Source of the DNA: Cladosporium halotolerans
Taxonomy: Eukaryota
Direction: 5' to 3'
Length of the DNA: 64,000 nucleotides
Assembly (NCBI RefSeq): GCF_011745625.1
Contig: NW_027191463.1
Coordinates: forward strand, 558,001-622,000
Notes under the pieces: generated by a model
Seen by the model: only the letters and a program-made list of their open reading frames with translations
Databases searched by the model: none
What the model was told of the DNA's origin: nothing
Shown: positions 1 to 64,000 of the stretch, in pieces
How positions within the stretch are numbered: position 1 is the first letter of the stretch
Layout of the letters: the number at the start of each line of letters is the position of its first letter
Program-made: the position numbers and the translations under genes

Positions 1-16
1 TTCACACACGAACCCC

Positions 17-381
17 TCACATCTTCGGCTTTCCACTGGTCTTGCTCGTTCCCCTCGCACCCCTATCATCACCCGTAACCTCCGTATCAGACGTCTCGGC
101 TTTCAAGCTCACCGGGTCGCCGAGCTGCGAAGGGTTCGACTGTAACTTCGCTTGCGCCCGCTGCTTGAGCGACTTGTCGCTCTGGTCACTTTTGGCGCCT
201 AGTTCGTCGGGTGTGGGTTTTGTGTCGGAGGTTTCGGCGCGGAGGGAGACGGGGTCGCCGAGTTGGGATGGGTTGCTTTCGTTTTTGGCGCGGGCGAGAG
301 ATGAGAGGGACTTGTTGTCCTTGGTGCTGTTAGATTTGACGGACTAGGGGTGATGAAGGGGGATTGTACTGAGGGAGCCAT
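17..381 (-). CDS. Small (~104 aa) hydrophilic protein with two internal repeats (NPSQLGDPVSL[RK]AETSDT); 2 exons
   Basis: ATG at 381 (MAPS), predicted 50-nt intron GTACAA...CTAAC...AAG, then an open frame DNKSLSSLARAKNESNPSQLGDPVSLRAETSDT...SNPSQLGDPVSLKAETSDT...GKPKM with TGA at 17-19. The repeat is conserved in protein but carries synonymous DNA changes. Missed by the ORF track. Confidence 0.7.
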
Positions 382-909
382 TGCAGAGGATGAACTTCGC
401 CTAATGCTGACTAAGAGGAAGTAGTCGGTGGACGGGTAATGTTTAACGGGTTTAGATATCGATGGCTAGGGCTGATGGGACGAAGTGAGTTGGATGAAAT
501 TGGCAAGCTGACGTCCATAAAAGGGAATCAACAAGTACATACAAATTATATGAGGTCCCATCAGACAAGTGAGGTCTACATAACCTCGGTCGGCTATTGG
601 AATCCCATGCCGCTGGTCGATCAATGTCGTCAACTATGATGATGCCATGAGGACCACTCCAGCGTGGGGGGGAAGGGTCCACCCGCAAGCGTGGAGATCG
701 ATATCTGAGATCTCGCATGTGACAAGCCCTATATTAGACTATAGGTTATCTGAGACTCTTTCTAGTGAATAGGCTTAAAACTTAGCATGACCTTCGTGAA
801 AAGCTTGTCGTAAATTGCTTCGGTTTCATGCATTGAATTTGGTCGTACACGTTTCATCCGGTGCATCCTCATGCCTCACCGACTACCCTCTCGCGACAAA
901 CGAACTTTT

Positions 910-2148
910 TTACTTAGCGCCCTCTTCTACGTTCTTCGCGCCATACTTTTTGCCATAATTGAACACCTTCGCGTCCATATCAGGCCCGATAAAAAGCCAA
1001 GCAACAGCCACCACCCAAGACATAAGCGTATCAAGCAGCCAGTTGTTCCTCGCACTACCACCCAGCATACCCGCACGGAGCAACGAGGCAATAAACTGCG
1101 TCGTGACAATAAATCCACCGCTCTCCAGCCCTTTCACGGCCGCCGCCGCAACCTCGTCTTCCGTCTGAGGCGAGTCGTCTTTTTCCAGCAGTTTCGTCAC
1201 GGCGTGCTTCGTCAGGTTCTCGTTCTCGAAGCCAGGTGAGGTTATTGTGCCGGGCATGACAAGGTGGATGCTGATATCGCGGCCCGGCGCTTCGGCGCGC
1301 ACACTGGGGTCTTTGGATCGTCGCGAGCCATTGTAGATGTTCACCTCAGATCGGAGAGTGTCTGCGAGGGATCGCATGGCGGCTTTGGCTGGGCAGTAGG
1401 GCGCGTAGCCTGCTGCGCCGAGGAGGGCCGCGACGGAAGAAGTCATGATGAATTGCCTGGGTCCGGTTGATGCATCCTGGCTGCCGGCGGAGGGTTTTGT
1501 CCAGGCGTTTAGAGTCGTGTGAGCGAGGTAGGCTGCGCCCCAGTAGTTCATGTCCATTTGGCTTCGCAGGACTTCGATCGGGGTGTCTTTGAAAAGGGCC
1601 GGGTGGGCGCCTCCTGCCACTTGCCATACAATGTCCGGAGGCTGGCCGTGATTCCACTTGGTAGCTTCTGCCATGATTCGATCGTTCTCCTCTGGTTTGG
1701 TTACATCTGCCGAGATGGTGTGGAAGCGTTGTTTGGAAGTGTCTTTCGCGCTGGCCTGGATCAAATGTTAGTGGCAAAACGTCTTCTAGCACAGATATAC
1801 CATGCATGGACGAGCCACTTACGCTGATGTATTTCACAGCTTCAGCGAGTCGCTGCTGGTTCCTGGCAACGATGACAATGTTTGCTCCTTTTTTCGCCAG
1901 GATCTTCGCAACGCCACGGCCCATTCCAGTGGAGCCCCCAGTGAGCAGGACAGTCTATCGTGAAACCAACAATATTAGAACGTGGATTCGAACCCGACAC
2001 ATTGGCCTCTTAAGCAGAATATTGGATATCTTACCTTGCCATCAACCTCCAAATGGTTCTTGCGGCTGAAGAGGCCCATGATGTCTAGAGCGAATACGCT
2101 AATGATTACCGCGAGAACAACAGACGCCCAAAACAATCCACCTGCCAT
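910..2148 (-). CDS. TSC10: 3-ketodihydrosphingosine reductase (SDR); 3 exons
   Basis: Exons ~2148-2035, 1954-1823 and 1755-910 with GT-AG introns. N-terminal hydrophobic anchor, TGGSTGMG Rossmann motif, YCPAK catalytic motif, C-terminal hydrophobic segment. Confidence 0.85.
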
Positions 2149-2415
2149 CCTACCAGTGCTGTAACGCAGCACGAGAGTATGTAATCAACTGTTCATCCTA
2201 TACAGCAGAGCATAAGATCTCGAGATAGACGCCAGCTAATCCAGCCTTCACCGCCCAGGCGGCAGAAATTCGCGGCGGCAGCAAAGTGGGTCCCTGCAAC
2301 GTTCCTCTAGCGGCATCCAAAAAAGTTGAAGCCTCTCCAAGCGCCTGGCCGCCCATCGAAAGCCGAACGCTTTCGCAACAATTCATAAACACACAAGTCT
2401 TCACACACGGCCAAA

Positions 2416-3372
2416 ATGAAGGTCGGTAAGCCCACCTCAAAGCGCCAGAGCACGCGCCTGCGCCACAACATCAAGAAGAAGTCCGCCGAGAAGCAGCGCA
2501 AGGACCGCAAGGCGGCGAAGAACAACCCGCAATGGCGCAGTCGCTTGAAGAAGGACCCCGGCGTCCCCAACTTGTTCCCGTACAAGGCCAAGGTGCTGGC
2601 TGAGATCGAAGAGAGCAAGCGTAGGAAGGAGGAGGAGCAGATGCAGAGGCGCGAGACGGCCAAGGCTCGCAGGGAGGGTCGCGCGGTTGTCGACGAGGCC
2701 CTGCCCGGGCCTAGTGGGCGTGCTGTTGCTGGTGCTATGGAGCAGGAGGTGGAGATGGATGGCGATGAGGACGACATGGATATGGAGGATGATGGCAGCA
2801 ACCCTATGGCTGCGCTGCTTGCTTCGGCGCAAGCGAGGGCGGTGGAACATGATGAGGACGACGATGATGACGATGAGGACGATGATGAGGACGACGAGGA
2901 GGTTCCGTCTGGTGTTGCGATTCCGAAGAAGAAGGCACCAAACGCACAGCCCGAGAAGAAAGTCCTCCCGAAGCAAGCCCTCGCCGATCCCGTCAAAGCC
3001 GTTTCTGCGCTCATGGAGCGCATGCAGAAGACCGAGGATGGCGTGCAAAGACTGATTGATTACTACCAATTGCCACCCGTCGTCACCGCCAACAGCGATC
3101 TGGCGACTAGGTTTTTGGTAGACGTTGCACGCAAGCGTGGCCGTCTTGGAAGGGGTGGTGTACCGAACCTGCACGCCGCCTCGCTCGTCGTGCTAAACGA
3201 TGTAAACGAGGACAGGATTCGTCTTCCGACTGTGCAGGAGACCAAGAAGGTCGACCCCAAGGGCAAGTCTCAGGTCACTATCGTGCAGACCATGGCCGAG
3301 CCTTTCAAGATTGCTGGTCTGTGGGGAGACGAGACGAATGGCACTACGGATGAGATGGTGGTCGAGACTTGA
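2416..3372 (+). CDS. NUG1: Nug1/Grn1/GNL3-like nucleolar protein lacking the GTPase domain
   Basis: Basic N-terminus (SKRQSTRLRHNIKKK...KKDPGVPNLFPYK) typical of GNL3/Grn1, an acidic tract, and the C-terminal FLVDVARKRGRLGRGGVPNL motif. No G-motifs are present. Confidence 0.8.
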   Translation: MKVGKPTSKRQSTRLRHNIKKKSAEKQRKDRKAAKNNPQWRSRLKKDPGVPNLFPYKAKVLAEIEESKRRKEEEQMQRRETAKARREGRAVVDEALPGPSGRAVAGAMEQEVEMDGDEDDMDMEDDGSNPMAALLASAQARAVEHDEDDDDDDEDDDEDDEEVPSGVAIPKKKAPNAQPEKKVLPKQALADPVKAVSALMERMQKTEDGVQRLIDYYQLPPVVTANSDLATRFLVDVARKRGRLGRGGVPNLHAASLVVLNDVNEDRIRLPTVQETKKVDPKGKSQVTIVQTMAEPFKIAGLWGDETNGTTDEMVVET

Positions 3373-3924
3373 GCCGGTCCTGACCTTGTCTTCGATACCC
3401 AAATGAACACGAAGGGCTACAGGAAAGTCACGCTCACTTTACTGAAGCACATTTACCAGAGCATTTGGCCAAAGCTCTAAGCGGCCTACGTCCCTACACT
3501 CGCCGTATCCTCTGGAAGCATTCTAATGACCTGAAACTCGATTTCATGCAGAACATCGGCGGCACCGCTGGACAAATGCAACTCCGGCTATAGGGAGCGA
3601 ACAAACGGTTGGTTCATGTTCAGGTGTTGAGCACCTGCTCGGGCAAAAGAGGACGCCGAAAGAGCGTCTGTAATCGTTCAGCTGGCGCAATGTCATCATC
3701 TCGCTTGAAAAGGCGATCAGATAGCGCAGCCAATGCATAGTACACCGATTCATAGGCGCAAAATTTCACGTACTGCACCTTAGAGTTTAACCTCGGAAGG
3801 ATCACATGCGAAGCCGCCCCGTCCGTCGGGGTCTCACACCCTCCGCGAATTCGGCGGGACAATCGTCCGCTGCAACCTCAGCGCACTCCGCCTCGCCCGC
3901 CCACCCCAATCCGCGCCCCGTGTC

Positions 3925-4838
3925 ATGTCAAAACCCTCTCAAACATTTGTGCAGGTCAAGAATTGCGTACGTACCGTATCCGACTTGTGCAGGGTCGATC
4001 GCGACCTGGAGACCCCGTGTTAGGGCTGACCATGCCTCGGCTGTGCTTGTAGGAAGCTGCGCAGCAAAACCCTCTCTCGTGCGAGGTATGCCGGCGGCGG
4101 AAGACGAAGGTAAGGATCACCTACCACTTATGGTATTATTGGCTTGCGAACATGGATTGCTGATACCTTCCTCTTTCTTCACCAGTGTGACCGCAAGCTG
4201 TAAGCTCAGGCCTCGTCGCGTGGCGCGAACATACATGCTAGCCCTATCCTGACGCCCCCAGTCCATCGTGCTCGCACTGCATCGACGCGAAAGTCACCTG
4301 CCACTATCCCGAGGCGAAACAACGGGGTCCGCAAGTGGGCTACCTGGCCGTGCTGGAAAACCGGCTCGTGAACACAGAGGCAGTGCTCTACGATGCCTTG
4401 TCAAAGCTCTACCAGCAGCCGCCCGCCGAGGGCGAGAGCGTGGACCGGATCGTGAAGCGGCTACAAGACCGCTACTCCAACATGCCGTACTCGGCTAAGA
4501 CATCCGAATGGAACCAGCAGCCGCTGCTTGCCGAGGACGACCGCCAGAGGTGGTGGATTGCACACCAGCAGATTATGGCCGAGAGCGAGTCGCCTTATGC
4601 GTCTTCTGAGGTGCGCAAGAGGCGCGCCATGAGCCATTCATCGGCACATACGGTCGATACTGGCGAGCCTGGGTTCGTTGATGAGGCGCGCTCAAGAGGG
4701 CCCTATTCGCCTGCTGATGCGAGGTCATCCGAGCGACCGCTTTCGTCGAATCCCTCGCCTGGCGTCAATGTCCCCGCCAATGTTGATCCGGAGATTGCGG
4801 CGGAGCTTGATGATGAACAGCTTCAGAAGTACTTTTGA
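3925..4838 (+). CDS. Short Zn(II)2Cys6 transcription factor; 4 exons
   Basis: Exons 3925-3966, 4053-4109, 4186-4199 and 4262-4838 splice in frame to give CEVCRRRKTKCDRKLPSCSHCIDAKVTCHY, followed by a coiled coil (YLAVLENRLVNTEAVL). Confidence 0.85.
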
Positions 4839-5470
4839 GAGGTTCTAGGGTCGAATATGCGGCGAATGATGTTATCGTTACTGAGCGGCGATCGCCAACG
4901 CGCTTTGAGCACGATTCTGCACGGTTGAGAATGTGATGGGATTGAGTTCACTACTGAACTCACTCTTGTCGGGATTGGCAGCTCTGGGATGTGCCAATGA
5001 GGGAATGAAGACACAAAACGTGCAGATGAATTCGGTAATATCTCATCACGACTAGTAATGCTTTTGGTACATAGTACATATCTGGATGAAATGAACCGGA
5101 CATATCAGTCTAATAGTCGCCTCAAGGCTTACACCTTAATGGTTCCTTCCTCTGGCCTCTAGCCGAAGCTCTGCATCTGTGCTCACAAGCGCATGGCGAC
5201 TTTTGAGACGGTATTCTTGATGCACAACGCTTGTTGCCGTCCCTTTTTGGAAAGAATCGCGCTGTCAAGGCCCCCTCACTTCCGTTGCAGTGGTGGGAAC
5301 GAGGACTGACAGCAGCTGTCCATTCAGTTTGAAGACGGCCATTTGGAAGCAACCGCATCGTTATGGGTAAATATAGTACTCACGATGGTATCAAAGTGCT
5401 ATGTGCAAACATGCTCCCCAACACAAAAACGCCTCGCCGTTCAACAAAATAGTACATGCCAGCAAATGCC

Positions 5471-6306
5471 TCACCAAAACCAAAGCAGCATGAGACAGCA
5501 AATTGCAATGAAGCTGCCCAAGATAATCCCGTCTCTCCTCTTCTTCGACCCAATCCTCTGCATCAGCCCGTTGATCCCGGGTATCTGTGCCGCCGCGCCT
5601 GTGATCCGCCTCTGGATGCTGCTCAAGCTCTCTCGCTGCAGCGCAAAACTCTCATTGACGGCGTATGCCTGGCTCAGCACAGCGTCCGTCACGTTGTGGC
5701 TGTTATCCAGCCGCCGTCGCTCGTCGAGCATGTAGTCTGCTTCGGCGGATTCGGGGTTGTCGCGTGCGCGGTAGGCGTTGATGTCGGAGCGTACGTTGGA
5801 GAGGAGGTTTGCGCGGTCGCGTGCGGTGGATATCTGGGACTTTAATCGCGAGAGCTCGGTGCGGTGTTGTTGGAGGATTTCGCGGTGGCGGGCGAGGTTG
5901 GTTGACTTAAGGGCGGAGGTTGTAGGTTCGGAATCGAGGATGCGGGCGAGTTGCCCGATGAGAGTCGAGCGCTGGGAAGAAGTGTTAGGAAGGCGTGTCG
6001 CAAGATTGGGCTAACGTATGTTGTCTGGCAAACAAAAGACCAGCACATTCGGCATGGCTTATAGTCGCACCTTCTCGAGGATCTCATTTAGCTGCTGTTC
6101 CGTCTTCTGCTCCTCTTCGCTGGGTTTGGGATCGATGTCTGACTTTGCGGCAAATTGTGCGTATGTGTGGAATAGAGATTCGGTCTGGCCTATTCGTCAA
6201 CATATATTCCTCTTGCGACTTGAGGTATCCGCCTTGAACACACCTGTGTCTCCGCCGCTCTTGCCTGCTGGCGCACCTGCGCCCATGTCGCACCTGCAGC
6301 TGCCAT
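5471..6306 (-). CDS. GOS1: Golgi SNARE Gos1; 3 exons
   Basis: WAQVRQQAR N-terminus, LARHREIL, DRANLLSNVRSDI, IPGINGLMQRIGSKKRRDGIIL plus a C-terminal TM helix. Confidence 0.92.
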
Positions 6307-6669
6307 GTTGGGAGATGCAGGCGGCTGTGATAGTTGTAGTAAGGTATGCGTGTCCAGGCCAATCCTCCCCTGGGTGGTGTAAGTCCAAGAAATCGACAAG
6401 TCCGTCTTTCAAGATGATGCGCTCCGCGACCGAACACGACCCAAGCATCCTGCCGCATTGGGTGGCTAGCGTCTAAGCGTCAGGTGGAGGCCGGCGGCTA
6501 GCTCGCGGGATGCGCGGGTCTATCCGTCCAGGTGCGCGCTTGCCCGCACACAAAGCCAAGACTTCATTCACAGTCTTCTCTGGCTGAATTTGGACCCGCG
6601 ACTCCGACGAAGACCACCCGCGACTCTCGACGACGATAACGACCACCCACACCCCGACAATCCTTCATA

Positions 6670-7327
6670 ATGGTAATTTCCGACCGCACGCTCGCATCTG
6701 GAATGAGGAGGAAATGCTGACCGGTGGAATTTGGCAGTCGTCCGGCAAGGTCAGAGCCCAGCAGCTTTGGGGCAAGAACAAGGAGGATCTCCACAAGCAG
6801 CTCGATGAGCTCAAGCAGGAGCTCGTGGCTCTGCGCACCCAGAAGATCGCCGGTGGTGCCCAGTCGAAGCTGAGCAAGATGTGCGTCCAATCCCGAACCC
6901 GAGTTTGAAAGAGGCGGAAAAAAAGTGGAGGAACATTGAATGTGGAATCGAGGCACGCGAACAAGGTCGCCAGCAGAGAATCACAATACTGACGCAGATT
7001 GCGCAAACAGCCACGACGTCCGCAAGTCGATCGCCCGCGTCCTCACCGTCATCAACGCCAACCAGCGCGCCCAGCTCCGCATCTTCTACAAGGGCAAGAA
7101 GTACCTGCCGCTCGACCTCCGCGCCAAGCAGACTCGCGCCATCCGCAGGAGAATGACCAAGCACGAGCAGAACCTCGTCACCGAGAAGCAGGCCAAGAAG
7201 CAGAGGCACTTCCCTCAGCGCAACTACGCCGTCAAGGTGCGTACATGATGATGGACCACTGGGGTCGGACCATTTCTTTCGAGTCAGGACAAAATGTACT
7301 GACTTGGATGTTTCACAGGCGCAGTAA
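6670..7327 (+). CDS. RPL35: 60S ribosomal protein L35 (uL29); 4 exons
   Basis: ATG-only first exon (6670-6672). [62 protein letters not shown]. Confidence 0.97.
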
Positions 7328-8526
7328 GGGTTTTCGTTGCTGGACTGCTGGTGCATTTGGGAGCGTGTGCTTTTCATGGCGCGATGGGAAAAACTACCAT
7401 TCTAACTCCGTAGCGGATGAAATGCTCAAAAGTGCAAACGATGATACCCTTTTCTTCCGAGACTTTTCGCTGTCGTCAATTATTCGGGTCTCAGATTATG
7501 CAGGCGGATACATGGGTTCACAAATGCCCTGAACATTGATCATCTCACAGTAACCCCCGCCGCCATCTCTGGTCTTTGCCAGCCTTGCGATTGTCCGCGC
7601 GACACCCTTCATGATACGCCTCTCAACTGCTCGGCACAATCCTCGATCAACAGCACGGCTCTCCACCTACGGTGACTGAACTTTATATTACTGCATATCT
7701 CGCACTGGAAGGACTACATTTACCAAGGCACGTGCTTGAGGACTGCACGGCATCCGACTCTAGCCTGTTCTAGTGTTCTAGAAACCGAGAGGAACACAGG
7801 CAAGGGGCCGGCATGGCCCGATCTCGTCATGCAACTGGATAGAGGATCAAGCATTCAGTCCCGATCAGCAACAGCTGTCGCCACACGCGCCTGCGAGTAC
7901 CATGCGAACCAACGCATAGGGCGTTCCCAGTCATCACTCGTGCTCTGTTCACGGGGATATATGGTCTGTACGTGGTCCACGCAAGGTCTTGAGAGTAAAA
8001 TTGTTGTACATAGTAGCTACATAGGCGGTCGTCTCCTCCAAGATGATTACAAAATCCCTTCTTTTCATACATTGTACATCACATCCCTCCTCTCGTGCGG
8101 AGTCTGTGAGACGTGCAGTTTCCCTTCGCTCTTGCCAGTGAAGGTCTCGTTATGAATGTATTGTTTATCCCTTCCTGCTGGAGATTCCTGCGCTGGTCCA
8201 AGTCTATTCACCCGCAATTCTGTGGTTTGTACAAGGCAGAGTACGGCCTCTGGCATGGCTTCAAAGCATTCTCCACTCTCTGCGATGCCGCCTGCCCATA
8301 CGCCGGTGGTAAAGCAGATCGAAGACGAAATTGGCGTGTCCCAATCGAAGCGCTGGATCAATGCTACCATTCATGCCGCCAGATGATCCTGGGAGTCGAA
8401 GCGACTGGTTGCAGGAGTGAGACTTGCTTGAGTCTCTCAGACCGTAGACTCGGATTTTTAGCAAGCAGCAGCGTTCGTCTGCATTTATAGACGGAGGCAA
8501 GTGGTAGGATATCGACAACACAGACT

Positions 8527-9618
8527 TTAAGCCGTGGCTGCCTTCGACTCCCGACCAGTCACATCATCAACGGCATCCTCAAGAGACGGCTGCGGCTTCT
8601 CAGACTTCGGCATCCTGGCCTCATGAATAAGCTTGCTCAAGCAAGAGACCAAGCTCTCCTTCTCCTCCGGCTCCGCATTCGCACTGCCCGCCCAACGGAT
8701 GCGATTCTCCTCATCCACAAGGTACACATACCCCGTCACGTCGTTCAGCAACCCAATCGCCTCCTTCATGACATCCGACACGCCGCGGTACACCATGAAA
8801 TACCGCCCTTGCTCCTCGAGGCTCCGCGTCCGGCGCAGGTTGCCCTTGAACAGCTGCAGAATCCACCACTTCAGCCAGTTCTCCTCGCGGTTGATCTCCA
8901 CCACCTGCGCGCAGTCCTTCGCATCCGCCAGCACCTGGTGCAGCGCCGCGTTCTGCTTCGGCGACACGAACGTCGCCGTCTGGTTCACCGCCCACTGGCT
9001 GCTCACGATGCTCACGACCGACACCTTGCCCCTCGTCGCCTCGCACGAGTTGCGCCCGTACCCTCTGTATCCGTCTTTCGAGTCGACCCTCGCGGCGTCT
9101 TTGCGCAGCGTCTTGCCGAAGAAGTTCGGGAAGAACAGCGCGTGCTCCGCCCGGAACAGCCGCGGCGGCGCGACGAACTGCTTGCCCTTGTGGAAGCGCA
9201 GGTTGCTCCAGTCGCGGAAGTACGGCTTGGAGATCTGCTTCGTCATCCGGCTGCGCTTCTGCAAGTGTTTCTCGTAGTTGACGAAGTCGTCGCGGCGCTG
9301 GCGCAGGGAGCGCAGGTCGAGCCCCATGTTGTCGCCGGGGACCGGGGGGTAGGGCATTCCGATGGGCCGGCTGAGGGGTGTGGGTTGGAATTCGTCGCTG
9401 TCGTCGGGTTGCGCGCGCAGCTTGTAGCCGGGGAGGTCGGTGGGGACGGGTTTGTTGAAGGGAGCTGGGGGAGGGGGTTGTTTTTGCGTGGGTTTGGGGT
9501 CTTTTTGCGAGGGTTGCGAGGCGTAGGTTCGACGGTTTGTGAGGGTGCAGGAGGAGCGGGTTTCGGTTAGGGCGAGGAGGCGGAGGGCCTGGAGGCCCAG
9601 AGGTGAGGGCGCCTTCAT
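8527..9618 (-). CDS. ATP10: Mitochondrial ATP synthase assembly factor Atp10
   Basis: Presequence-like start MKAPSPLG; LSRPIGMPYPP, LFFPNFFGKTL, GYVYLVDEENRIRWAGS motifs. Confidence 0.9.
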   Translation of the reverse strand: MKAPSPLGLQALRLLALTETRSSCTLTNRRTYASQPSQKDPKPTQKQPPPPAPFNKPVPTDLPGYKLRAQPDDSDEFQPTPLSRPIGMPYPPVPGDNMGLDLRSLRQRRDDFVNYEKHLQKRSRMTKQISKPYFRDWSNLRFHKGKQFVAPPRLFRAEHALFFPNFFGKTLRKDAARVDSKDGYRGYGRNSCEATRGKVSVVSIVSSQWAVNQTATFVSPKQNAALHQVLADAKDCAQVVEINREENWLKWWILQLFKGNLRRTRSLEEQGRYFMVYRGVSDVMKEAIGLLNDVTGYVYLVDEENRIRWAGSANAEPEEKESLVSCLSKLIHEARMPKSEKPQPSLEDAVDDVTGRESKAATA

Positions 9619-10121
9619 TTTGGCGAAGCTGTTGGTTGGTGTGTTTGGGGGTATAGAGGTGGTAGTTGTTCGTAGCTGGAGCTCGAGATGCCGCGAACTT
9701 CCCGATCGGGACTTGGCTGTCCTGCAGCGCGGAGATCCACGCGGGAGTGCCACAAGGGACTTGGAACGCTCAAGGGTCAAGCCACGCGAGCCACGCTCGG
9801 CCACGACGTCGACCGATGACGGCCGCGTCGGCGGGCGAGAAGTCGATGGCAACGCGGTCAAAATCCCATGTCAGATCGCGGTGGGCTGCAGACGGCCGAT
9901 TCTTCCGATCCGATGACCCTGTCATTATCACTACATTCGCCGCTATCAGACTCTTGATCGGCCTTTAGTCAGGTACATGTAGACTTGGTTTGCTTTCTAA
10001 TCCTTCTGAACGTCCGTCTTTCGTACATCGAACCTCTTTCGTTTCTTTTGAACATAGACGCATAGCCGTCCTGTCAAGTATACCCCCATCGTCTCCTCGG
10101 ATTAAATAGATTTCAGCAGTC

Positions 10122-11170
10122 ATGGTTCTTATCGTAAGTCTTAGCCTGGTTTCTACGGCCAACACGTACGCCACCATACTAACCCTCCCCAGGCTGTAGG
10201 TCAAATCTGCTCGACAGCCTCCATGGAGGAGAACCTAGAACAATGTCGCGTCGTGATCAACAAGGCCGTCGCCGCTGGTGCAAAGGTACGCTACAACGCC
10301 ACCAACCCAAAACCACAGCACATTCTCACCAACCCCATCACCTCCAGGCCGTCTTCCTCCCCGAAGCAACCGACTACCTCGCCCACAACGCCACCGAATC
10401 CCTCTCCCTCTGCCAACCCACCAGCACCTCCCCCCTCGTCCTCGGCCTCCAATCCCTCGCCGCAACCCACTCCCTCCCCATCTCCGTCGGCGTCCACGAA
10501 CCCTCCTCCTCCTCCCCGGACAAGCTCAAAAACACCCTCCTCTGGATCTCCGAGCGCGGCGAAATCACAAACCGCTACCAGAAACTCCACCTCTTCGACA
10601 TCGCCCTCCCCAACGGCGGGCCCACGATGCGCGAGTCCGCCAGCGTCGAGCGCGGCGCCGCCCTGCCCGCCCCGTTCCCCACCCCAGCAGGCAAAGTCGG
10701 CCCGGCCATCTGCTTCGACCTGCGCTTCGCCGAGCTCGCGCTGCACCACAAGCGCCTGGGCGCGGAGATCCTGCTGTACCCGTCCGCGTTCCACCCGGAT
10801 ACGGGGCGCGTGCACTGGCTGCCGCTGCTGCAGGCGCGGGCGGTCGAGACGCTTTGTTATGTGGTTGCTGCGGCGCAGGTTGGGCGGCATAATGAGGTCA
10901 GGAGGAGTTATGGGCATAGTGTGGTTGTCAGTCCGTGGGGGGAGGTGTTGGCTGAGGCGGGCGGGGAGTGGAGGGGTGAGCCGGAGTGTTTGGTTGTGGA
11001 TGTCGATTTGGAGTATTTGGAGGGCAGGAGGAGGGGGTTGCCGCAGGAGAGGAGGACGTGAGTCTTTGTTTTTTTTTTGTTTTTTTTTTTTCCTTGATGT
11101 TTTATTCGGGTGTTTGGCGAGGATGGTTGGCTGACTTGATGATTGTAGGGATCTTTACCCGGAGGTCTAA
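10122..11170 (+). CDS. Carbon-nitrogen hydrolase (Nit1/Nit2-type, probable deaminated-glutathione amidase); 4 exons
   Basis: MVLI|AVGQICST start. Catalytic triad motifs FLPEA, YQKLHLFD and ICFDLRF; LLQARAVET, SYGHSVVVSPWG; last exon DLYPEV*. Confidence 0.9.
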
Positions 11171-11532
11171 ATTTTGGCCGTCCGATGACTTTCTTTTGAG
11201 TGGCACTTTCGTTCGCTCGAAAGGCGCTCAAAGATGAAACGCCGCCGGCTACATGGGGCCAGGAAACGTGCGAGCGAGGCCGTTCAATGGGAGGCCAGTG
11301 ATAAAACGATCATGCAAGAACGATTCGTACTCTGAAGAGGAGGCGCATCGCAAGAAATGTAGATTTTCCCTTAGACCCTTAGACCTAACAGGGAACCATC
11401 AATAAAAATAAACACGACCGTATAGATCACCCCATTTCGTTCCACTAAAGCCCTTCCACCTCCAATCTCACCTTAACCTCAGTCACCCTTAACCAACCCC
11501 CAAGCATCACGCACCCTTGATCCCTTCTCTCC

Positions 11533-12540
11533 TCACAATCTCGCCTTCGCATCCACCCTCCCACCACAAACCCTCTCAAAAACCCCCACCCCCTCACTCC
11601 CCAACGCGCTCCCAACCCCTACGACCCTTGCTCCAACCGCCCGCATCCTCTCCGCCCCCTGCAAGTCTCTCACCCCGCCCACACCAATGATCTCCACGCC
11701 CCGCAACCCCTCCTCAGCATCCAGCAGCCCTCGCAGAATCCGCACATTCCCCAGCGCCAGCGCGTGCAGCGGGCTGCCCGCCAACCCGCCCGTGCCGGCG
11801 CCGGAGGCGGAGGCCAGAGCTGGGGCGCCGGGAGAGGAGGAGGGCGTTGGGGAGAGCAGCAGGGCGGAGCCGAGGGTGTTTGTGGCTGTGAGGAAGTCGA
11901 CGCAGCAGCGCGGGGCTGTGGATTTGAGCGCGGAGACGAGGGTCGTGAATTGGTCGGCGTAGGTGTAGGGGGGGATTTTGAGGCCGAGGGGGACGGGGCT
12001 GTGCGCGCGCGAGGGGGCGAGGAGGGTCAGGTAGGAGAGGAGGGAGGGGAGGGAGTAGGCGGGTGGCGGGAGGGAGGGGATGTTGGGGCAGGAGAGGTTG
12101 AGTTCGGCTGCTAGGGGGGTGGTGGGGAGGAGGGCTTGCAGGGCGGTGATTTGTTGGTAGGCTGTGAGGATGTCTTTTGGGGGGCCGGTGATGGAGATTA
12201 TGAAGGGTTTGGTGGGGTTGTGGTGGGAGGTGGTTATGGTGCGGATGGCGGTGAGGTAGTAAGAAAGAGGGTGTGGGCTGTAGCCGAGGGTGTTGAGGGT
12301 TGCGGTTTGCATGGTGGGGGAGGCGGGTTGGTTGTTTGGTTGTGAGGGCGTGTGGGTGGTGGGGTCGAAGAAGGCGAATTGGTGGATGGATGGGTCGTGG
12401 TCGAAGCCGTCTAGGAGGCTTGTGCGGGTTGTCACGGCTCCAGTGAAGGGACTGTCGTAGAGGGTTTGGAGGTCGGAGAGGGTTGTTGCCCAGGGGTTGG
12501 CGGAGTTGATGACTGGTGGGTTGATTGGTGGGAGGGGCAT
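11533..12540 (-). CDS. Class-1 dihydroorotate-dehydrogenase-like FMN enzyme, probable peroxisomal dihydrouracil oxidase
   Basis: NSANPWAT, AVTTRT, LNTLGYS, ELNLSCPN, ATNTLG, GGLAG, IIGVGGV motifs; C-terminal ARL (PTS1). Confidence 0.8.
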   Translation of the reverse strand: MPLPPINPPVINSANPWATTLSDLQTLYDSPFTGAVTTRTSLLDGFDHDPSIHQFAFFDPTTHTPSQPNNQPASPTMQTATLNTLGYSPHPLSYYLTAIRTITTSHHNPTKPFIISITGPPKDILTAYQQITALQALLPTTPLAAELNLSCPNIPSLPPPAYSLPSLLSYLTLLAPSRAHSPVPLGLKIPPYTYADQFTTLVSALKSTAPRCCVDFLTATNTLGSALLLSPTPSSSPGAPALASASGAGTGGLAGSPLHALALGNVRILRGLLDAEEGLRGVEIIGVGGVRDLQGAERMRAVGARVVGVGSALGSEGVGVFERVCGGRVDAKARL

Positions 12541-13597
12541 CTTGGAGGAAGGATATTTGATTGCGACTGAGATTGAACCGGACTATTGAAAGTGATTTTT
12601 CCTAATGGATGATAGGTGCGTGCTTGGAGGTCATGTCAAGCTACGTCTCCATGCATGATAGGTACAGAAGCATGAAGTGAGGTCTGCGATAAGCTGCCAG
12701 AGAGGTTCTGGAAGCATGCGATAACGAGCCTGAGGCGCCTTGCATTATTGCACTGCACGGCCTTACTGTATGCTTTTTGCAGAAGTGTGGTATGTCTGCT
12801 CCATTTGAGGAAATACTCCGGGATGATGATGCTACCAATTATCAAGGATCACTCTCAATGGTACAAGGCATCCTAGGTGGCAGCATTTCTTCCCTCCCAC
12901 GCCGTCAACCACCAGACGGTAAAATTGGCCGTGGTCAATCGCCGAAGCACGAGCGTGCCGGGGAAAAGTCAAAGCGCGCTCCCAGCTTGGCCCGCAGGCT
13001 GACAGTCGACCTTCGCGCTGCCGCCGGATGGCTGGCCCTGCCTCCCGCCACACCATCCGTCGAGCCTCAGTCTCCCATTCGCCGCGCGCTCTCCGCCTCC
13101 TCCACCTCCGCCCCCACTATCCGCGCGCAGTCCGTCGTCGCCCTCATGGCCTCATGGCAGCCACGCAGTGCACGCCTACGTCGGCACTCACCCGCACTCG
13201 CCTGCAATAATCACCCGCACTCTCCCCCCGGGCTGGCCTGCCGCATGCGATCAGCCCTCGGCCTTTGCTCGACTGCCCTGACCGCCCGCCCTGCTACCAG
13301 TCCACTGTCACCCAGACGCCGCAGCTATATAGACAAAATCGAAAACCCTCACGCGCCTTGGGCCATCTGCCTCCTCTCCCATCTTCATATCTACATCGAC
13401 ATCTACATCTCTACATCTCTCCCTCTGCAGCCCTTGCGTCACCCTCGCTCGCCAGTCAAAATCCAAGGATCCCCCAAACTCAATCTACTCCAAACACGAA
13501 AGGCAACGCCCGACCTCACATCCCAAGTCTCACTGTCAAACCCCGGGCCGCCCTCTGTCTCTCTCCTCTCCCATTTTACCAAACAACCACCACCAAA

Positions 13598-14365
13598 ATG
13601 TCCACCTCGCCCACCCTCCCTCCCACCCCACCAAACGAATCTCCCTCCCCGCAATCCGCCGCCGCCAAACTCTCCGCCGCCGCCATGACCACCACCGACG
13701 CCGCCATCCCGCAGCCTCCCACAGAACACCAACACATCTGGGTCATCACTGGCCCCGCCGGCTGCGGCAAGACCTCCGTCGCCGAACACCTGCACGCGAC
13801 TTTCGGAATGCCCTACTTGGAAGGCGACACTGTAAGTCCCACCTTCTTACCAGCCCCACCCTCCTCTATCCCTCCCCAAACTAACGACATAAACCAGTAC
13901 CACACCCCAACCAACATCGCCAAAATGGCCCACGGCTCCCCCCTCACCGACGCCGACCGCTGGGACTGGCTCATCCTCCTCCGCGACACCGCCATCCGCA
14001 CCCTGCTGCAACCTCTCTCCTTCCCCTCCGCCAACCCCGCCTCCCGCCCCGCAGGCGTCATCCTGACTTGCTCCGCCCTCAAGCGCAAGTACCGCGACAT
14101 CCTCCGCCTGGCCTCGCTGCAGCACCCGCACATCAAGGTGCATTTCATCTTCTTGCGCGCGACGGAGGCCCTGCTCATGGACCGCGTGCGCGCGCGCAAG
14201 AACCATTACATGAAGGATTATATGGTCCGGAGCCAGTTTGAGAGTCTGGAGGCGCCGGGCGAGGACGAGGGGGATGTTGTTGGCGTCGAGGCGGGGGGTA
14301 GCAGTGAGGTTGTGAGGGGGTTGGCGGGGGAGGTTGTGGGTGGGGTTATGGGGGTTGATGTGTGA
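13598..14365 (+). CDS. Gluconokinase (GntK/IdnK family); 2 exons
   Basis: P-loop GPAGCGKTS, YLEGD, PLTDADRWDWL, CSALKRKYRDIL, HYMKDYMVRSQFESLE; 66-nt intron at 13832-13897. Confidence 0.92.
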   Translation: MSTSPTLPPTPPNESPSPQSAAAKLSAAAMTTTDAAIPQPPTEHQHIWVITGPAGCGKTSVAEHLHATFGMPYLEGDTVSPTFLPAPPSSIPPQTNDINQYHTPTNIAKMAHGSPLTDADRWDWLILLRDTAIRTLLQPLSFPSANPASRPAGVILTCSALKRKYRDILRLASLQHPHIKVHFIFLRATEALLMDRVRARKNHYMKDYMVRSQFESLEAPGEDEGDVVGVEAGGSSEVVRGLAGEVVGGVMGVDV

Positions 14366-14819
14366 TTTGGTTTCTTGTGATTTGGTTTCATTTTTGTTTT
14401 TTGTTTTCTTTTTTTTTGTTTTCTTCTTTTTGGGTGAGGTGTTTGAGGCGCCTCGACGGATTCCTCTTTTGCTTCTTCTTCTTCTTTTTTGGGGGGTTTT
14501 TCTTTTTCTTTTTGTTGTGATACCGCCCTCTCTGTCCTCATGTCAGGACGAGTGGCGACCGAGGCAGGTTGCGTCTCGAATTGGGAAAATTGGTCAAAAC
14601 GGCTGGCTGGCTGGCTGGCTCGCAGGGAGGGAGACAGAGAGCCATCGCTTGTATGCGATATGATATATACCATACCACAGAGTAGAGAGTTAAAACCAAG
14701 CGGAGTAGACCGATCCACTCAGATCGTCCTCCATAGACTTATCATATCCCATCCCATCTTCTGCCCCTCCAAGATTTCTCTTACAGTTCGCGCGCAAGAC
14801 CTGCGCGAGGAGTAGAGCT

Positions 14820-16761
14820 CTACTCAACCCCAACCCTTTCCCTCCTCCTGCTCTCTCCACCCATCCCTTCCCCGAGATGATGACTCCCGCTCCACTCCAC
14901 CCCGCCCGAGCTCGACGCAACTATCTCCAGCGCCCGCAACACAGCCCTCTTCCTATCCAGCGCGTCGCGGTCGCTGCTCGTCCGCGCCGGGATCGCGAGC
15001 GGGCGCGGAGTCGGTTTCGTCCGTTGATGCGTCGTTCGCGTCGCGCGAGACGAAGTCGGTGTCGTTGAAGGGTACGGTTTGCGCGGAATCGAAGACGAGC
15101 GCGGTGGGATTTCAACCCCGGCAGGAGCGGTGGGGATGCTGATTCTGTGACGCGAATCAGCACCTCTCTCTTTGCTTCTTTCTTTCTTCTCTTTCCTCTG
15201 CCAAAGCGAAGGGAAGCCTCGGGCGCTCTCACCGTCCAGGCCGCACGTACCCGTCCCCTAACCTCTCCGGTCCACCTCCACCTCCACCCCCGCTCTCGCC
15301 GCTCCCGCTCGCGCTCCGCAAACCCCTCTTCCGCCTCCTCTCAACCTCCCTCTCCGCCCTCTCCACCGCCGCGCGCTTCGCCGCTTTCTCGCTCTTGCTG
15401 CTCCCGGCCACACTGGCCGGCGGCGAAGAGAGCGTCGTCGGAGCCGTGCCGGCCGTTTTGCTGGTCGTCGTGTTGGTGGCGCGGTCGTTTTCGCGCTCGG
15501 ACGTCTCGCGCGAGGGGTCTTCGGGGACGGTCGAGAGGCGGTCGGGCGTGCTGCGGGCGTGGTCGCGGAGGGTGGGGAAGGGGAGGGGCGCGGTGCTTGC
15601 GCTTGGGTTCGGGGGGGAGAGGGCGATTGTGCGGTCGATGGGGAGGGACTGGTGGGGGGCGGGAGGGAGGGGTTTGTTGGGCGCTGTGCTAGTGATGGTG
15701 GTGGTGGATGGTGGTCTATGGTTGTTGCCATTGCCGTTGCTGTTGCTGTTGTTTTTGGGGCTGGACTCATTCGACCCCCGCTTCACGATTCCGCCCAGCG
15801 CTTGCACGATGGCCGCGGCGTCGGCGAACTCGTCGTCGTCCAGGCCTTCGCTGGACGCGTAGACTTCTTTGATCGTCCGCGCGGCGAGGGCCCGCGATTG
15901 CTGGTGCTCTTTCTGGCAGTCCCAGAGGAAGGCGGCGTGCTCGAGCGTGACGGCTAGGCGGAGGGCGTGCGCGGGTTGCAGGAGCGTGGTGGCGAGGTGT
16001 TGTGTCGTTTCGAAGTGTTCGCGGGCCATGGGAACGAAATTTAGAGGTGGTAGGAGGAAGGAGGCGGCGGCTTGTGGGGAGGGGATCTTGATTGGCTTTA
16101 GGCCTGGAGGGCGAGAGGGCGTTCGTGTCGCTTCAGGTGGGAGAGGTGGAAGGGCTTCTGAGGGAGGAGGCGACATCGGCGAGGCGTATGGGTTGGTGAT
16201 GTAGGATGTTTCCGATGTCATCGAGGGAATGGGGTCTCTCAGCCCGCCCTTGCTGGACCGTCGCCGTCTTGCGCCGTTGCTTCCCTTGGAGTTGCCGGGC
16301 GATTTGCTTGATGGTCGTCCTGATTGACTGCTGTTCTGCTTGGGTGAGCGGTTGTTACTTGAGGGAGGGCTTCCCGAGGAGCTCGACCATCTCCGGGTGC
16401 CGTTCACAGGTGGGTGGTTGTGAAACAAGCAGAATACATGATAGAGCGATGCCCGCAATTTCGATGCCATTACTTGGCATTCAGCACCTTGCTCGCCATG
16501 TTCACAGTATGGCAAGATGTAGACCTCTGTGATTGAGAGACCTTCACGCGCCAGCCAAATAATTTGATGGTACAGCTGCAACGATTTCGTATCTCTGGTA
16601 ATGTCGAGCTTGCGGAGCTTCTTGGCGCGATAGAGCTTTTGTGAGAGCAGGATCGATAATCCAAGGACCTGGTACAGCGACGCTGCGAGTAGAGGGTTGT
16701 CTTTCTCGGTTTGTCCGGCCAGTCGTCCCAGAATCTTTTCCTCGATCTGTGTAATGGCCAT
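14820..16761 (-). CDS. Divergent 14-3-3-domain-like protein with disordered insert and tail
   Basis: HALRLAVTLEHAAFLWDC...ALAARTIKEVY...DDDEFADAAAIVQAL resembles 14-3-3 helices 7-9. The unspliced ORF stops at 15229; a 106-nt GT-AG intron (15250-15145) would extend it to 14820. Confidence 0.7.
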
Positions 16762-19700
16762 TGAGGGTGGTGCCTGTTTGGCGGTGGTCGTAGGATTGAA
16801 ATATCCTTAGGGTATCGCTATTAGTATTACAAACAGGCGCAGAAATGGCGATTCGCGGTCGTAACGTCGTCAGCGTATCGTGTCAGTCCCAGCCACACCG
16901 CATGCAGCAGTTCGAACCAGTCAGGTAGCGTTATCAGCCTCGAGGTAGCGATTGGTTCAGAAGAGACCAGTCCGAATATAAATCGCCTAGCTTGCGATCA
17001 AAATGATTGTCCAGATATGTACAGAGCCGTGCGATACAAGAAGTCGACGAAGAACGCTGGACCAAAAATAAGAAATCCAGACCAGGCCAGTGGACGGCAA
17101 TCCGGATGTGCAAGACAACGATGCGAACCCCGGTCCCGGTTCACAGTCGAAATAGTAACGAGCCCGACGAACGCCTCAATCCTGGTGCGAGGCTTTCTGG
17201 TCAAGCGTACCCACCGCGAGGGTCGATCGACCTGTCACGGTGGAAGCGAAGCGAGAAGTCGCTGTGATTCGCGGACTGTGGGAACAAAAGAACCAATGGC
17301 CAAGCAAAGTGGACGACGACAATGTGGCGTGGCGGGCGTGAAGCAGCCTGGGGCCCGTCACACGTGGAGGTCTGAGAGAGCAGGGAGGTGGGCGATGATG
17401 TCGAGGTGCAGGCGCATCCTATGGTGGGTTGCTTCGCTGGCGTCGTGGCTGAGGTGTGAAGTTCGCAGAGGATGCGTTCGTCGATCGCGCGGCCGGCAGC
17501 GGTGGTAGCAGGTGGACTAAGGTACTGTGGCAGTCAAGCGCTGGCCGAGGCACCGCAGCCCAATGGCTTCACTGCTGCTCCCTGAAAGAGCCGGAGGTCG
17601 CGCGCGCGTACTGGCCGGTATCGATGGTGGGCCCGAACGAAGCTAGCGAAGGATTATGCGGTGTTCACAGCAGCAGCGCTTGCCCGAGCCGTGGCTGCTG
17701 CAGTCGAATCCCTCGAATTGCTGGTCGCGTCCCGGCGCCGCGCAGAAAAGTGCAAAAGCCGAGGAGTCACCCGCGCTGGCAGCAGGGCGGCATGGTGGGT
17801 ATTGTATTGCAGATCAACACGGCGACGGCGTCAGCGGGGACACGCGACAGGTGACGGAGGGACAAGGAGAAAGCGAGGCGGCGAGACGGCGAACATGGCA
17901 GCGAGATGAAGAGGCCTGGCGCGGTGGGCGGGCGTGCGGCGCATTGGGACGATGGCCGGTGTGCAATCTACTGCGGCGGCGGAAAGGTGCATCGGTGCAT
18001 GCGCTGCATCGTAGCGCATTCTGCGTGCAGACCTGGACTCCGCTATGCTGCAGGCAGCGACGGCGTGCGACGTGGCGTGGCGCGCAAGAAGCTCGCCGCC
18101 GTCGTCGCGCCCGCTGCAAACCGCTGCCCTGCCGTGCGGAGATGACAGCGCATAGGGCAGGCCGGCCGTCCCCTCTGATGAATAGCGATCCAGTCGACTG
18201 CCTCATCGAGAGTGCGTCTGCAATAGAGCTGACGTCTGCTCTCGCGCTCTCACCCTCGCCGGCAACCCTGCCCTTCGGCGGCACTCACCCGACCGCGACC
18301 AGGATGTGGCATCAGGCGCGCGAGTCGGTGAGCTGCTGGGCAAAAGTCTGATCCGCCGCATCGGCTACGGACATGGCAGCATGCGCAGGGCCCGCCGTGT
18401 ACGGGGTATGTCGTGTGCTGGCGGCAGGCATGAGAGCACCATCCTACCACCACCACCAGCGAGCACGAGATGATGTCGAGCCTGCCAACAACGTGGTCGC
18501 ATCCAGACTTTGCGCCAAAGTGAGACAACCCCCACCTCCCCACGAGCTCGTCGAAACGTACCACACACGTGTCTGTCGTGTGCGAACCGGACTTTATATC
18601 ACATCACGCTCCTGTGAGACAGCATCACCGTCATGGCTTGCTTTTCCCACCACTGCAGGCACCGATGCGCGGCGAATGCTGCCTATTGCAGGACGCGCGC
18701 GGCAAACTCTTACGCGCTTCTCGCGCCTCCAATGGCGAAATCCTACCTGCGCCTCAAGTGCCGACTACTTCGATACACTCGCCAAATCCCGACGTGGCCG
18801 CTCGCTACTCGCCCCAGCATACTACTGCAACGACGCGGCGTGCTGCGAGTGCGATAGCCACTTTTGCCACGCCCGTCTGATCTACAGTGAGCTTGAACCG
18901 ATCCAAATGAGAGACACATTTTACAAGTAGATGAACACTTATTAATGTGCGCCGTTTCTCGCTTCGGCACTTCGCTCCGCGCATATATGCAGGTCTTGCC
19001 GGGCTATCCAGGATGCTGGAGTTCCAGCCACGCGAGGTGACACTATATTCAGGCGGTGAGGCACGTGACTTTTGTGAGTCGCGATAACTTTAATAATAAG
19101 CAGGAGCTGAGTGCAGACCCTACGATTTGTGTACGAGCATGAGCGGCCTTGTTACTTGGGATAATTCAACTCGGCGTCGGCATTCTTCTATCCGAGATAT
19201 GATACGCCACTCCAGGAGATCCCATGCCAAAATCCCCGAGCATTGGCTTATCACGGAAAACTCATGCCGCCACCATCACCCCGACTCCAAGTAACCCTTG
19301 GAATAGCGAAGATTCGGTATAGCGGAGCCAATCTCTTTATCACAACTTCCCAGCCTCCCTTCCAAACCAGGGCAACACACGACTCGCAAACAACTCTTCA
19401 CCGCTCCGTACTTCCCTTGCCTGGAACCCATCTTGCATCCTCAATCAAACATGGACACTGCCACTGTTACGCCGTCACAGCGTCAGACAAATCGCAACAC
19501 GCATTGGCAAAGACCAGGCAAACTTCTCAACATCTCTGCCTTGATACCTTACACCCAATGTTTGCATCCAGCAAATACTCGAACAAACTCGCTCTCATCC
19601 CCAGCGCCGGCTACCTGCATCGCGGCATCAATCCGACACTCCCTCCGTCGCCCGACCGGACGCTTACAGACGCGATCCCTCGTTCATCGGGGTTCGGATG

Positions 19701-20428
19701 TCGCGTTCCTTAGGTCCCGCCGGAAGGCACGGCTATGCGAGTCCTGGTGAAATCCTCTCCGAAATGTCGTTGTAGTTCGCCGGGCCGGTAGAGCCGTCGC
19801 CGGGGCAGAGTTCGCGATATCTAAGCACTTCTATCATCTATCTCTCTGCACTCGGCGAAGGCGCGAATCTTGAAAGGTAGGTCACCGAGGTCGTTTGCTT
19901 GCTTACGCTCGAAGAACCCCAACATGGGACGGCTTCTTTGCTCTTCTCCCACTCTCATTCATGGTGCAATGTGCGGCCGAAGGTAAGACAGCATGGCGAC
20001 GTTACGCCGTCCAGTCCAGGATGGAGACTTTTTGGTTGTTTGGCTATCTCGTTGAGTCGATACACAGTGCCGCGACCGGAAAATCTCCTTCCTCGCTCCT
20101 CCTCTTGCAAAATGTCGTACAATTGCTTTGTCGCTGCTGTGGCCTTGTCTGGAGCAGGCAAATACCAAATTCTTTCTCGCGCAGGGTCGGCGAGGAGAGA
20201 TAATATAAATCATAGGTAGGAGGGTCGTCGTTCAATCGCATCTCACACACCACAGCAGGTCAGATCAGATCAATCCCACCAGCAAAGAAAACAACAGCAA
20301 TACCAATCAATCCCTTGAACAAATTCCGAATCACCACACCACCATACCACCAACACCCGTACGCCCCTTCCCCTCCTCCCCTTCGATCCAACTCACTAAC
20401 CCCATCCCAAGAAGCGAAAGCCGCAACA

Positions 20429-20689
20429 ATGTGCAAATACTACGCCCACTCCCACTCCTGCGGCCACACCAAGACCGTCTTCGCCGCTTTCTGCGCCCCC
20501 GCCGCTCTAGCGCAGCGCGCTTGCCCTCGAGGCGGCGGAGGGGAAATCTGGGCGACTGTCAAGGTCGAGGCCAGGTGTGGGGGGTGTTGGGAGGAGGGGG
20601 GCGTGGATGGGGAGGAGAGGGAGAGGAGAGGTGGGAGGGGGGTTAGGGTTGGGGTTGGGAGGGGTGGGAGGGGAGGAGGAAGGAGGTGA
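20429..20689 (+). CDS. Small Cys/His-rich protein (MC..Y...SCGH type) with Arg/Gly-rich tail
   Basis: MCKYYAHSHSCGH...C...C...CGGC; good start context (GCAACAATG); same codon skew as neighbouring genes. Confidence 0.65.
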   Translation: MCKYYAHSHSCGHTKTVFAAFCAPAALAQRACPRGGGGEIWATVKVEARCGGCWEEGGVDGEERERRGGRGVRVGVGRGGRGGGRR

Positions 20690-22278
20690 AGTTCGATGGG
20701 GGGTGAGGGGTGAGGGGCGGTGGCTTTGCTTGCTTCTGGTTTTGTTCTCTTTTACGACATCTTAGCGATTCGTTGCATGGAATTTCATGTGTTTAGCGAT
20801 AGGGATGGGGTATAGAGGAGTTTTCCGATTCGCTAGATGATTTGGTCTGTCATCGAACCGCTTGCATCTTCGGCTGTCGCATTATAGGGGAAACTTGTGA
20901 AAGCGCAGGGCGGAGTGCAGGCATCACGTGCCCCCAATAGATTGTAAGCCTTACGGATCGGCTTTGAGTGTGGCAGTGTTCGTCTGGGAGGCGCAATTGT
21001 GATCTTGCTGCATATGAGGACATCGATAACCGGCATGAATGGATGGGGTCGTAGCTTTGGATGGATGACTTGAACTGAAAATGGGCCATGAGCAGCATCG
21101 CAACCCTTTCGGTCGACGCACTACATTGGGAATATTGGCAGAGTACTACTGAGCACGGCATATTCTCTGTATGCAATGAAGCAAAGCATCACTTCACGTA
21201 TACAAGCGACGAAACTGTGGTCAGTGGAAGTACGGATTACCCCAACCCTAACCCTACGATATAGGGTAGAACTTTCAGCAGCTCGGCTAAGAATCGGACG
21301 GACGGGCTCGCAACCCTCCTGATAAAGCAAAGACAAAACCCTCGCGGATCCTCGAGCAGAGGCCGATCCCGAGCTCCGAGTGGGCATGCATGCACTGCCT
21401 ACTCGCCTCTGATAACCTGAGGCGCAATTAACCTACAGCCTGTATTTTTCTCTGAAACTCTACCAATCTCCCCAAAAAGGCTCGAAGCATAACTCCCGCC
21501 CAGGCTTTCCAAGCAAGCCCAAGCATTCCGCCGGGCGTGCTTTTCTGCCCTCCGTTGCCAGAGCATCGAGGCTTGCAGGCCAAGAAGTGCACGACCGGAA
21601 TGGCGATGGCGATGGCCGACTACTGGTCATCGATCGTTGCACGACCGGCTGCTTGGCGCATACTGGAGAGCCCACGCGCTGCTGTTGCGTGACGGACTGG
21701 TTGCCGCTGGCGTCAGTGAGTGACATTTCGAGGTGGATCTGTGCTTTGTGAGCAGAGATAGGGAGAATTGTTGATGGCTCGCAAAGGTCTTGATGACGGG
21801 AGACCGGGGTGTTTCACGAGCGAGGGTTCTTCGAATGTTCGCATCGTATATACGTGTGAGCAAATACGAACAAGCGGCCGTCGTTTGACGTCGACGGTGT
21901 TCATACTCCAGAGCAGCAGGTTCCCCTTTCCACCTACCGACGGTCGGACGCAACCGTTTGTTGGCCGTGCTCTATCCACATAAAAGTGTCCCCAGTCGAA
22001 TGGCGGGCGCTAATTGATCAAGCCCGCGGCAGCCAAGCACGGCCGCTTGTTTCAAGGGTTAGACGTTGCAGCGATGACAGACGAGATTGCAGCGCATCCC
22101 ATGTGTTTGATGAGCGTTGCTGTGATTGCTCGCGGCCAGAAATGCCAGCCGCCCGGCGCATGTTGATCTCACAGGCCACTCTCGCACGCCTCACTGTCTC
22201 TCGGCGCCAGGCGGGAGCCATGAACACCATCGATGCCAGTTTGACAAACCGCGATGCGCGATATAAGGTTGCCGCAAT

Positions 22279-22715
22279 GGGGCTGTGTAAAGGCTTGGCC
22301 TTCTCGTCTAGAACCTAGCATCCGCCTCTCTACACTCTGTGCTCGCCGGTGCAACTGACGATTCCGCACATCTTGCACATCTTCTTTCGCGCCTGTGCTC
22401 CGTTGTTGACCTTCGGATCGAGTCCCATTTCGCTCGCGCGACTCGTCTTGCTGCGCGGTCCTGACTCCCGTGGGCACCCCGGTCCTGCGCCTCCCGACTT
22501 GTTGATATCGAGGGGAAGCTCCCTACAAGCTCGACCACGCAGCCCATACGGTGTCGCCACATATCGCTGCGCGCATTTCCAACGCATTCACCGCGCCGCT
22601 CCTCCGATTCGTGACTGCGACGTAGTGCTGGCGTTGGGCAGATCCCCACTCCTTCACTGCTGACACCGTTCGCCAGCGACTCGGCCAAGCGCGGGCACTA
22701 TCAGTGCACAGCCTC
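22279..22715. promoter_or_regulatory. Putative Crz1/CrzA calcineurin-response elements upstream of PMC1
   Basis: GGGGCTGTG at 22279-22287 and CACAGCCTC at 22707-22715 match the CDRE consensus; PMC1 orthologues are known Crz1 targets. Confidence 0.5.
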
Positions 22716-23174
22716 AAATAGCTTTAGCGACATCAAGGACTCAAGGCTTACCAAACCCCGGGCAAATTGCAGCACGACACCACCGTTGCCTCTCTGACGA
22801 AACCTCCTATACGTCTTGCTCTGCCACTGCCGCTTTCTGGGGAAGCGCGAGAGTCGGACTGCTCGCCACCAGCACAGCCTGCCGCAGCTGAACTGGACTC
22901 GTACTTTCTCTGGCCATTCACCTCGGATTCGCTGGGATCGGCCTTTCCGTGTTTGCTGCCTGCGATCTGACGACGACATTCGTTACTCCGCCTTGTCATT
23001 TTTTCAGGCGAAGGCAAATCTCGCAGTATTGCTGACAGGCCTCCCATCAGCATTCCCTCTTCAGCTCCCTGGTGACACATATGGACCTGCGTTCTCGTAC
23101 TCCTTGACAGCTCAGGCATACCGAAAGCCTCCTTGCTTACGCATACCCACGGTTGATCGCACGATTCAGCCATA

Positions 23175-26100
23175 ATGTCTTCACCACCTCCAGGCGGCCA
23201 GAGTCGCCGGCCCAGAGCGCCCACTATCACTATCGACACATCCGCCGTTGGGCGATCATCAGAGAACTTGGTACAGCCAGAGCAGGACCGCAGGCAAACC
23301 AGCGCCGAGGGATCATCTCCAATGCTACGACCGACCACCGGAAACTCAACACCCCCAGAGCTGCGCAAGAGCGGTAGCTTCGAAAGCCGAGAATCACGAC
23401 CGACCAGCCCACACAACATCTCCTCACCAACACAAGTCAGCCACCCTCAGAACTTCCTCGCGGTCCCCGTACAGCGGAAAAGAGGAGGCAGCGTCGACAC
23501 CGATGGAGGCGACACCGTTTCCACCACGGACACGACCTACGTCGGCACCGACCACCAGTCGCCGAAGGTCTTCGGCGCGGACGATGTGAAGCATGGAGCC
23601 GGCGACCACCCCGTACTGAGCGACAAGGAGGCGCTGAAGCCGGATCCTGGAACCGAGGCCGACTTTGAAAGAGAGAACAACCCGTTCGCGTTCGCGCCTG
23701 GACACATGACGAAGCTGCTGAATCCGAAGAGCTTGGGCGCATTTCATGCTATGGGTGGATTGACCGGACTCGAGAAGGGCTTGAGGTCGGATCGGAACAG
23801 TGGTCTCAGCGTGGACGAGGAAGAGCTGGACGGCCGCGTGACGTTCGAGGACGCCACTGCGGCCACGAGCCCAGCGGAGTCGGATAACACTAAGGTCGCG
23901 GCGCCGCCTAGGACAAACTCGCACGCGGGAGCCGGCACACAGCAGGGATCGTACCAGGATCGCAAGCGCATTTTCAACGATAACCGCTTGCCCGAACGCA
24001 AGGCGAAGAATATCTTCCAGCTTGCGTGGATGGCGTACAATGACAAGATTCTGATCTTGCTTACGGTTGCGGCGGCGATTGCGCTCGCTCTTGGTATCTA
24101 TCAAGCTGTCGGCCAGCCGCATCCTCCCGGAGAGCCCGGTGTCGAGTGGGTTGAGGGTGTCGCCATCATCGTCGCTATCGTCGTCGTTGTTTCGGTAGGC
24201 GCGCTCAATGACTGGCAGAAGGAACGGCAATTCGTCAAATTGAACAAGAAGAAGGACGCGAGAAACGTCCAGGTCATTCGCTCTGGAAAGGCTCAGGAAA
24301 TCAGCGTGCACGATCTTTTGGTTGGGGATCTCATGGTTATCGAGCCTGGTGACATCCTGCCGGTCGACGGCATTTACGTCACGGGCCACAGTGTCAAATG
24401 CGACGAATCGTCAGCGACCGGAGAATCCGATATTCTCAAGAAGGTCGGCGCAGACGAGGTTTACAGAGCGATGGAGAACAACGAGAATCTTAGGAAGATG
24501 GACCCGTTTATGATCTCCGGCGCCAAAGTCACCGAGGGTTTCGGCCGCATGATCGTCACGGCTACTGGTATTCATTCGTCCTACGGAAAAACCATGCTCG
24601 CCCTCCGCGAGGATAACGAGGCCACTCCACTGCAGATGAAGCTCAACAACCTCGCCGAGTACATCGCGAAGCTTGGTAGCGCTGCCGCTCTGCTCCTCTT
24701 CGTCGTGCTTCTCATCAAGTTCCTTGCGCAGCTGCCTGGGAACAACGACTCGCCTGCCGACAAGGGTCAGCGCTTCTTGGACATTCTTATCGTCGCTGTC
24801 ACTATCGTTGTTGTTGCCGTCCCCGAGGGTCTGCCGCTCGCGGTGACATTGGCTCTGGCTTTTGCCACGAAGCGAATGCTGAAGGACAACAACCTCGTTC
24901 GTGTGATGCGATCCTGTGAGACTATGGGCAATGCAACCTGTGTGTGTTCAGACAAGACTGGTACTCTTACGCAAAACGTCATGACGGTCGTGGCCGGCTC
25001 GATTGGGACTTCTAGTAGATTCAACAATCGCGCCGACACGCAGGTCGAGGCTGGAAAGGCTATTGACGAGCCCGAACAGGCACACGACGACGTCGATGAC
25101 GTGACTGCTCCCGAGTTCGTCAAGACTCTGTCGGAGGATACTGCCACCCTCTGGAAGGACGCGATCGCCATTAACTCGACTGCTTTCGAGGCCGAAGAGG
25201 AGGGCAAGATGGTCTACGTCGGCTCCAAGACGGAGACCGCCCTGCTCGGTTTTGCTCGTGACTTCCTCGGCATGGACAAGATCGCTATTGAGCGCAGCAA
25301 TGCCGAGATCGTGCAGCTGATTCCTTTTGATTCTGGACGCAAGTGCATGGGTGTCGTCGTCAAGCTTCCCACTGGTGGCTACCGCTTGCTCGTCAAGGGT
25401 GCCAGTGAGATCATGCTCAGGCACTGCAAGCACATCATCCGCGACCCGACCATGGGCAACGAGTCTACGCCGCTGTCTAGCCATAACAAGGAGATGCTCG
25501 AGCACCTCATCGACGCCTACGCCTCCAGGTCCCTCCGCACGATCGGCTTCATCCACCGCGATTTCGAGGCGTGGCCGCCTAAGGGAGCGCGCCGCGCCGA
25601 GGACGACCGGACCCAAGCCGTTTTCGAGGACGTCTGCAAGGACATGGTCTTCCTCGGGCTCGTCGGAATCCAGGACCCGCTGCGTCCCGGTGTCTCCGAG
25701 TCTGTCGCTGATTGTATCAAGGCCGGTGTCTTCCCTCGAATGGTCACGGGTGACAATATCAACACTGCGAAGGCTATTGCTAAGGAGTGCGGTATCTACA
25801 CTGCTGGTGGTCTTGCTCTCGAGGGTCCGGATTTCAGGAAGATGAGCAAGCATGAGCAGCGCGAGATCATCCCTAAGCTGCAGGTTCTCGCTCGTTCTTC
25901 TCCTGAGGATAAGCGAATTCTGGTTAGGCGTCTTAAGGAGATGGGAGAAACTGTTGCCGTCACTGGCGATGGTACCAACGATGCGCCTGCGCTTAAGGCC
26001 GCTGATGTTGGTTTCTCTATGAATATCGCCGGAACTGAAGTCGCCAAAGAGGCTTCTGATATTATTCTTATGGACGACAACTTCACGTCGATTGTCAAGG

Positions 26101-27479
26101 CGCTTATGTGGGGTCGCGCTGTCAACGATGCGGTCAGGAAGTTCTTGCAATTCCAGATCACGGTCAACATTACTGCCGTGTTGCTTGCGTTCATCACTGC
26201 CGTCGCTTCTGACCAGGAGGAGTCAGTTCTCACTGCCGTTCAACTGCTCTGGGTCAACCTGATCATGGATACCATGGCCGCCTTGGCTCTCGCGACTGAT
26301 CCACCGACTCGCAAGATCCTGGACCGCAAGCCTGATCCTAAGTCTGCACCGCTCATTTCTGTCACCATGTGGAAGATGATTCTCGGCCAAGCTATCTACC
26401 AGCTCGTTATCACTCTCGTTCTTAACTTTGCAGGCCCCAAGATCTTTCACTACGATGGCGAGGACGAGATGGAGCAGCTGCAGACCATGGTTTTCAACAC
26501 CTTCGTTTGGATGCAGATCTTCAACTCCCTCAACAACCGTCGTCTTGACAACAAGTTCAACATCTTCGAAGGCATCCAGCGTAACTGGTTCTTCGCGGGC
26601 ATCTTCCTCATCATGGTCGGCGGTCAAACCCTCATTATCTTCGTCGGTGGCCGCGCCTTCCAGGTCCGCAGGCAGTTCGGCGACCAGTGGGGCGTCGCCA
26701 TCGTCCTTGGCGCCATCTCCATTCCCATCGGTATCGTCATCCGCCTCATCCCCAACGAACTGGTCGTCAAGCTAGTCCCGCCCTTCATCAAGCGCTGGGT
26801 CAACAGGCCCAAGAAAGACGAGCTCATCGTCACCGACGAGGAGAACCCCTGGCAATTCAACCAAGGTCTCATGGACATCAAGGAGGAACTCGCCTGGCTC
26901 CGCAAATACAAGGGCGGCCGCCTGCGCTCCCTCCGCTTCGCCGTCTCCCACCCCAAGGAACTCCTCCTCGGCTCGCGCTCGCCCAGCCGCTCTCGCGCCT
27001 CCTCCGACGCCCCCGGTACACCCCACTTCGACGCTTCGCAAGAAGGCGACTCCGCCTCTCAACTCTCCCACTCCCCCGCCCCGCCCACCCCGGACTCCCG
27101 CCGCCGCCGCAACCGCTCCCGCTCCGGCTCAAACGTCGCTTTCGCCGGCGCCGCCATGGCCGGCATCGTCGCGGGCTCCATCGGCGGCTGGTCGCCCATC
27201 GAGCGCGGCCGCGGCGACAACGACAGCTTGCGCTTCGCTCGCGAGCGCTCGAAGAGCGATCTCAGTCGCGAGGTCAGGAGGTCTGCAGAGGTGCATCCGG
27301 AGACGCGCGAGGGCGATCCCGTCGTTGTTCGCGATCCGGTCGTGAGTGCTGCGGAGGAGGGCGCGATGCATCCGCCTAGTCAGGCGAATGAGACGACGCC
27401 GGCGTTTGGGCTGGGGCCGTTTGGGGATCAGCCGCCGTCGACGATGGGGGATGAGGGGAGGAAAGATGGGAAGGATTGA
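23175..27479 (+). CDS. PMC1: Vacuolar P2B-type Ca2+-ATPase, intronless
   Basis: DESSATGES, AVPEGLPLAVT, CSDKTGTLT, KGASE, TGDN, GDGTNDAPAL, QFQITVNITAV, WVNLIMDT. Confidence 0.96.
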   Translation: MSSPPPGGQSRRPRAPTITIDTSAVGRSSENLVQPEQDRRQTSAEGSSPMLRPTTGNSTPPELRKSGSFESRESRPTSPHNISSPTQVSHPQNFLAVPVQRKRGGSVDTDGGDTVSTTDTTYVGTDHQSPKVFGADDVKHGAGDHPVLSDKEALKPDPGTEADFERENNPFAFAPGHMTKLLNPKSLGAFHAMGGLTGLEKGLRSDRNSGLSVDEEELDGRVTFEDATAATSPAESDNTKVAAPPRTNSHAGAGTQQGSYQDRKRIFNDNRLPERKAKNIFQLAWMAYNDKILILLTVAAAIALALGIYQAVGQPHPPGEPGVEWVEGVAIIVAIVVVVSVGALNDWQKERQFVKLNKKKDARNVQVIRSGKAQEISVHDLLVGDLMVIEPGDILPVDGIYVTGHSVKCDESSATGESDILKKVGADEVYRAMENNENLRKMDPFMISGAKVTEGFGRMIVTATGIHSSYGKTMLALREDNEATPLQMKLNNLAEYIAKLGSAAALLLFVVLLIKFLAQLPGNNDSPADKGQRFLDILIVAVTIVVVAVPEGLPLAVTLALAFATKRMLKDNNLVRVMRSCETMGNATCVCSDKTGTLTQNVMTVVAGSIGTSSRFNNRADTQVEAGKAIDEPEQAHDDVDDVTAPEFVKTLSEDTATLWKDAIAINSTAFEAEEEGKMVYVGSKTETALLGFARDFLGMDKIAIERSNAEIVQLIPFDSGRKCMGVVVKLPTGGYRLLVKGASEIMLRHCKHIIRDPTMGNESTPLSSHNKEMLEHLIDAYASRSLRTIGFIHRDFEAWPPKGARRAEDDRTQAVFEDVCKDMVFLGLVGIQDPLRPGVSESVADCIKAGVFPRMVTGDNINTAKAIAKECGIYTAGGLALEGPDFRKMSKHEQREIIPKLQVLARSSPEDKRILVRRLKEMGETVAVTGDGTNDAPALKAADVGFSMNIAGTEVAKEASDIILMDDNFTSIVKALMWGRAVNDAVRKFLQFQITVNITAVLLAFITAVASDQEESVLTAVQLLWVNLIMDTMAALALATDPPTRKILDRKPDPKSAPLISVTMWKMILGQAIYQLVITLVLNFAGPKIFHYDGEDEMEQLQTMVFNTFVWMQIFNSLNNRRLDNKFNIFEGIQRNWFFAGIFLIMVGGQTLIIFVGGRAFQVRRQFGDQWGVAIVLGAISIPIGIVIRLIPNELVVKLVPPFIKRWVNRPKKDELIVTDEENPWQFNQGLMDIKEELAWLRKYKGGRLRSLRFAVSHPKELLLGSRSPSRSRASSDAPGTPHFDASQEGDSASQLSHSPAPPTPDSRRRRNRSRSGSNVAFAGAAMAGIVAGSIGGWSPIERGRGDNDSLRFARERSKSDLSREVRRSAEVHPETREGDPVVVRDPVVSAAEEGAMHPPSQANETTPAFGLGPFGDQPPSTMGDEGRKDGKD

Positions 27480-28086
27480 AGGGGCTGATTGACGCTGCTG
27501 TCGCGCTCTATCGATCACTTCGTTCAAATTGTAGGGAGGCGATGCTGGCCTCCCGACGTTCACTAGAACCACATTTCCTCATTTTGCGGCGCTTGTCGAA
27601 GTGCCGCAACCACATCATTGTTATTTTCCTTTTTCATTGCATTAGCGACCCCCGGCGTCTTTCTTTTTTTTCGGTTTATGGAAGGGCATATTACCAGACA
27701 GACAGACAAGCAGGCACACAGGGGATGGAGGAATCGGAAGGAAGGAAGAAACGCTCCCGGCAACGCAAACGCTATTCACAATCGCTTGCGTCGGGAAGGA
27801 GAAAATCGTTTTGAAGCGAAAAGGGATTCACAGGACGGGAAGGTGCGAGTTGGTGCTTTCTTTTCGATTCTGAACCTTCGGTTTGTAGATATCCTTTTTG
27901 TCTGGCATTGAAGGTCTTCGTTGACGTTCACTTTGCTTCCTTTCATCTGGCATTTTCAGTACCGCAACCATGGACATACATGCTGGCGTTTGCGCGCTAG
28001 TGATGCACCTGCTCGCTTAGGGGAGGCGATGCATGAGCTCTGTCTCGATCGGATCCTCTCACCTGATGCTTATAAGGTCCTTGCAG

Positions 28087-28190
28087 TCTCAGCCTTCTCG
28101 TTCAGCCTTCTCTCTCAGCCTTCTATTAAGCCTTCTCTCAAAACCTCTTCCCTCAGCCTTCTCCTTCAGCTCTCTCCTTCAGCAATCTCT
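28087..28190 (+). repeat. Degenerate ~12-nt pyrimidine-rich tandem repeat (TCAGCCTTCTC-like)
   Basis: About 8 imperfect copies (tcagccttctcg, tcagccttctct, tcagccttctat, taagccttctct, ... tcagccttctcc) just 5' of the NLR ATG. Confidence 0.7.
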
Positions 28191-28273
28191 CTTCGCAACG
28201 ACAACAAACGATCGCAGTACAAGCGCCAGCTGAGAATAATACTACGCCTCCAGATCTTTCGATTCGCGAAGCT

Positions 28274-31200
28274 ATGGCGAGTCGCGCCGGGAATATATAC
28301 TCGAACATCTACATCTCGGGCAGCAGCCGAGTCCATCAGGGCAACGTGTACAACCAACATAGCCCTTCGCCCGATGAGAAGGCTTTTGGCTCTGTTATCG
28401 AGAGCCTCAGCTATGATGGGATGAACGATCGCAGAGATCGTCTCAACAGTGCCGAGCGAGGGACCTTTGATTGGGCGCTTGCCGAAGGAGATGTTGAAGT
28501 TGTCGCTCACCGTGACATAGTTTTTGGTCGAGCATACACTCAGACCACAAAGATCGATGTGAGCTTCACTCAATGGCTGGAAGGGGAAGCCGAGGGACTC
28601 TTCTGCTTCATGGGAAAGCCGGGCTCAGGAAAGTCCACGCTCATGTATGTGCAATTCCAACCACATTGCGATGCATTCTGCGCTTACCCGATTGCATGAT
28701 GTAGGAAGTACATCGCAACCAACCCAAAGGTCGACCAAGCTTTGGACTCATGGGCGAAAGGCAAACCTCCGATCCGTGCCGAACACTTCTTCTGGATCTT
28801 GGGAGGCCCCGTGCAGAAAAGCCGCGAAGGTCTTCTGAGACATCTTCTCCACTCCGCTTTGCTTTCATTACCACCATGTGCAGACGGCGAAGACTTGGAG
28901 CTGGCAAAACGCATATGCGGGACACGACGACTGTCGAGTAACTTTCAGCGCGCATGGACATACGATGAGCTGTTTGAAATGCTTTCCCGACTTACTGCCC
29001 TCCCTGATGCCAAATTCTTCTTCCTCATCGATGCTTTGGATGAATGCGAACCGCAAGATCGATTAGGAGAGCTCGCTGATGAAGTGATAAGAATCTCGCA
29101 GCTGCCAGATGTCAAGCTGTGCGTCTCCTGCCGGCCCTGGAGTGTGTTCGAACAGAGATTTAACGAGGCTCAGGTGCTCCACCTGGACCGACTGACGTAC
29201 ACGGATATGGAAATTTACATTCGAGGTCGTCTGACTAGTATCGGAGGCGACCACGAGCTCTGTTCGGAGATTCGAACCTTTCCTACGACAAAGAGGGCAA
29301 CTGAGTTCGTCATCAAAATCGCGCGGGCTGCTAAGGGCGTCTTTCTTTGGGTAGAACTTGCAGTCAAGGCTCTCGCCAGCGAGCTGCGTAAGAATACATG
29401 TGACGACTTCAAAGAGCTCGAAAGAGTTCTCGATGAATTTCCAGTGGGGCTTGATGAGTATTTTCAAAATCTGATCTTCGACCGAATCACGAAGACCCGA
29501 CGGAACGTTTCGGATACAGCGGCCGCTCTCATGCTTGCTTTGAAAATTGTGGAATCTACTCACCGTGAGCATGTGGCCTACGGTCTGCCCAGCCCACATT
29601 CGTTCCTCAACTTCTGGCTATTGAGTCGTGGATATCTTGAGCCTGGTCTATCTTGGACCAATCTCGAGAACAAGTGGTACTCTCCTGAGGATGCCAGACG
29701 GATGGTAAGACAAACAACAAACTTCCTCGAAGAAACCTGTAAAGATCTGTTGGTGGTAGTCCCAAACAGCGAGTCAGAGATCAAATGGGACGTCGACTTC
29801 TTCCACCGCACTGTGGCTGACTTTCTATTCGATGATCGCGTCAAACTCATTCTGGAGCAACAATCGCCGGATCATTTCAGCTACGAGCTTTTCCTCATAG
29901 ACCTAGGGAAGTTGCGCTGCATGTGTCTTTTTCGTAATGTAAGCGAGAGCTGTGACATTGCAGAAGATTGTTTGGTAAAAATCGTCGATTGGTCAAAAAC
30001 TGTTTCACGGCGCGATAAAGACTGGCTTCTATCGTGCGAGGCGCTGATGATAGAACGTCACCGAAAGTGGTGCGATTGTTTGGTGCATCTCACGGAGCTT
30101 CTGGAGCGACGTCTCGACGACTGTGCTGCTCTTGGATTGACCAAATACTTGCGGGAAATCATAGACACATGGCCTCATTTGGCCCTTCAAGTGTCCCTGT
30201 ATGACCTTCTCAGTGGATACCTTGCGTTTGCTACCACAGTGCCGCATGTCGCATGCCACAGTCAACTTTCGCTTCACGGCTTGCGGACGATCTCCAGCGC
30301 AAAGACAGGTATGCTGTCAGGTCGAGGAAAATCGGTTGATTTACAGGGTTTCCTCACTGCGTCTTTCAACGATCCATTCGCCCCTAAATCCGATAATTGC
30401 CACACTAGACTCCTCACTCGTCTCCTCGACTCTGGAGCAAATCCAAACCAGCAAATCACTGAGCCCGACTCCAACCTTGACCTATTAGTAGGGATTTGTG
30501 AGGCCTCGATGTGGCAAGCCTGGTTGGGTGCTGTGTACCGGGAACTTGAGCAACATGAAGCAGCAGACGCATGCAAGCAACCGAATGGGTCTCGGAGGCT
30601 CACGAGGGACATCAAGCGGGTAGTCAGCGATGCCGTTATCGTCCTTCTACGACACGGGGCAGATCCTCTTTGCACAATATGCGTATCGAATCACTACAAG
30701 GTGCCGAAGTGCCAGCTGGTGTCTTTAGAGAGCATTCTTGACTTCATCACACCGTGCGATATTTTGGAACGCGTACAGAGTTTGCGAATAATGCAGGCGC
30801 TACGTTTGGACCACCACGCCCAGCATCGCGAGTTGATCCTGAGAGCTATGAGAGCTTGGAAAATAACAGAACGGGAAGTGTACAGGCGCGGAGAAGACCT
30901 GCACGATTTGCCTCGAACTGAACTTGACCAATTCATCATGCAAGTCTTCACGAACGCAAAACATAGGTTTTGCAGCGCATGCAAAGAACTAAGTTCGTGG
31001 AGGGATTTTGCGATGGCTGCATGTCTCGACTGTGCCGGGCATTACCATCTGTGCAACCAATGCATGATGAGTAGCTATCCTGATGGTCTGGATCACGAGG
31101 GATTGAGCACACAGGTTGTTCATGGGGACAATCTATCGGAAGGGCCCCATACATATGTTTGCTTCGAGGCTCATTTCCACCGAGGAATGTTCGGGAATCG

Positions 31201-31297
31201 TTTGCAACTGGTGTCACACGGCGAGAGGAGCGTCACATCAGTGATGGAAGACTGGTATGCCCGGAATACAAATGATGCAGATGCCGCGCTCGACTAG
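28274..31297 (+). CDS. Fungal NLR (NACHT) with N-terminal HET-s-like amyloid motif, ankyrin-like remnants and a C-terminal ZZ-like zinc finger; 2 exons
   Basis: Intron 28645-28704 joins the two ORFs in frame (STLM|KYIA). AERGTFDW, Walker A GKPGSGKST, Walker B FFLIDALDEC, VKLCVSCRPW, AKGVFLWV, FFHRTVADFL. Confidence 0.9.
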
Positions 31298-31811
31298 CAG
31301 GAAACGCAACCCGCACATGAAGGCAACAGATTAACGGTCAAGTTCAGCTTCGAAAATAGGAGAAGCAGGTCCAAGCAGAAAAAGACGCTGGCCGCATGGA
31401 AGATCCAGATATGTAGTTTCCTGAGTGAGGTCCCTGAATGGCTGATCAGTAGCCTCGAAGTTTCACTGCCATTCGATCTATTTCAAGACGAATTGTCCTA
31501 TATTGTTACAGATACGGTGCATCTTGCCGCTCGATTCCCCATCCTGGCGGAACGAGGCCCACCAGTTCGAGCGTACAAGCACTACTTTGACGCCCAGTTC
31601 CAAGCGCTTAGGAAAACATTGCCTCAAAGGGCGCCCGCTGTCCCTTAGAATTTAGTCCCGACGTACTCGAACACAATAGTATAGCCACATCGAAGACTGC
31701 CAAGAGTTCTTCCTCCATCTAGTTATCTCGACGCTGACGCGGCTGAAACGGTCTGAGGATGCTTCGCGCCTCCAACAAGCGTAAGTTGACTCTTTCTCAT
31801 CCACAGACGCT

Positions 31812-32474
31812 TTAACCCAATCTTCTGGGCCTCGGGCTCCTGGTACCACCAATCTTGAGCCTCGTCGCATCGACGACTGCAGTGATCTTCTTCCTGATAA
31901 TCCTGCCCTCCGCGCCTAGCAGCGCCTTCGTCACCGCCTCCCTGCCCGCGCCGAACCCCCGAATCACCACCTCCAGGCCCTGGATGTCCCGCAGCATACC
32001 CTTCTCTTTCATCGTCTTGAGCGTGAACGCCGTCAGCTGGTATGCGGCGTCGTAGCTGCCGCGGCCCGCTTTGCGGAACCCAATGTTGCCCGCGGACAAG
32101 GACAGCAGCACGTCGACCATCTTCTTCTGCTCGGCGGCGCTGGCGTTGATGGAAGAGATGCCGGACGAGGGCGTTTGTGCGGCGGATTTGGGCGGTTGCA
32201 CGAGGGTCAGGTGCGTGTTGTGCTTCGTTGTCAGGACGTGCAGACGGTGCGATTTCTGATCCAGCCTGGCGTCAAGGTTCTCGCTCGCTCGGTCGTTGTA
32301 CAGTAATGACGTGGGGCTGTTAAGGATGTCTGTGATCTGGTTCAGGCTTCCGTCTTCGGCTTTCCTGCCGACTGATGTGCTGAAAGGACGCTGGAAGGTG
32401 GAGGGTTTGAGGCGTAGGCGGCATGATTGGCAGACGGAGGAGGCGAAGGAGCGCAGTGCGAATGTGGACGCCAT
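31812..32474 (-). CDS. MRPS18: Mitochondrial ribosomal protein uS11m
   Basis: Presequence; HNTHLTL, SAGNIGFRKAGRGSYDAAYQL, RGFGAGREA, DATRLKIGGTRSPRPRRLG. Confidence 0.92.
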   Translation of the reverse strand: MASTFALRSFASSVCQSCRLRLKPSTFQRPFSTSVGRKAEDGSLNQITDILNSPTSLLYNDRASENLDARLDQKSHRLHVLTTKHNTHLTLVQPPKSAAQTPSSGISSINASAAEQKKMVDVLLSLSAGNIGFRKAGRGSYDAAYQLTAFTLKTMKEKGMLRDIQGLEVVIRGFGAGREAVTKALLGAEGRIIRKKITAVVDATRLKIGGTRSPRPRRLG

Positions 32475-32842
32475 GGCGGGCGGATGGGTGATGATCGCGC
32501 AGTTGGGCGCGCGATGATGCAGCAGGTAGTTGTGTGTGTCCGCGAAATAATTGCCCCGTCGCCCTATCTGCGCCGCCGTGCTGGTTCGTAGAAAGTGAGC
32601 GTCGTCTTGAGTCGGCCGCGGACGTTCTCGGGGGTGCCTGCGGCCAGCCAAGGCCAGCCCGACTTTCGGGGACAAGCTTTCATCTTCTTCGCGGAGAGGC
32701 AAGTCAAGTCATCGACATTCAACTGCTGCCACGTTCGACCGCAAGGCGACGACAACTCCACACACAGCAACCCGAACATCTCACTTCCATCTCCGCCGCC
32801 GTCGCCGGCTGCTTCACACCCTGCACGCCGCTTCCGCATAGC

Positions 32843-34570
32843 ATGAGCACGACCCAGCTCCGCTCCCTCTCCGCGAGGGTAGGCGGCGGCGCTCCCCGGA
32901 GCCTGCAGCCCTCACAGCACACCCTCTCCTACGGCCGGACAGCGGCGTACAGGCGGGCGGCCTCGGGCCTCAGAGAGTACAGCGAGGCCTCGTTACGGCA
33001 ACGGCAGCATGGCTCTCCCATCAACCTCCCCGCGATTGCGCTGCGCTCACATTTCCTTCCGACGTCAATACAGCCCGCGTCCGTTGGCGCGGTGAGGCAT
33101 GTCTCATTCAAGGAGATGAGGGAGCAGCGCGCTCGCGAGAAGGCGGCCGCTGAAGGCAAGAAGGCCCCTGAGGCGGCTAAGGCGGAGCCCGAGCCTGAGC
33201 CGGAGGCCGCGAAGCAGTCTTCCGCTGCGGATGATGCTGCTGAAGCGGCGTTCGCTAAGGCGAAGGCCGAGAGCGAGGCACAGTGGGAGCGCGAGGAGAA
33301 GCAGAGGAAGAAGGCTGAGGAAGAGGAGGCCGCTGAAGGCGAGGAGGGCGAGGACAAGGAGAAGAAGGGCAAGAAGAAGGATGACGCCGCACCTCCGCCC
33401 CACGGCGACAAGACTCCCTGGCAAGTGTTCATGGAGACGCTGAACACCGAGTTCAAGTCCAGCAAGGAGTGGAACGAGGGCACCAAGGAGCTGTCCGGAA
33501 GCATCCACGACTTCCAGCAGAACCCCAACGTCCAGCGCGCGAAGTCTGCTTACACAAAAGCCGCTGAGACGGCTTCTTCCACTACCGGCAAGGTATTCCT
33601 GGGCACTGCAGGCGCTATTGGAAAGGGTGCTGCGTGGACTTGGGATACTAGCCTCATGAAGGGCGTGCGTTACGGCGCTGCCGCTGTTGGATCCGGCGTG
33701 GAGAAGGTCACACGGCCCGTTCGCCAGACCGAGGCTTACAAGAGTGTCAAGGAGACCATCGACGATGGTTCCTCGCAGCGCTATGGTGGCTGGACAGAAC
33801 GTGAGGAGCGCAGGAAGAAGCGTGAGGAGGACATCGCTCGTCGTGAGGCATCTGGTGAGCTCAAGAAGCCCGAGGTCTTCGAGGAGGACCCCAACGCCGG
33901 CACCAACGTCACCCTTCACAAAGACTCCGCCTGGAAGCAATCGTGGCAGAACTTCCGCGACTCTTCCCCGCTCATGCAGCGCGTCTTCGGCCTGAAGAGC
34001 GTCTACAACGAGTCCGAGAACCCCCTCATCAGCACCGCGCGCGGCATCTCCGACCGCGTCGCCAGCTTCTTCGCCGAGAACGAGACCGCCCAGGTCATCA
34101 AGAAGTTCCGCGAGATGGACCCCAGCTTCCAGCTCGAGCCCTTCCTCAACGAAATGCGCACCTACATCTTGCCCGAGGTCCTTGAGGCCTACGTCAAGGG
34201 CGACGTCGAGGTCCTCAAGACCTGGCTGTCCGCCGCCCAGTTCCAGGTCTACTCCGCCCTCATGCACCAGTACACCAGCGCCGGCCTGCAATCCGACGGC
34301 CGCATCCTTGACATTCGTAACGTCGACATTCTCTCCGCCCGCATGCTCGACCCCGGTGAGATTCCGGTTTTCGTCCTCATGTGCCGCACGCAGGAGGTGC
34401 ACGTCTACAAGAACAAGAAGACTGGCCAGCTCGCTGCCGGCATGGAGGACAAGGTCCAGCAGGTCACTTACGCCATTGGTGTGACCAGGATTCCTGAGGA
34501 TGTTGCCAACCCCGAGACTAGGGGCTGGAAGTTCATCGAGCTGCAGAAGAGTGCCAGGGACTACATGTAA
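32843..34570 (+). CDS. TIM44: Mitochondrial import translocase subunit Tim44
   Basis: Presequence; KTPWQVFMETL, YGGWTEREERR, ESENPLIS, YILPEVLEAYVKGD, CRTQEVHVY. Confidence 0.95.
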   Translation: MSTTQLRSLSARVGGGAPRSLQPSQHTLSYGRTAAYRRAASGLREYSEASLRQRQHGSPINLPAIALRSHFLPTSIQPASVGAVRHVSFKEMREQRAREKAAAEGKKAPEAAKAEPEPEPEAAKQSSAADDAAEAAFAKAKAESEAQWEREEKQRKKAEEEEAAEGEEGEDKEKKGKKKDDAAPPPHGDKTPWQVFMETLNTEFKSSKEWNEGTKELSGSIHDFQQNPNVQRAKSAYTKAAETASSTTGKVFLGTAGAIGKGAAWTWDTSLMKGVRYGAAAVGSGVEKVTRPVRQTEAYKSVKETIDDGSSQRYGGWTEREERRKKREEDIARREASGELKKPEVFEEDPNAGTNVTLHKDSAWKQSWQNFRDSSPLMQRVFGLKSVYNESENPLISTARGISDRVASFFAENETAQVIKKFREMDPSFQLEPFLNEMRTYILPEVLEAYVKGDVEVLKTWLSAAQFQVYSALMHQYTSAGLQSDGRILDIRNVDILSARMLDPGEIPVFVLMCRTQEVHVYKNKKTGQLAAGMEDKVQQVTYAIGVTRIPEDVANPETRGWKFIELQKSARDYM

Positions 34571-35195
34571 GCTGTCCTAGGATTAGGGGACGTGATGCTC
34601 TTCGCTCGCCCTGTCGAGTCTCATCACCCGCAATTAGCTCACGAGCGTCGAGACCGAGGGCAACTCCGGAGACGAGGAGAGAAAGAGAGCAGGAAGGTAC
34701 GCCCCGCGCGCGCACTTCGCATGGCATGGCATCTGCGTTTTGTATTACGCTACAGCATGGCGTGGAGGGCGTCCGGCGTTTCACGCGGTGTTTCTCACCG
34801 CCTGGGGAGGAAAATGCTGACTTGTACCAACAACCCCACCTTGAAGGTCCATGATGGGGACTCCACTCTTGTAAGATACGTGTATGGATGAGGGAAGGAA
34901 GATGAGGAGAGGGGGAAAAGGCGTACCTTCGAAGCCGCTTTTTTTTCGAGCTTCCGAGGATGGCCGCTTACTGTATTTATTCATCGAAATCAAAAATGAC
35001 GATTCCAGATCTTAGTATCTTTCGGGGAGCTTCCAGTGAGGCTGAAGAGTATCAGCAACACCTGTGCCTGAGCATTTGAAGATGTGTTTACAGGGTGACG
35101 GATGCATATTGTTGTGCATTGTCCCCAATATCTCTCGGAACTGCGAGGAGCCGGTAGGTACAGAAACGTTACAAAACTACCGTATATCAAAATCT

Positions 35196-35269
35196 GGTCG
35201 ATTAGCTCAGTTGGTTAGAGCGTGGTGCTAATAACGCCAAGGTCGCGAGTTCGACCCTCGTATTGACCA
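35196..35269 (+). tRNA. tRNA-Ile (AAT), intronless
   Basis: GGTCGAT/ATTGACC acceptor stem, D arm GCTC-AGTTGGTTA-GAGC, anticodon loop CT-AAT-AA, GTTCGA T loop, followed by T runs. Confidence 0.95.
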
Positions 35270-35866
35270 TTTCTTTTGTTTTTTGGTCCCCAACCGATCC
35301 AGATCTTGCTTTTGGAGCACGAGGGCATCATGGCTGCTTTTTTTCGTGGCACAAATAGTGCCAGGTCGTACTGGAATGGGCAAGATGTCTCATGGCTCGT
35401 GTCAAGGGCGGCAAGACATCAATCGAAACTTCCTGCCCATCCCGAACATTTTCACTGAGGGGCTTAGTGATGGGCCGACTGCGACAGTGTAGGGGTGAAA
35501 TGTTTTCTCATCAGATTCTCGTACGGCCGTACACGACTGGCTGCCAGAGCCATAGACCTACGCTTGTTTTGTAGCCACTCCATACCGAGAGCATGTCGAC
35601 CTTTCCAACCATACGCTAACCCGTGGGATTAAGTCTTTTGCAGAAGGCCACCGGGCGCCTATACTTCCCGTGCCCCCATGAGAATCCTCTTGCGCACTCT
35701 CATTCCACAGGATCCAATGAAGGGTTTCGGGATGCCTTAGAGTCCCACCTCAAAAGAGGTATCACTCCGCCGTCTTCTCTGCCTTCACCTGTAGCCATCA
35801 TTCCCCCGGAACCTCTCTGTCTCGACAATGCTCGGCAGCAGTCGTTTGCCATCGCACATTCGCCAT

Positions 35867-36337
35867 TCAACCTCCCCTCTTGAACAGGGCCTCCATGTGC
35901 TCCTGGCTGTTCTTCAAGGTTTGTTCGAGGTAATTTTCCTTCTTCTTCAGATTGTCGATCTCCTTCACTACCGCTTCGGCATCTTTCGCTTGATCGGACT
36001 TCACGTCCTGAGTCGTCGTGTTCACAAACCTGGCGCAAAAGGTCAGCTTCCCGGATGACTGGACGAGGATCGGCAGCACGGCGCGCACATCTTTCCGACG
36101 CCATTGTAGACTTTCGTGTCTTTGGGCAGAGCGTCGATTTCAGCGGTGGAAAGCTCGAGCATGCGCTTCTTGCGGGCTTGCGAGGCCAGCTGCTGGCGCA
36201 CGAGGACGAGCTGCTGCTGGGAGAAGGTGGCTTTGGCGTCGATTTCTTGCAGCAGCTGGGTGGGAAGGTCAGCATTGATTGATGTATTGGTAATTGCATG
36301 CACACACCTGCTGCAGCTTCTCGTTAGGGATCGCCAT
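35867..36337 (-). CDS. PFD1: Prefoldin subunit 1; 3 exons
   Basis: MAIPNEKLQQ|LLQEIDAKATFSQQQL...TKVYNGVGKM|FV...LKKKENYLEQTLKNSQ. Confidence 0.9.
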
Positions 36338-36832
36338 GGTAGTCGCAAAGGCGCGGTGGTATTCCCCTTCGTCTGGCTATGGCCAAGCTCTCACACTCGA
36401 GTGTCACATGTCTGGCGTCTGGCGAGGGACCTGGCTGCGGCCCCACCTGCGGCTCTGCGGTGCGGGCAGCAGCGAGGTGACGCAGCTTGCAGCCGCACAC
36501 GAGAAACGCCGTCCGGCAACGTGGGCGCGGGCGGATGCTGCAGTGGCCTGCTGATCGAAGACGGCAACGCACTGTTTGCTCGACTGCTGACTCCTGCAGC
36601 AACCGGCCGTCAAACAAGTGGCAGCATGGCATCGCAGCGCCCGCGGATGTGGGCGGACTAGTACGCACGGCTGCCTATCTCTAGCGCAGCGAGCACGTTC
36701 GCAGCAACACTTCTTGAACGTTGCGCCTCTCGCCGAGGCGTCTTACCTGCAGGCGCCGCCGTCAGAGACCAACGTCGCTTGTATTGTACGTACCTCTGTC
36801 GCTAAGGCCAGAGGCTCAACAGAGCAACGACA

Positions 36833-37882
36833 ATGGCCTTCAAGCTCCCGAGCATACCCTACCCGCCGGCGCGCAACGATGGCTACTGGGCACCCATCAC
36901 CTCGACGCTGGACTGGTGCGAGGAAAACTACTACGCGACGCCCTACTCCGCCGAGATCGTCAACACGCTGACGAACCTGCTGTTCATCTACCTCGCCTAC
37001 AGAGGCATCGCCAACTGCCTCGCGCATGGCCACGACCGCATCTTCCTCATCACCTTCGTCGGCTACCTGCTCGTCGGCTCCGGCAGCTTTCTCTTCCACA
37101 CCACCCTCAAATACCCCATGCAGCTCGTCGACGAGCTCTCCATGATCTACACCACCTGCCTCATGTTCTGGGCCACGTTCGAGCACAAGCGCTCGCCCCC
37201 CGTCCCGCTCCTCCTCGGCCTCGCCATGACGGGCCTTGCCCTCTTCATCACCGCCTACTACCACTACCTCCAGGACCCGACTTTCCACCAGAACGCCTAC
37301 GCCATCCTCACCGCCATCGTCCTCCTGCGCTCCATGTACATCATGGAGGTCAGCATCAGGCCCTACTACCGCGAGCGGCGCGAGAAGAGATCGGGCACCA
37401 TGGGCGGCGCGCCGACTCTCGCGGACAAGGCGGAGCAGCAGCGGAAGGACGACCGCGACCGCGAGATTCTGAGGCAGATGTGGTGGATGATCGGCACGGG
37501 GCTGACGGTTTTCTTGGGCGGGTTCGCGGTCTGGAATCTGGATAATGCGTATTGTTCGCAACTGAGAGTGTGGAGGCATGAGGTGGGGTTGCCTTGGGGC
37601 ATTTTGCTCGAGGGCCATGGCTGGTGGCATTTGGGGACGGGAGCGGGTGCTGTAAGTTTTGCTTTTCGATTCCTGAGGGGATGTGCTGTTTTTGGTTGAT
37701 TTACGAAGCTGACATCTTTCACGCAGTATTGCTACATCGTCTGGGGCATCTGGCTCCGCCACTGCCTGAACGGGCGACAGGACGAGTTCGAACTTGTGTG
37801 GCCACGTCTGTTCAGCGTGCCTGTTGTCGTTCGACGCAAAGAGGCTGTTGTTGCCAACGGCGGCATCAAGAAGACGAGATAG
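36833..37882 (+). CDS. Alkaline (phyto)ceramidase, Ypc1/Ydc1 family; 2 exons
   Basis: TSTLDWCEENY, GSFLFHTTL, QLVDELSM, LEGHGWWH; intron ~37652-37726; ends KKTR (KKxx ER signal). Confidence 0.93.
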
Positions 37883-38648
37883 ATAGACATGCGTGTCACT
37901 GTACTGTATTCGAGCTCCGACGATTCGGTCCAGAATCTAGATCGAGTACACATATTCTAAAACATCGCACTACTTTGAAGACGAACACAACCCATTGACC
38001 ATCACTCCCTACGTGAAACACAAATTAGCTGTCAACATGCAGTCCTGCCGATCTCCTTTAGCTACTAGTGATATCAATCCTCCACTCCACACCCCGTCCG
38101 TTCTCCGCCCGCCGCGTCAACTCGGAATGAAGCTTCCGTGAGAGACGGTGTGGGAACATACATAAAGACGCACGTCCACCGACGTTGGAGCGAGGCGATA
38201 GCAAGTGCCTCGGTGACTTCACGGCGGTTGCGTCTCGCGGAGGCGGGCGGATGCTGTTACGTGCGGAAGCGGATTCGGACTACATCACTGGGTCTGTGTG
38301 TTTTTTTGACAGGCGCGAGCTGTCGCGTGCGTGGGCTGTGGCTTGTGTGGCTGTTGACGGGATGGGCGGCTACTGTACGAGAGCTCGTTTGCGAGTGAGC
38401 GAGTGGTCGGGTTTCCCGCGTGGGCCGTGTTTTGAGAGGTGGGAACGATAGGCGTGCCGATCAGGTGCGGTTGGCGGGCGTCGGTAGATGATGGGATGGG
38501 AGTGAGGGTTTGGCTAGGCAGGCAGGCAGGCTTCGCTTTGGTTACGTCCCGAACAACAGCCAGGAAATCAGCCTTCTCTTGTTGTTATGTGTATCAGGAG
38601 CATAAAGTGTCTGCTGCTCAAAAGTTGTAACAAAAATGGCAAAAGCTA

Positions 38649-38731
38649 AGCTTCCTCCCGTGATCGAAACAGGGACCTTAGGATGTCTTGCATGGCTGCA
38701 ATCCCACGCTCTACCACTGAGCTAAAGAAGC
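38649..38731 (-). tRNA. tRNA-Cys (GCA) with 11-nt intron
   Basis: GCTTCTT/AGGAAGC acceptor stem, U discriminator, GCTC/GAGC D stem, TGGGA/TCCTA anticodon stem, intron CCATGCAAGAC after position 37, TTTT terminator. Confidence 0.88.
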
Positions 38732-40949
38732 TGCTAATTTGATAGTTGGAGAAATTTGTGTCAAAGTTATAGCTTGTGATTGTCGCCTTCCCTCAGGCTT
38801 CGGAGGTAGATTGTCCGACGGGGTGCGACCGTCCAGAGTCCCATCAAGAGTGGATTCGCCTCGCATGCAAGCGGATCTCTGCGCGCATTTCTACCACCAT
38901 CCCCCCATGCACTCGATCCAACGCGCGAGTAGTCAACATAAAACCCGGCAAACATGACATCAGGAAAAACCCTTTGCCGATTTCCATCAAAGCCACCGAT
39001 TTCTGGAAGACTGCCGTAAAAAATTTAAAAGCGCCTCGAAGCATTCTGCCTCTCTGCCGACTGGCAGGGAATAAGGTAAGGCAAGGCGGCAGGCGTGCAG
39101 ACTCTCGCCAGCATGCATGAGCCGGGCGAACGGTGCCAATCGCCCGCAGACTCGACCCTCACACCCGTTGAGGATCACGATCCCTGCAAGGCCACGCAGC
39201 TTGGCGCTCGCTGGGAGTCTGATATAGCGAGGGGTTGCTCACGGAGAGCCTGAGGAGAGGGGAGGGGAGGGGAGGCGGCCACGCCGGCGAGGCGCAGCGT
39301 GGCAGCTTGACGCGCCAGTGCGGAGAAGATCCGCTCTTCATACCTTGTGAACGGACAAGCATGGAAAAACGCGCGCGGCGGCTCTTCCAGCCCCGTCTTT
39401 CTCCATTCTGTGGCTTGGGCTTACCCCGCCGTAGGTTTGATTGAGGGGGGACCCTTACGCGCCTTGTCGTGCAGCGTTTGTCATCGACATCCCAGGCGCT
39501 GAGCTGAGATCGCGCCCTGCGCGCGTGCAGCTGATGCGTGTTTGACGTTTGTGCGATCGAGATGGCTCGGACTTGGCTCGCTGTTTTGCGTCTGGGGTAA
39601 GGTACGGACTTGTCTCGTTCAGCCGCTGACCTTTGCATGCAGGTCGTACGGATGGATTGCGGGCGAGTGACGTTCGCTGTTCTTGCCTGCCACTCTCGCG
39701 CAACGAGTTCTGAAAGTCCATCGTGGTAGTCACAACAAGGTTTTTGCATTATTCTTGCCAATGCTCAAGCACATGCAAACGCTCGGGTACTGCGGCACAG
39801 CACACCGCCGACGTTACGGACGTGACGAAGTGAAGTCGGGCACGTCCCGCGCCCTAGCCGGGGCACGCCGAGCGAGAGCGGCGGCGGAGCACCGGATGCA
39901 GTATGGCGGGCAACTCTCTCCAGACGCCTCGTGTGAGGAAAGATCCGTGACCAGCTGCCGCCGCGTCTTCGCCTGCCCGTTTGTCACTTCAGGTGTGGGG
40001 GCGCCCACTCAAGCCCTCCTCGCCCTCCCCACACCCGTCCACAGACGGGGGGCGCAGACGCAGGGACAGCGCGCGTCGTCTCGCTTGGGTGGCTCAGGAC
40101 TACCTGGTAGTGCCCACTGTGCCTTCACACGCGGAAGCTGCACGACAGACCAGGAGACTGTGCCGAGGCTGCTTGGCGCGAGCCCCGGAGCCGGTGCCTA
40201 CCACGGCGCGCCGCCCGGGTGCTGCATGCGGCCTGTGCAAGGCAAGACAGCCGTGGCAGCGTGTCATGCTGTCTCTGCTGCGCCGGACGCCGGCCGAGGC
40301 CTGAAGAGCGGCGCGCGTGTGCGAGCGTGGGAGGTCGAGGAACGAGCGCTGAAACGCATCCGCACCCGCACCCACATCCGCAGGCAGGCAAGGATGGCGG
40401 GCGCCTGATATGTCATGCCCAAACTCAGGCGGCACGCGATCTGGGGGCCGCGGCGGTTGGTGACCCGCACTCGGCGCTGATGGCAGACAGGAGTGGCAAG
40501 CTCAGTCGGCTCAGCCTGGGCTGGTGACCACCGCCCACGGCGATGATGACCGGCGGCGGTGGATCGTCGTGTGGCCAGGCGCCTTGTCGCGCGGCGGGCG
40601 CCCTGCCCTGCCCATCGCACGCCCGCCCGCACGCCCTTGGTGCATGTAACGCCCTCGAGGAAAAGCGGAGATAACTCGTGCTCGAGCCACAACCGTCGCC
40701 TGCTGCTCGCTGGGGGAATAGTCTGCCCGCCGCCCTGTGGGGACCCCATGAGTGGAGTGCACTCCACGATCATCCCCGGTCTCTGATGTCGCGCACCCAT
40801 TCCACCCTCTGACCCTGTCGTGCTTGTTTCTGACTTCTCACTTGCTCCTCTCTTCCTCCCTGCCAATTCCCGGAATGACCACGCTGGAGTCGAGGTAGAC
40901 ACTGAATATTCCCTGGACTGGATTGCATCTCCACTGTACATCACCAACC

Positions 40950-43721
40950 ATGGATCCAATGGACTGCAACCTCTCCGACTCGTCGTCGTCGCCGCCTGCG
41001 GACACGATACATGTCCACTCCCAGAATTCGAAACGCACCGCTTCCGACGCCGGCCTCAAGTCCAATGGCATGCGGCCACCCAAAAGCGTCAAGAGAAGAG
41101 CGTCAAAGGCTTGCCAATGCTGTCGCTCACGCAAGGTCCGATGCAATGTGGTGGAACACGGAGCGCCCTGCACAAATTGCCGACTGGACGAGGTCGAATG
41201 TATTGTTTCGGAGAGCAAGCGCAAAAAGTAGGTCGCGCTTTTACAGCTACTAATCCACCAATCAAGCTTGATTCTAACAAATTCCAGGAAGTGGACGACC
41301 AACGAGACTTCGCCTGCTGCGAAGAACAACAACAACACCATCAAGCCTGCCGCTAACGTCCCAATGTCGGCGCATCCGCCTTATGAGCCTTTGAGACGGT
41401 CCAGCGAGCACGTGCCGCATTCTCTTTGTAAGTCAGCCTGTATACATATCGTGAGCCGGACCTCACTCTAACACTTTTTAGACCAAGGCCTGAAGAAAGA
41501 CGTTCTTGCGAACAGCACCCCGCGCCACTCTATCAGCACGCCCAGCGTCCTCTACAACCTACAACGCCTGCAGCAACAACGAAATGGTTCGATTTCAGAG
41601 ACACTCCCAGTTCTTAACAATCTGATGTCTCCAACCGCAACGCCTCCTCCCATGCTTCCCGCCTACATCAAGCCGCTTCCTGATAGATTCGGCAACGACG
41701 AGATTACATATCTGCAGAACAAGGGTGCTTTGACCATTCCTCACATCGAGCTCCGTAATGAGCTTATCCGATCTTACGCTGAGGTCATTCACCCGTACAT
41801 GCCTCTGCTCGATCTGCATGATTTCGTCGCCACGGTAGATTGCAACGACGGCACAAAGCAGATAAGTCTTCTGCTTTTCCAGTCGATCATGTTTGCTGGT
41901 GTTGCGTCCGTCGACATGCGGTATCTTGAGAACGCAGGCTACACCACCCGTCGAGACGCTAGGCGCGACTTCTTCAACAAGACTCGCCTCTTGTACGATT
42001 TTGATCTCGAGGCGGACCGCATCCCGCTCATCCAGTCTTTGCTCATGATGACTTACTGGTATGAGACGCCTGACGACCAGAAGGACAGCCATCACTGGAT
42101 GGGCATTGCAGTTTCGTTGGCGCAGACAATTGGTCTGCACCGCAACCCTGCCAAGTCGGCTCACATGGAGCCCTCGAAGCAGAAGCTCTGGAAGCGGATC
42201 TGGTGGTCGACTTTCATGCGTGATCGCCTCATTGCTCTCGGCATGAGGAGGCCGACCCGCATAAAGGCGGGCGACTTCGACGTGCCAATGCTGACTGTTG
42301 AAGACTTCGAGATTAAAACGCTGTCTGAAGAGGCGTCTTGCATCCCGCAAGATTGCAACCTTCTCCGCGACGTCGAGAAGCAACGTCAGCTGGCCGTGCT
42401 GTGCGTCGAGAAAGCGAAGCTGTGCGTTTGCATCAGCAGCGTGCTATCCGTGCAATACTCTGTGCTCCAGAGCACTCAGGGCGCTTCCGGGTCCGAAGAG
42501 AGCACGCGGACCACTATGACGCTGCAGCCGAAGAAGACGGATTCCGGCACCACAGAGGTACAGGCTTGCGACAAAGCGCTGCAAGAGTGGAAGGACAATT
42601 TGCCCGAGGAGGCGCACTACGTGGTTCCCATGTGGAACGACGTCGAGTCGGGAGACGGATACATGGTCCTTAACCGCTCATTGCTCCACATGATCTACTA
42701 CTCGACACTGTCCGCTCTGCACCGCCCGCAAGTTCTCCCGTCGAGCGGCATGTCGCCACGCGACGCAAAGGCCGAGGTCATCGACGTCTCGCGCAAAGCT
42801 GTCCGCCTGGCTGCCAGCGAGATCACCAGCATCGCCAACACGCTCTACAACCTCGACCTCGTCCGCCTCCTCCCAACCACCGGCATCACTGTCCTCCTCC
42901 CCGCCGTGATCATCCACCTGCTGGACATCAAGGCCCCGGGTGAGGCCACCCGCCGCACAAGTCTGCAGGGCTTCTGCCAGTGCATGCAGACCATGGCCCG
43001 CCTGCGCGACATCTACGCCGCGGCAGACTACAGCACCGCATTCCTCGAGGCTGCCATCCGCAAAGCCGAAATCACCCTTCCGCAGAAATCCAACGAGGTC
43101 AAAGACACCCGCAACATCATCACTTCCACGCAGGGCCTCCTCGACGCCGGCCGCCGCATGAAACTCACCAACCCGCTTCCCCCCTCTGCCGCCCGCGGCC
43201 ACCTCACCCCGCCGCCCGAAGACCGCCTCGCCATCCCCAACCCCGCGGGCGCACCCGCCCCCGCGGACCCCAACGCCCTCCCCCTCACAGACGACGACAT
43301 CGCCCGCCGCCTCAACTCCTACCTCGCCTCCACCCCCCCCGACTCCGACCACCACGGCTCCGGCGCCTCAGACCACCAATTCCCCCTCTCCGCCGACCTC
43401 GACCCCCTCTCCTCCACCGGCCCCACTTTCGCAGACAGCATGGCGCTCGACGCCGCCGCCGACGAGGACGCCAAGTTCGGCCCCGGCAACCTCTTCTCCG
43501 ACGGCGCCATCATGATCGGCGCGGGCGACGTCGAGCCCGACTTCGACAGCATGGTCAATCTGGACGCGCTGGGCGTGGGCTTCGGGGGAGGCGATGAGAG
43601 CGCTTATGGCGCGATGCAGGGCGAGAGCAGTGGGTTTGCCCTCGATTGGATGCAGGGGATGGGTGGCGATGGCGGGTTGGGGGCTGATGGGACGGTGGCG
43701 CTGGAGAATGTCATGATTTAG
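40950..43721 (+). CDS. farB: Zn2Cys6 transcription factor, FarB / cutinase transcription factor 1-beta type; 3 exons
   Basis: KRRASKACQCCRSRKVRCNVVEHGAPCTNCRLDEVECIVSESKR; introns 41228-41287 and 41428-41481; fungal TF middle domain (LWKRIWWSTFMRDR). Confidence 0.85.
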
Positions 43722-44337
43722 AATGGATGGGAGTTCGCTTTTTGGGAGGTTTATGTTTTTTGGGACGATTAGATGGGTTTAAGACAGGACAGCGGCAAAC
43801 GCTGGGGATATGGGGGTTGGGTTTTACTTTTGCGCTTTTTTTTTGGGGTTTGTAAACGAGAATGATGAGTGCATGTGGGCTTAGGGAATTTCTCATTATT
43901 TACGCATAGATGGATGGCTTTTTGCACGCGCGATGACGCATGGTTAGATACAGAGGATTAAAATGTTATTGATTTCTTACAGACATGGTTCCTGAATGAG
44001 TACAATTGCTATTACCAAGTGCAAATTGGATTGGCGAACGCAATAGAGACTACGCACTAGGACCACATGGCGCTACTGCCGTTTTCGAATGCGAGGAAAT
44101 TGGGCAAGAGAATAGGGGGATCTGGATTTGTTTCTTCTAGTTGTCCAAGAGCATACAAGTATGACTCCGGTCACGTGACGTTTCATCCGACTGCATATCG
44201 TGGCTGGCAAGTAGTTGGTGGCCTCGCGATCCTTGCTGCTCTACCCATGCCAAAAACCTCACATAGGTCGATCTTCCGGACGCCGAACAGCCATTTATCT
44301 CACGGTCGCCGCCACGGAATCCGTCGCTCCCCTTCCT

Positions 44338-45935
44338 TCACACCCCAAACACACTCCCCAACAGCGTCCGCGCAAACGCCTCCTCCCCAGGCGTTCCCAC
44401 GCACCTCCGCAACCTATTCCCCGCCCCGCCGCTCAGCCAGTTCCCATGGTCCCCCGACACCTCCGCCAGCGACTCGTCCTCCCGCTTCTTCCGGTTCCGC
44501 TGGTCGATCACGCACATGCCCCGCGTCCACTGCCCGCTCGTCTCGACGCGGATGTCTTCGTTTTCGGACAGTTGCCAGGCCGGGTTGGAGGGCGAGATGC
44601 AGTACCAGAGCGTCAGGGGGTCGTGCAGCTCGAGCCCGACGGCGTCGCCGGACACTTTGTCTTGCAGGGACTCGACTTTACGGAAGGTCGATTCGAGCCA
44701 GGCGGAGGTCCAGGTTGCGAGGGGCGAGGAGGCGGCTAGGAGGGGGCTGATGGCGGTGCGGAAGCTGCCGCGTGTGAGGGCGTGTTTGCTGGTTATGTCG
44801 AGGGGGAAAAGTGTCACTTTAAGGCGGCGGGAGAGGTGGGGTGGGTAGGGTGCGAGGTGGCGAGGTGGAGGGTCTGTTGCTGAGGTTCCTGGGGGAGGGG
44901 GTGGGTTGGGCGGCATGGTTGTGTGGGGGTTTGGTGAGGTGAGCGCGTAGACGCGTGCGGCGGAGATGGAGTCGGCGAAGGTGTTGAATTCGGCTACGGG
45001 GGTCATCTGGTTGCGGCTGGTTAGTGAGGTTCTGATGACGCCTGGAGGTTGTTTGATGAGTCGGAAGGGCGGCTCGTAGTTGACGGTGTGGCTGGAGCTT
45101 GGGACAGGGGCTGTGTTCACATTTCCGGGCTCGAAGACGTTGCCTCCCATGACGGCGACTTCTTTGACGCGCAGAAAAGCCTCTGGGTCCTCTGCAGCCG
45201 CCAAAGCCAGGTTTGTGAGAGGACCGATGGCAGCGATGGTGACAGTGTCCGGATCGTTCTCACGGAGAAGTCGTAGGATCTCTTTATGGCCAGGCTCTTG
45301 CGAGGCTCTGAAGAGAGCATGCTGGCCTTGAACCTCTTCTTGCATCTCTTTCTGCTCGGGGCTGCTTGTGGCGTTGAAGAGGCTCTTCCATGTATCTGCA
45401 GGGGAGAGGTGAGGGTGCTTGGGTGAAGTCAGCTCAAGATGTCTTGCTCAAATCAACAAACAACAACTCACAGATTCCGAGATTCCTCCCAGACCATCTG
45501 TCCCGTCTGATTTCCATAGTCAGCGAGAGAACACCGCCAAGGTACAGACAACATCAACTCACGGAAATAGTCGGCCATCAACATCTGATCTGCCAGAGGA
45601 TGCTCAGGCCCGATCGCAACCAAAGGCTTTGATTTGGTAAGAGCCTCAAATCCGGTTGGACGTCCATTCGCTTTACGCCACTCGATCTCCTGCTCGATGT
45701 GGTGGAAAAGTGACACGACGTTGCGGAGGCAGTTTTGCACGTCGATGTTGCCGTATGTCACTGAGATCAAAATGACTTCAACATCTTCCGGAGACGCTGC
45801 GAGCGCGAGCAGCATAGCCATGACATCGTCGCAGCCCTTGAAGGGTGATTAGCAACGGGTTCCAACAAAGTCTCGAGTATGAGTGATGATTTCTTGTACC
45901 GGGTCGGTGTCGATGATTAGCTTACGGGGCGCCAT
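44338..45935 (-). CDS. Inosine/uridine-preferring nucleoside hydrolase; multi-exon
   Basis: MAPRKLIIDTDP|GCDD, TYGN, AIGPLTNLALA, VMGG, AEFNTFAD, FPLDIT, LHDPLT. Confidence 0.92.
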
Positions 45936-47402
45936 GATTGCAAGAATGAGACGTCAATGTCGATGCAAGAAAAGAGAGACAAAAGAATTACACCCAAGAT
46001 TGGTTTCCTATACCTTTGTACACACTTGAACTTGATAGCGTCGGCCTACAGTACGGACAGATAGCCTGATAGCCTACCGAGGTACTCTTGGCGCGGAGGC
46101 CCCGGTCGAGTATCTACATGGCGATGTAACCTCAACACTTTTCATTACGTGCGGATATTGAGCCTTTTAGTCGCTCTGAGTTGGGAGTTACACATATGTC
46201 TTGTATAGAGCAAGGCAAAACGAACGTGTGGGAGGTGTTGTCGACAGCCCGACAAGCCCTTAGGACCAGCCACTCTGCCAGCGTCCCACCACTTTTGCGG
46301 CCCACTCCCGTCGCCCGAAAAGTCGTACAAAACCGCACTCTCGCTGCCACTGATCTTTCTTTTCTTCTTTCTTTATACAATGTCTTAACCAGGCCACCAA
46401 TAGAGTCTCGGTGCGACTTCTTCAGTGTTCGTACAGGTCCTTGAGGCCTCCTTGCGTGCTCCGGTAGCCTAAGATTGACTCTGTCCTTCTATATCCTCCG
46501 ACCTCGAATGAATGGGACGCGAGAAAGATTTTTGGGCGGTACATCTCGATTTTTACATATGCTTTTAGGATGTGCTTGGTACCTCCTGAAATGATGCGTG
46601 TCTACATGGTACGATGACCCCGATTGCCATTCTACTGGCCCTGGGCTCGTTGGCGCATTTTGAGTCTTGTTGGAAGGTCAGACCTGTATCGTGTCGTGAC
46701 TAGCGACTGAGATTCGGACGACGTACCGGAGGAGACTTGCTTTCGGGCAGCTCACCACTGATGCCTCATCGCCTTTTCTCTGGTAAAACAGATTGCAGCA
46801 TTCGTATAATGCGTCAATCTGCAAATATTAGCATCGCCTCTAAGCCGATAGTGTCAATGAAAGTTTAGCTCACCTGCTTCTGGCACTTCGCCTCATTGAA
46901 GTTGTTCTTTTGAATGCAATCTGGAACAAGTCAATGTCACCGTTCTACGTTGTTTCGGCGTAGTGTTAAGCTCACCTTGGATAGCGCATGCTCGTGGATG
47001 GCAGGGAGGATCGCATTTAAGGTCTTGTTCGAGAGTCTGCAATCGTCTCGCCTCAGCGCTTGCTCCAGCTATGTCTGCATGAAGCGACAGGAACCAACCA
47101 TTTCTATTGGCTATAAGGATGCGTTCGCGCTCCAGACAACCGTGTTCGCTTAAGTTAAGTGAATAACCGACAATGGGATCAGGCAGATTTGCTTGCTCTT
47201 GTAGATAATAAATACGTTGTGAAGACACAAATCTCTCGTTGTTGAAAGCGTTTAGCCCTGCCAAACCTGGACGAACGTCACCACGACCGCGCCGCAGCGC
47301 AACCACCGGAGACGCAGGGCTTGGCGCGCCGCTCTTTATCCAAGGTCGCGGACCTTCTTGATCTTCCGCCCGAACACACCACTTACACTTACAGACAAAC
47401 AG

Positions 47403-47505
47403 GTAAGTTACGCACCTTGCATGCTCACTGAGACTATGCTTCTCTGCCGCGACATGCTGCAGTCTCGAACAGGTCTATGTGCACACGAGCTAACCAGGCG
47501 CATAG
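47403..47505 (+). other. Probable 5'-UTR intron of the SUMO gene
   Basis: GTAAGT donor, GCTAAC branch site and TAG acceptor, ~170 nt before the ATG. Confidence 0.55.
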
Positions 47506-47676
47506 GCAAGAACCCGGTTTCAAGACAGCCTTTGGTCTCACCTGCACACGTCGCGCGCGCCTCTTTCGCCAGCAAGCGAGCAATCCTTCACGAGCCTGAA
47601 CACCAAATTTCTGCTCTTCCTTTTCTGTCGTGTACGAAACCGCAACTCCCTAACTCCCTCGTCAAACCAAGTCACC

Positions 47677-48028
47677 ATGTCCAACCAGCCTTCCCCGTCC
47701 CCCGGCAACCAGGAAGAGGCACCGCCTCAGTCTGAGCACTTGAACATCAAGGTCACCGACAACAACAACGAGGTCTTCTTCAAAATCAAGCGCACTACTC
47801 AACTCAAGAAGCTCATGGACGCCTTCTGCGACCGCCAGGGAAAGCAGTTCCACAGCGTGCGCTTCCTCTTCGACGGCACTCGCGTGAACCCTACGGACAA
47901 CCCTGAGATGGTGAGTCACACGCGCGCACACATTAGCTTCATGTGAATTAATGCTAACAATGGATTAGCTCGATATGCAAGACGGCGACACGCTTGAGGT
48001 GCACCAGGAACAGATCGGTGGATGCTGA
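47677..48028 (+). CDS. SMT3: SUMO; 2 exons
   Basis: EHLNIKVTDNNNEVFFKIKRTTQLKKLMDAFC...|LDMQDGDTLEVHQEQIGG-C*. Confidence 0.97.
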
Positions 48029-48646
48029 AGCAATCCGAAGCCTTTCAGCCTGTTGGACTCCCAGCAGTTGCACGATACTCACGAGAATGATTACGCGCAC
48101 AAAAAGATGACTGGCTGCGCTTGCAGAAAGGAGGACAACTTTTTCGAGGTAGATGGCTCGGGAAACTCTCGAGCAGAGATGTGGATATGCCTTGATGACA
48201 TGCCGGGACAGCTTCTGGTTCAAGTTTATGCTCAGTCTCCGGTTTGTACTCGAGCCTGCGGACCCTGGCACGCAAGGCGGATGGTGTGTTCTCGTATATG
48301 CTCCTATGGGCTTAGCTCTGGCGTCTCAAACGGTGTCTTTCCTGTCTGCAGTTTTTGCGGCGGCACAAAAATAAACATATTTCCTTCCCCAGCACTCTTT
48401 CTGTTTTCCTGAATGCTACTCTCATGTGCTCTTCTAGGTACCGTCAGTCCCGAGTTTGAGGCTATCGATGTATCACCAGAATGTCTCGCTAGGATCCTGC
48501 CGGTTCACATCTTGCGAACAGGTGCAAGTGTCGTGCTGACAACTTCTCTGGTATGCAGGAAATTTGCATTGGACGATGCCTGATACTTGACATCTACATC
48601 ATCTGGCCCTTCTGCGCCTCTCATTGCATGAAAACACACCGCTCAT

Positions 48647-50031
48647 TCAAAGCCTCGCCGCGCCGTCCAGCTGCTTACTCTTTCGCTGGTAGTTCTTCAC
48701 CAGCTGCCGAATCATGAGATCCAGCATAACGTCCTCGGAGCCACCACTGTACCGTCACATTAGCCTACGATCGTCAACATTCTCCAGCCTTTGCCGAGTG
48801 TCACTTACGGGATCCTGATTCCATTCACCTCCCGCCACATCCTCTCCGCAATCTCGCCCTGCCCCGTCCTCGTATACCCATTCCCGCCATGCAGCAGCAC
48901 GCTACAATCCGCACACTCCTTCAGCACAATACCCGAATGCGCCTTCGCCGCCGCCGTCAACCCGCCCAGTTCGGCGTCCGCCTCCTCCTTCCGCATTTGC
49001 GTCATCTGGTACACGAATTGCTCGATCCACGCCCAGTGGCTCTCCAGCAGCGTCCCGCACTTCGCCAACCGGTGCCGCACCACCGGCTGCTCCATCAGCG
49101 TCTTGCCGAACGCCTCACGCTTCAGGCAGTACTCGAACGCCGCTGCCAGCGCCACGCGCGACTGCCGGCACGTCCCGATCGCGATCGTCAGCCGCTCGTG
49201 ATTGAAGTTCGTCATGATGTACCGCATCCCCTGCCCTTCGACGCCAACCAGGTTCTCGGCCGGCACTTCGACGTCGTCGAGCTCGATGAACGTCGTTCCG
49301 GCGCTGATTTGGCCGGAGACTTTCAGCCGCCGCATTGATACGCCTGGGTGGCCTTTGAGCGGCACCATGAGCAGTGAGAGGCCGGTTGGCCCGGGCCCGC
49401 CGGTGCGGACGGCCATGCAGGCGTTGTCGGACCAGATGCCGTTCGTGATCCATTTCTTCGTGCCGTTGACGATGTACTTCGAGCCGTCTTTGGATTTGAC
49501 CGCCGTCGTTTTGATGTTGGCCACGTCGCTGCCGGCGTCGGGCTCCGTGATGGCGATGCACGTCCTCTTCCGGCCCCAGAAGAGATCGGGCAGGAAGCGG
49601 TCTTGCAGTTGCTTGTTGCCGAACTTGATTATGGGCGGGACTCCAAAAGCCATGCCTGTCGTCATGCTGGCTGGCGGGCCCGCGAGGCCGGACCGGTGCA
49701 TTTCGTCGATGTAGATCATTGTGTGGAAGTAGGTGAAGTCTTCGACTTTGACGACGCCCAGAATGTCGTGGATGCCGTTTGCTTTGAGTTGTTGGACGGG
49801 GAGGGGTGAGGGGAGGGTTGGGATGAGCATGTTGTGTTTTGCGAAGGTCTGGAAGAGGTGTTCCGGGACGGTTTCCTCGCGCTCCCAGTCGAAGGCGTGG
49901 GGTGTCAGGTGCTCTGAGACGAAGGCCCGGCATGCTTGCTGCCATTTCTTGTGTTCTGCGGTGTAGTATGGCGATGGCAGGCCATTGAGCCAGGGTGGCT
50001 CGCTGAAGGGAATGGATGGAGCTTCTGGCAT
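48647..50031 (-). CDS. Acyl-CoA dehydrogenase, probably peroxisomal; 2 exons
   Basis: AITEPDAGSDV, NGTKKWITNG, NFNHERL, REAFGK; intron 48808-48747; last exon GGSEDVMLDL...ARL* (PTS1). Confidence 0.93.
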
Positions 50032-50478
50032 GTTGGGCTATGTGAGAGATTGAAGGAATGCAGACGTAATTTACAAATCAGTTGATTCTATACACGAATA
50101 TTCAAAGACGAGCCATCTGATAGCCCTTTCATGGGAGTGAGGCTGCTCCACGGGTACCTCGTGACAATGTTGCGGGGGGACTGAGCCGAGGCACACAAGA
50201 GGTCGTGCAAGCGGTGGAGCCAGGGCCAGGGCTGTTTACCGAGTTTATCGACCAAGGTACCCTGAGCGGCAGCCGGGAGATCTTCAGCAATGTTTGAGTG
50301 AAGATCAGTAGGAGAGTTTTGTTGATCAATAAATGCTCATAAATCAATTTTACTGCTGGTGTAAGACCAGTGAAGGGTGCGACGCTATAAACGCTTTGGT
50401 CCGTTCGCCAGGTATCTCAGTCTGTACAGTCATTATATCCCATCTCTACGCGTCATCCACCTCGTGTTCCATCAAGGT

Positions 50479-51158
50479 TTATAGGGGAATCTGTTCCAAT
50501 AGCCGAAGGACTGCGCGCGCAAGGAATGGCTAGCATTGAAGTCAGCTTTGTTTTCGCAAATGGTACATCGATCCGCATCTCAACTTACCGGCTGTGCTCC
50601 TCTCGCTCCAGCGCCAGGCGTAGCCACAGTCTGACCTCCGTCGAGAACAAAGCCACCACTTGTCTGCAGGTTGTCGTCGCCGCTGCCTGTAGCAGCTGTG
50701 CCCGTCGTGCTCGCGCTGACCAAGAGTCCCGAGCTCGCGCCTGAGGACGTCGCAGCCGCAAATCCGCCATCACTGCCCGTCGATCCAGCTGTGGCCGCGC
50801 CTCCAATCGTGCCTGTGCAAGCAGCACCTTGCGGGCAGCAAGCGACGTGTCCCGCCATGTCCGCACTGCATCTTGCGCTCGGCGAGCAGCAGAGGTCTGG
50901 AGCCCCGATGTTCCCGCAGCTGTTGTAACCTGATGGGCAGGTGTCGCTGTCTTGTCGGCGGAAAATGTTTTCAGGGTTCTGTTGTGGCTCGGGCAGGTAT
51001 GCTTGGTTTTGCTCCGGTGAGATCTCGTGGCCTGGGGTTGGTGGTATGTAGTCGGCTATCGAGATTGGGAGGGCGGCGAAGAAGGGTTGGAGGTTGGGGA
51101 GCTGGAGGGCAGAAGCCAACACTGCCGAAAAGGCGATGAGGTGTATCGGTTGGCGCAT
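50479..51158 (-). CDS. Secreted or cell-surface Cys-rich protein; 2 exons
   Basis: Signal peptide MRQPIHLIAFSAVLASA, dibasic RRQ site, 8-Cys domain (C..C..CC..C..CC..C), Ser/Thr/Gly stalk; intron 50588-50530. Confidence 0.75.
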
Positions 51159-52108
51159 GTTGGTCCGCGAGGATGTTGTCCAATCTCGGGGAGATGTTCG
51201 CTCGTCGGATCTTTCGCGGCAAGACCGAAGTGTGAGCCCGGTTGGGCTGCAGTCGATGTGAGCCCTGATAGTCCGATCGATGATGCTGTGCGACCCAAGC
51301 ACTGCCAGCGTGTAGGAATTCACCAGATAAGTTATGTACAAAGAGCTTGTAAGAAGGGACAGCGCACAAGGTCCAAATCTGTTCAGAGCACGCAGCCCAA
51401 GGTGCGAGCTGGTGGCAGGGTATGAGCTCACACTGCGGAGAGCCGTTGCCAAATTCGGCATTGTGTTGTCGCGCCAGTCGCGCGCGTTTGGCAGAGCAAC
51501 GGCCAACTTTAACCCTTGAATTGACCGCAACCATACCCTTGCTCCTGTCAAAGGACGACGTCGTCACTGCACGCAGTTCTCAGGCATCATGGTTGTATGA
51601 CCGGGCACTTTTATTATCATTCGCTTTCGACCAAGCATGCTCGGTCAAATATTGTCTATCAAAGCCATCAGCGACTGCCTCACCAGACCGCTCGTCAATG
51701 GACAACCGGTTGATCGTCATACGCGCCTTCTCTGGCCCCCGCCCTGATGGGAACAAAGATTTCGTGCGGTCAAGAAATGTAATCGTGACTTGCAGACGCG
51801 CTTTTGGCCTGTCGGTTTCTGATGAAGAAAGCGCTTGCCTGGATCTACCTACTCTGAGCATACCTTCCGAGCTCACGCTCACCTGCGCCTTCTCACGCAG
51901 ATCTCGGTATACCATGTAAGATCAAGTAGGTACGCACCGCAATGCGATGCCTTCCAACGCTCGCTGGACTCATGTTTTGTTTCCCAACTCTTCTCCGCCG
52001 CCTCCTCTCCATCATCACGCCACTACCAAAGACATCCCTCAGTTGTCTACCACAGAGAGCAAACTTCCCAAGAATCTCACATCAGCTGTTGCAATAGGAA
52101 GAGCGGAT

Positions 52109-53383
52109 ATGCTGCTGCTCCCGCTCCTCCTTGCGGCGAAAGCCCTAGCTCAAGGGACCACCCATACCATCACCATCCTGGACGATGAACCCGATCAACG
52201 CACGTTGAATACTGTCACCTCTACTGGTCCCGGGGATGTCTTCACTACCTTTACCCTCAAGCCCTCTGGGGTTGATGAAAACAGCCAGACGAGATGGGTC
52301 GAGCATACCGGCCGCACCGCCAAAACCACAGTGACAAGCGAGCTCTCCATTCCGCCAGGGACTTCGACGTCGACCAAACCTTCAGGCACAGCGACTCAAT
52401 CACTCTCGTGGGTCGCAGGTCCTCACCTGGAAGTAGTCACTTTTGTTGATCCGGACGGCAAGAGTCGTACCGTCACTCGGGCGGATCTTCAGAGCACGCA
52501 TGTCACTCTCTCGCCTTCGACCAAGTCCGACGGAACCACTGTCCTTGTGCCTCAGTCTTCAACGGCGCCGGATGATACTGAGATTTTCACTGTCACCAGG
52601 GTCCACACCTCTGGGGAGGATGGTGTTGTCGGTGTGTCCACTGCCAGCAAATTCCACACATCTGCCGCAGATGGTGCGGGTATTCTGACTGTCACCAAGT
52701 TCCACACGTCGCAGCAACAGAAGGCTGCTGTCGAATCTGCGGCTGGAGGCGCCAAATCCAAATCAAAGTCGAAATCGAAACCGAAACCAAAACACAAACC
52801 CAAAGGCAACTTCTTCGCATACCTGCAAGCACTGCGGGTTCAGCGTCAACGAAGTTTCATCTTCCTGCTGCTTGCCATAGCCACTGCCACACTCGTCTTG
52901 CTAGTATTGTTTTTCTGCTGCTGCGCCTGGATGTTCCGCAAACGCCAGAAAAAGACCCGCGATCGCAACGGTAAAGAGGTGGCTGAGGTCACTGATGCGG
53001 CTGGCAACGTTGTGACAACAACGGCAGGATCTGGCGGAGGAGCTGGCGGAGCGGGCAGTGGTTCCAACGTCGTCACCTCATCCGGCGGAGGGAGTGGAGC
53101 AGGAGGTTCCGGCACCGCGACCCAAGTCGTCCCCGTCACGGACTCATCAGGCACTGCCACTACAGCCACCGGTACCGAAGCCAGCCGCGCCGGCACCATG
53201 CGCCGCGCCGCTGAAGAAGGCCGCGCTCCCCAGCGTGTCCGCTTCGGCGAGCAACCTAACGAGACCGTCACGACGACCACGACGCAAGTCGACGGCAGCA
53301 CCGAGATGCGCACTGGCAGCGAGATCTTCGACGTCGGCTCCATGCGCGGCCGCAAGCGCAACCGCGGCGATGAGCCCCTCTAG
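52109..53383 (+). CDS. Mucin-like type I membrane protein
   Basis: Signal peptide MLLLPLLLAAKALAQ, Thr/Ser-rich ectodomain, one TM helix ending CCC, RKRQKK stop-transfer, disordered tail. Confidence 0.75.
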   Translation: MLLLPLLLAAKALAQGTTHTITILDDEPDQRTLNTVTSTGPGDVFTTFTLKPSGVDENSQTRWVEHTGRTAKTTVTSELSIPPGTSTSTKPSGTATQSLSWVAGPHLEVVTFVDPDGKSRTVTRADLQSTHVTLSPSTKSDGTTVLVPQSSTAPDDTEIFTVTRVHTSGEDGVVGVSTASKFHTSAADGAGILTVTKFHTSQQQKAAVESAAGGAKSKSKSKSKPKPKHKPKGNFFAYLQALRVQRQRSFIFLLLAIATATLVLLVLFFCCCAWMFRKRQKKTRDRNGKEVAEVTDAAGNVVTTTAGSGGGAGGAGSGSNVVTSSGGGSGAGGSGTATQVVPVTDSSGTATTATGTEASRAGTMRRAAEEGRAPQRVRFGEQPNETVTTTTTQVDGSTEMRTGSEIFDVGSMRGRKRNRGDEPL

Positions 53384-54010
53384 GCGCCCGACTCGTCCAC
53401 GCAGGACGATGATCGGGGCAGGCTGGCCAGGTGGGGGCTGTTTCCTGGCAAGTCCAGGTTTGTCAGGGGTCACTGAAGTGCCAGAGTCATATGGATCAGC
53501 CTTTCGACTTTACGTCTCGCCCCTAATGATGTTCGTCTTTTGTTCTGGTGTTTGTGTTCGAAATATTAATTGGACTGACCCGATTCGCTCTTTTGGCTTT
53601 TTGATTTCACGTTACGCACGACAATGAGCTGGGCATGGTTAGCGCAGGTTTTGGATAGAAGACAGATCCATGAATGCAAATAATGTGTATTGCGATGCTG
53701 CACAGTCCATTTCCGTCGATCAACACGTCACCCTGCGAAAGTATCTGTTGATCCTAGCACGGGACGTTTGAAATTTGGACCTACACATTCATTGCACCAG
53801 GTGGTGTCACAGTCTGGCCAGATATATCTGAGCAACTAATAACAACTTATTAGACATCCTCAAGCATTGTATTGAGCTGCAAAACCACCCTTGCCAGCCT
53901 CGGCGGTCCGGGCTTCAGGTTTTTTTTGGCAGCCTTGCCTGCCCGAACCAAGCCCCCCGCCACCCAAGTGCCATCGGGCTTGTGATATCCAAACTCACAG
54001 CCGCAAAGAT

Positions 54011-55054
54011 TCACAACTCGGCCTCCTTCGTGTCCGTCGAAAAGTCGGTACTACATGACAAATCTTTGAAGTCGTCTAGAGACTTGAGCATAGCTCGGCA
54101 TTTTGCTTGCACGGTCTTGAAGCAATCCGATCCAAGAAAGATCCGGAATGGAATGTCAGACCTGTGTTTGAAGTGACCCTCACGTCTTGCTAAATCCGCG
54201 ATACATTCGGCGGCCAAATGCGGATCGCCAGGCTGCTTTCCATCCGCGTTCTTTAGCCTGTCGCTGTACGCGTTGATGATAGAGGCGTACTCGGACGACA
54301 CATTGGCGCTGTCGAGCTTGCGTCGGTCCGCACTTAGCACGCCAGTCCTGAACATGCCCATGACAATGAGATGTGTCTCTATGTTGAATTGGCTGATTTC
54401 GAGTTGGAGGCACTCCGCCGCTCCTATCAACTGGTTAGTGACAGGAGCCTACTGATGACTTGAGAGAGGTCTCTGCGTGCACACCAATCATACCTTCCAG
54501 GGCAAACTTCGAGGCACTGTAAGGCCCACCGGCAGCCACACCGGCCCAGCCGGCGACACTGCTGATGAAAATAACCTTACCACTACCTTGTTGCCTCATG
54601 AATGGTAGCACTGATCGCGTAAGTCTCAACGGGCCAAGGACGTTTGTCTCGAGTTGATGGCAGACATCCTCATGGCTAGAAAGCTCCGTTAGCTGACGTC
54701 GGACGTGTAAGCGAATGTTGGAATGAACAGTAAGCAGTGGAAAACGTACCCGACCTGCTCCCACACGCCGGATTGCACGTAGCCGGCATTATTGACCAGA
54801 ACGTCTATCCGGCCGAAATGCGAAATAGCTTCCGATGCCTTCTCATCTAGATCTGCTTGCGACGCCGCGACATCTAGTGCCAGAGCCCTGCAGTTGTCGC
54901 TCTGTATCAAGGTATTATCAGGCGACTCCAACTTTCGCGCTGTGACAACCACTCTGTCCCCACGAGCCAGTGCCGCTTTGGCCAAGAGTAGGCCGAGGCC
55001 CGATGAGCACCCAGTCACGAGCCAGACTCTCGAGGTAATGCTTGTATCGACCAT
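54011..55054 (-). CDS. Short-chain dehydrogenase/reductase; 3 exons
   Basis: WLVTGCSSGLG, DVLVNNAG, YSASKFALEG, QPGDP; both introns splice in frame. Confidence 0.92.
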
Positions 55055-55646
55055 GGTCCTTTGCTTTTTCTTTTGAGTGAGATTTTCCTGTATTGGCCCT
55101 ACAAACAATTATGAACAATTTGTTCAGTAATGAGGCAGGCGTCATCTGGATGCTTCGTTGTGATACTGATTCATGTGCTTTCAAATGACACTTAGTCATG
55201 TTCAAGGGCTCGGTGCCAAGGGCAGCTGAACCCACTTCTTCGGGAGGCCACTTCGCAACAAATCCGATGGGCTGATCAATTAATGATCACAACAGCTCTA
55301 CGGATGGTCAAAACATTGAGGGCAGGTGTCATGAGATCAGATAGAAATTACAGAACTGCTTGGCTGGGCTACTTTCGAAGAAGGACATGTACGAAGGTGC
55401 GAACATGACCAAGCATACAAAGTTGTCGCGATTAACGACAAAGTGCAGCATTCCAACTGTGGCGTTTCATGACTCGATCTTCATACGATGGAAGCGGCGA
55501 ACTTGAAATGCATGAGCCAACCCTAATCAACGCGATTCTTGCAGTGATCTCGGCACAATTCATTGCATAATCATCGATTGTCTCATTCGCTACGTGAGCC
55601 TAGGACCAAAGTGAGCACAACGACTTCCTGAACATTCAGGACTTAG

Positions 55647-56747
55647 TTAAGCCCGTGCTGTTATCTTAAGGTATTCTCTACTGAAGGGATAATCTACGTA
55701 TCCAATTGGATCCTTTGGCGTGTAGAAAGTCGACCGGTCGTAATCATTGAGCGGCAAACCTTCAGAAATACGAAACGGGAGGTCTGGATTCGCCAGGAAA
55801 GACCGCCCGAACGCAAAGGCGACGGAAGAATTCCCATAGCTTCTTGATCGGTCTTGTGCGCTCTTTGGCGTGAAGCCGCCCGCTAAAATGACTGTTCCGT
55901 GGGTTGTCCACACGTTCACCAGTAGATCTGTCTGATCTGAAGAGGCCTCAATCGTTTGGGAGCCGGAGACGCGAGGTTCGACGACGTGAAGATATGCCAG
56001 TCCCAAGGGTTTCAGCTTATCAGCTAGATCCAGGAATTGCGGCAACGGATCGTTCATCCTCATTCCTTGGAAGGGGCTCCATGGACTCACTCGATAGCCA
56101 ACCCTCTGCGGGCCAACTGCGGCAGCGACTGCAGCGGCCACTTCTGCTCCGAAACGGGATCTGTTACCAACACTGCCGCCCCAACCATCGTTTCGGCGAT
56201 TACATGTGTCCTGGAGAAATTGATCGGGAAGATATCCATTAGCCCCGTGAACTTCGACACCATCGAATCCGGCCTCTATCGCGTTCTTCGCAGCCATGGC
56301 GTAATCCTCGATGAACGCACGGATGCCCTTTTCAGTCAGCGGAAGAGGCACTGGCGAGTCAGGCAATGGAACATCTGAGCTGGACACCAAGCCATGCCCG
56401 CTGGCTTCCAGAACCTTCGCATCAGCAGCGCGACCAAGCGCCCACAGCTGGCAGAAGATATAACAGCCCTTGGCATGCACGGCTTCGGTTACATTGCGCC
56501 ATGATTTGATCTGCTCATCGGTATAAATGCCAGGGACGTTCAGCCTGCCTCCCGCTCGGTGCGAGATGAAGGTCCCTTCGGTGATCAGCAGCGTGCCAGG
56601 GACAGAAGCTCTTTGCGAATAGTATTCGGTAACAATGTCGAGGGGTACGCCATTGTCGTCTGCTCGGACCCTAGTTAGGGGCGCGAGAACAATTCTGTGC
56701 TTGAGATCGATGCCGCCGATGCTGATAGGGTCGAACAAGGATGACAT
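55647..56747 (-). CDS. Old Yellow Enzyme family ene-reductase
   Basis: LAPLTR, YYSQRA, QLWALGR, EVHGANGYLPDQFL, GRSFLANPDL, GYVDYPF. Confidence 0.95.
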   Translation of the reverse strand: MSSLFDPISIGGIDLKHRIVLAPLTRVRADDNGVPLDIVTEYYSQRASVPGTLLITEGTFISHRAGGRLNVPGIYTDEQIKSWRNVTEAVHAKGCYIFCQLWALGRAADAKVLEASGHGLVSSSDVPLPDSPVPLPLTEKGIRAFIEDYAMAAKNAIEAGFDGVEVHGANGYLPDQFLQDTCNRRNDGWGGSVGNRSRFGAEVAAAVAAAVGPQRVGYRVSPWSPFQGMRMNDPLPQFLDLADKLKPLGLAYLHVVEPRVSGSQTIEASSDQTDLLVNVWTTHGTVILAGGFTPKSAQDRSRSYGNSSVAFAFGRSFLANPDLPFRISEGLPLNDYDRSTFYTPKDPIGYVDYPFSREYLKITARA

Positions 56748-57069
56748 TGCGCGATGAATTTGTTGGCGCTACAATGGTAAAGTTGTATGAATGATCGTCG
56801 GAGTGCAATGATCAACAGGTCAAGATGGTCCACGTCTCACAGCCAACAGCACCTGAGAGAGCTCTTATAGTCGTCTCGTCACTACCGTGTTTGTAATCAG
56901 ATCTGATCGCCGCGCCCAGATCCCGTCGGCACCATGAATCATGTGCGGTTGGATACAAGGAGAGGGATTCCAATTTTACATCCTATACGGACGCCTGAGC
57001 AGCAGCGCTTACCAATGTCCCAATGAGTCATGTTACGTTGGCACTCCCTTTCACGGAATTGCAGGCCCC

Positions 57070-58713
57070 TTACAACTTTGACGATGGCGCCATGCGCCAC
57101 ACTCGGCCCGACTGCGGTTTGCGCGCGCGCAATTGTCGCCGTAGAATCTTGCCGGCTGCGCTCTTAGGAATCGTGTCAACTACTTCCACCTCCGCCAGCC
57201 ACTTCGCCCGAGCTTTTCTCTCCGAAACATACTGCATGATCGACTGTGCCGTCTGCTGTGAGTTGCTCGTTCCCACTTGCAGAACCACAAAGGCTTTGGG
57301 CCGTTCTCCCGAGCGCTCGTCCGATATGCCACACACTGCAATATCGCTCACCGCCGGGTGGGACAGCAGGAGCTGCTCTATCTCTGCAGGAGCGACGCCG
57401 ATACCCTTCACCTTGATCATTTCTTTCGCTCGGTCTGTGATGTGCAGCATGCCCTCACTGTCCATCATGCCTATATCGCCTGTGTGCAAAAAGCCATCTG
57501 CGTCAAACGCTTCCGCTGTGGCCGTTGCGTTGTTCAGATACCCCATGGCAATTTGCGGGCCGCGAGCCCAGATCTCTCCTTCCTCGCCGACGCCCATCTC
57601 CTTGCAGCTTTCCATGTTAACAATCTTCAGCTCGGTAGACGCGACCAACATCCCAACCTTGTCCGCATTACGGTACGCGTACTTGGACGGGGGATGAGAT
57701 GTGATGGCCGAGCACGACTCTGAGAGACCATATCCTTGCTTGAATCCGCTTCCGGGGAAGTGGGACTCCAATTCTTCCAATATGGCTTTCGGCAGCGGTG
57801 CAGCACCGGATGAGAACCGCTTGATGTGCGACAGGTCGTATCTGGACAATACTTCCCTTTCCCGTACCATGCGGAGAAGGATCGGTGGAACAACAAGCAG
57901 TTCACGGACCCGGTACTTGGATGCCGTCTCCAGGAACGTGTCAAGCGTGTATTTCGACAAGACGTAAACGTTCGCGTTCAGGGCGATTGGAAGAGCGAAT
58001 TGGTGAATGAGGCCCGTGACATGGTAGTAAGGCAGACCACCCATGACTTTGTCGTGATCGCTGGGCGTTATCTGTTGAACTTGCAAGCACTGGGCAATGA
58101 CATTTGCGTGCGAGATCTGCACAGCTTTGGGCAAACCAGTGGTACCGCTGCTGAAACACAAGAATGCACACAACCGGGTGTTTGATCTGCCTGGTGTAAT
58201 GCGAAAGGTTTGCGCTTCAGACTTCTCCCCAGCCGCTTTGCCTGCAGAGATGAGGTTGTCGAATCCATGCGTTCCGACCACATCCGCGTCGAAAAGTACA
58301 ACATGGGACGCTTCCATGCCGCAGTTCTTCGCAGCGATCTGTGCCGCCTCGAGTTTGTCCTGCGTCGTGAAAATGCACTTTGCTTGGCTCAGCTCGAGGC
58401 AGTGCGAGAGCTCTTCCGAAGAGTAGTCTGGTGAGACACCACATGCCACCACGCCGAGCCGGAGTGCTGCGAGCATGGCCACCGGGTATTGAATCGCATT
58501 GCGACTGTACACCAGAGCGACATCCCCTTCGCGGAGTGTTAAGACCCTTTGCAAGGCTGTGGAGAGATACTTGGCCCTTAATGACACATCTTGGTAGCTG
58601 CAATGCTGCTCCGTGAGTGCATCAGTGAGTCCTTTGGTAGCGCTGTTCGTGAGCTTTGGATTGTCGAAGAGCCAAGACCAGAGCGTGACGTCTTGGGGCA
58701 CTGTTATCCTCAT
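57070..58713 (-). CDS. 4-coumarate/phenylacetate-CoA-ligase-like acyl-CoA synthetase with PTS1
   Basis: FSSGTTGLPK, QGYGLSE, LHTGD, DRAKEMIKVKG, PKSAAGKILRR; ends SKL. Confidence 0.93.
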   Translation of the reverse strand: MRITVPQDVTLWSWLFDNPKLTNSATKGLTDALTEQHCSYQDVSLRAKYLSTALQRVLTLREGDVALVYSRNAIQYPVAMLAALRLGVVACGVSPDYSSEELSHCLELSQAKCIFTTQDKLEAAQIAAKNCGMEASHVVLFDADVVGTHGFDNLISAGKAAGEKSEAQTFRITPGRSNTRLCAFLCFSSGTTGLPKAVQISHANVIAQCLQVQQITPSDHDKVMGGLPYYHVTGLIHQFALPIALNANVYVLSKYTLDTFLETASKYRVRELLVVPPILLRMVREREVLSRYDLSHIKRFSSGAAPLPKAILEELESHFPGSGFKQGYGLSESCSAITSHPPSKYAYRNADKVGMLVASTELKIVNMESCKEMGVGEEGEIWARGPQIAMGYLNNATATAEAFDADGFLHTGDIGMMDSEGMLHITDRAKEMIKVKGIGVAPAEIEQLLLSHPAVSDIAVCGISDERSGERPKAFVVLQVGTSNSQQTAQSIMQYVSERKARAKWLAEVEVVDTIPKSAAGKILRRQLRARKPQSGRVWRMAPSSKL

Positions 58714-59124
58714 CAGTGCTTGAACATCTAAATCAATCAATGACTATCTGACCTTCAATGTCGGGGTGAATCGATTTGAACAACATCGTACAAGACTATG
58801 AGATAGACTGAAGGTTGTGTGGAGTGCTGGCGTGAGATCTTTGATACAATCGTATCGTTGTCGTATTCTCAAATAGAAGTCGAAGAGCTGGGGATGAGGT
58901 GAGGCCACTAAATGCAGGATGGATAGCAGCGTCCGCCGGCCAGCAATCAGGTACGCCAAGCTCAAGGGTCGTTGGCAAGGAGAGTCATGCTTGACACCAC
59001 TGCTCTGCCATGACTCAGTCTAGATATCTTCCAACTGGATGGGGTGTTATAACGAGGCATGCCCTTCAGGTCATGAAGCGGCTCACAACTTAGACTTGGA
59101 ACTGAACTTTCAACAGCATACGAA

Positions 59125-60442
59125 ATGTCGATGGACGTAAGGCAACCCATCGACACTGCAGCCCTGGAAAGCTACCTCCATTGCAACACGCCGTCAATTT
59201 TAGGACCTCTTGATGTGAAGCAGGTTAGTGGCGATTTCGCAAAAAGTCCCAAACCCCCAAGAACCACCATCACATAGGCAGCGCGATAGCGAGTTGAGGT
59301 GTAGTCTTGACTGACGAAAATGCGGATGTAGTTCAGCAATGGTCAATCCAATCCAACATATCTCCTAACCTCGCAACAGAAACAGCGATATGTTCTGCGA
59401 AAGAAGCCTCCTGCGGCCTCAGGAAATAGTAACAGCCATCAGATCGAGAGGGAATATCAGATACTCGCCGCTTTGCAACCGTCCAACGTCCCAGTTCCAC
59501 GAATTTTTGGTCTGTGCCAAGACGCATCGATAATTGGGACGCCATTTTACATCATGGAATTTTTAGATGGCCGAATCTTTGATAATCCCTGGTTACCGAC
59601 TCTGCAGCCGAAGGAGAGAAGCTTGATGTAAGGGGAACCCCGCCTCAAGATGCTCATTACAAGAGCTCGAGAGAGTACTAACCGCATCCTTAATCAGATG
59701 GAAAGAGGCATTGGAGACGCTGGCGAAACTGCACTCCATCGATCTGAGTGCCATTGGGTTACAGCATTGGAAGAAGGAAGCCAGCTTCTACAACCGTCAG
59801 ATTTCTGCGTTCAATCGCATTAGTGCTGCTCAGGCTGAGGCAAAGTTTACCACGAGGCAGCAGCTAGTCGGACAGATTCCCTACTTCGAAGAGCTGAGTA
59901 GATTTTTCTCTTGGGCGAACATGCAGCCGACAGAACGGAAAACGCTCGTCCACGGAGACTTCAAGATCGATAATCTGATCTTCCACAGATCCGAGCCGCG
60001 TGTAATCGGCGTTCTGGATTGGGAACTGGCCACAGAGGGCCACCCGCTTGGGGACCTGGCAAACTTATTGTCACCTATGTTAAGCTCGGCGGAAGACATG
60101 ACCTGGCTGGCAGAGCAGACACTCACGGCCGACTTGGCGATGTCCCGAAAGATGATGCGCTCTGAAATAACTGCAGGGGTACCAAGCATCCCGGAATGCC
60201 TCAGTTGGTACGCTAGGCTGAGTGGATGGGAAGTTTCGGGAGACGATATGCTCTGGGCGGCTGCGTTCAACAGCTTCCGCACGGCGGTCATCATGCAGGG
60301 TATTGCGGCCAGACTGGCAAGAGGCCAGACAAACAGCGCTCAAGCGGTGCCATTTGCCCTGCAAACATTTCCGTACGCCGTCTTGGCATATGCCCGTGTC
60401 CAGCAGATCAAAGACAGCTCGGGTCTGAAGGGTAGACTCTAG
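59125..60442 (+). CDS. APH-family phosphotransferase, ACAD10/11 N-terminal (LvaA-like) type; 3 exons
   Basis: Exons 59125-59223, 59332-59627 and 59698-60442. GQSNPTY, VLRKKP, HQIEREY, GTPFYIMEFLDGRIF, HGDFKIDN, LDWE, QGIAAR; ends GRL. Confidence 0.9.
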
Positions 60443-61149
60443 GGTTGATCAGACTGAGTCAGGCAATCATCCGTGATTATTCTCTTGTCCGCAGATTCCA
60501 TATCCCCATCGCAAGTCACCGGTTTTGAAATCGTGCGAGCACCACCTTTAGCCGTCGGACCTGTCGTTTCCCTTGCCTTCCCCATTGCCTCATCTCTCGC
60601 TCATCTCCGTCCTATCAAGATGGTGACTTGCGTGATCCAACGATTGCCTTGAGCTTCCAGATGACTCGTTATCGTGACCCACACGAAATATGCGTCATTC
60701 CAAAGCAATGCGATATATGTTTCCCGTGGCGTCGAGATCTAAGCCGCTGGCCCGGCGGGAGTAACGTCACGGCAAGCCCGCAACTCGCCCACGCGGAAGC
60801 GGGTCAAACTGCAGCGACCCGGAGCAGATTGCAATGACTCATTTGCCAATGCTTGCCGGAAGCTCCAGGCTTCAGACTAGCCTATGTGAATTTTGCTGTC
60901 GCACCGGTCCCTTGTTCTCCGCCTTGTGTTTCCAGGCCAGGTGCCGATGCACCCGCAGTCGAACATGACACGGGTAATGTTTGTGCTGTTGATCGGGAGA
61001 TGTGTGCTGCTGAGCGTCCACGTCGCCAGTCAGCCGGTTTGCCACACATATACGGGAGTCTGTCTCAAGGAGCACAGCAATCATGCAATAGTGTCTGAAT
61101 CGATTCTCTTCCACACGCAAACATCACCGCAGCGTTGCAACTCTTTACC

Positions 61150-62499
61150 ATGCAGGCAGTCGTATTCAAGGGAGTGAGGGATGTAGCCGTGGAAGAGAGG
61201 CCTAAGCCCAGCTTGCAAGATTCGAGTGACATAATAGTGAAGGTGCGCTACACTGCATTGTGCGGCAGGTGAGTCAGATAACTATATGTCCGTCATCGTT
61301 CATTCACACCTCCATGGTCTTTTTGAAGTACTTTGGAAATCGCTGACCCGATATGCCGAATATTATAGCGAGCTGCATGTCTTTCGCGGTCACCAGCCTT
61401 CTGGCACTGGGTTTATCATGGGCCATGAGTTCACTGGAACAGTAGAGGAGATTGGCAGCGACGTTCACACTGTGCAGAAAGGTGACATGGTTGTGGCACC
61501 TTTTACTGTCAGCTGTGGGGAATGCTTCTTCTGCAAGAACGGATTTTCTTCTCGGTGCCAACAAAGTCGCCTATTCGGAACCGCTGCTCTGGATGGCGGT
61601 CAGGCTGAGTACGTGCTTGTGCCTCTGGCAGACTCCACAGTCGTCAAAGCCCCCGACAACATTGAGGAGTTGAAACTCTGTTTGATGGCCGACATCTTCC
61701 CTACCGGCTATTTCGCCGCGTCAAACGCTTTCAAGGATGCCACCAAGGAGCAGATTCAAGACAGCGTAGTCGTCCTATTCGGCTGCGGGCCGGTAGGCCT
61801 TTGTGCGCTCGTCTCGGCTTTAATGTATAAGCCTAGAGCTCTACTTGCAGTCGACGGTGTTGAAAGTCGTCTCACGACTGCAGAACAGCTCGGTGCAGAA
61901 CCATGGAACTATCAGGCTCCTGAAGCGTTGACTGCCCGAGTTAATGAGTTGACTAATGGACGCGGTGCCGACATGGTCATCGAGGTGGTGGGTCACAGCT
62001 CCGCTCTTGACTTGGGGTTCAAGCTACTGCGCTCTTGGGGCAGAATGTCTAGCGTTGGAGTCCACAATGGTGAAATCCCTTGGACCGGAAACCAAGCCTA
62101 TGGCAAGAACCTTACCATACAGATGGGGAGATGTCCTGTGAAGAGTGAGCCTTCATCCCTTCCGCTATCACTAAGTTGCACTAAATCCTCACATGACGAT
62201 GGTTTCCCTACATTGCCAAAATCACACATCTAGCTTCGACGATAAAGCCGAGAACTGACAAAAGATATCAGGTATTTTCAAAGAGGCGCTCAAAGCTTTG
62301 GAAAAGCAACAAGAACTGCTCGGGTACGTCAGTGGCTGTCTTTTCGGAAAATGATACAACCCACTTTTGGATTCAGCTAACTGTTGCTTTCGCCAGTTTC
62401 ATGACCGAAACTGTGATGCCTTTAAGTCAGGCTGTCGAAGGCTATGAGATTTTTGACAAAATGAGGGCTCAGAAGGTGATTTTTGATGCCACGAAGTGA
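61150..62499 (+). CDS. Zn-dependent medium-chain alcohol dehydrogenase (FDH-like subgroup); 4 exons
   Basis: ALCGS|ELH, GHEFTG, CGECFFC...C, ADIFPTGY, GCGPVG; introns 61269-61368, 62145-62271 and 62324-62396. Confidence 0.93.
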
Positions 62500-62917
62500 A
62501 CAACAGCAGACTCTTTCGACTGCCAACTTGCGTCTGACAAGAGAAAGGAGCGAGGGCCAAGTTGGCCCAAGGCATTCATGATTCGTTGTACTTCATCGCG
62601 TAGTGTTGCTTGTAGATCTGCGCACACATCATTTGCACTGCACCGATTTCCTATTAGGCGTAGATGTCTTGAGAACGTGGTTCGCCCAGGACATGCGATT
62701 CAGCATCATCCGTTATTGATGCCATGGCTTTCTGATGCCGATTGAATACATCATCTTTACTAGCGGAAAGGAATCAGTGAATGTTTACAAGTTTCTCCAC
62801 TTACGCCAGAGCGAAAATTGGATGGACTGAAGAGGCAACCGTTGTGCAAAATGATGTGTAGCGTCTTGTGTTAAGCAAGATGTTTCTTATGGAACATGGT
62901 TTCTGCCTTTCTACCGT

Positions 62918-64000
62918 CTATAGATTCCCAATGGTCACAGACTTCACATTTTGATACTCCTGTATCCCCAGAAGACTGCCCTCGCGACCGCAACCACTTT
63001 CCTTGACTCCACCAAACGGTGTCTCGGCGGCGCTTATGAGACCGGTGTTTACGCCCACCATACCACACTGGAGTTGGCGTACAACCCGCATAACGCGACT
63101 GATATCTCTGCTGAAAAAGTAACCAGCGAGCCCGTATTCAGTGTCGTTTGAGAGCCTTATCGCCTCTGATTCGTCGGAAAAAGCAAAAATGGCTGCAAGG
63201 GGTCCAAATGTCTCTTCGTAGGCGACTTGCATGGCAGAAGTCGCTCCCGTCAGCACCGTGGGCTGGTAGAAGAATCCTTTCCCATCCGCAGGCGCTTGGC
63301 CACCAGTAAGCAGACGGGCTCCTTTGGCGATTGCGTCCTGGACATGTGCTTCCATCTTCGAAACTGCTGCGCGGTTGATCAAAGGACCTTGAGTAGTATC
63401 GGTATCGAGCCCAGCCCCGAGTCTGAGCTGCTCCACACGAGAGACTAGTTTGGCGGCAAACTCATCAACGATGCTCTCGTGCACCAGCAGGCGGTTCGCG
63501 CAAACGCATGTCTGTCCGGCGCAGCGAAATTTGCAGGCCATGGCGCCGTCTACGGCTTTGTCGATATCGGCGTCCTCGAACACCACGAAAGGCGCGTTAC
63601 CTCCAAGCTCCATGCTGATACGCTTCATCGTTCCCATGGCGGTGGCGGCTAGCATTTTGCCCACCTTGGTCGATCCAGTGAAGCTGAGTTTCTTCACGTC
63701 GGGGTTCCTAGCAAGTTCCATTGATGCCTCACGGTCTTTGGTAGGAATGACGTGTATTACATCAGCTGGAATGCCCGCATCGAGAGCCAGTTTAGCCAGG
63801 GCCAACGCAGTCAGTGGCGTTTCGCTTGGTGGTTATAACCACCGAACAACCGGCTGCGATTGCTGGCGCCACCTTACGCGTAATCATAGCCGCGGGAAAA
63901 TTCCAAGGAGTGATGATACCGCAGACACCAACCGGCTCCCGGTATGTAGACACCATGGTGTTGGGTTGCGATGATGCGATAGTATCACCGTAAGCCCTGG
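62918..64000 (-). pseudogene. Succinate-semialdehyde-dehydrogenase-like ALDH; 5' end lies beyond the window; frameshifted at ~63833
   Basis: [14 protein letters not shown] lies in one frame and PPSETP...FTGST, ELGGNAP, GQTCVC, EETFGP, PFGGVKESG in another; 2 nt are missing from the VIKP motif. Could be an assembly error. Confidence 0.7.

What the first reader, a model, noticed from the sequence alone, without database searches (positions are those of the whole stretch)
2416..3372. Nug1/GNL3 homologue with the entire GTPase domain missing
Seen: one uninterrupted 318-aa ORF joins the Grn1/GNL3 basic N-terminus and acidic linker directly to the post-GTPase helical region (ADPVKAV...FLVDVARKRGRLGRGGVPNL). 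There is no DARDP, NKxD, GxxxxGKS or DxPG motif, and no room for hidden exons. Known: Nug1 is a ~500-aa circularly permuted GTPase of pre-60S assembly. Inference: a naturally GTPase-free scaffold version of this assembly factor, or a derived paralogue.
Basis: partly seen in the sequence, partly recalled or inferred. Interest (0 to 1): 0.7.

Follow-up and report, generated by a model that had tools for sequence, protein, structure and literature searches.

The report
Ribosome assembly factor without its GTPase
This fungus, like its Cladosporium and Mycosphaerella-group relatives, carries a transcribed, conserved Nug1 ribosome-assembly gene that has lost its whole GTP-binding domain, so it likely helps build the large ribosomal subunit as a GTP-independent tether and offers a natural test of what GTP does at this step.

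Summary
Confirmed, and wider than one genome. The 318-aa ORF is the only Nug1 found in this assembly; no separate Nug1 G domain turned up. Independent DNA and RNA contigs cross the junction without an insert. The same short form is in 120 of the 120 best homologues, with named ones from Cladosporiales, Mycosphaerellales and Peltaster; the sister orders Dothideales and Myriangiales keep the ~535-aa GTPase. Short forms are one clade, so probably one old deletion of about 210 residues. dN/dS is 0.12-0.21. The N-terminal helix, which binds Dbp10 and Spb1 in yeast, is unchanged. The helical C domain keeps the RbgA/Nog2 fold and its basic loop, but 24 of 67 conserved positions were replaced in a burst on the stem branch. 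Best reading: a nucleotide-independent pre-60S tether (about 70%). Yeast work already showed that hydrolysis is dispensable, which lowers the surprise; a natural, clade-wide loss was not found in print. Caveat: full-length records labelled Elasticomyces elasticus are unexplained. No function was tested.

The parts
2416..3372 (+). Intron-less CDS of the GTPase-less Nug1 orthologue, 318 aa
   Evidence: only copy found in G000
2416..2685 (+). Basic N-terminal domain (residues 1-90; GN3L_Grn1 13-88); in yeast the nucleolar-targeting, rRNA-, Dbp10- and Spb1-binding part
   Evidence: Pfam; 0 of 39 positions conserved in full-length forms are lost; helices 13-35, 38-45, 57-86 in the model; yeast data from PMC10899779
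2686..2799 (+). First flexible acidic linker (residues 91-128)
   Evidence: pLDDT <50 at 93-121; poorly aligned
2800..2850 (+). Conserved NPMAALLASA helix (residues 129-145), kept in short and long forms; partner unknown
   Evidence: 0 of 12 conserved positions lost; helix 130-145
2851..2967 (+). Acidic tract and deletion junction (residues 146-184); stands where full-length Nug1 has about 250 residues including the whole G5-G4-G1-G2-G3 domain and its flanking helices
   Evidence: alignment; N-to-C motif spacing median 195 (118 short) vs 401.5 (80 of the longer set); bridged by DNA and RNA contigs
2968..3228 (+). Helical C domain (residues 185-271) with the fold of the RbgA/YlqF/Nog2 C-terminal domain
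   Evidence: pLDDT 69-91 by block; VIA Z 9.7 to Nog2 3jct_m (rmsd 3.5, 84 aligned), Z 8.9 to YlqF 1puj (rmsd 2.0, 79 aligned); dN/dS 0.05-0.16
3124..3168 (+). Basic loop VARKRGRLGRGGVPN (residues 237-251), the likely rRNA-binding surface
   Evidence: 14 of 15 positions conserved at >=90% in both forms; RNA binding is inferred from the RbgA C domain, PMC3597669
3274..3330 (+). C-terminal FxIxGL motif (residues 287-305), partly remodelled
   Evidence: low model confidence, pLDDT 53-63
2330..3752 (+). Widest stretch covered by one RNA-type contig over the gene (not a mapped transcript end)
   Evidence: run X6 record 22; X16 record 9 covers 2401-3550

Best explanation
This gene is the fungus's single detected Nug1, shortened by a likely single, ancient in-frame loss of the GTPase domain, and it likely still works in nucleolar 60S assembly as a GTP-independent, two-headed tether. 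Shown: single detected copy, RNA-contig support, no G domain, one clade of short forms, purifying selection, N-terminal part unchanged, C domain predicted to keep its fold. Inferred step 1: the N-terminal helices bind the pre-60S near helix 89 and recruit or position Dbp10 and Spb1, as in yeast. Inferred step 2: the C domain, now on a ~40-residue flexible acidic tether, binds rRNA through its invariant basic loop, probably on the solvent side near the Mak16-Rrp1-Rpf1 module where the GTP-binding part of human GNL3 sits. Inferred step 3: in the ancestor, bound GTP mainly held the G domain rigid so that it presented the C domain; after the loss, residues that packed on the G domain were replaced so the C domain is stable alone, and binding and release no longer depend on nucleotide.
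For: Single copy and no stray G domain. Junction crossed by DNA and RNA contigs of other studies. 120 of 120 best homologues lack the G domain; 96 of 96 aligned members carry only GN3L_Grn1. 24 of 24 short forms in the tree are one clade (FastTree 0.994; SH-aLRT 100), inside Dothideomycetidae. dN/dS 0.12-0.21 in the 9 of 10 pairs that could be computed; C domain 0.05-0.16 in 8 of 10; 10 of 14 strain differences in the CDS are silent. Positions >=90% conserved in 93 full-length proteins that are lost in 96 short ones: N 0 of 39, middle helix 0 of 12, C domain 24 of 67. Stem branch 0.58 changes per site for the C part, 0.05 for the N part, on one topology. Mak16, Rrp1, Rpf1 and Dbp10 genes are present. 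Yeast: residues 1-67 suffice for Dbp10 binding and the N-terminus binds Spb1 (PMC10899779, section and passages); hydrolysis mutants grow normally and all six G-motif mutants tested are viable (PMC4770245, section). Human GNL3's GTP-binding domain sits with MAK16, WDR74, RPF1, RRP1 (bioRxiv 10.1101/2023.03.14.532478, passage).
Against: No localisation, binding or complementation data exist for the short form. In yeast, nucleotide-binding mutants grow slowly and lose the H30/ES12 crosslink (PMC4770245); worm NST-1 without its G1 region fails in the germ line (PMC2515194); human GNL3L needs hydrolysis (PMC12956347): the domain is not free to lose everywhere. That the replaced residues face the G domain is inferred; no coordinates were available to count contacts. 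Which of the G and C domains touches the Mak16 module was not established (the Chaetomium structure paper was not held). The N-terminal-only tree supports the clade weakly (0.62-0.74). The assembly has 691 contigs and no completeness figure. Three full-length records labelled Elasticomyces elasticus (Teratosphaeriaceae) conflict with a clean single loss.
Confidence: 0.7

Rival explanations
1. The protein keeps the N-terminal pre-60S role, but the freed C domain was redeployed to a new partner or site (or to self-association) after the deletion.
For: Tenfold burst of change in the C part on the stem branch, then strong constraint; several new positions fixed (for example L257, L260, L270, G209).
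Against: The basic loop and helical core are the ancestral ones (33 of 67 conserved positions kept, 10 partly) and the fold is predicted unchanged; loss of a domain interface explains the changes more simply.
Confidence: 0.13
2. The GTP-dependent step still exists but is supplied in trans by another GTPase (Nog2 or Nog1), with short Nug1 acting as its adaptor.
For: Nog2-, Lsg1-, Mtg1- and Nog1-like genes with G motifs are present (names from my reading of the sequences). Nucleotide binding matters in yeast.
Against: No extra cpGTPase gene or Nug1-like G domain was found. The C-domain residues thought to pack on a G domain are the ones lost (inference). In yeast Nog2 acts at a later step (PMC12956347 passages).
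Confidence: 0.1
3. It is a derived paralogue from an old duplication; a full-length copy survives in some members of the clade and perhaps in an unassembled part of this genome.
For: Full-length proteins labelled Elasticomyces elasticus branch next to Dothideales+Myriangiales (0.995), where a full-length copy from this clade could sit. Draft assembly.
Against: No other named Cladosporiales or Mycosphaerellales full-length protein among the 120 best hits to Sphaceloma Nug1 or the 119 further longer proteins listed, although short forms come from multi-megabase contigs of Zymoseptoria, Septoria, Cercospora and Peltaster. One match in G000. The Elasticomyces label may be wrong; not testable here.
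Confidence: 0.06
4. Assembly or annotation artefact, or a decaying pseudogene.
For: None beyond the low-complexity acidic tract at the junction.
Against: Contigs from four studies agree; same junction in more than 100 protein clusters; open frames and low dN/dS in 10 loci.
Confidence: 0.01

Closest known systems
Nug1 (S. cerevisiae, Chaetomium; PDB 3jct_s, 8i9t_CL, 8i9w_CL) / Grn1 (S. pombe, 8esq_s)
   Same: GN3L_Grn1 N-terminus, NPMAALLASA helix, helical C domain with the basic loop, C-terminal FxLxGLW-type motif; single copy; orthologous by tree.
   Different: About 210-220 residues shorter; no G5-G4-G1-G2-G3 domain, no K+-coordinating Asn, no linker helix; DWRDGRIQGW, LLNAxPPK and EWAxEFKL motifs of the C part replaced.
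Engineered yeast Nug1 lacking the middle (GTPase) domain, Bassler, Kallas and Hurt 2006 (PMID 16803892)
   Same: Recalled, not read (not held): N and C domains essential, middle GTPase domain not essential for growth. The natural protein has the same domain layout.
   Different: Here it is natural, fixed across two orders, and accompanied by remodelling of the C domain. Exact boundaries of the yeast construct were not seen.
Human GNL3 (nucleostemin) and GNL3L
   Same: N-terminal domain homologous (8fkp_NB, E 1.6e-5); role in 60S assembly.
   Different: Both keep a G domain; GNL3 has Ser308 at the G3 glycine position and GNL3L needs hydrolysis (PMC12956347 section).
RbgA/YlqF-family C-terminal helical (ANTAR-like) domain: Nog2, Lsg1, MTG1, RbgA
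   Same: Predicted fold of residues 181-280; the top 8 rows of the wide search are this family, Z 6.3-9.7, next unrelated row Z 4.8. In RbgA this domain is needed for ribosome binding (PMC3597669 passages).
   Different: In these proteins it follows a G domain; here it stands alone on a flexible tether.

Membership tests
Nug1/Grn1/GNL3 orthologous group (by descent) | Basic N-terminal GN3L_Grn1 domain | tested here: met
   Pfam E 3e-27; 96 of 96 members
Nug1/Grn1/GNL3 orthologous group (by descent) | Helical C domain of the RbgA/Nog2 type | tested here: met
   E 7.5e-19 to Chaetomium Nug1 404-549; predicted fold Z 8.9-9.7
Nug1/Grn1/GNL3 orthologous group (by descent) | Only such gene in the genome; branches with Nug1 of sister orders | tested here: met
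   trees. Draft assembly; microsynteny with long forms was not conserved and gave no test
Nug1/Grn1/GNL3 orthologous group (by descent) | Nucleolar location, pre-60S binding, needed for 60S synthesis | not testable with these tools
   needs imaging, purification, depletion
Circularly permuted GTPases (RbgA/YlqF/YRG family; includes canonical Nug1) | Central G5-G4-G1-G2-G3 domain (DAR, NKxD, GxxxxGKS, T, DxxG) | tested here: not met
   no motif; no MMR_HSR1; G-domain profile 0 of 121. It is therefore not filed as a cpGTPase
Circularly permuted GTPases (RbgA/YlqF/YRG family; includes canonical Nug1) | K+-stimulated GTP binding and hydrolysis | not testable with these tools
   no assay; the residues that carry it in Chaetomium Nug1 (PMC4770245) lie in the deleted part
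Split gene (fission with the G domain encoded elsewhere) | Separate ORF with a Nug1-type G domain | tested here: not met
   best G-region matches in G000 33-46% vs 57-81% for true Nug1 G domains; limited by assembly completeness
Pseudo-GTPases (fold kept, catalytic residues lost) | G-domain fold retained | tested here: not met
   no strand of 3 or more residues in the model and no room for the fold, against six or more in the full-length model

The most novel reading that the evidence does not exclude
A large fungal lineage (Cladosporiales plus Mycosphaerellales, roughly 190-240 million years old) removed one of the six conserved GTPase steps of cytoplasmic ribosome biogenesis. If the Nug1 G domain is a sensor that ties nucleolar 60S assembly to the GTP pool, these slow-growing, stress-tolerant fungi have cut that link, and their freed C domain is a minimal stand-alone rRNA-binding module. 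Decayed P-loops in other Nug1 lineages would make this a repeated trend.
Probability: 0.2. Interest if true: 0.8.

Novelty: new variant of a known kind. Interest (0 to 1): 0.62.

Why it matters
What GTP does for Nug1/nucleostemin, and what its C domain does, are open: yeast needs binding but not hydrolysis, and little is known about the C domain (PMC4770245). Evolution here ran the deletion experiment and kept the result for a very long time. The short protein marks which surfaces matter (N helix, middle helix, basic loop) and which served only the G domain, and gives a ready construct for yeast complementation and cryo-EM. It also means that databases name a non-GTPase 'GTPase grn1' or 'nuclear GTP-binding protein' across two fungal orders that include many crop pathogens and extremophiles (names). 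The surprise is tempered because yeast work (recalled) had found the domain non-essential.

Tried and rejected
Complex prediction of residues 125-310 with this genome's Mak16, Rrp1 and Rpf1 fragments gave no answer (score 0.00, chains folded without alignments); it is no evidence either way. Microsynteny between short and long forms: no shared neighbours other than an MFS-type transporter family match; the ZnCys-GOS1-RPL35 order is kept only among close Cladosporium-like loci. A bootstrap IQ-TREE run timed out; FastTree and a quick IQ-TREE were used, the latter without the long-branch Coniocarpon row, which had joined the short clade in the N-only tree. Two motif hits in short proteins were chance (P0109 G5-like; L052 G1-like at the C-tail). 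P0126 (199 aa, Pseudocercospora) is probably a gene-model error, not checked. ESM Atlas: own cluster of 65 with GN3L_Grn1 only; the C domain alone gave unnamed, unrelated hits. Cross-link data for Nug1 were not found in the two places shown of the one supplement held for PMC8884084. Not held: Bassler 2006 and Lau 2023. PMC11412873 does not mention Elasticomyces. Co-loss of docking partners was rejected: Mak16, Rrp1, Rpf1, Dbp10 are present; Nsa1, Spb1 and Rix7 were not searched. Earlier scan notes held nothing on this gene. Searches that found no report of the natural loss: 'Nug1'+'Dothideomycetes' 0 papers; nucleostemin/lacks/GTPase domain/fungi/evolution 0; GN3L/Nug1 with Zymoseptoria, Cladosporium, Hortaea: none of the 30 listed (of 650) holds either gene term; the YRG survey PMC5224878 (passages) mentions no such form. 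Subscription papers and most supplements were not searched.

Full report
1. The observation. Window 2416-3372 (+) is one open frame of 318 aa. Pfam finds only the GN3L_Grn1 domain at residues 13-88. Solved Nug1 chains match in two pieces with the middle missing: query 3-160 and 183-308 against Chaetomium Nug1 8-171 and 404-549. No G motif is present. The closest named relative is from Cladosporium fusiforme (83%), so the window is from a Cladosporium-like fungus.

2. Not an artefact. I laid 4 of the 24 runs listed, from four studies. A DNA-type contig covers 1500-4200 in one piece with 10 differences and no gap. Run X6 is only guessed to be RNA, but it skips two introns of the upstream gene and has no depth in intergenic bins; one of its contigs covers 2330-3752 without a gap. 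A metatranscriptome contig (X16) covers 2401-3550 with a 9-nt in-frame insertion in the acidic tract; X15 bridges the junction from 2811. So there is no hidden exon and no collapse. Contigs give no level of expression. Of 14 substitutions inside the CDS, 10 are silent.

3. Only copy found. The protein, the Pfam family and two full-length Nug1 queries each find this one locus. The 26 MMR_HSR1 matches in the genome include three circularly permuted GTPases that I read as Nog2, Lsg1 and Mtg1 (names from my reading, not a database). The Sphaceloma G region matches them at 33-46%, while real Nug1 G domains in metagenome loci match at 57-81%. The assembly has 691 contigs and no completeness figure, so absence is strong but not absolute.

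4. A whole lineage. All 120 listed best homologues (of 1057 found) lack the G domain: a G-domain profile hits 0 of 121 including the query. Named short forms come from Cladosporium, Cryoendolithus, Peltaster, Hortaea, Teratosphaeria, Friedmanniomyces, Salinomyces, Acidomyces, Oleoguttula, Meristemomyces, Vermiconidia, Saxophila, Neohortaea, Acrodontium, Lecanosticta, Septoria, Dissoconium, Zymoseptoria and Cercospora. Myriangiales (Sphaceloma, Elsinoe, Myriangium), Dothideales (Aureobasidium, Zalaria, Neodothiora) and more distant Dothideomycetes have the 520-545-aa form with MMR_HSR1; most genus-to-order assignments are recalled, only three taxa and the subclass were looked up. On the shared N and C columns, 24 of 24 short forms are one clade among 61 rows (FastTree 0.994; SH-aLRT 100 with 60 rows). 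The N-part alone supports this weakly (0.62-0.74). One loss before the Cladosporiales-Mycosphaerellales split is the simplest reading. PMC12715516 (passages) dates the Mycosphaerellales crown at 187 My and Capnodiales s. lat. at 242 My (abstract) or 213 My (results). Six other orders of the group were not seen. Against a clean picture: three full-length records and one fragment are labelled Elasticomyces elasticus, a Teratosphaeriaceae species. They never join the short clade; among full-length proteins one of them sits beside Dothideales+Myriangiales (0.995). A wrong label or a retained old copy are both open.

5. Anatomy of the loss. The N-to-C motif spacing is 195 residues (median of 118) against 401.5 (median of 80); the protein is 219 residues shorter than Sphaceloma's. 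Gone are the helix before G5, the G5-G4-G1-G2-G3 core and the linker helix after G3 (alignment; full-length model). Taking positions that are at least 90% conserved in 93 full-length proteins, the 96 short ones have lost 0 of 39 in the N part, 0 of 12 in the NPMAALLASA helix and 24 of 67 in the C part. The losses cluster at the junction (LLNAxPPK), at DWRDGRIQGW and at EWAxEFKL; the basic loop VARKRGRLGxGGVPN is kept. On a fixed topology the stem branch is 0.58 changes per site for the C part and 0.05 for the N part. After that burst the C domain is well constrained: dN/dS 0.05-0.16 (8 of 10 pairs), N part 0.13-0.24 (10 of 10), whole gene 0.12-0.21 (9 of 10); silent sites are near saturation, so these are rough. 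AlphaFold2 with 96 sequences gives three N helices, a middle helix, two disordered linkers and a confident helical domain at about 183-270 (mean pLDDT 67, pTM 0.34). That domain matches Nog2 (Z 9.7, rmsd 3.5, 84 aligned), YlqF (Z 8.9, rmsd 2.0, 79) and six more family members, above the next unrelated row at Z 4.8; Foldseek's best hits are Chaetomium Nug1 chains.

6. How it most likely works. In yeast the N-terminal 67 residues suffice for Dbp10 binding, the N-terminus also binds Spb1, and it sits beside H89-H92 (PMC10899779, one section and passages). That part is intact here and Dbp10 is present. Yeast hydrolysis and K+-loop mutants grow normally; nucleotide-binding mutants live but grow slowly and lose the H30/ES12 crosslink (PMC4770245, two sections and passages). 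[quoted passage not shown] In RbgA the homologous C domain is needed for ribosome binding (PMC3597669, passages). I recall, but could not read, that Bassler et al. 2006 found the yeast middle domain non-essential and the N and C domains essential. Together these suggest that GTP in Nug1 is mainly structural, holding the G domain so that it presents the C domain. This lineage replaced the G domain with a flexible acidic tether and reshaped the C domain to be stable alone. The result would be a nucleotide-independent tether with one head at the forming peptidyl-transferase centre and one on rRNA elsewhere. Every functional step is inference (about 70%). Evidence that the domain is not dispensable everywhere: worm germ line (PMC2515194, section) and human GNL3L (PMC12956347, section and passages).

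7. Comparison and novelty. It is a Nug1 orthologue by descent but fails the defining test of the circularly permuted GTPases, so it is not filed as one; it is not a pseudo-GTPase (the fold is gone) and no split-off G domain was found. Ten literature searches, of which searches were aimed at this, found no report of a natural GTPase-less Nug1; the library lacks most subscription papers. Databases already hold the proteins, named as GTPases or as 'GNL3 N-terminal domain-containing'. Among 81 representatives of 400 aa or more from other lineages all keep some G-domain signal, but five (P0180, P0193, P0198, P0205, P0241) have weak scores of 17-36 bits and altered motifs, which hints at relaxed need elsewhere; their taxa were not looked up.

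8. Verdict. Real, old, clade-wide and apparently unreported: a new variant of a known factor. Interest 0.62. It makes the role of GTP and of the C domain in Nug1 directly testable; the surprise is reduced by yeast genetics. Other papers opened: PMC10068337, PMC9196750, PMC4588883, PMC10702828, PMC5224878, PMC11412873 (passages only); PMC8884084 (two supplement places).

Noticed in passing
proteins P0193, P0198, P0180, P0205, P0241: Nug1 homologues from other lineages keep the N domain and a remnant G domain with altered P-loop or missing G3/G4 (two have Arg for the Walker A Lys and no MMR_HSR1 hit): possible independent drift to pseudo-GTPases. An ESM Atlas cluster of 137 mostly basidiomycete proteins with GN3L_Grn1 but no common GTPase family fits.
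   Followed up: partly
proteins P0304, P0306, P0516, P0517: Full-length Nug1 records labelled Elasticomyces elasticus branch outside the short clade, beside Dothideales+Myriangiales; mislabelled assemblies or a retained old copy.
   Followed up: partly
window 2800-2850 (+): The NPMAALLASA helix is nearly invariant in short and long Pezizomycotina Nug1, lies between two disordered linkers and has no partner that I found described.
   Followed up: partly
window 910-2147 (-): Head-to-head neighbour: short-chain dehydrogenase (Pfam adh_short), TSC10-like by my reading; two introns (1755-1821, 1955-2034) are spliced in run X6. It is not found beside the gene in the related loci.
   Followed up: partly
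window 4088-9618: Downstream order: small Zn-cluster-like gene (no Pfam hit in the exon tested), V-SNARE (GOS1-like, -), ribosomal protein L35/uL29 (+), ATP10 (-); order kept in close Cladosporium-like loci L037, L042, L043.
   Followed up: partly
window 2868: Strains differ by a 9-nt in-frame repeat in the acidic tract, so linker length varies within close relatives.
   Followed up: no

Follow-up and report, generated by a model that had tools for sequence, protein, structure and literature searches.

Among the closest described counterparts of the receptor reported here is NWD2 from Podospora anserina, which forms the NWD2/HET-S pair (PMC3321046, PMC4344463). NWD2 is likewise an NLR lacking an effector domain of its own that carries a single HET-s repeat at its N-terminus (consensus N1, G10, +13, G17, N18), and it has been proposed to act by templating upon oligomerisation. 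The residue rules described for HRAMs comprise a perfectly conserved Gly19, hydrophobic residues at positions 5, 8, 10, 16 and 18, Arg or Lys at position 15, and Asn, Gln or His at position 3, with HRAM4 having Gln at position 18 (PMC4518210). The r0 motifs are reported to be low in D/E/K and high in S/H, and the HRAMs of NLRs mostly begin at positions 5-9 (PMC9815663).

Receptors of this kind are not always found next to a partner, and unlinked as well as partnerless HRAM-bearing NLRs have already been published (PMC9815663, PMC4518210). Only 98 of 155 HeLo proteins have NLR neighbours (Daskalov 2015, PMC4518210), and non-adjacent pairs are treated in a section of their own in Wojciechowski 2022 (PMC9815663). 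In that paper, the pairs of the HRAM3 class NLR12, found mostly in Sordariomycetes, are rarely co-localised, with 5.7 copies on the NLR side to 1 on the effector side, and the partners belong to the PNP_UDP proteins and carry one repeat only. NLR40, as given in Table 1 and S1 Table of the same paper, is an HRAM class of 24 NLRs with 0 neighbour and 0 effector matches; its members are NACHT NLRs from Eurotiomycetes and Dothideomycetes, those listed being NACHT-ANK or NACHT-WD. A sequence-only reading of the present locus had presented action in trans on an unlinked effector as unusual, which is overstated against these published findings. Nor does the partner have to be a HeLo protein with two repeats, given the single-repeat partners that the paper assigns to NLR12.

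The 64 kb stretch of Cladosporium halotolerans DNA analysed here (the window) contains one gene for a receptor of this type. The explanation that we consider on balance probable is that it encodes an intact NWD2-type NLR in which residues 5-29 form an r0 HRAM that templates a separate protein bearing the cognate repeat. Whereas NWD2 has WD repeats and adjoins het-S, the window NLR has a helical repeat-like region plus a Cys/His module and lacks a partner gene anywhere in the 64 kb; it further differs from NWD2/HET-S in having Gln at position 18. Judged by its sequence, a Dothideomycete NLR family with NACHT, DUF7791, a helical repeat-like region and Cys/His module would thereby join the receptors that apparently signal by amyloid templating, with a motif that current Pfam models miss in this NACHT/DUF7791 family. 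Since unlinked receptor/effector pairs have already been published, the value of this addition is incremental, and the gain lies in a defined motif profile and a candidate family of two-repeat partners.

Domain architecture of the receptor

The gene lies on the forward strand and encodes a protein of 987 amino acids in two exons. The first exon (28274..28644, within the open reading frame 28274..28699) encodes residues 1-123 and ends two bases into codon 124, and the second (28705..31297, including the stop codon) holds the rest of the NACHT/NPHP3_N module, DUF7791 and the C-terminal region. In the protein, a short N-terminal motif is followed by the NACHT/NPHP3_N NTPase and then by DUF7791; a C-terminal region of helical character and the Cys/His module complete it. 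NPHP3_N scored 36.3 bits, above its cut-off of 24.8, DUF7791 scored 31.0 bits, and NACHT scored 26.0 bits against a cut-off of 26.7. In the spliced protein, the Walker A pattern G.{4}GK[ST] (P-loop) matches at residues 114-121 (28613..28636, forward strand) and a Walker B region at residues 229-237 (29018..29044, forward strand), so that both motifs of a NACHT-type NOD are present.

No effector domain was found by Pfam in the 123 residues of exon 1, where the only matches were a sub-threshold HET-S (PF17108) and the start of NPHP3_N. The description of the protein as an effector-less NACHT NLR with a single HET-s-type N-terminal repeat, made in the sequence-only reading, is therefore borne out by Pfam and by the gene model. 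Contrary to what had been stated, the motif does not directly precede NACHT: it is separated from the P-loop by a Ser/Pro linker, some 16 residues long, and by roughly 70 conserved residues of an N-terminal extension of the NOD module (28361..28612, forward strand), as indicated by the conservation among homologues and by the beginning of NPHP3_N at residue 96.

The C-terminal 431 residues (30002..31294, forward strand) gave no Pfam match, repeats included, at E <= 10. The AlphaFold2 model of this region (pLDDT 84.1, pTM 0.84) predicts a helical solenoid, repeat-like in character, followed by a conserved beta module with Cys and His; four cysteines of the region (C227, C237, C341 and C344) are invariant. 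Comparison of the model by VIA-align returned only helical-repeat proteins (HEAT/TOG/ANK) with Z 7-10, values that any helical repeat would be expected to give, and Foldseek returned nothing at E <= 0.001.

The receptor has 311 homologues at E <= 0.001. A metagenome scan added two loci, L001, a distantly related NLR to which a SesA-like N-terminus is fused, and L002, at E 1e-3. L001 and the proteins P0105, P0107, P0109 and P0116 share the NOD module with the window NLR at 28-36% identity, but they carry a fused SesA-like/HeLo-like effector domain in cis and have no amyloid motif. Among eight distant NACHT/DUF7791 relatives scanned, the motif is replaced by a weak SesA match in four and by PF17111 in one. 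Such an alternation between a motif and a fused N-terminal domain is a known pair of alternate STAND architectures.

The N-terminal motif

The HRAM-type motif spans residues 5-29 (28286..28360, forward strand), with a core at residues 7-26 (28292..28351), as recognised with a family profile, PF17108 and the HRAM rules. The coordinates and reading given earlier for this core proved exact, and the frame opens with the ATG at 28274. The motif or its tail is present in all 13 close homologues that retain the N-terminus (overall identity 19-59%); among these, Y9 and H21 are invariant, and G6 and G23 are conserved in at least 90%. The family profile, built from 12 N-termini (12 rows), scored 48.1 bits at the motif, whereas its second-best match across all six reading frames of the whole window reached 3.5 bits, and the motif is, on this sequence evidence, beyond chance.

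At the HRAM positions, the window motif reads N3, Y5, I8, I10, G12, R15, V16, Q18, G19 and N20, which in protein numbering include N7, Y9, I12, I14, R19, V20, Q22 (position 18) and G23 (position 19). The conserved Gly19 is thus G23 in the window, the residues at positions 5, 8, 10 and 16 are hydrophobic, and R19 and N7 supply the Arg/Lys of position 15 and the Asn/Gln/His of position 3. Position 18 is Gln, the HRAM4 variant, where the family has Leu or Met. Among the 48 motif instances of the family, which were gathered with the same-family profile and are not independent of it, the counts are as follows: Gly at 19 in 47/48, Gly or Asp at 12 in 46/48, Arg or Lys at 15 in 41/48, Ile or Val at 8 in 33/48, and hydrophobic residues at 16 and 18 in 35/48 and 45/48, respectively, with position 10 conforming in 31/48 and Tyr or Phe at 5 in 45/45. 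At position 3, His is found in 30/43 and Asn in 5/43. His at this position is the mark of HRAM3 in the published definitions (PMC4518210; PMC9815663), and it stands in the consensus of the window family, whereas the copy in the window has Asn. The published coupling, in which G12 goes with I/L8 but D12 with V8, was not reproduced in the family, Ile being accompanied by 11 Gly and 11 Asp, and Val by 5 Gly and 4 Asp.

In composition, the window motif lacks D/E/K altogether, and S+H make up 26% of it. A single N-terminal copy that begins at residues 5-7 of an effector-less NLR, with little D/E/K and much S/H, is what is described for the receptor side. The likeness to NLR40 concerns the layout only, the members listed in PMC9815663 having the motif at residues 6-31 and the NOD from about residues 93-107; six hexamers of the motif were absent from nine supplementary files of that paper. 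The gapless alignment to the HET-s repeats proposed in the sequence-only reading is valid, because the key residues N7, G16, R19, G23, N24 and Y26 in the window are spaced like N1, G10, +13, G17 and N18 in the published HET-s consensus and like S273, R274, G278, N279 and Y281 in HET-s.

The scan with HET-s profiles that had been suggested did give a match to PF17108, at 15.2-17.4 bits (best E 0.004), but it fell below the gathering score of 24.3. PF17108 is also the sole Pfam model matched by the N-termini of the family (3/12, best E 3e-4). The HET-s_218-289 model PF11558 had no match in the window, and no PDB chain, HET-s included, was matched at E <= 10 by the profile or by the 40-residue N-terminus.

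Motif-bearing proteins and the proposed mechanism

The partner search used the family profile as its only query. Among 1.84 billion proteins, it found 33 matches at E <= 0.001, including five on other NACHT clades and six on proteins that are not NLRs and carry two or three copies. Known effector domains were absent from the matches, of which 18 among the 30 new ones were scanned, and a search of the protein atlas gave zero usable matches. Two-repeat proteins with this motif exist in other fungi, and PF11558 weakly matches three motif-bearing proteins with two motif stretches each (P0135, P0140 and P0129).

One candidate with a tandem arrangement is P0134 (locus Q7P37_003282) from Cladosporium fusiforme, a species that also has homologous NLRs. 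This protein of 105 amino acids carries two C-terminal motif copies followed by F-W three residues from the end; the end of HET-s, residues 283-289, includes F286 and W287, both of which are essential. The N-terminal part of P0134 consists of 43 low-complexity residues without a killing domain. A search for longer relatives with its residues 40-105 gave eight candidates, and a word-indexed search of longer proteins with the motif region gave one, none of which scored. A single-sequence AlphaFold2 model of P0134 has a pLDDT of 53 and almost no secondary structure, and a complex prediction with two copies of the window N-terminus and residues 40-105 of P0134 (score 0.01, mark 0.34) argues neither for nor against an interaction. 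Other proteins bear the motif at the N-terminus: P0150 has three copies followed by an apparent protein kinase glycine-rich loop, and P0141 has the motif without NACHT. The secreted Cys-rich proteins P0129 and P0146 were rejected as partners in view of their signal-peptide-like starts and conserved cysteines, one of them being named Cyanovirin-N.

The occurrence of the motif on P0141, and on the secreted proteins P0129 and P0146, for which amyloid signalling is unlikely, could point to a different function, namely a non-amyloid short linear motif used for regulator binding, for metal binding via the invariant His, or as a degron, whose likeness to HET-s would be convergent. The sub-threshold scores of all the Pfam matches of the motif and the absence of PDB sequence matches are in line with it. 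This explanation has nevertheless to account for the fit to all the residue rules of HRAMs, among them R15 and the two arch glycines G12 and G19, as well as for the tandem pairs, one with an HET-s-like F-W tail, which a simple docking peptide leaves unexplained, and it is regarded as unlikely.

If residues 5-29 are instead an r0 HRAM, the mechanism would follow that of NWD2/HET-S; amyloid formation, the templating step and the kind of partner are all inferred here. Binding of a ligand at the C-terminal region would lead to oligomerisation through NACHT, which would cluster several r0 motifs into a beta-solenoid-like amyloid nucleus. This nucleus would then template its fold onto the separate cognate-repeat protein, switching on its activity. 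The partner may be a protein like the two-repeat P0134, or else a SesA/HeLo-like protein. A far-reaching extension, which at present looks very unlikely, is a Cladosporium-centred network: many NLRs, together with some proteins of other types, would signal via this HRAM variant to kinds of partners so far unconnected with amyloid signalling, with P0134 and P0150 as candidates. P0134 would in that case be a minimal protein, hardly more than a prion-forming domain, and P0150 would recall the RHIM kinases that act in animal necroptosis.

Neighbourhood, integrity and transcription of the gene

The upstream neighbour, separated by 794 nt, is a PMC1-like P-type Ca-ATPase (23175..27479, forward strand; Cation_ATPase_C, E1-E2_ATPase, Cation_ATPase and Hydrolase), and the downstream neighbour, separated by 514 nt, is a Ribosomal_S11 protein (31812..32474, reverse strand; PF00411, 27.3 bits). 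Both lie outside the proposed system, and they confirm the flanking genes named before as PMC1 and uS11m. The receptor gene is thus placed among housekeeping genes. The earlier remark that no effector adjoins the gene extends to the window, in which neither a second copy of the motif nor a known effector domain was found. Since neither the 28 kb upstream nor the 33 kb downstream contain a partner gene, the partner, if it exists, is unlinked, and the locus offers a concrete instance of a receptor amid housekeeping genes with no partner in 64 kb.

The same absence would be expected of an orphan receptor, with a genuine HRAM but no cognate partner in the genome, either as a relic of birth-and-death evolution or signalling by its own aggregation. 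NLR40 provides a precedent, having been published in PMC9815663 without neighbour or effector matches in its tables. Contigs of close relatives from three studies (X8, X16, X17 and X18) carry a G>T change at 28708 and lack one nucleotide at 28710; the resulting frameshift leads to a stop at residue 168, which shows that the locus is decaying in some strains. The copy in the window, however, is intact over its 987 codons, and the retention of the motif in homologues down to 19-25% identity argues for selection. The two-repeat protein of C. fusiforme, which has NLRs of the same family, also speaks against an orphan, a reading that we judge decidedly improbable.

That the motif lies outside the protein, with translation from Met50 or with a chance likeness in the 5' leader, is barely credible: it has nothing in its favour but an in-frame Met at residue 50, whereas no ATG precedes the one at 28274 in the leader of the spliced contig, and homologues share this start and retain the peptide in their amino-acid sequences. 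The leader (28093..28273, forward strand) is a minimum extent, set by the beginning of the spliced X17 contig at 28093; it has no ATG in any frame and an in-frame TAA at 28127, downstream of which 28274 is the first in-frame ATG. The starts of the homologues fall on the equivalent Met, and the downstream start that the sequence-only reading had named as its possible refutation is not what these data indicate. The intron of 60 nt (28645..28704, forward strand; GTATGT...TAG) joins the two frames into the 987-aa open reading frame when excised. One contig of run X17 aligns to 28093..28645 and 28711..29024, skipping the intron, and the intron is retained in the X8 and X16 contigs.

Gene model and domains of the receptor

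The NLR under study, which has a NACHT region and no effector domain, is encoded by two exons (28274..28644 and 28705..31297) on either side of a 60-nt intron (28645..28704, forward strand). This intron has GTATGT and TAG ends and connects the frame of exon 1 with a 772-codon ORF. The spliced product is a 987-aa protein with one terminal stop, with the Walker A at residue 114 and the Walker B at residue 229. The sequence-only reading had placed a single HET-s-like repeat at the N terminus of this protein, and this observation is confirmed: the peptide (residues 5-29, core 7-26) is encoded by the frame opening at 28274, and the same frame continues into the P-loop. The ATG at 28274 is the first to follow the in-frame TAA at 28127; 28093..28273 holds no ATG in any frame. 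A start at Met50 was ruled out because the motif is conserved and the start position is shared by the homologues.

Searching with exon 2 retrieved 311 relatives at E <= 0.001. Among the best 120 of these, the named relatives, 30-49% identical to the query, belong to Cladosporium fusiforme and Cladosporium sp. NU13, and the best match outside them reaches 88% identity. Most relatives lack their N-termini because the ORF calls begin 3' of the intron. Thirteen members of the close family (P0001-P0098) retain residues N-terminal to the P-loop, of which 11 have the whole motif and two begin inside it; the motif core pattern was found in 0 of the other 107 among the best 120. Aligning the window's N-terminus with those of 11 homologues shows no variation at Y9 or H21, and at least 90% of the sequences keep G6 and at least 90% keep G23.

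Pfam assigns NPHP3_N (36.3 bits) and DUF7791 (31.0 bits) to the protein, with NACHT slightly below its cut-off (26.0 against 26.7 bits). The last 431 residues (30002-31294), for which Pfam gave nothing at E <= 10, are confidently predicted to fold into a helical region and, behind it, a small beta module (pLDDT 84.1, pTM 0.84, 42 aligned homologues). Foldseek gave nothing for this fold at E <= 0.001. At Z 7-10, VIA-align matched C-terminal residues 3-269 to HEAT, TOG, and ankyrin-type repeats, which is no more than expected of any helical repeat; the region is therefore termed repeat-like. Four Cys are invariant in the C-terminal region and several further Cys/His are kept in at least 90% of homologues; the Cys/His beta module is probably zinc-binding. 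To our knowledge, lists of NLR sensor domains do not usually include such a module.

Likeness of the motif to HET-s and HRAM repeats

Likeness was judged by the rules printed in the papers, setting aside the repeats quoted in the earlier reading. In the 21-residue repeat described by Daskalov 2012, N occupies positions 1 and 18, G positions 10 and 17, and a positively charged residue position 13; the spacing of N7, G16, R19, G23, and N24 in the window is identical. Similarly, S18, R19, G23, N24, and Y26 occupy the places of S273, R274, G278, N279, and Y281, the HET-s residues named by Daskalov 2014.

The HET-s-related amyloid motif (HRAM) is defined by a perfectly conserved G19, hydrophobic residues at 5, 8, 10, 16, and 18, R/K15, and N/Q/H3, with Q18 marking HRAM4 and H3 marking HRAM3 (Daskalov 2015, PMC4518210); HRAM positions are residue numbers minus 4. 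Forty-eight motif instances from 40 proteins, aligned to the family profile, show G19 in 47/48, Y/F5 in 45/45, I/V8 in 33/48, I/A/V10 in 31/48, G/D12 in 46/48, R/K15 in 41/48, hydrophobic residues at 16 in 35/48 and at 18 in 45/48, and H3 in 30/43, although all were collected with the family's own profile and so are not independent of it, a point against HRAM membership. The window copy has N3 and Q18, which leaves its sub-family ambiguous, while the consensus of the family resembles HRAM3. It lacks D, E, and K and contains 26% S+H, in agreement with the composition reported for receptor-side HRAMs (PMC4518210).

Several results speak against HRAM membership. Every Pfam score is sub-threshold: PF17108 (HET-S, 23 positions), the sole model matched ahead of NPHP3_N/NACHT, reaches 15.2 bits with the exon-1 piece and 17.4 with residues 1-45, below the cut-off of 24.3. 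Additionally, PDB sequences searched with the profile and with the peptide gave no match at E <= 10, and the motif instances do not show the reported coupling of position 8 with position 12.

The search for a partner

In a six-frame profile scan of the window, the start of the NLR scores 48.1 bits and no other place exceeds 3.5 bits, so that the 64 kb hold no second motif copy. Pfam found only housekeeping genes in the 91 stop-to-stop frames that reach 150 aa or more, among them a short-chain dehydrogenase, Grn1 GTPase, SNARE, ATP10, nitrilase-type hydrolase, dihydroorotate dehydrogenase, Tim44, ceramidase, fungal transcription factor, nucleoside hydrolase, acyl-CoA dehydrogenase, old yellow enzyme, and acyl-CoA ligase. 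As the earlier reading held, there is no effector partner near the NLR; the window exceeds the +/-20 kb by which published work defines co-localised pairs (PMC9815663).

The architecture and proposed mechanism are those described for NWD2/HET-S (PMC3321046, PMC4344463). Unlinked partners are likewise already published: an adjacent NLR is reported for only 98 of 155 HeLo-type proteins (Daskalov 2015, PMC4518210), and non-adjacent pairs have their own section in Wojciechowski 2022 (PMC9815663). In the latter, NLR12 is an HRAM3-like variant with single-repeat PNP_UDP partners, rare co-localisation, and 5.7 receptor-side copies to each effector-side one. NLR40 is described there as an HRAM class of 24 NLRs from Eurotiomycetes and Dothideomycetes with zero neighbour or effector matches, with the motif at residues 6-31 and the NOD starting near 93-107; the NLR studied here resembles it in layout alone. 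The titles and abstracts retrieved by a literature search on Cladosporium with amyloid signaling and NLR held nothing on fungal NLRs. The interpretation of an amyloid-signalling receptor with an unlinked effector finds partial support: the receptor is genuine and intact, with an HRAM-type tip, no partner nearby, and putative amyloid signalling, and its arrangement is not new.

In distant NACHT/DUF7791 relatives, a fused N-terminal domain replaces the motif; Pfam gave weak SesA matches in 4/8 of those scanned and a weak PF17111 match in 1/8. This agrees with the known coexistence of fused and split STAND architectures (Daskalov 2012) and hints at a possibly SesA-like or HeLo-like partner. A distant relative from a metagenome (L001, 9138-11911) has a SesA-like N-terminus (25.6 bits, cut-off 26.3), with an intron or frame change apparently lying between it and the NACHT part.

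Of 1.84 billion proteins, the 27-position profile matches 33 at E <= 0.001, grouped here by our own reading. Thirteen are N-termini of the same NLR family (three of them query rows), and five belong to other NACHT clades with the motif behind a 50-75 residue leader (P0130, P0139, P0143, P0145, P0149). Six are short or non-NACHT proteins with one copy, six are non-NLR proteins with two or three (P0128, P0132, P0134, P0135, P0140, P0150), two are secreted-looking and Cys-rich (P0129, P0146), and one is a tandem-repeat artefact (P0122). No HeLo, SesA, PNP_UDP, or patatin domain was found in the 18 of 30 new proteins scanned with Pfam.

The most telling of them is P0134, a predicted 105-aa protein of C. 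fusiforme, in which NLRs of this family also occur. It carries motif copies at residues 44-68 and 74-94 and resembles HET-s in an F-W three residues from its C-terminal end, HET-s ending in residues 283-289 with the essential F286 and W287 (Daskalov 2014). By locus tag, it is not a neighbour of any of the four C. fusiforme proteins compared. P0150, a 153-aa metagenome protein without a Pfam match, has three motif copies and then a stretch which we take to recall the glycine-rich loop and conserved lysine of protein kinases; were it a kinase with amyloid-type repeats, it would recall the animal RHIM kinases. P0141 (C. fusiforme, 526 aa) has a single N-terminal copy, no NACHT domain, and only a faint ankyrin match (E 0.094). 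P0129 and P0146 are small, with signal-peptide-like starts, conserved Cys, and two stretches matching the profile; one is named in its source as a Cyanovirin-N domain-containing protein, and both are probably unrelated to the NLR motif, representing a convergent beta-rich repeat.

Splicing and variation among close relatives

Contigs from four public sequencing runs (X8, X16, X17, X18; three studies, 95-99% alike) share two changes directly 3' of the intron, G>T at 28708 and the loss of one nucleotide at 28710. A single 874-nt contig of X17, a run that the search tool guesses to be RNA, covers 28093..28645 and 28711..29024 with four letters between both parts. Because the same relatives carry these two changes, we infer exact excision of 28645..28704; the motif-coding part would then belong to a transcript-like molecule, already spliced, from a close relative. 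The intron is read through in contigs of X8 and X16.

Placed in the window's gene model, the two changes together cause a frameshift and a stop at residue 168 of 987, and the X16 contig diverges from the window beyond 30460. Among close relatives, this locus seems either to be decaying or to be polymorphic, as NLR genes usually are. Within the leader, 28087-28190 holds a degenerate tandem repeat with a unit of about 10 nt, CAGCCTTCTC-like, which shows small insertions and a 38-nt step back in a relative's contig, and its copy number therefore varies.
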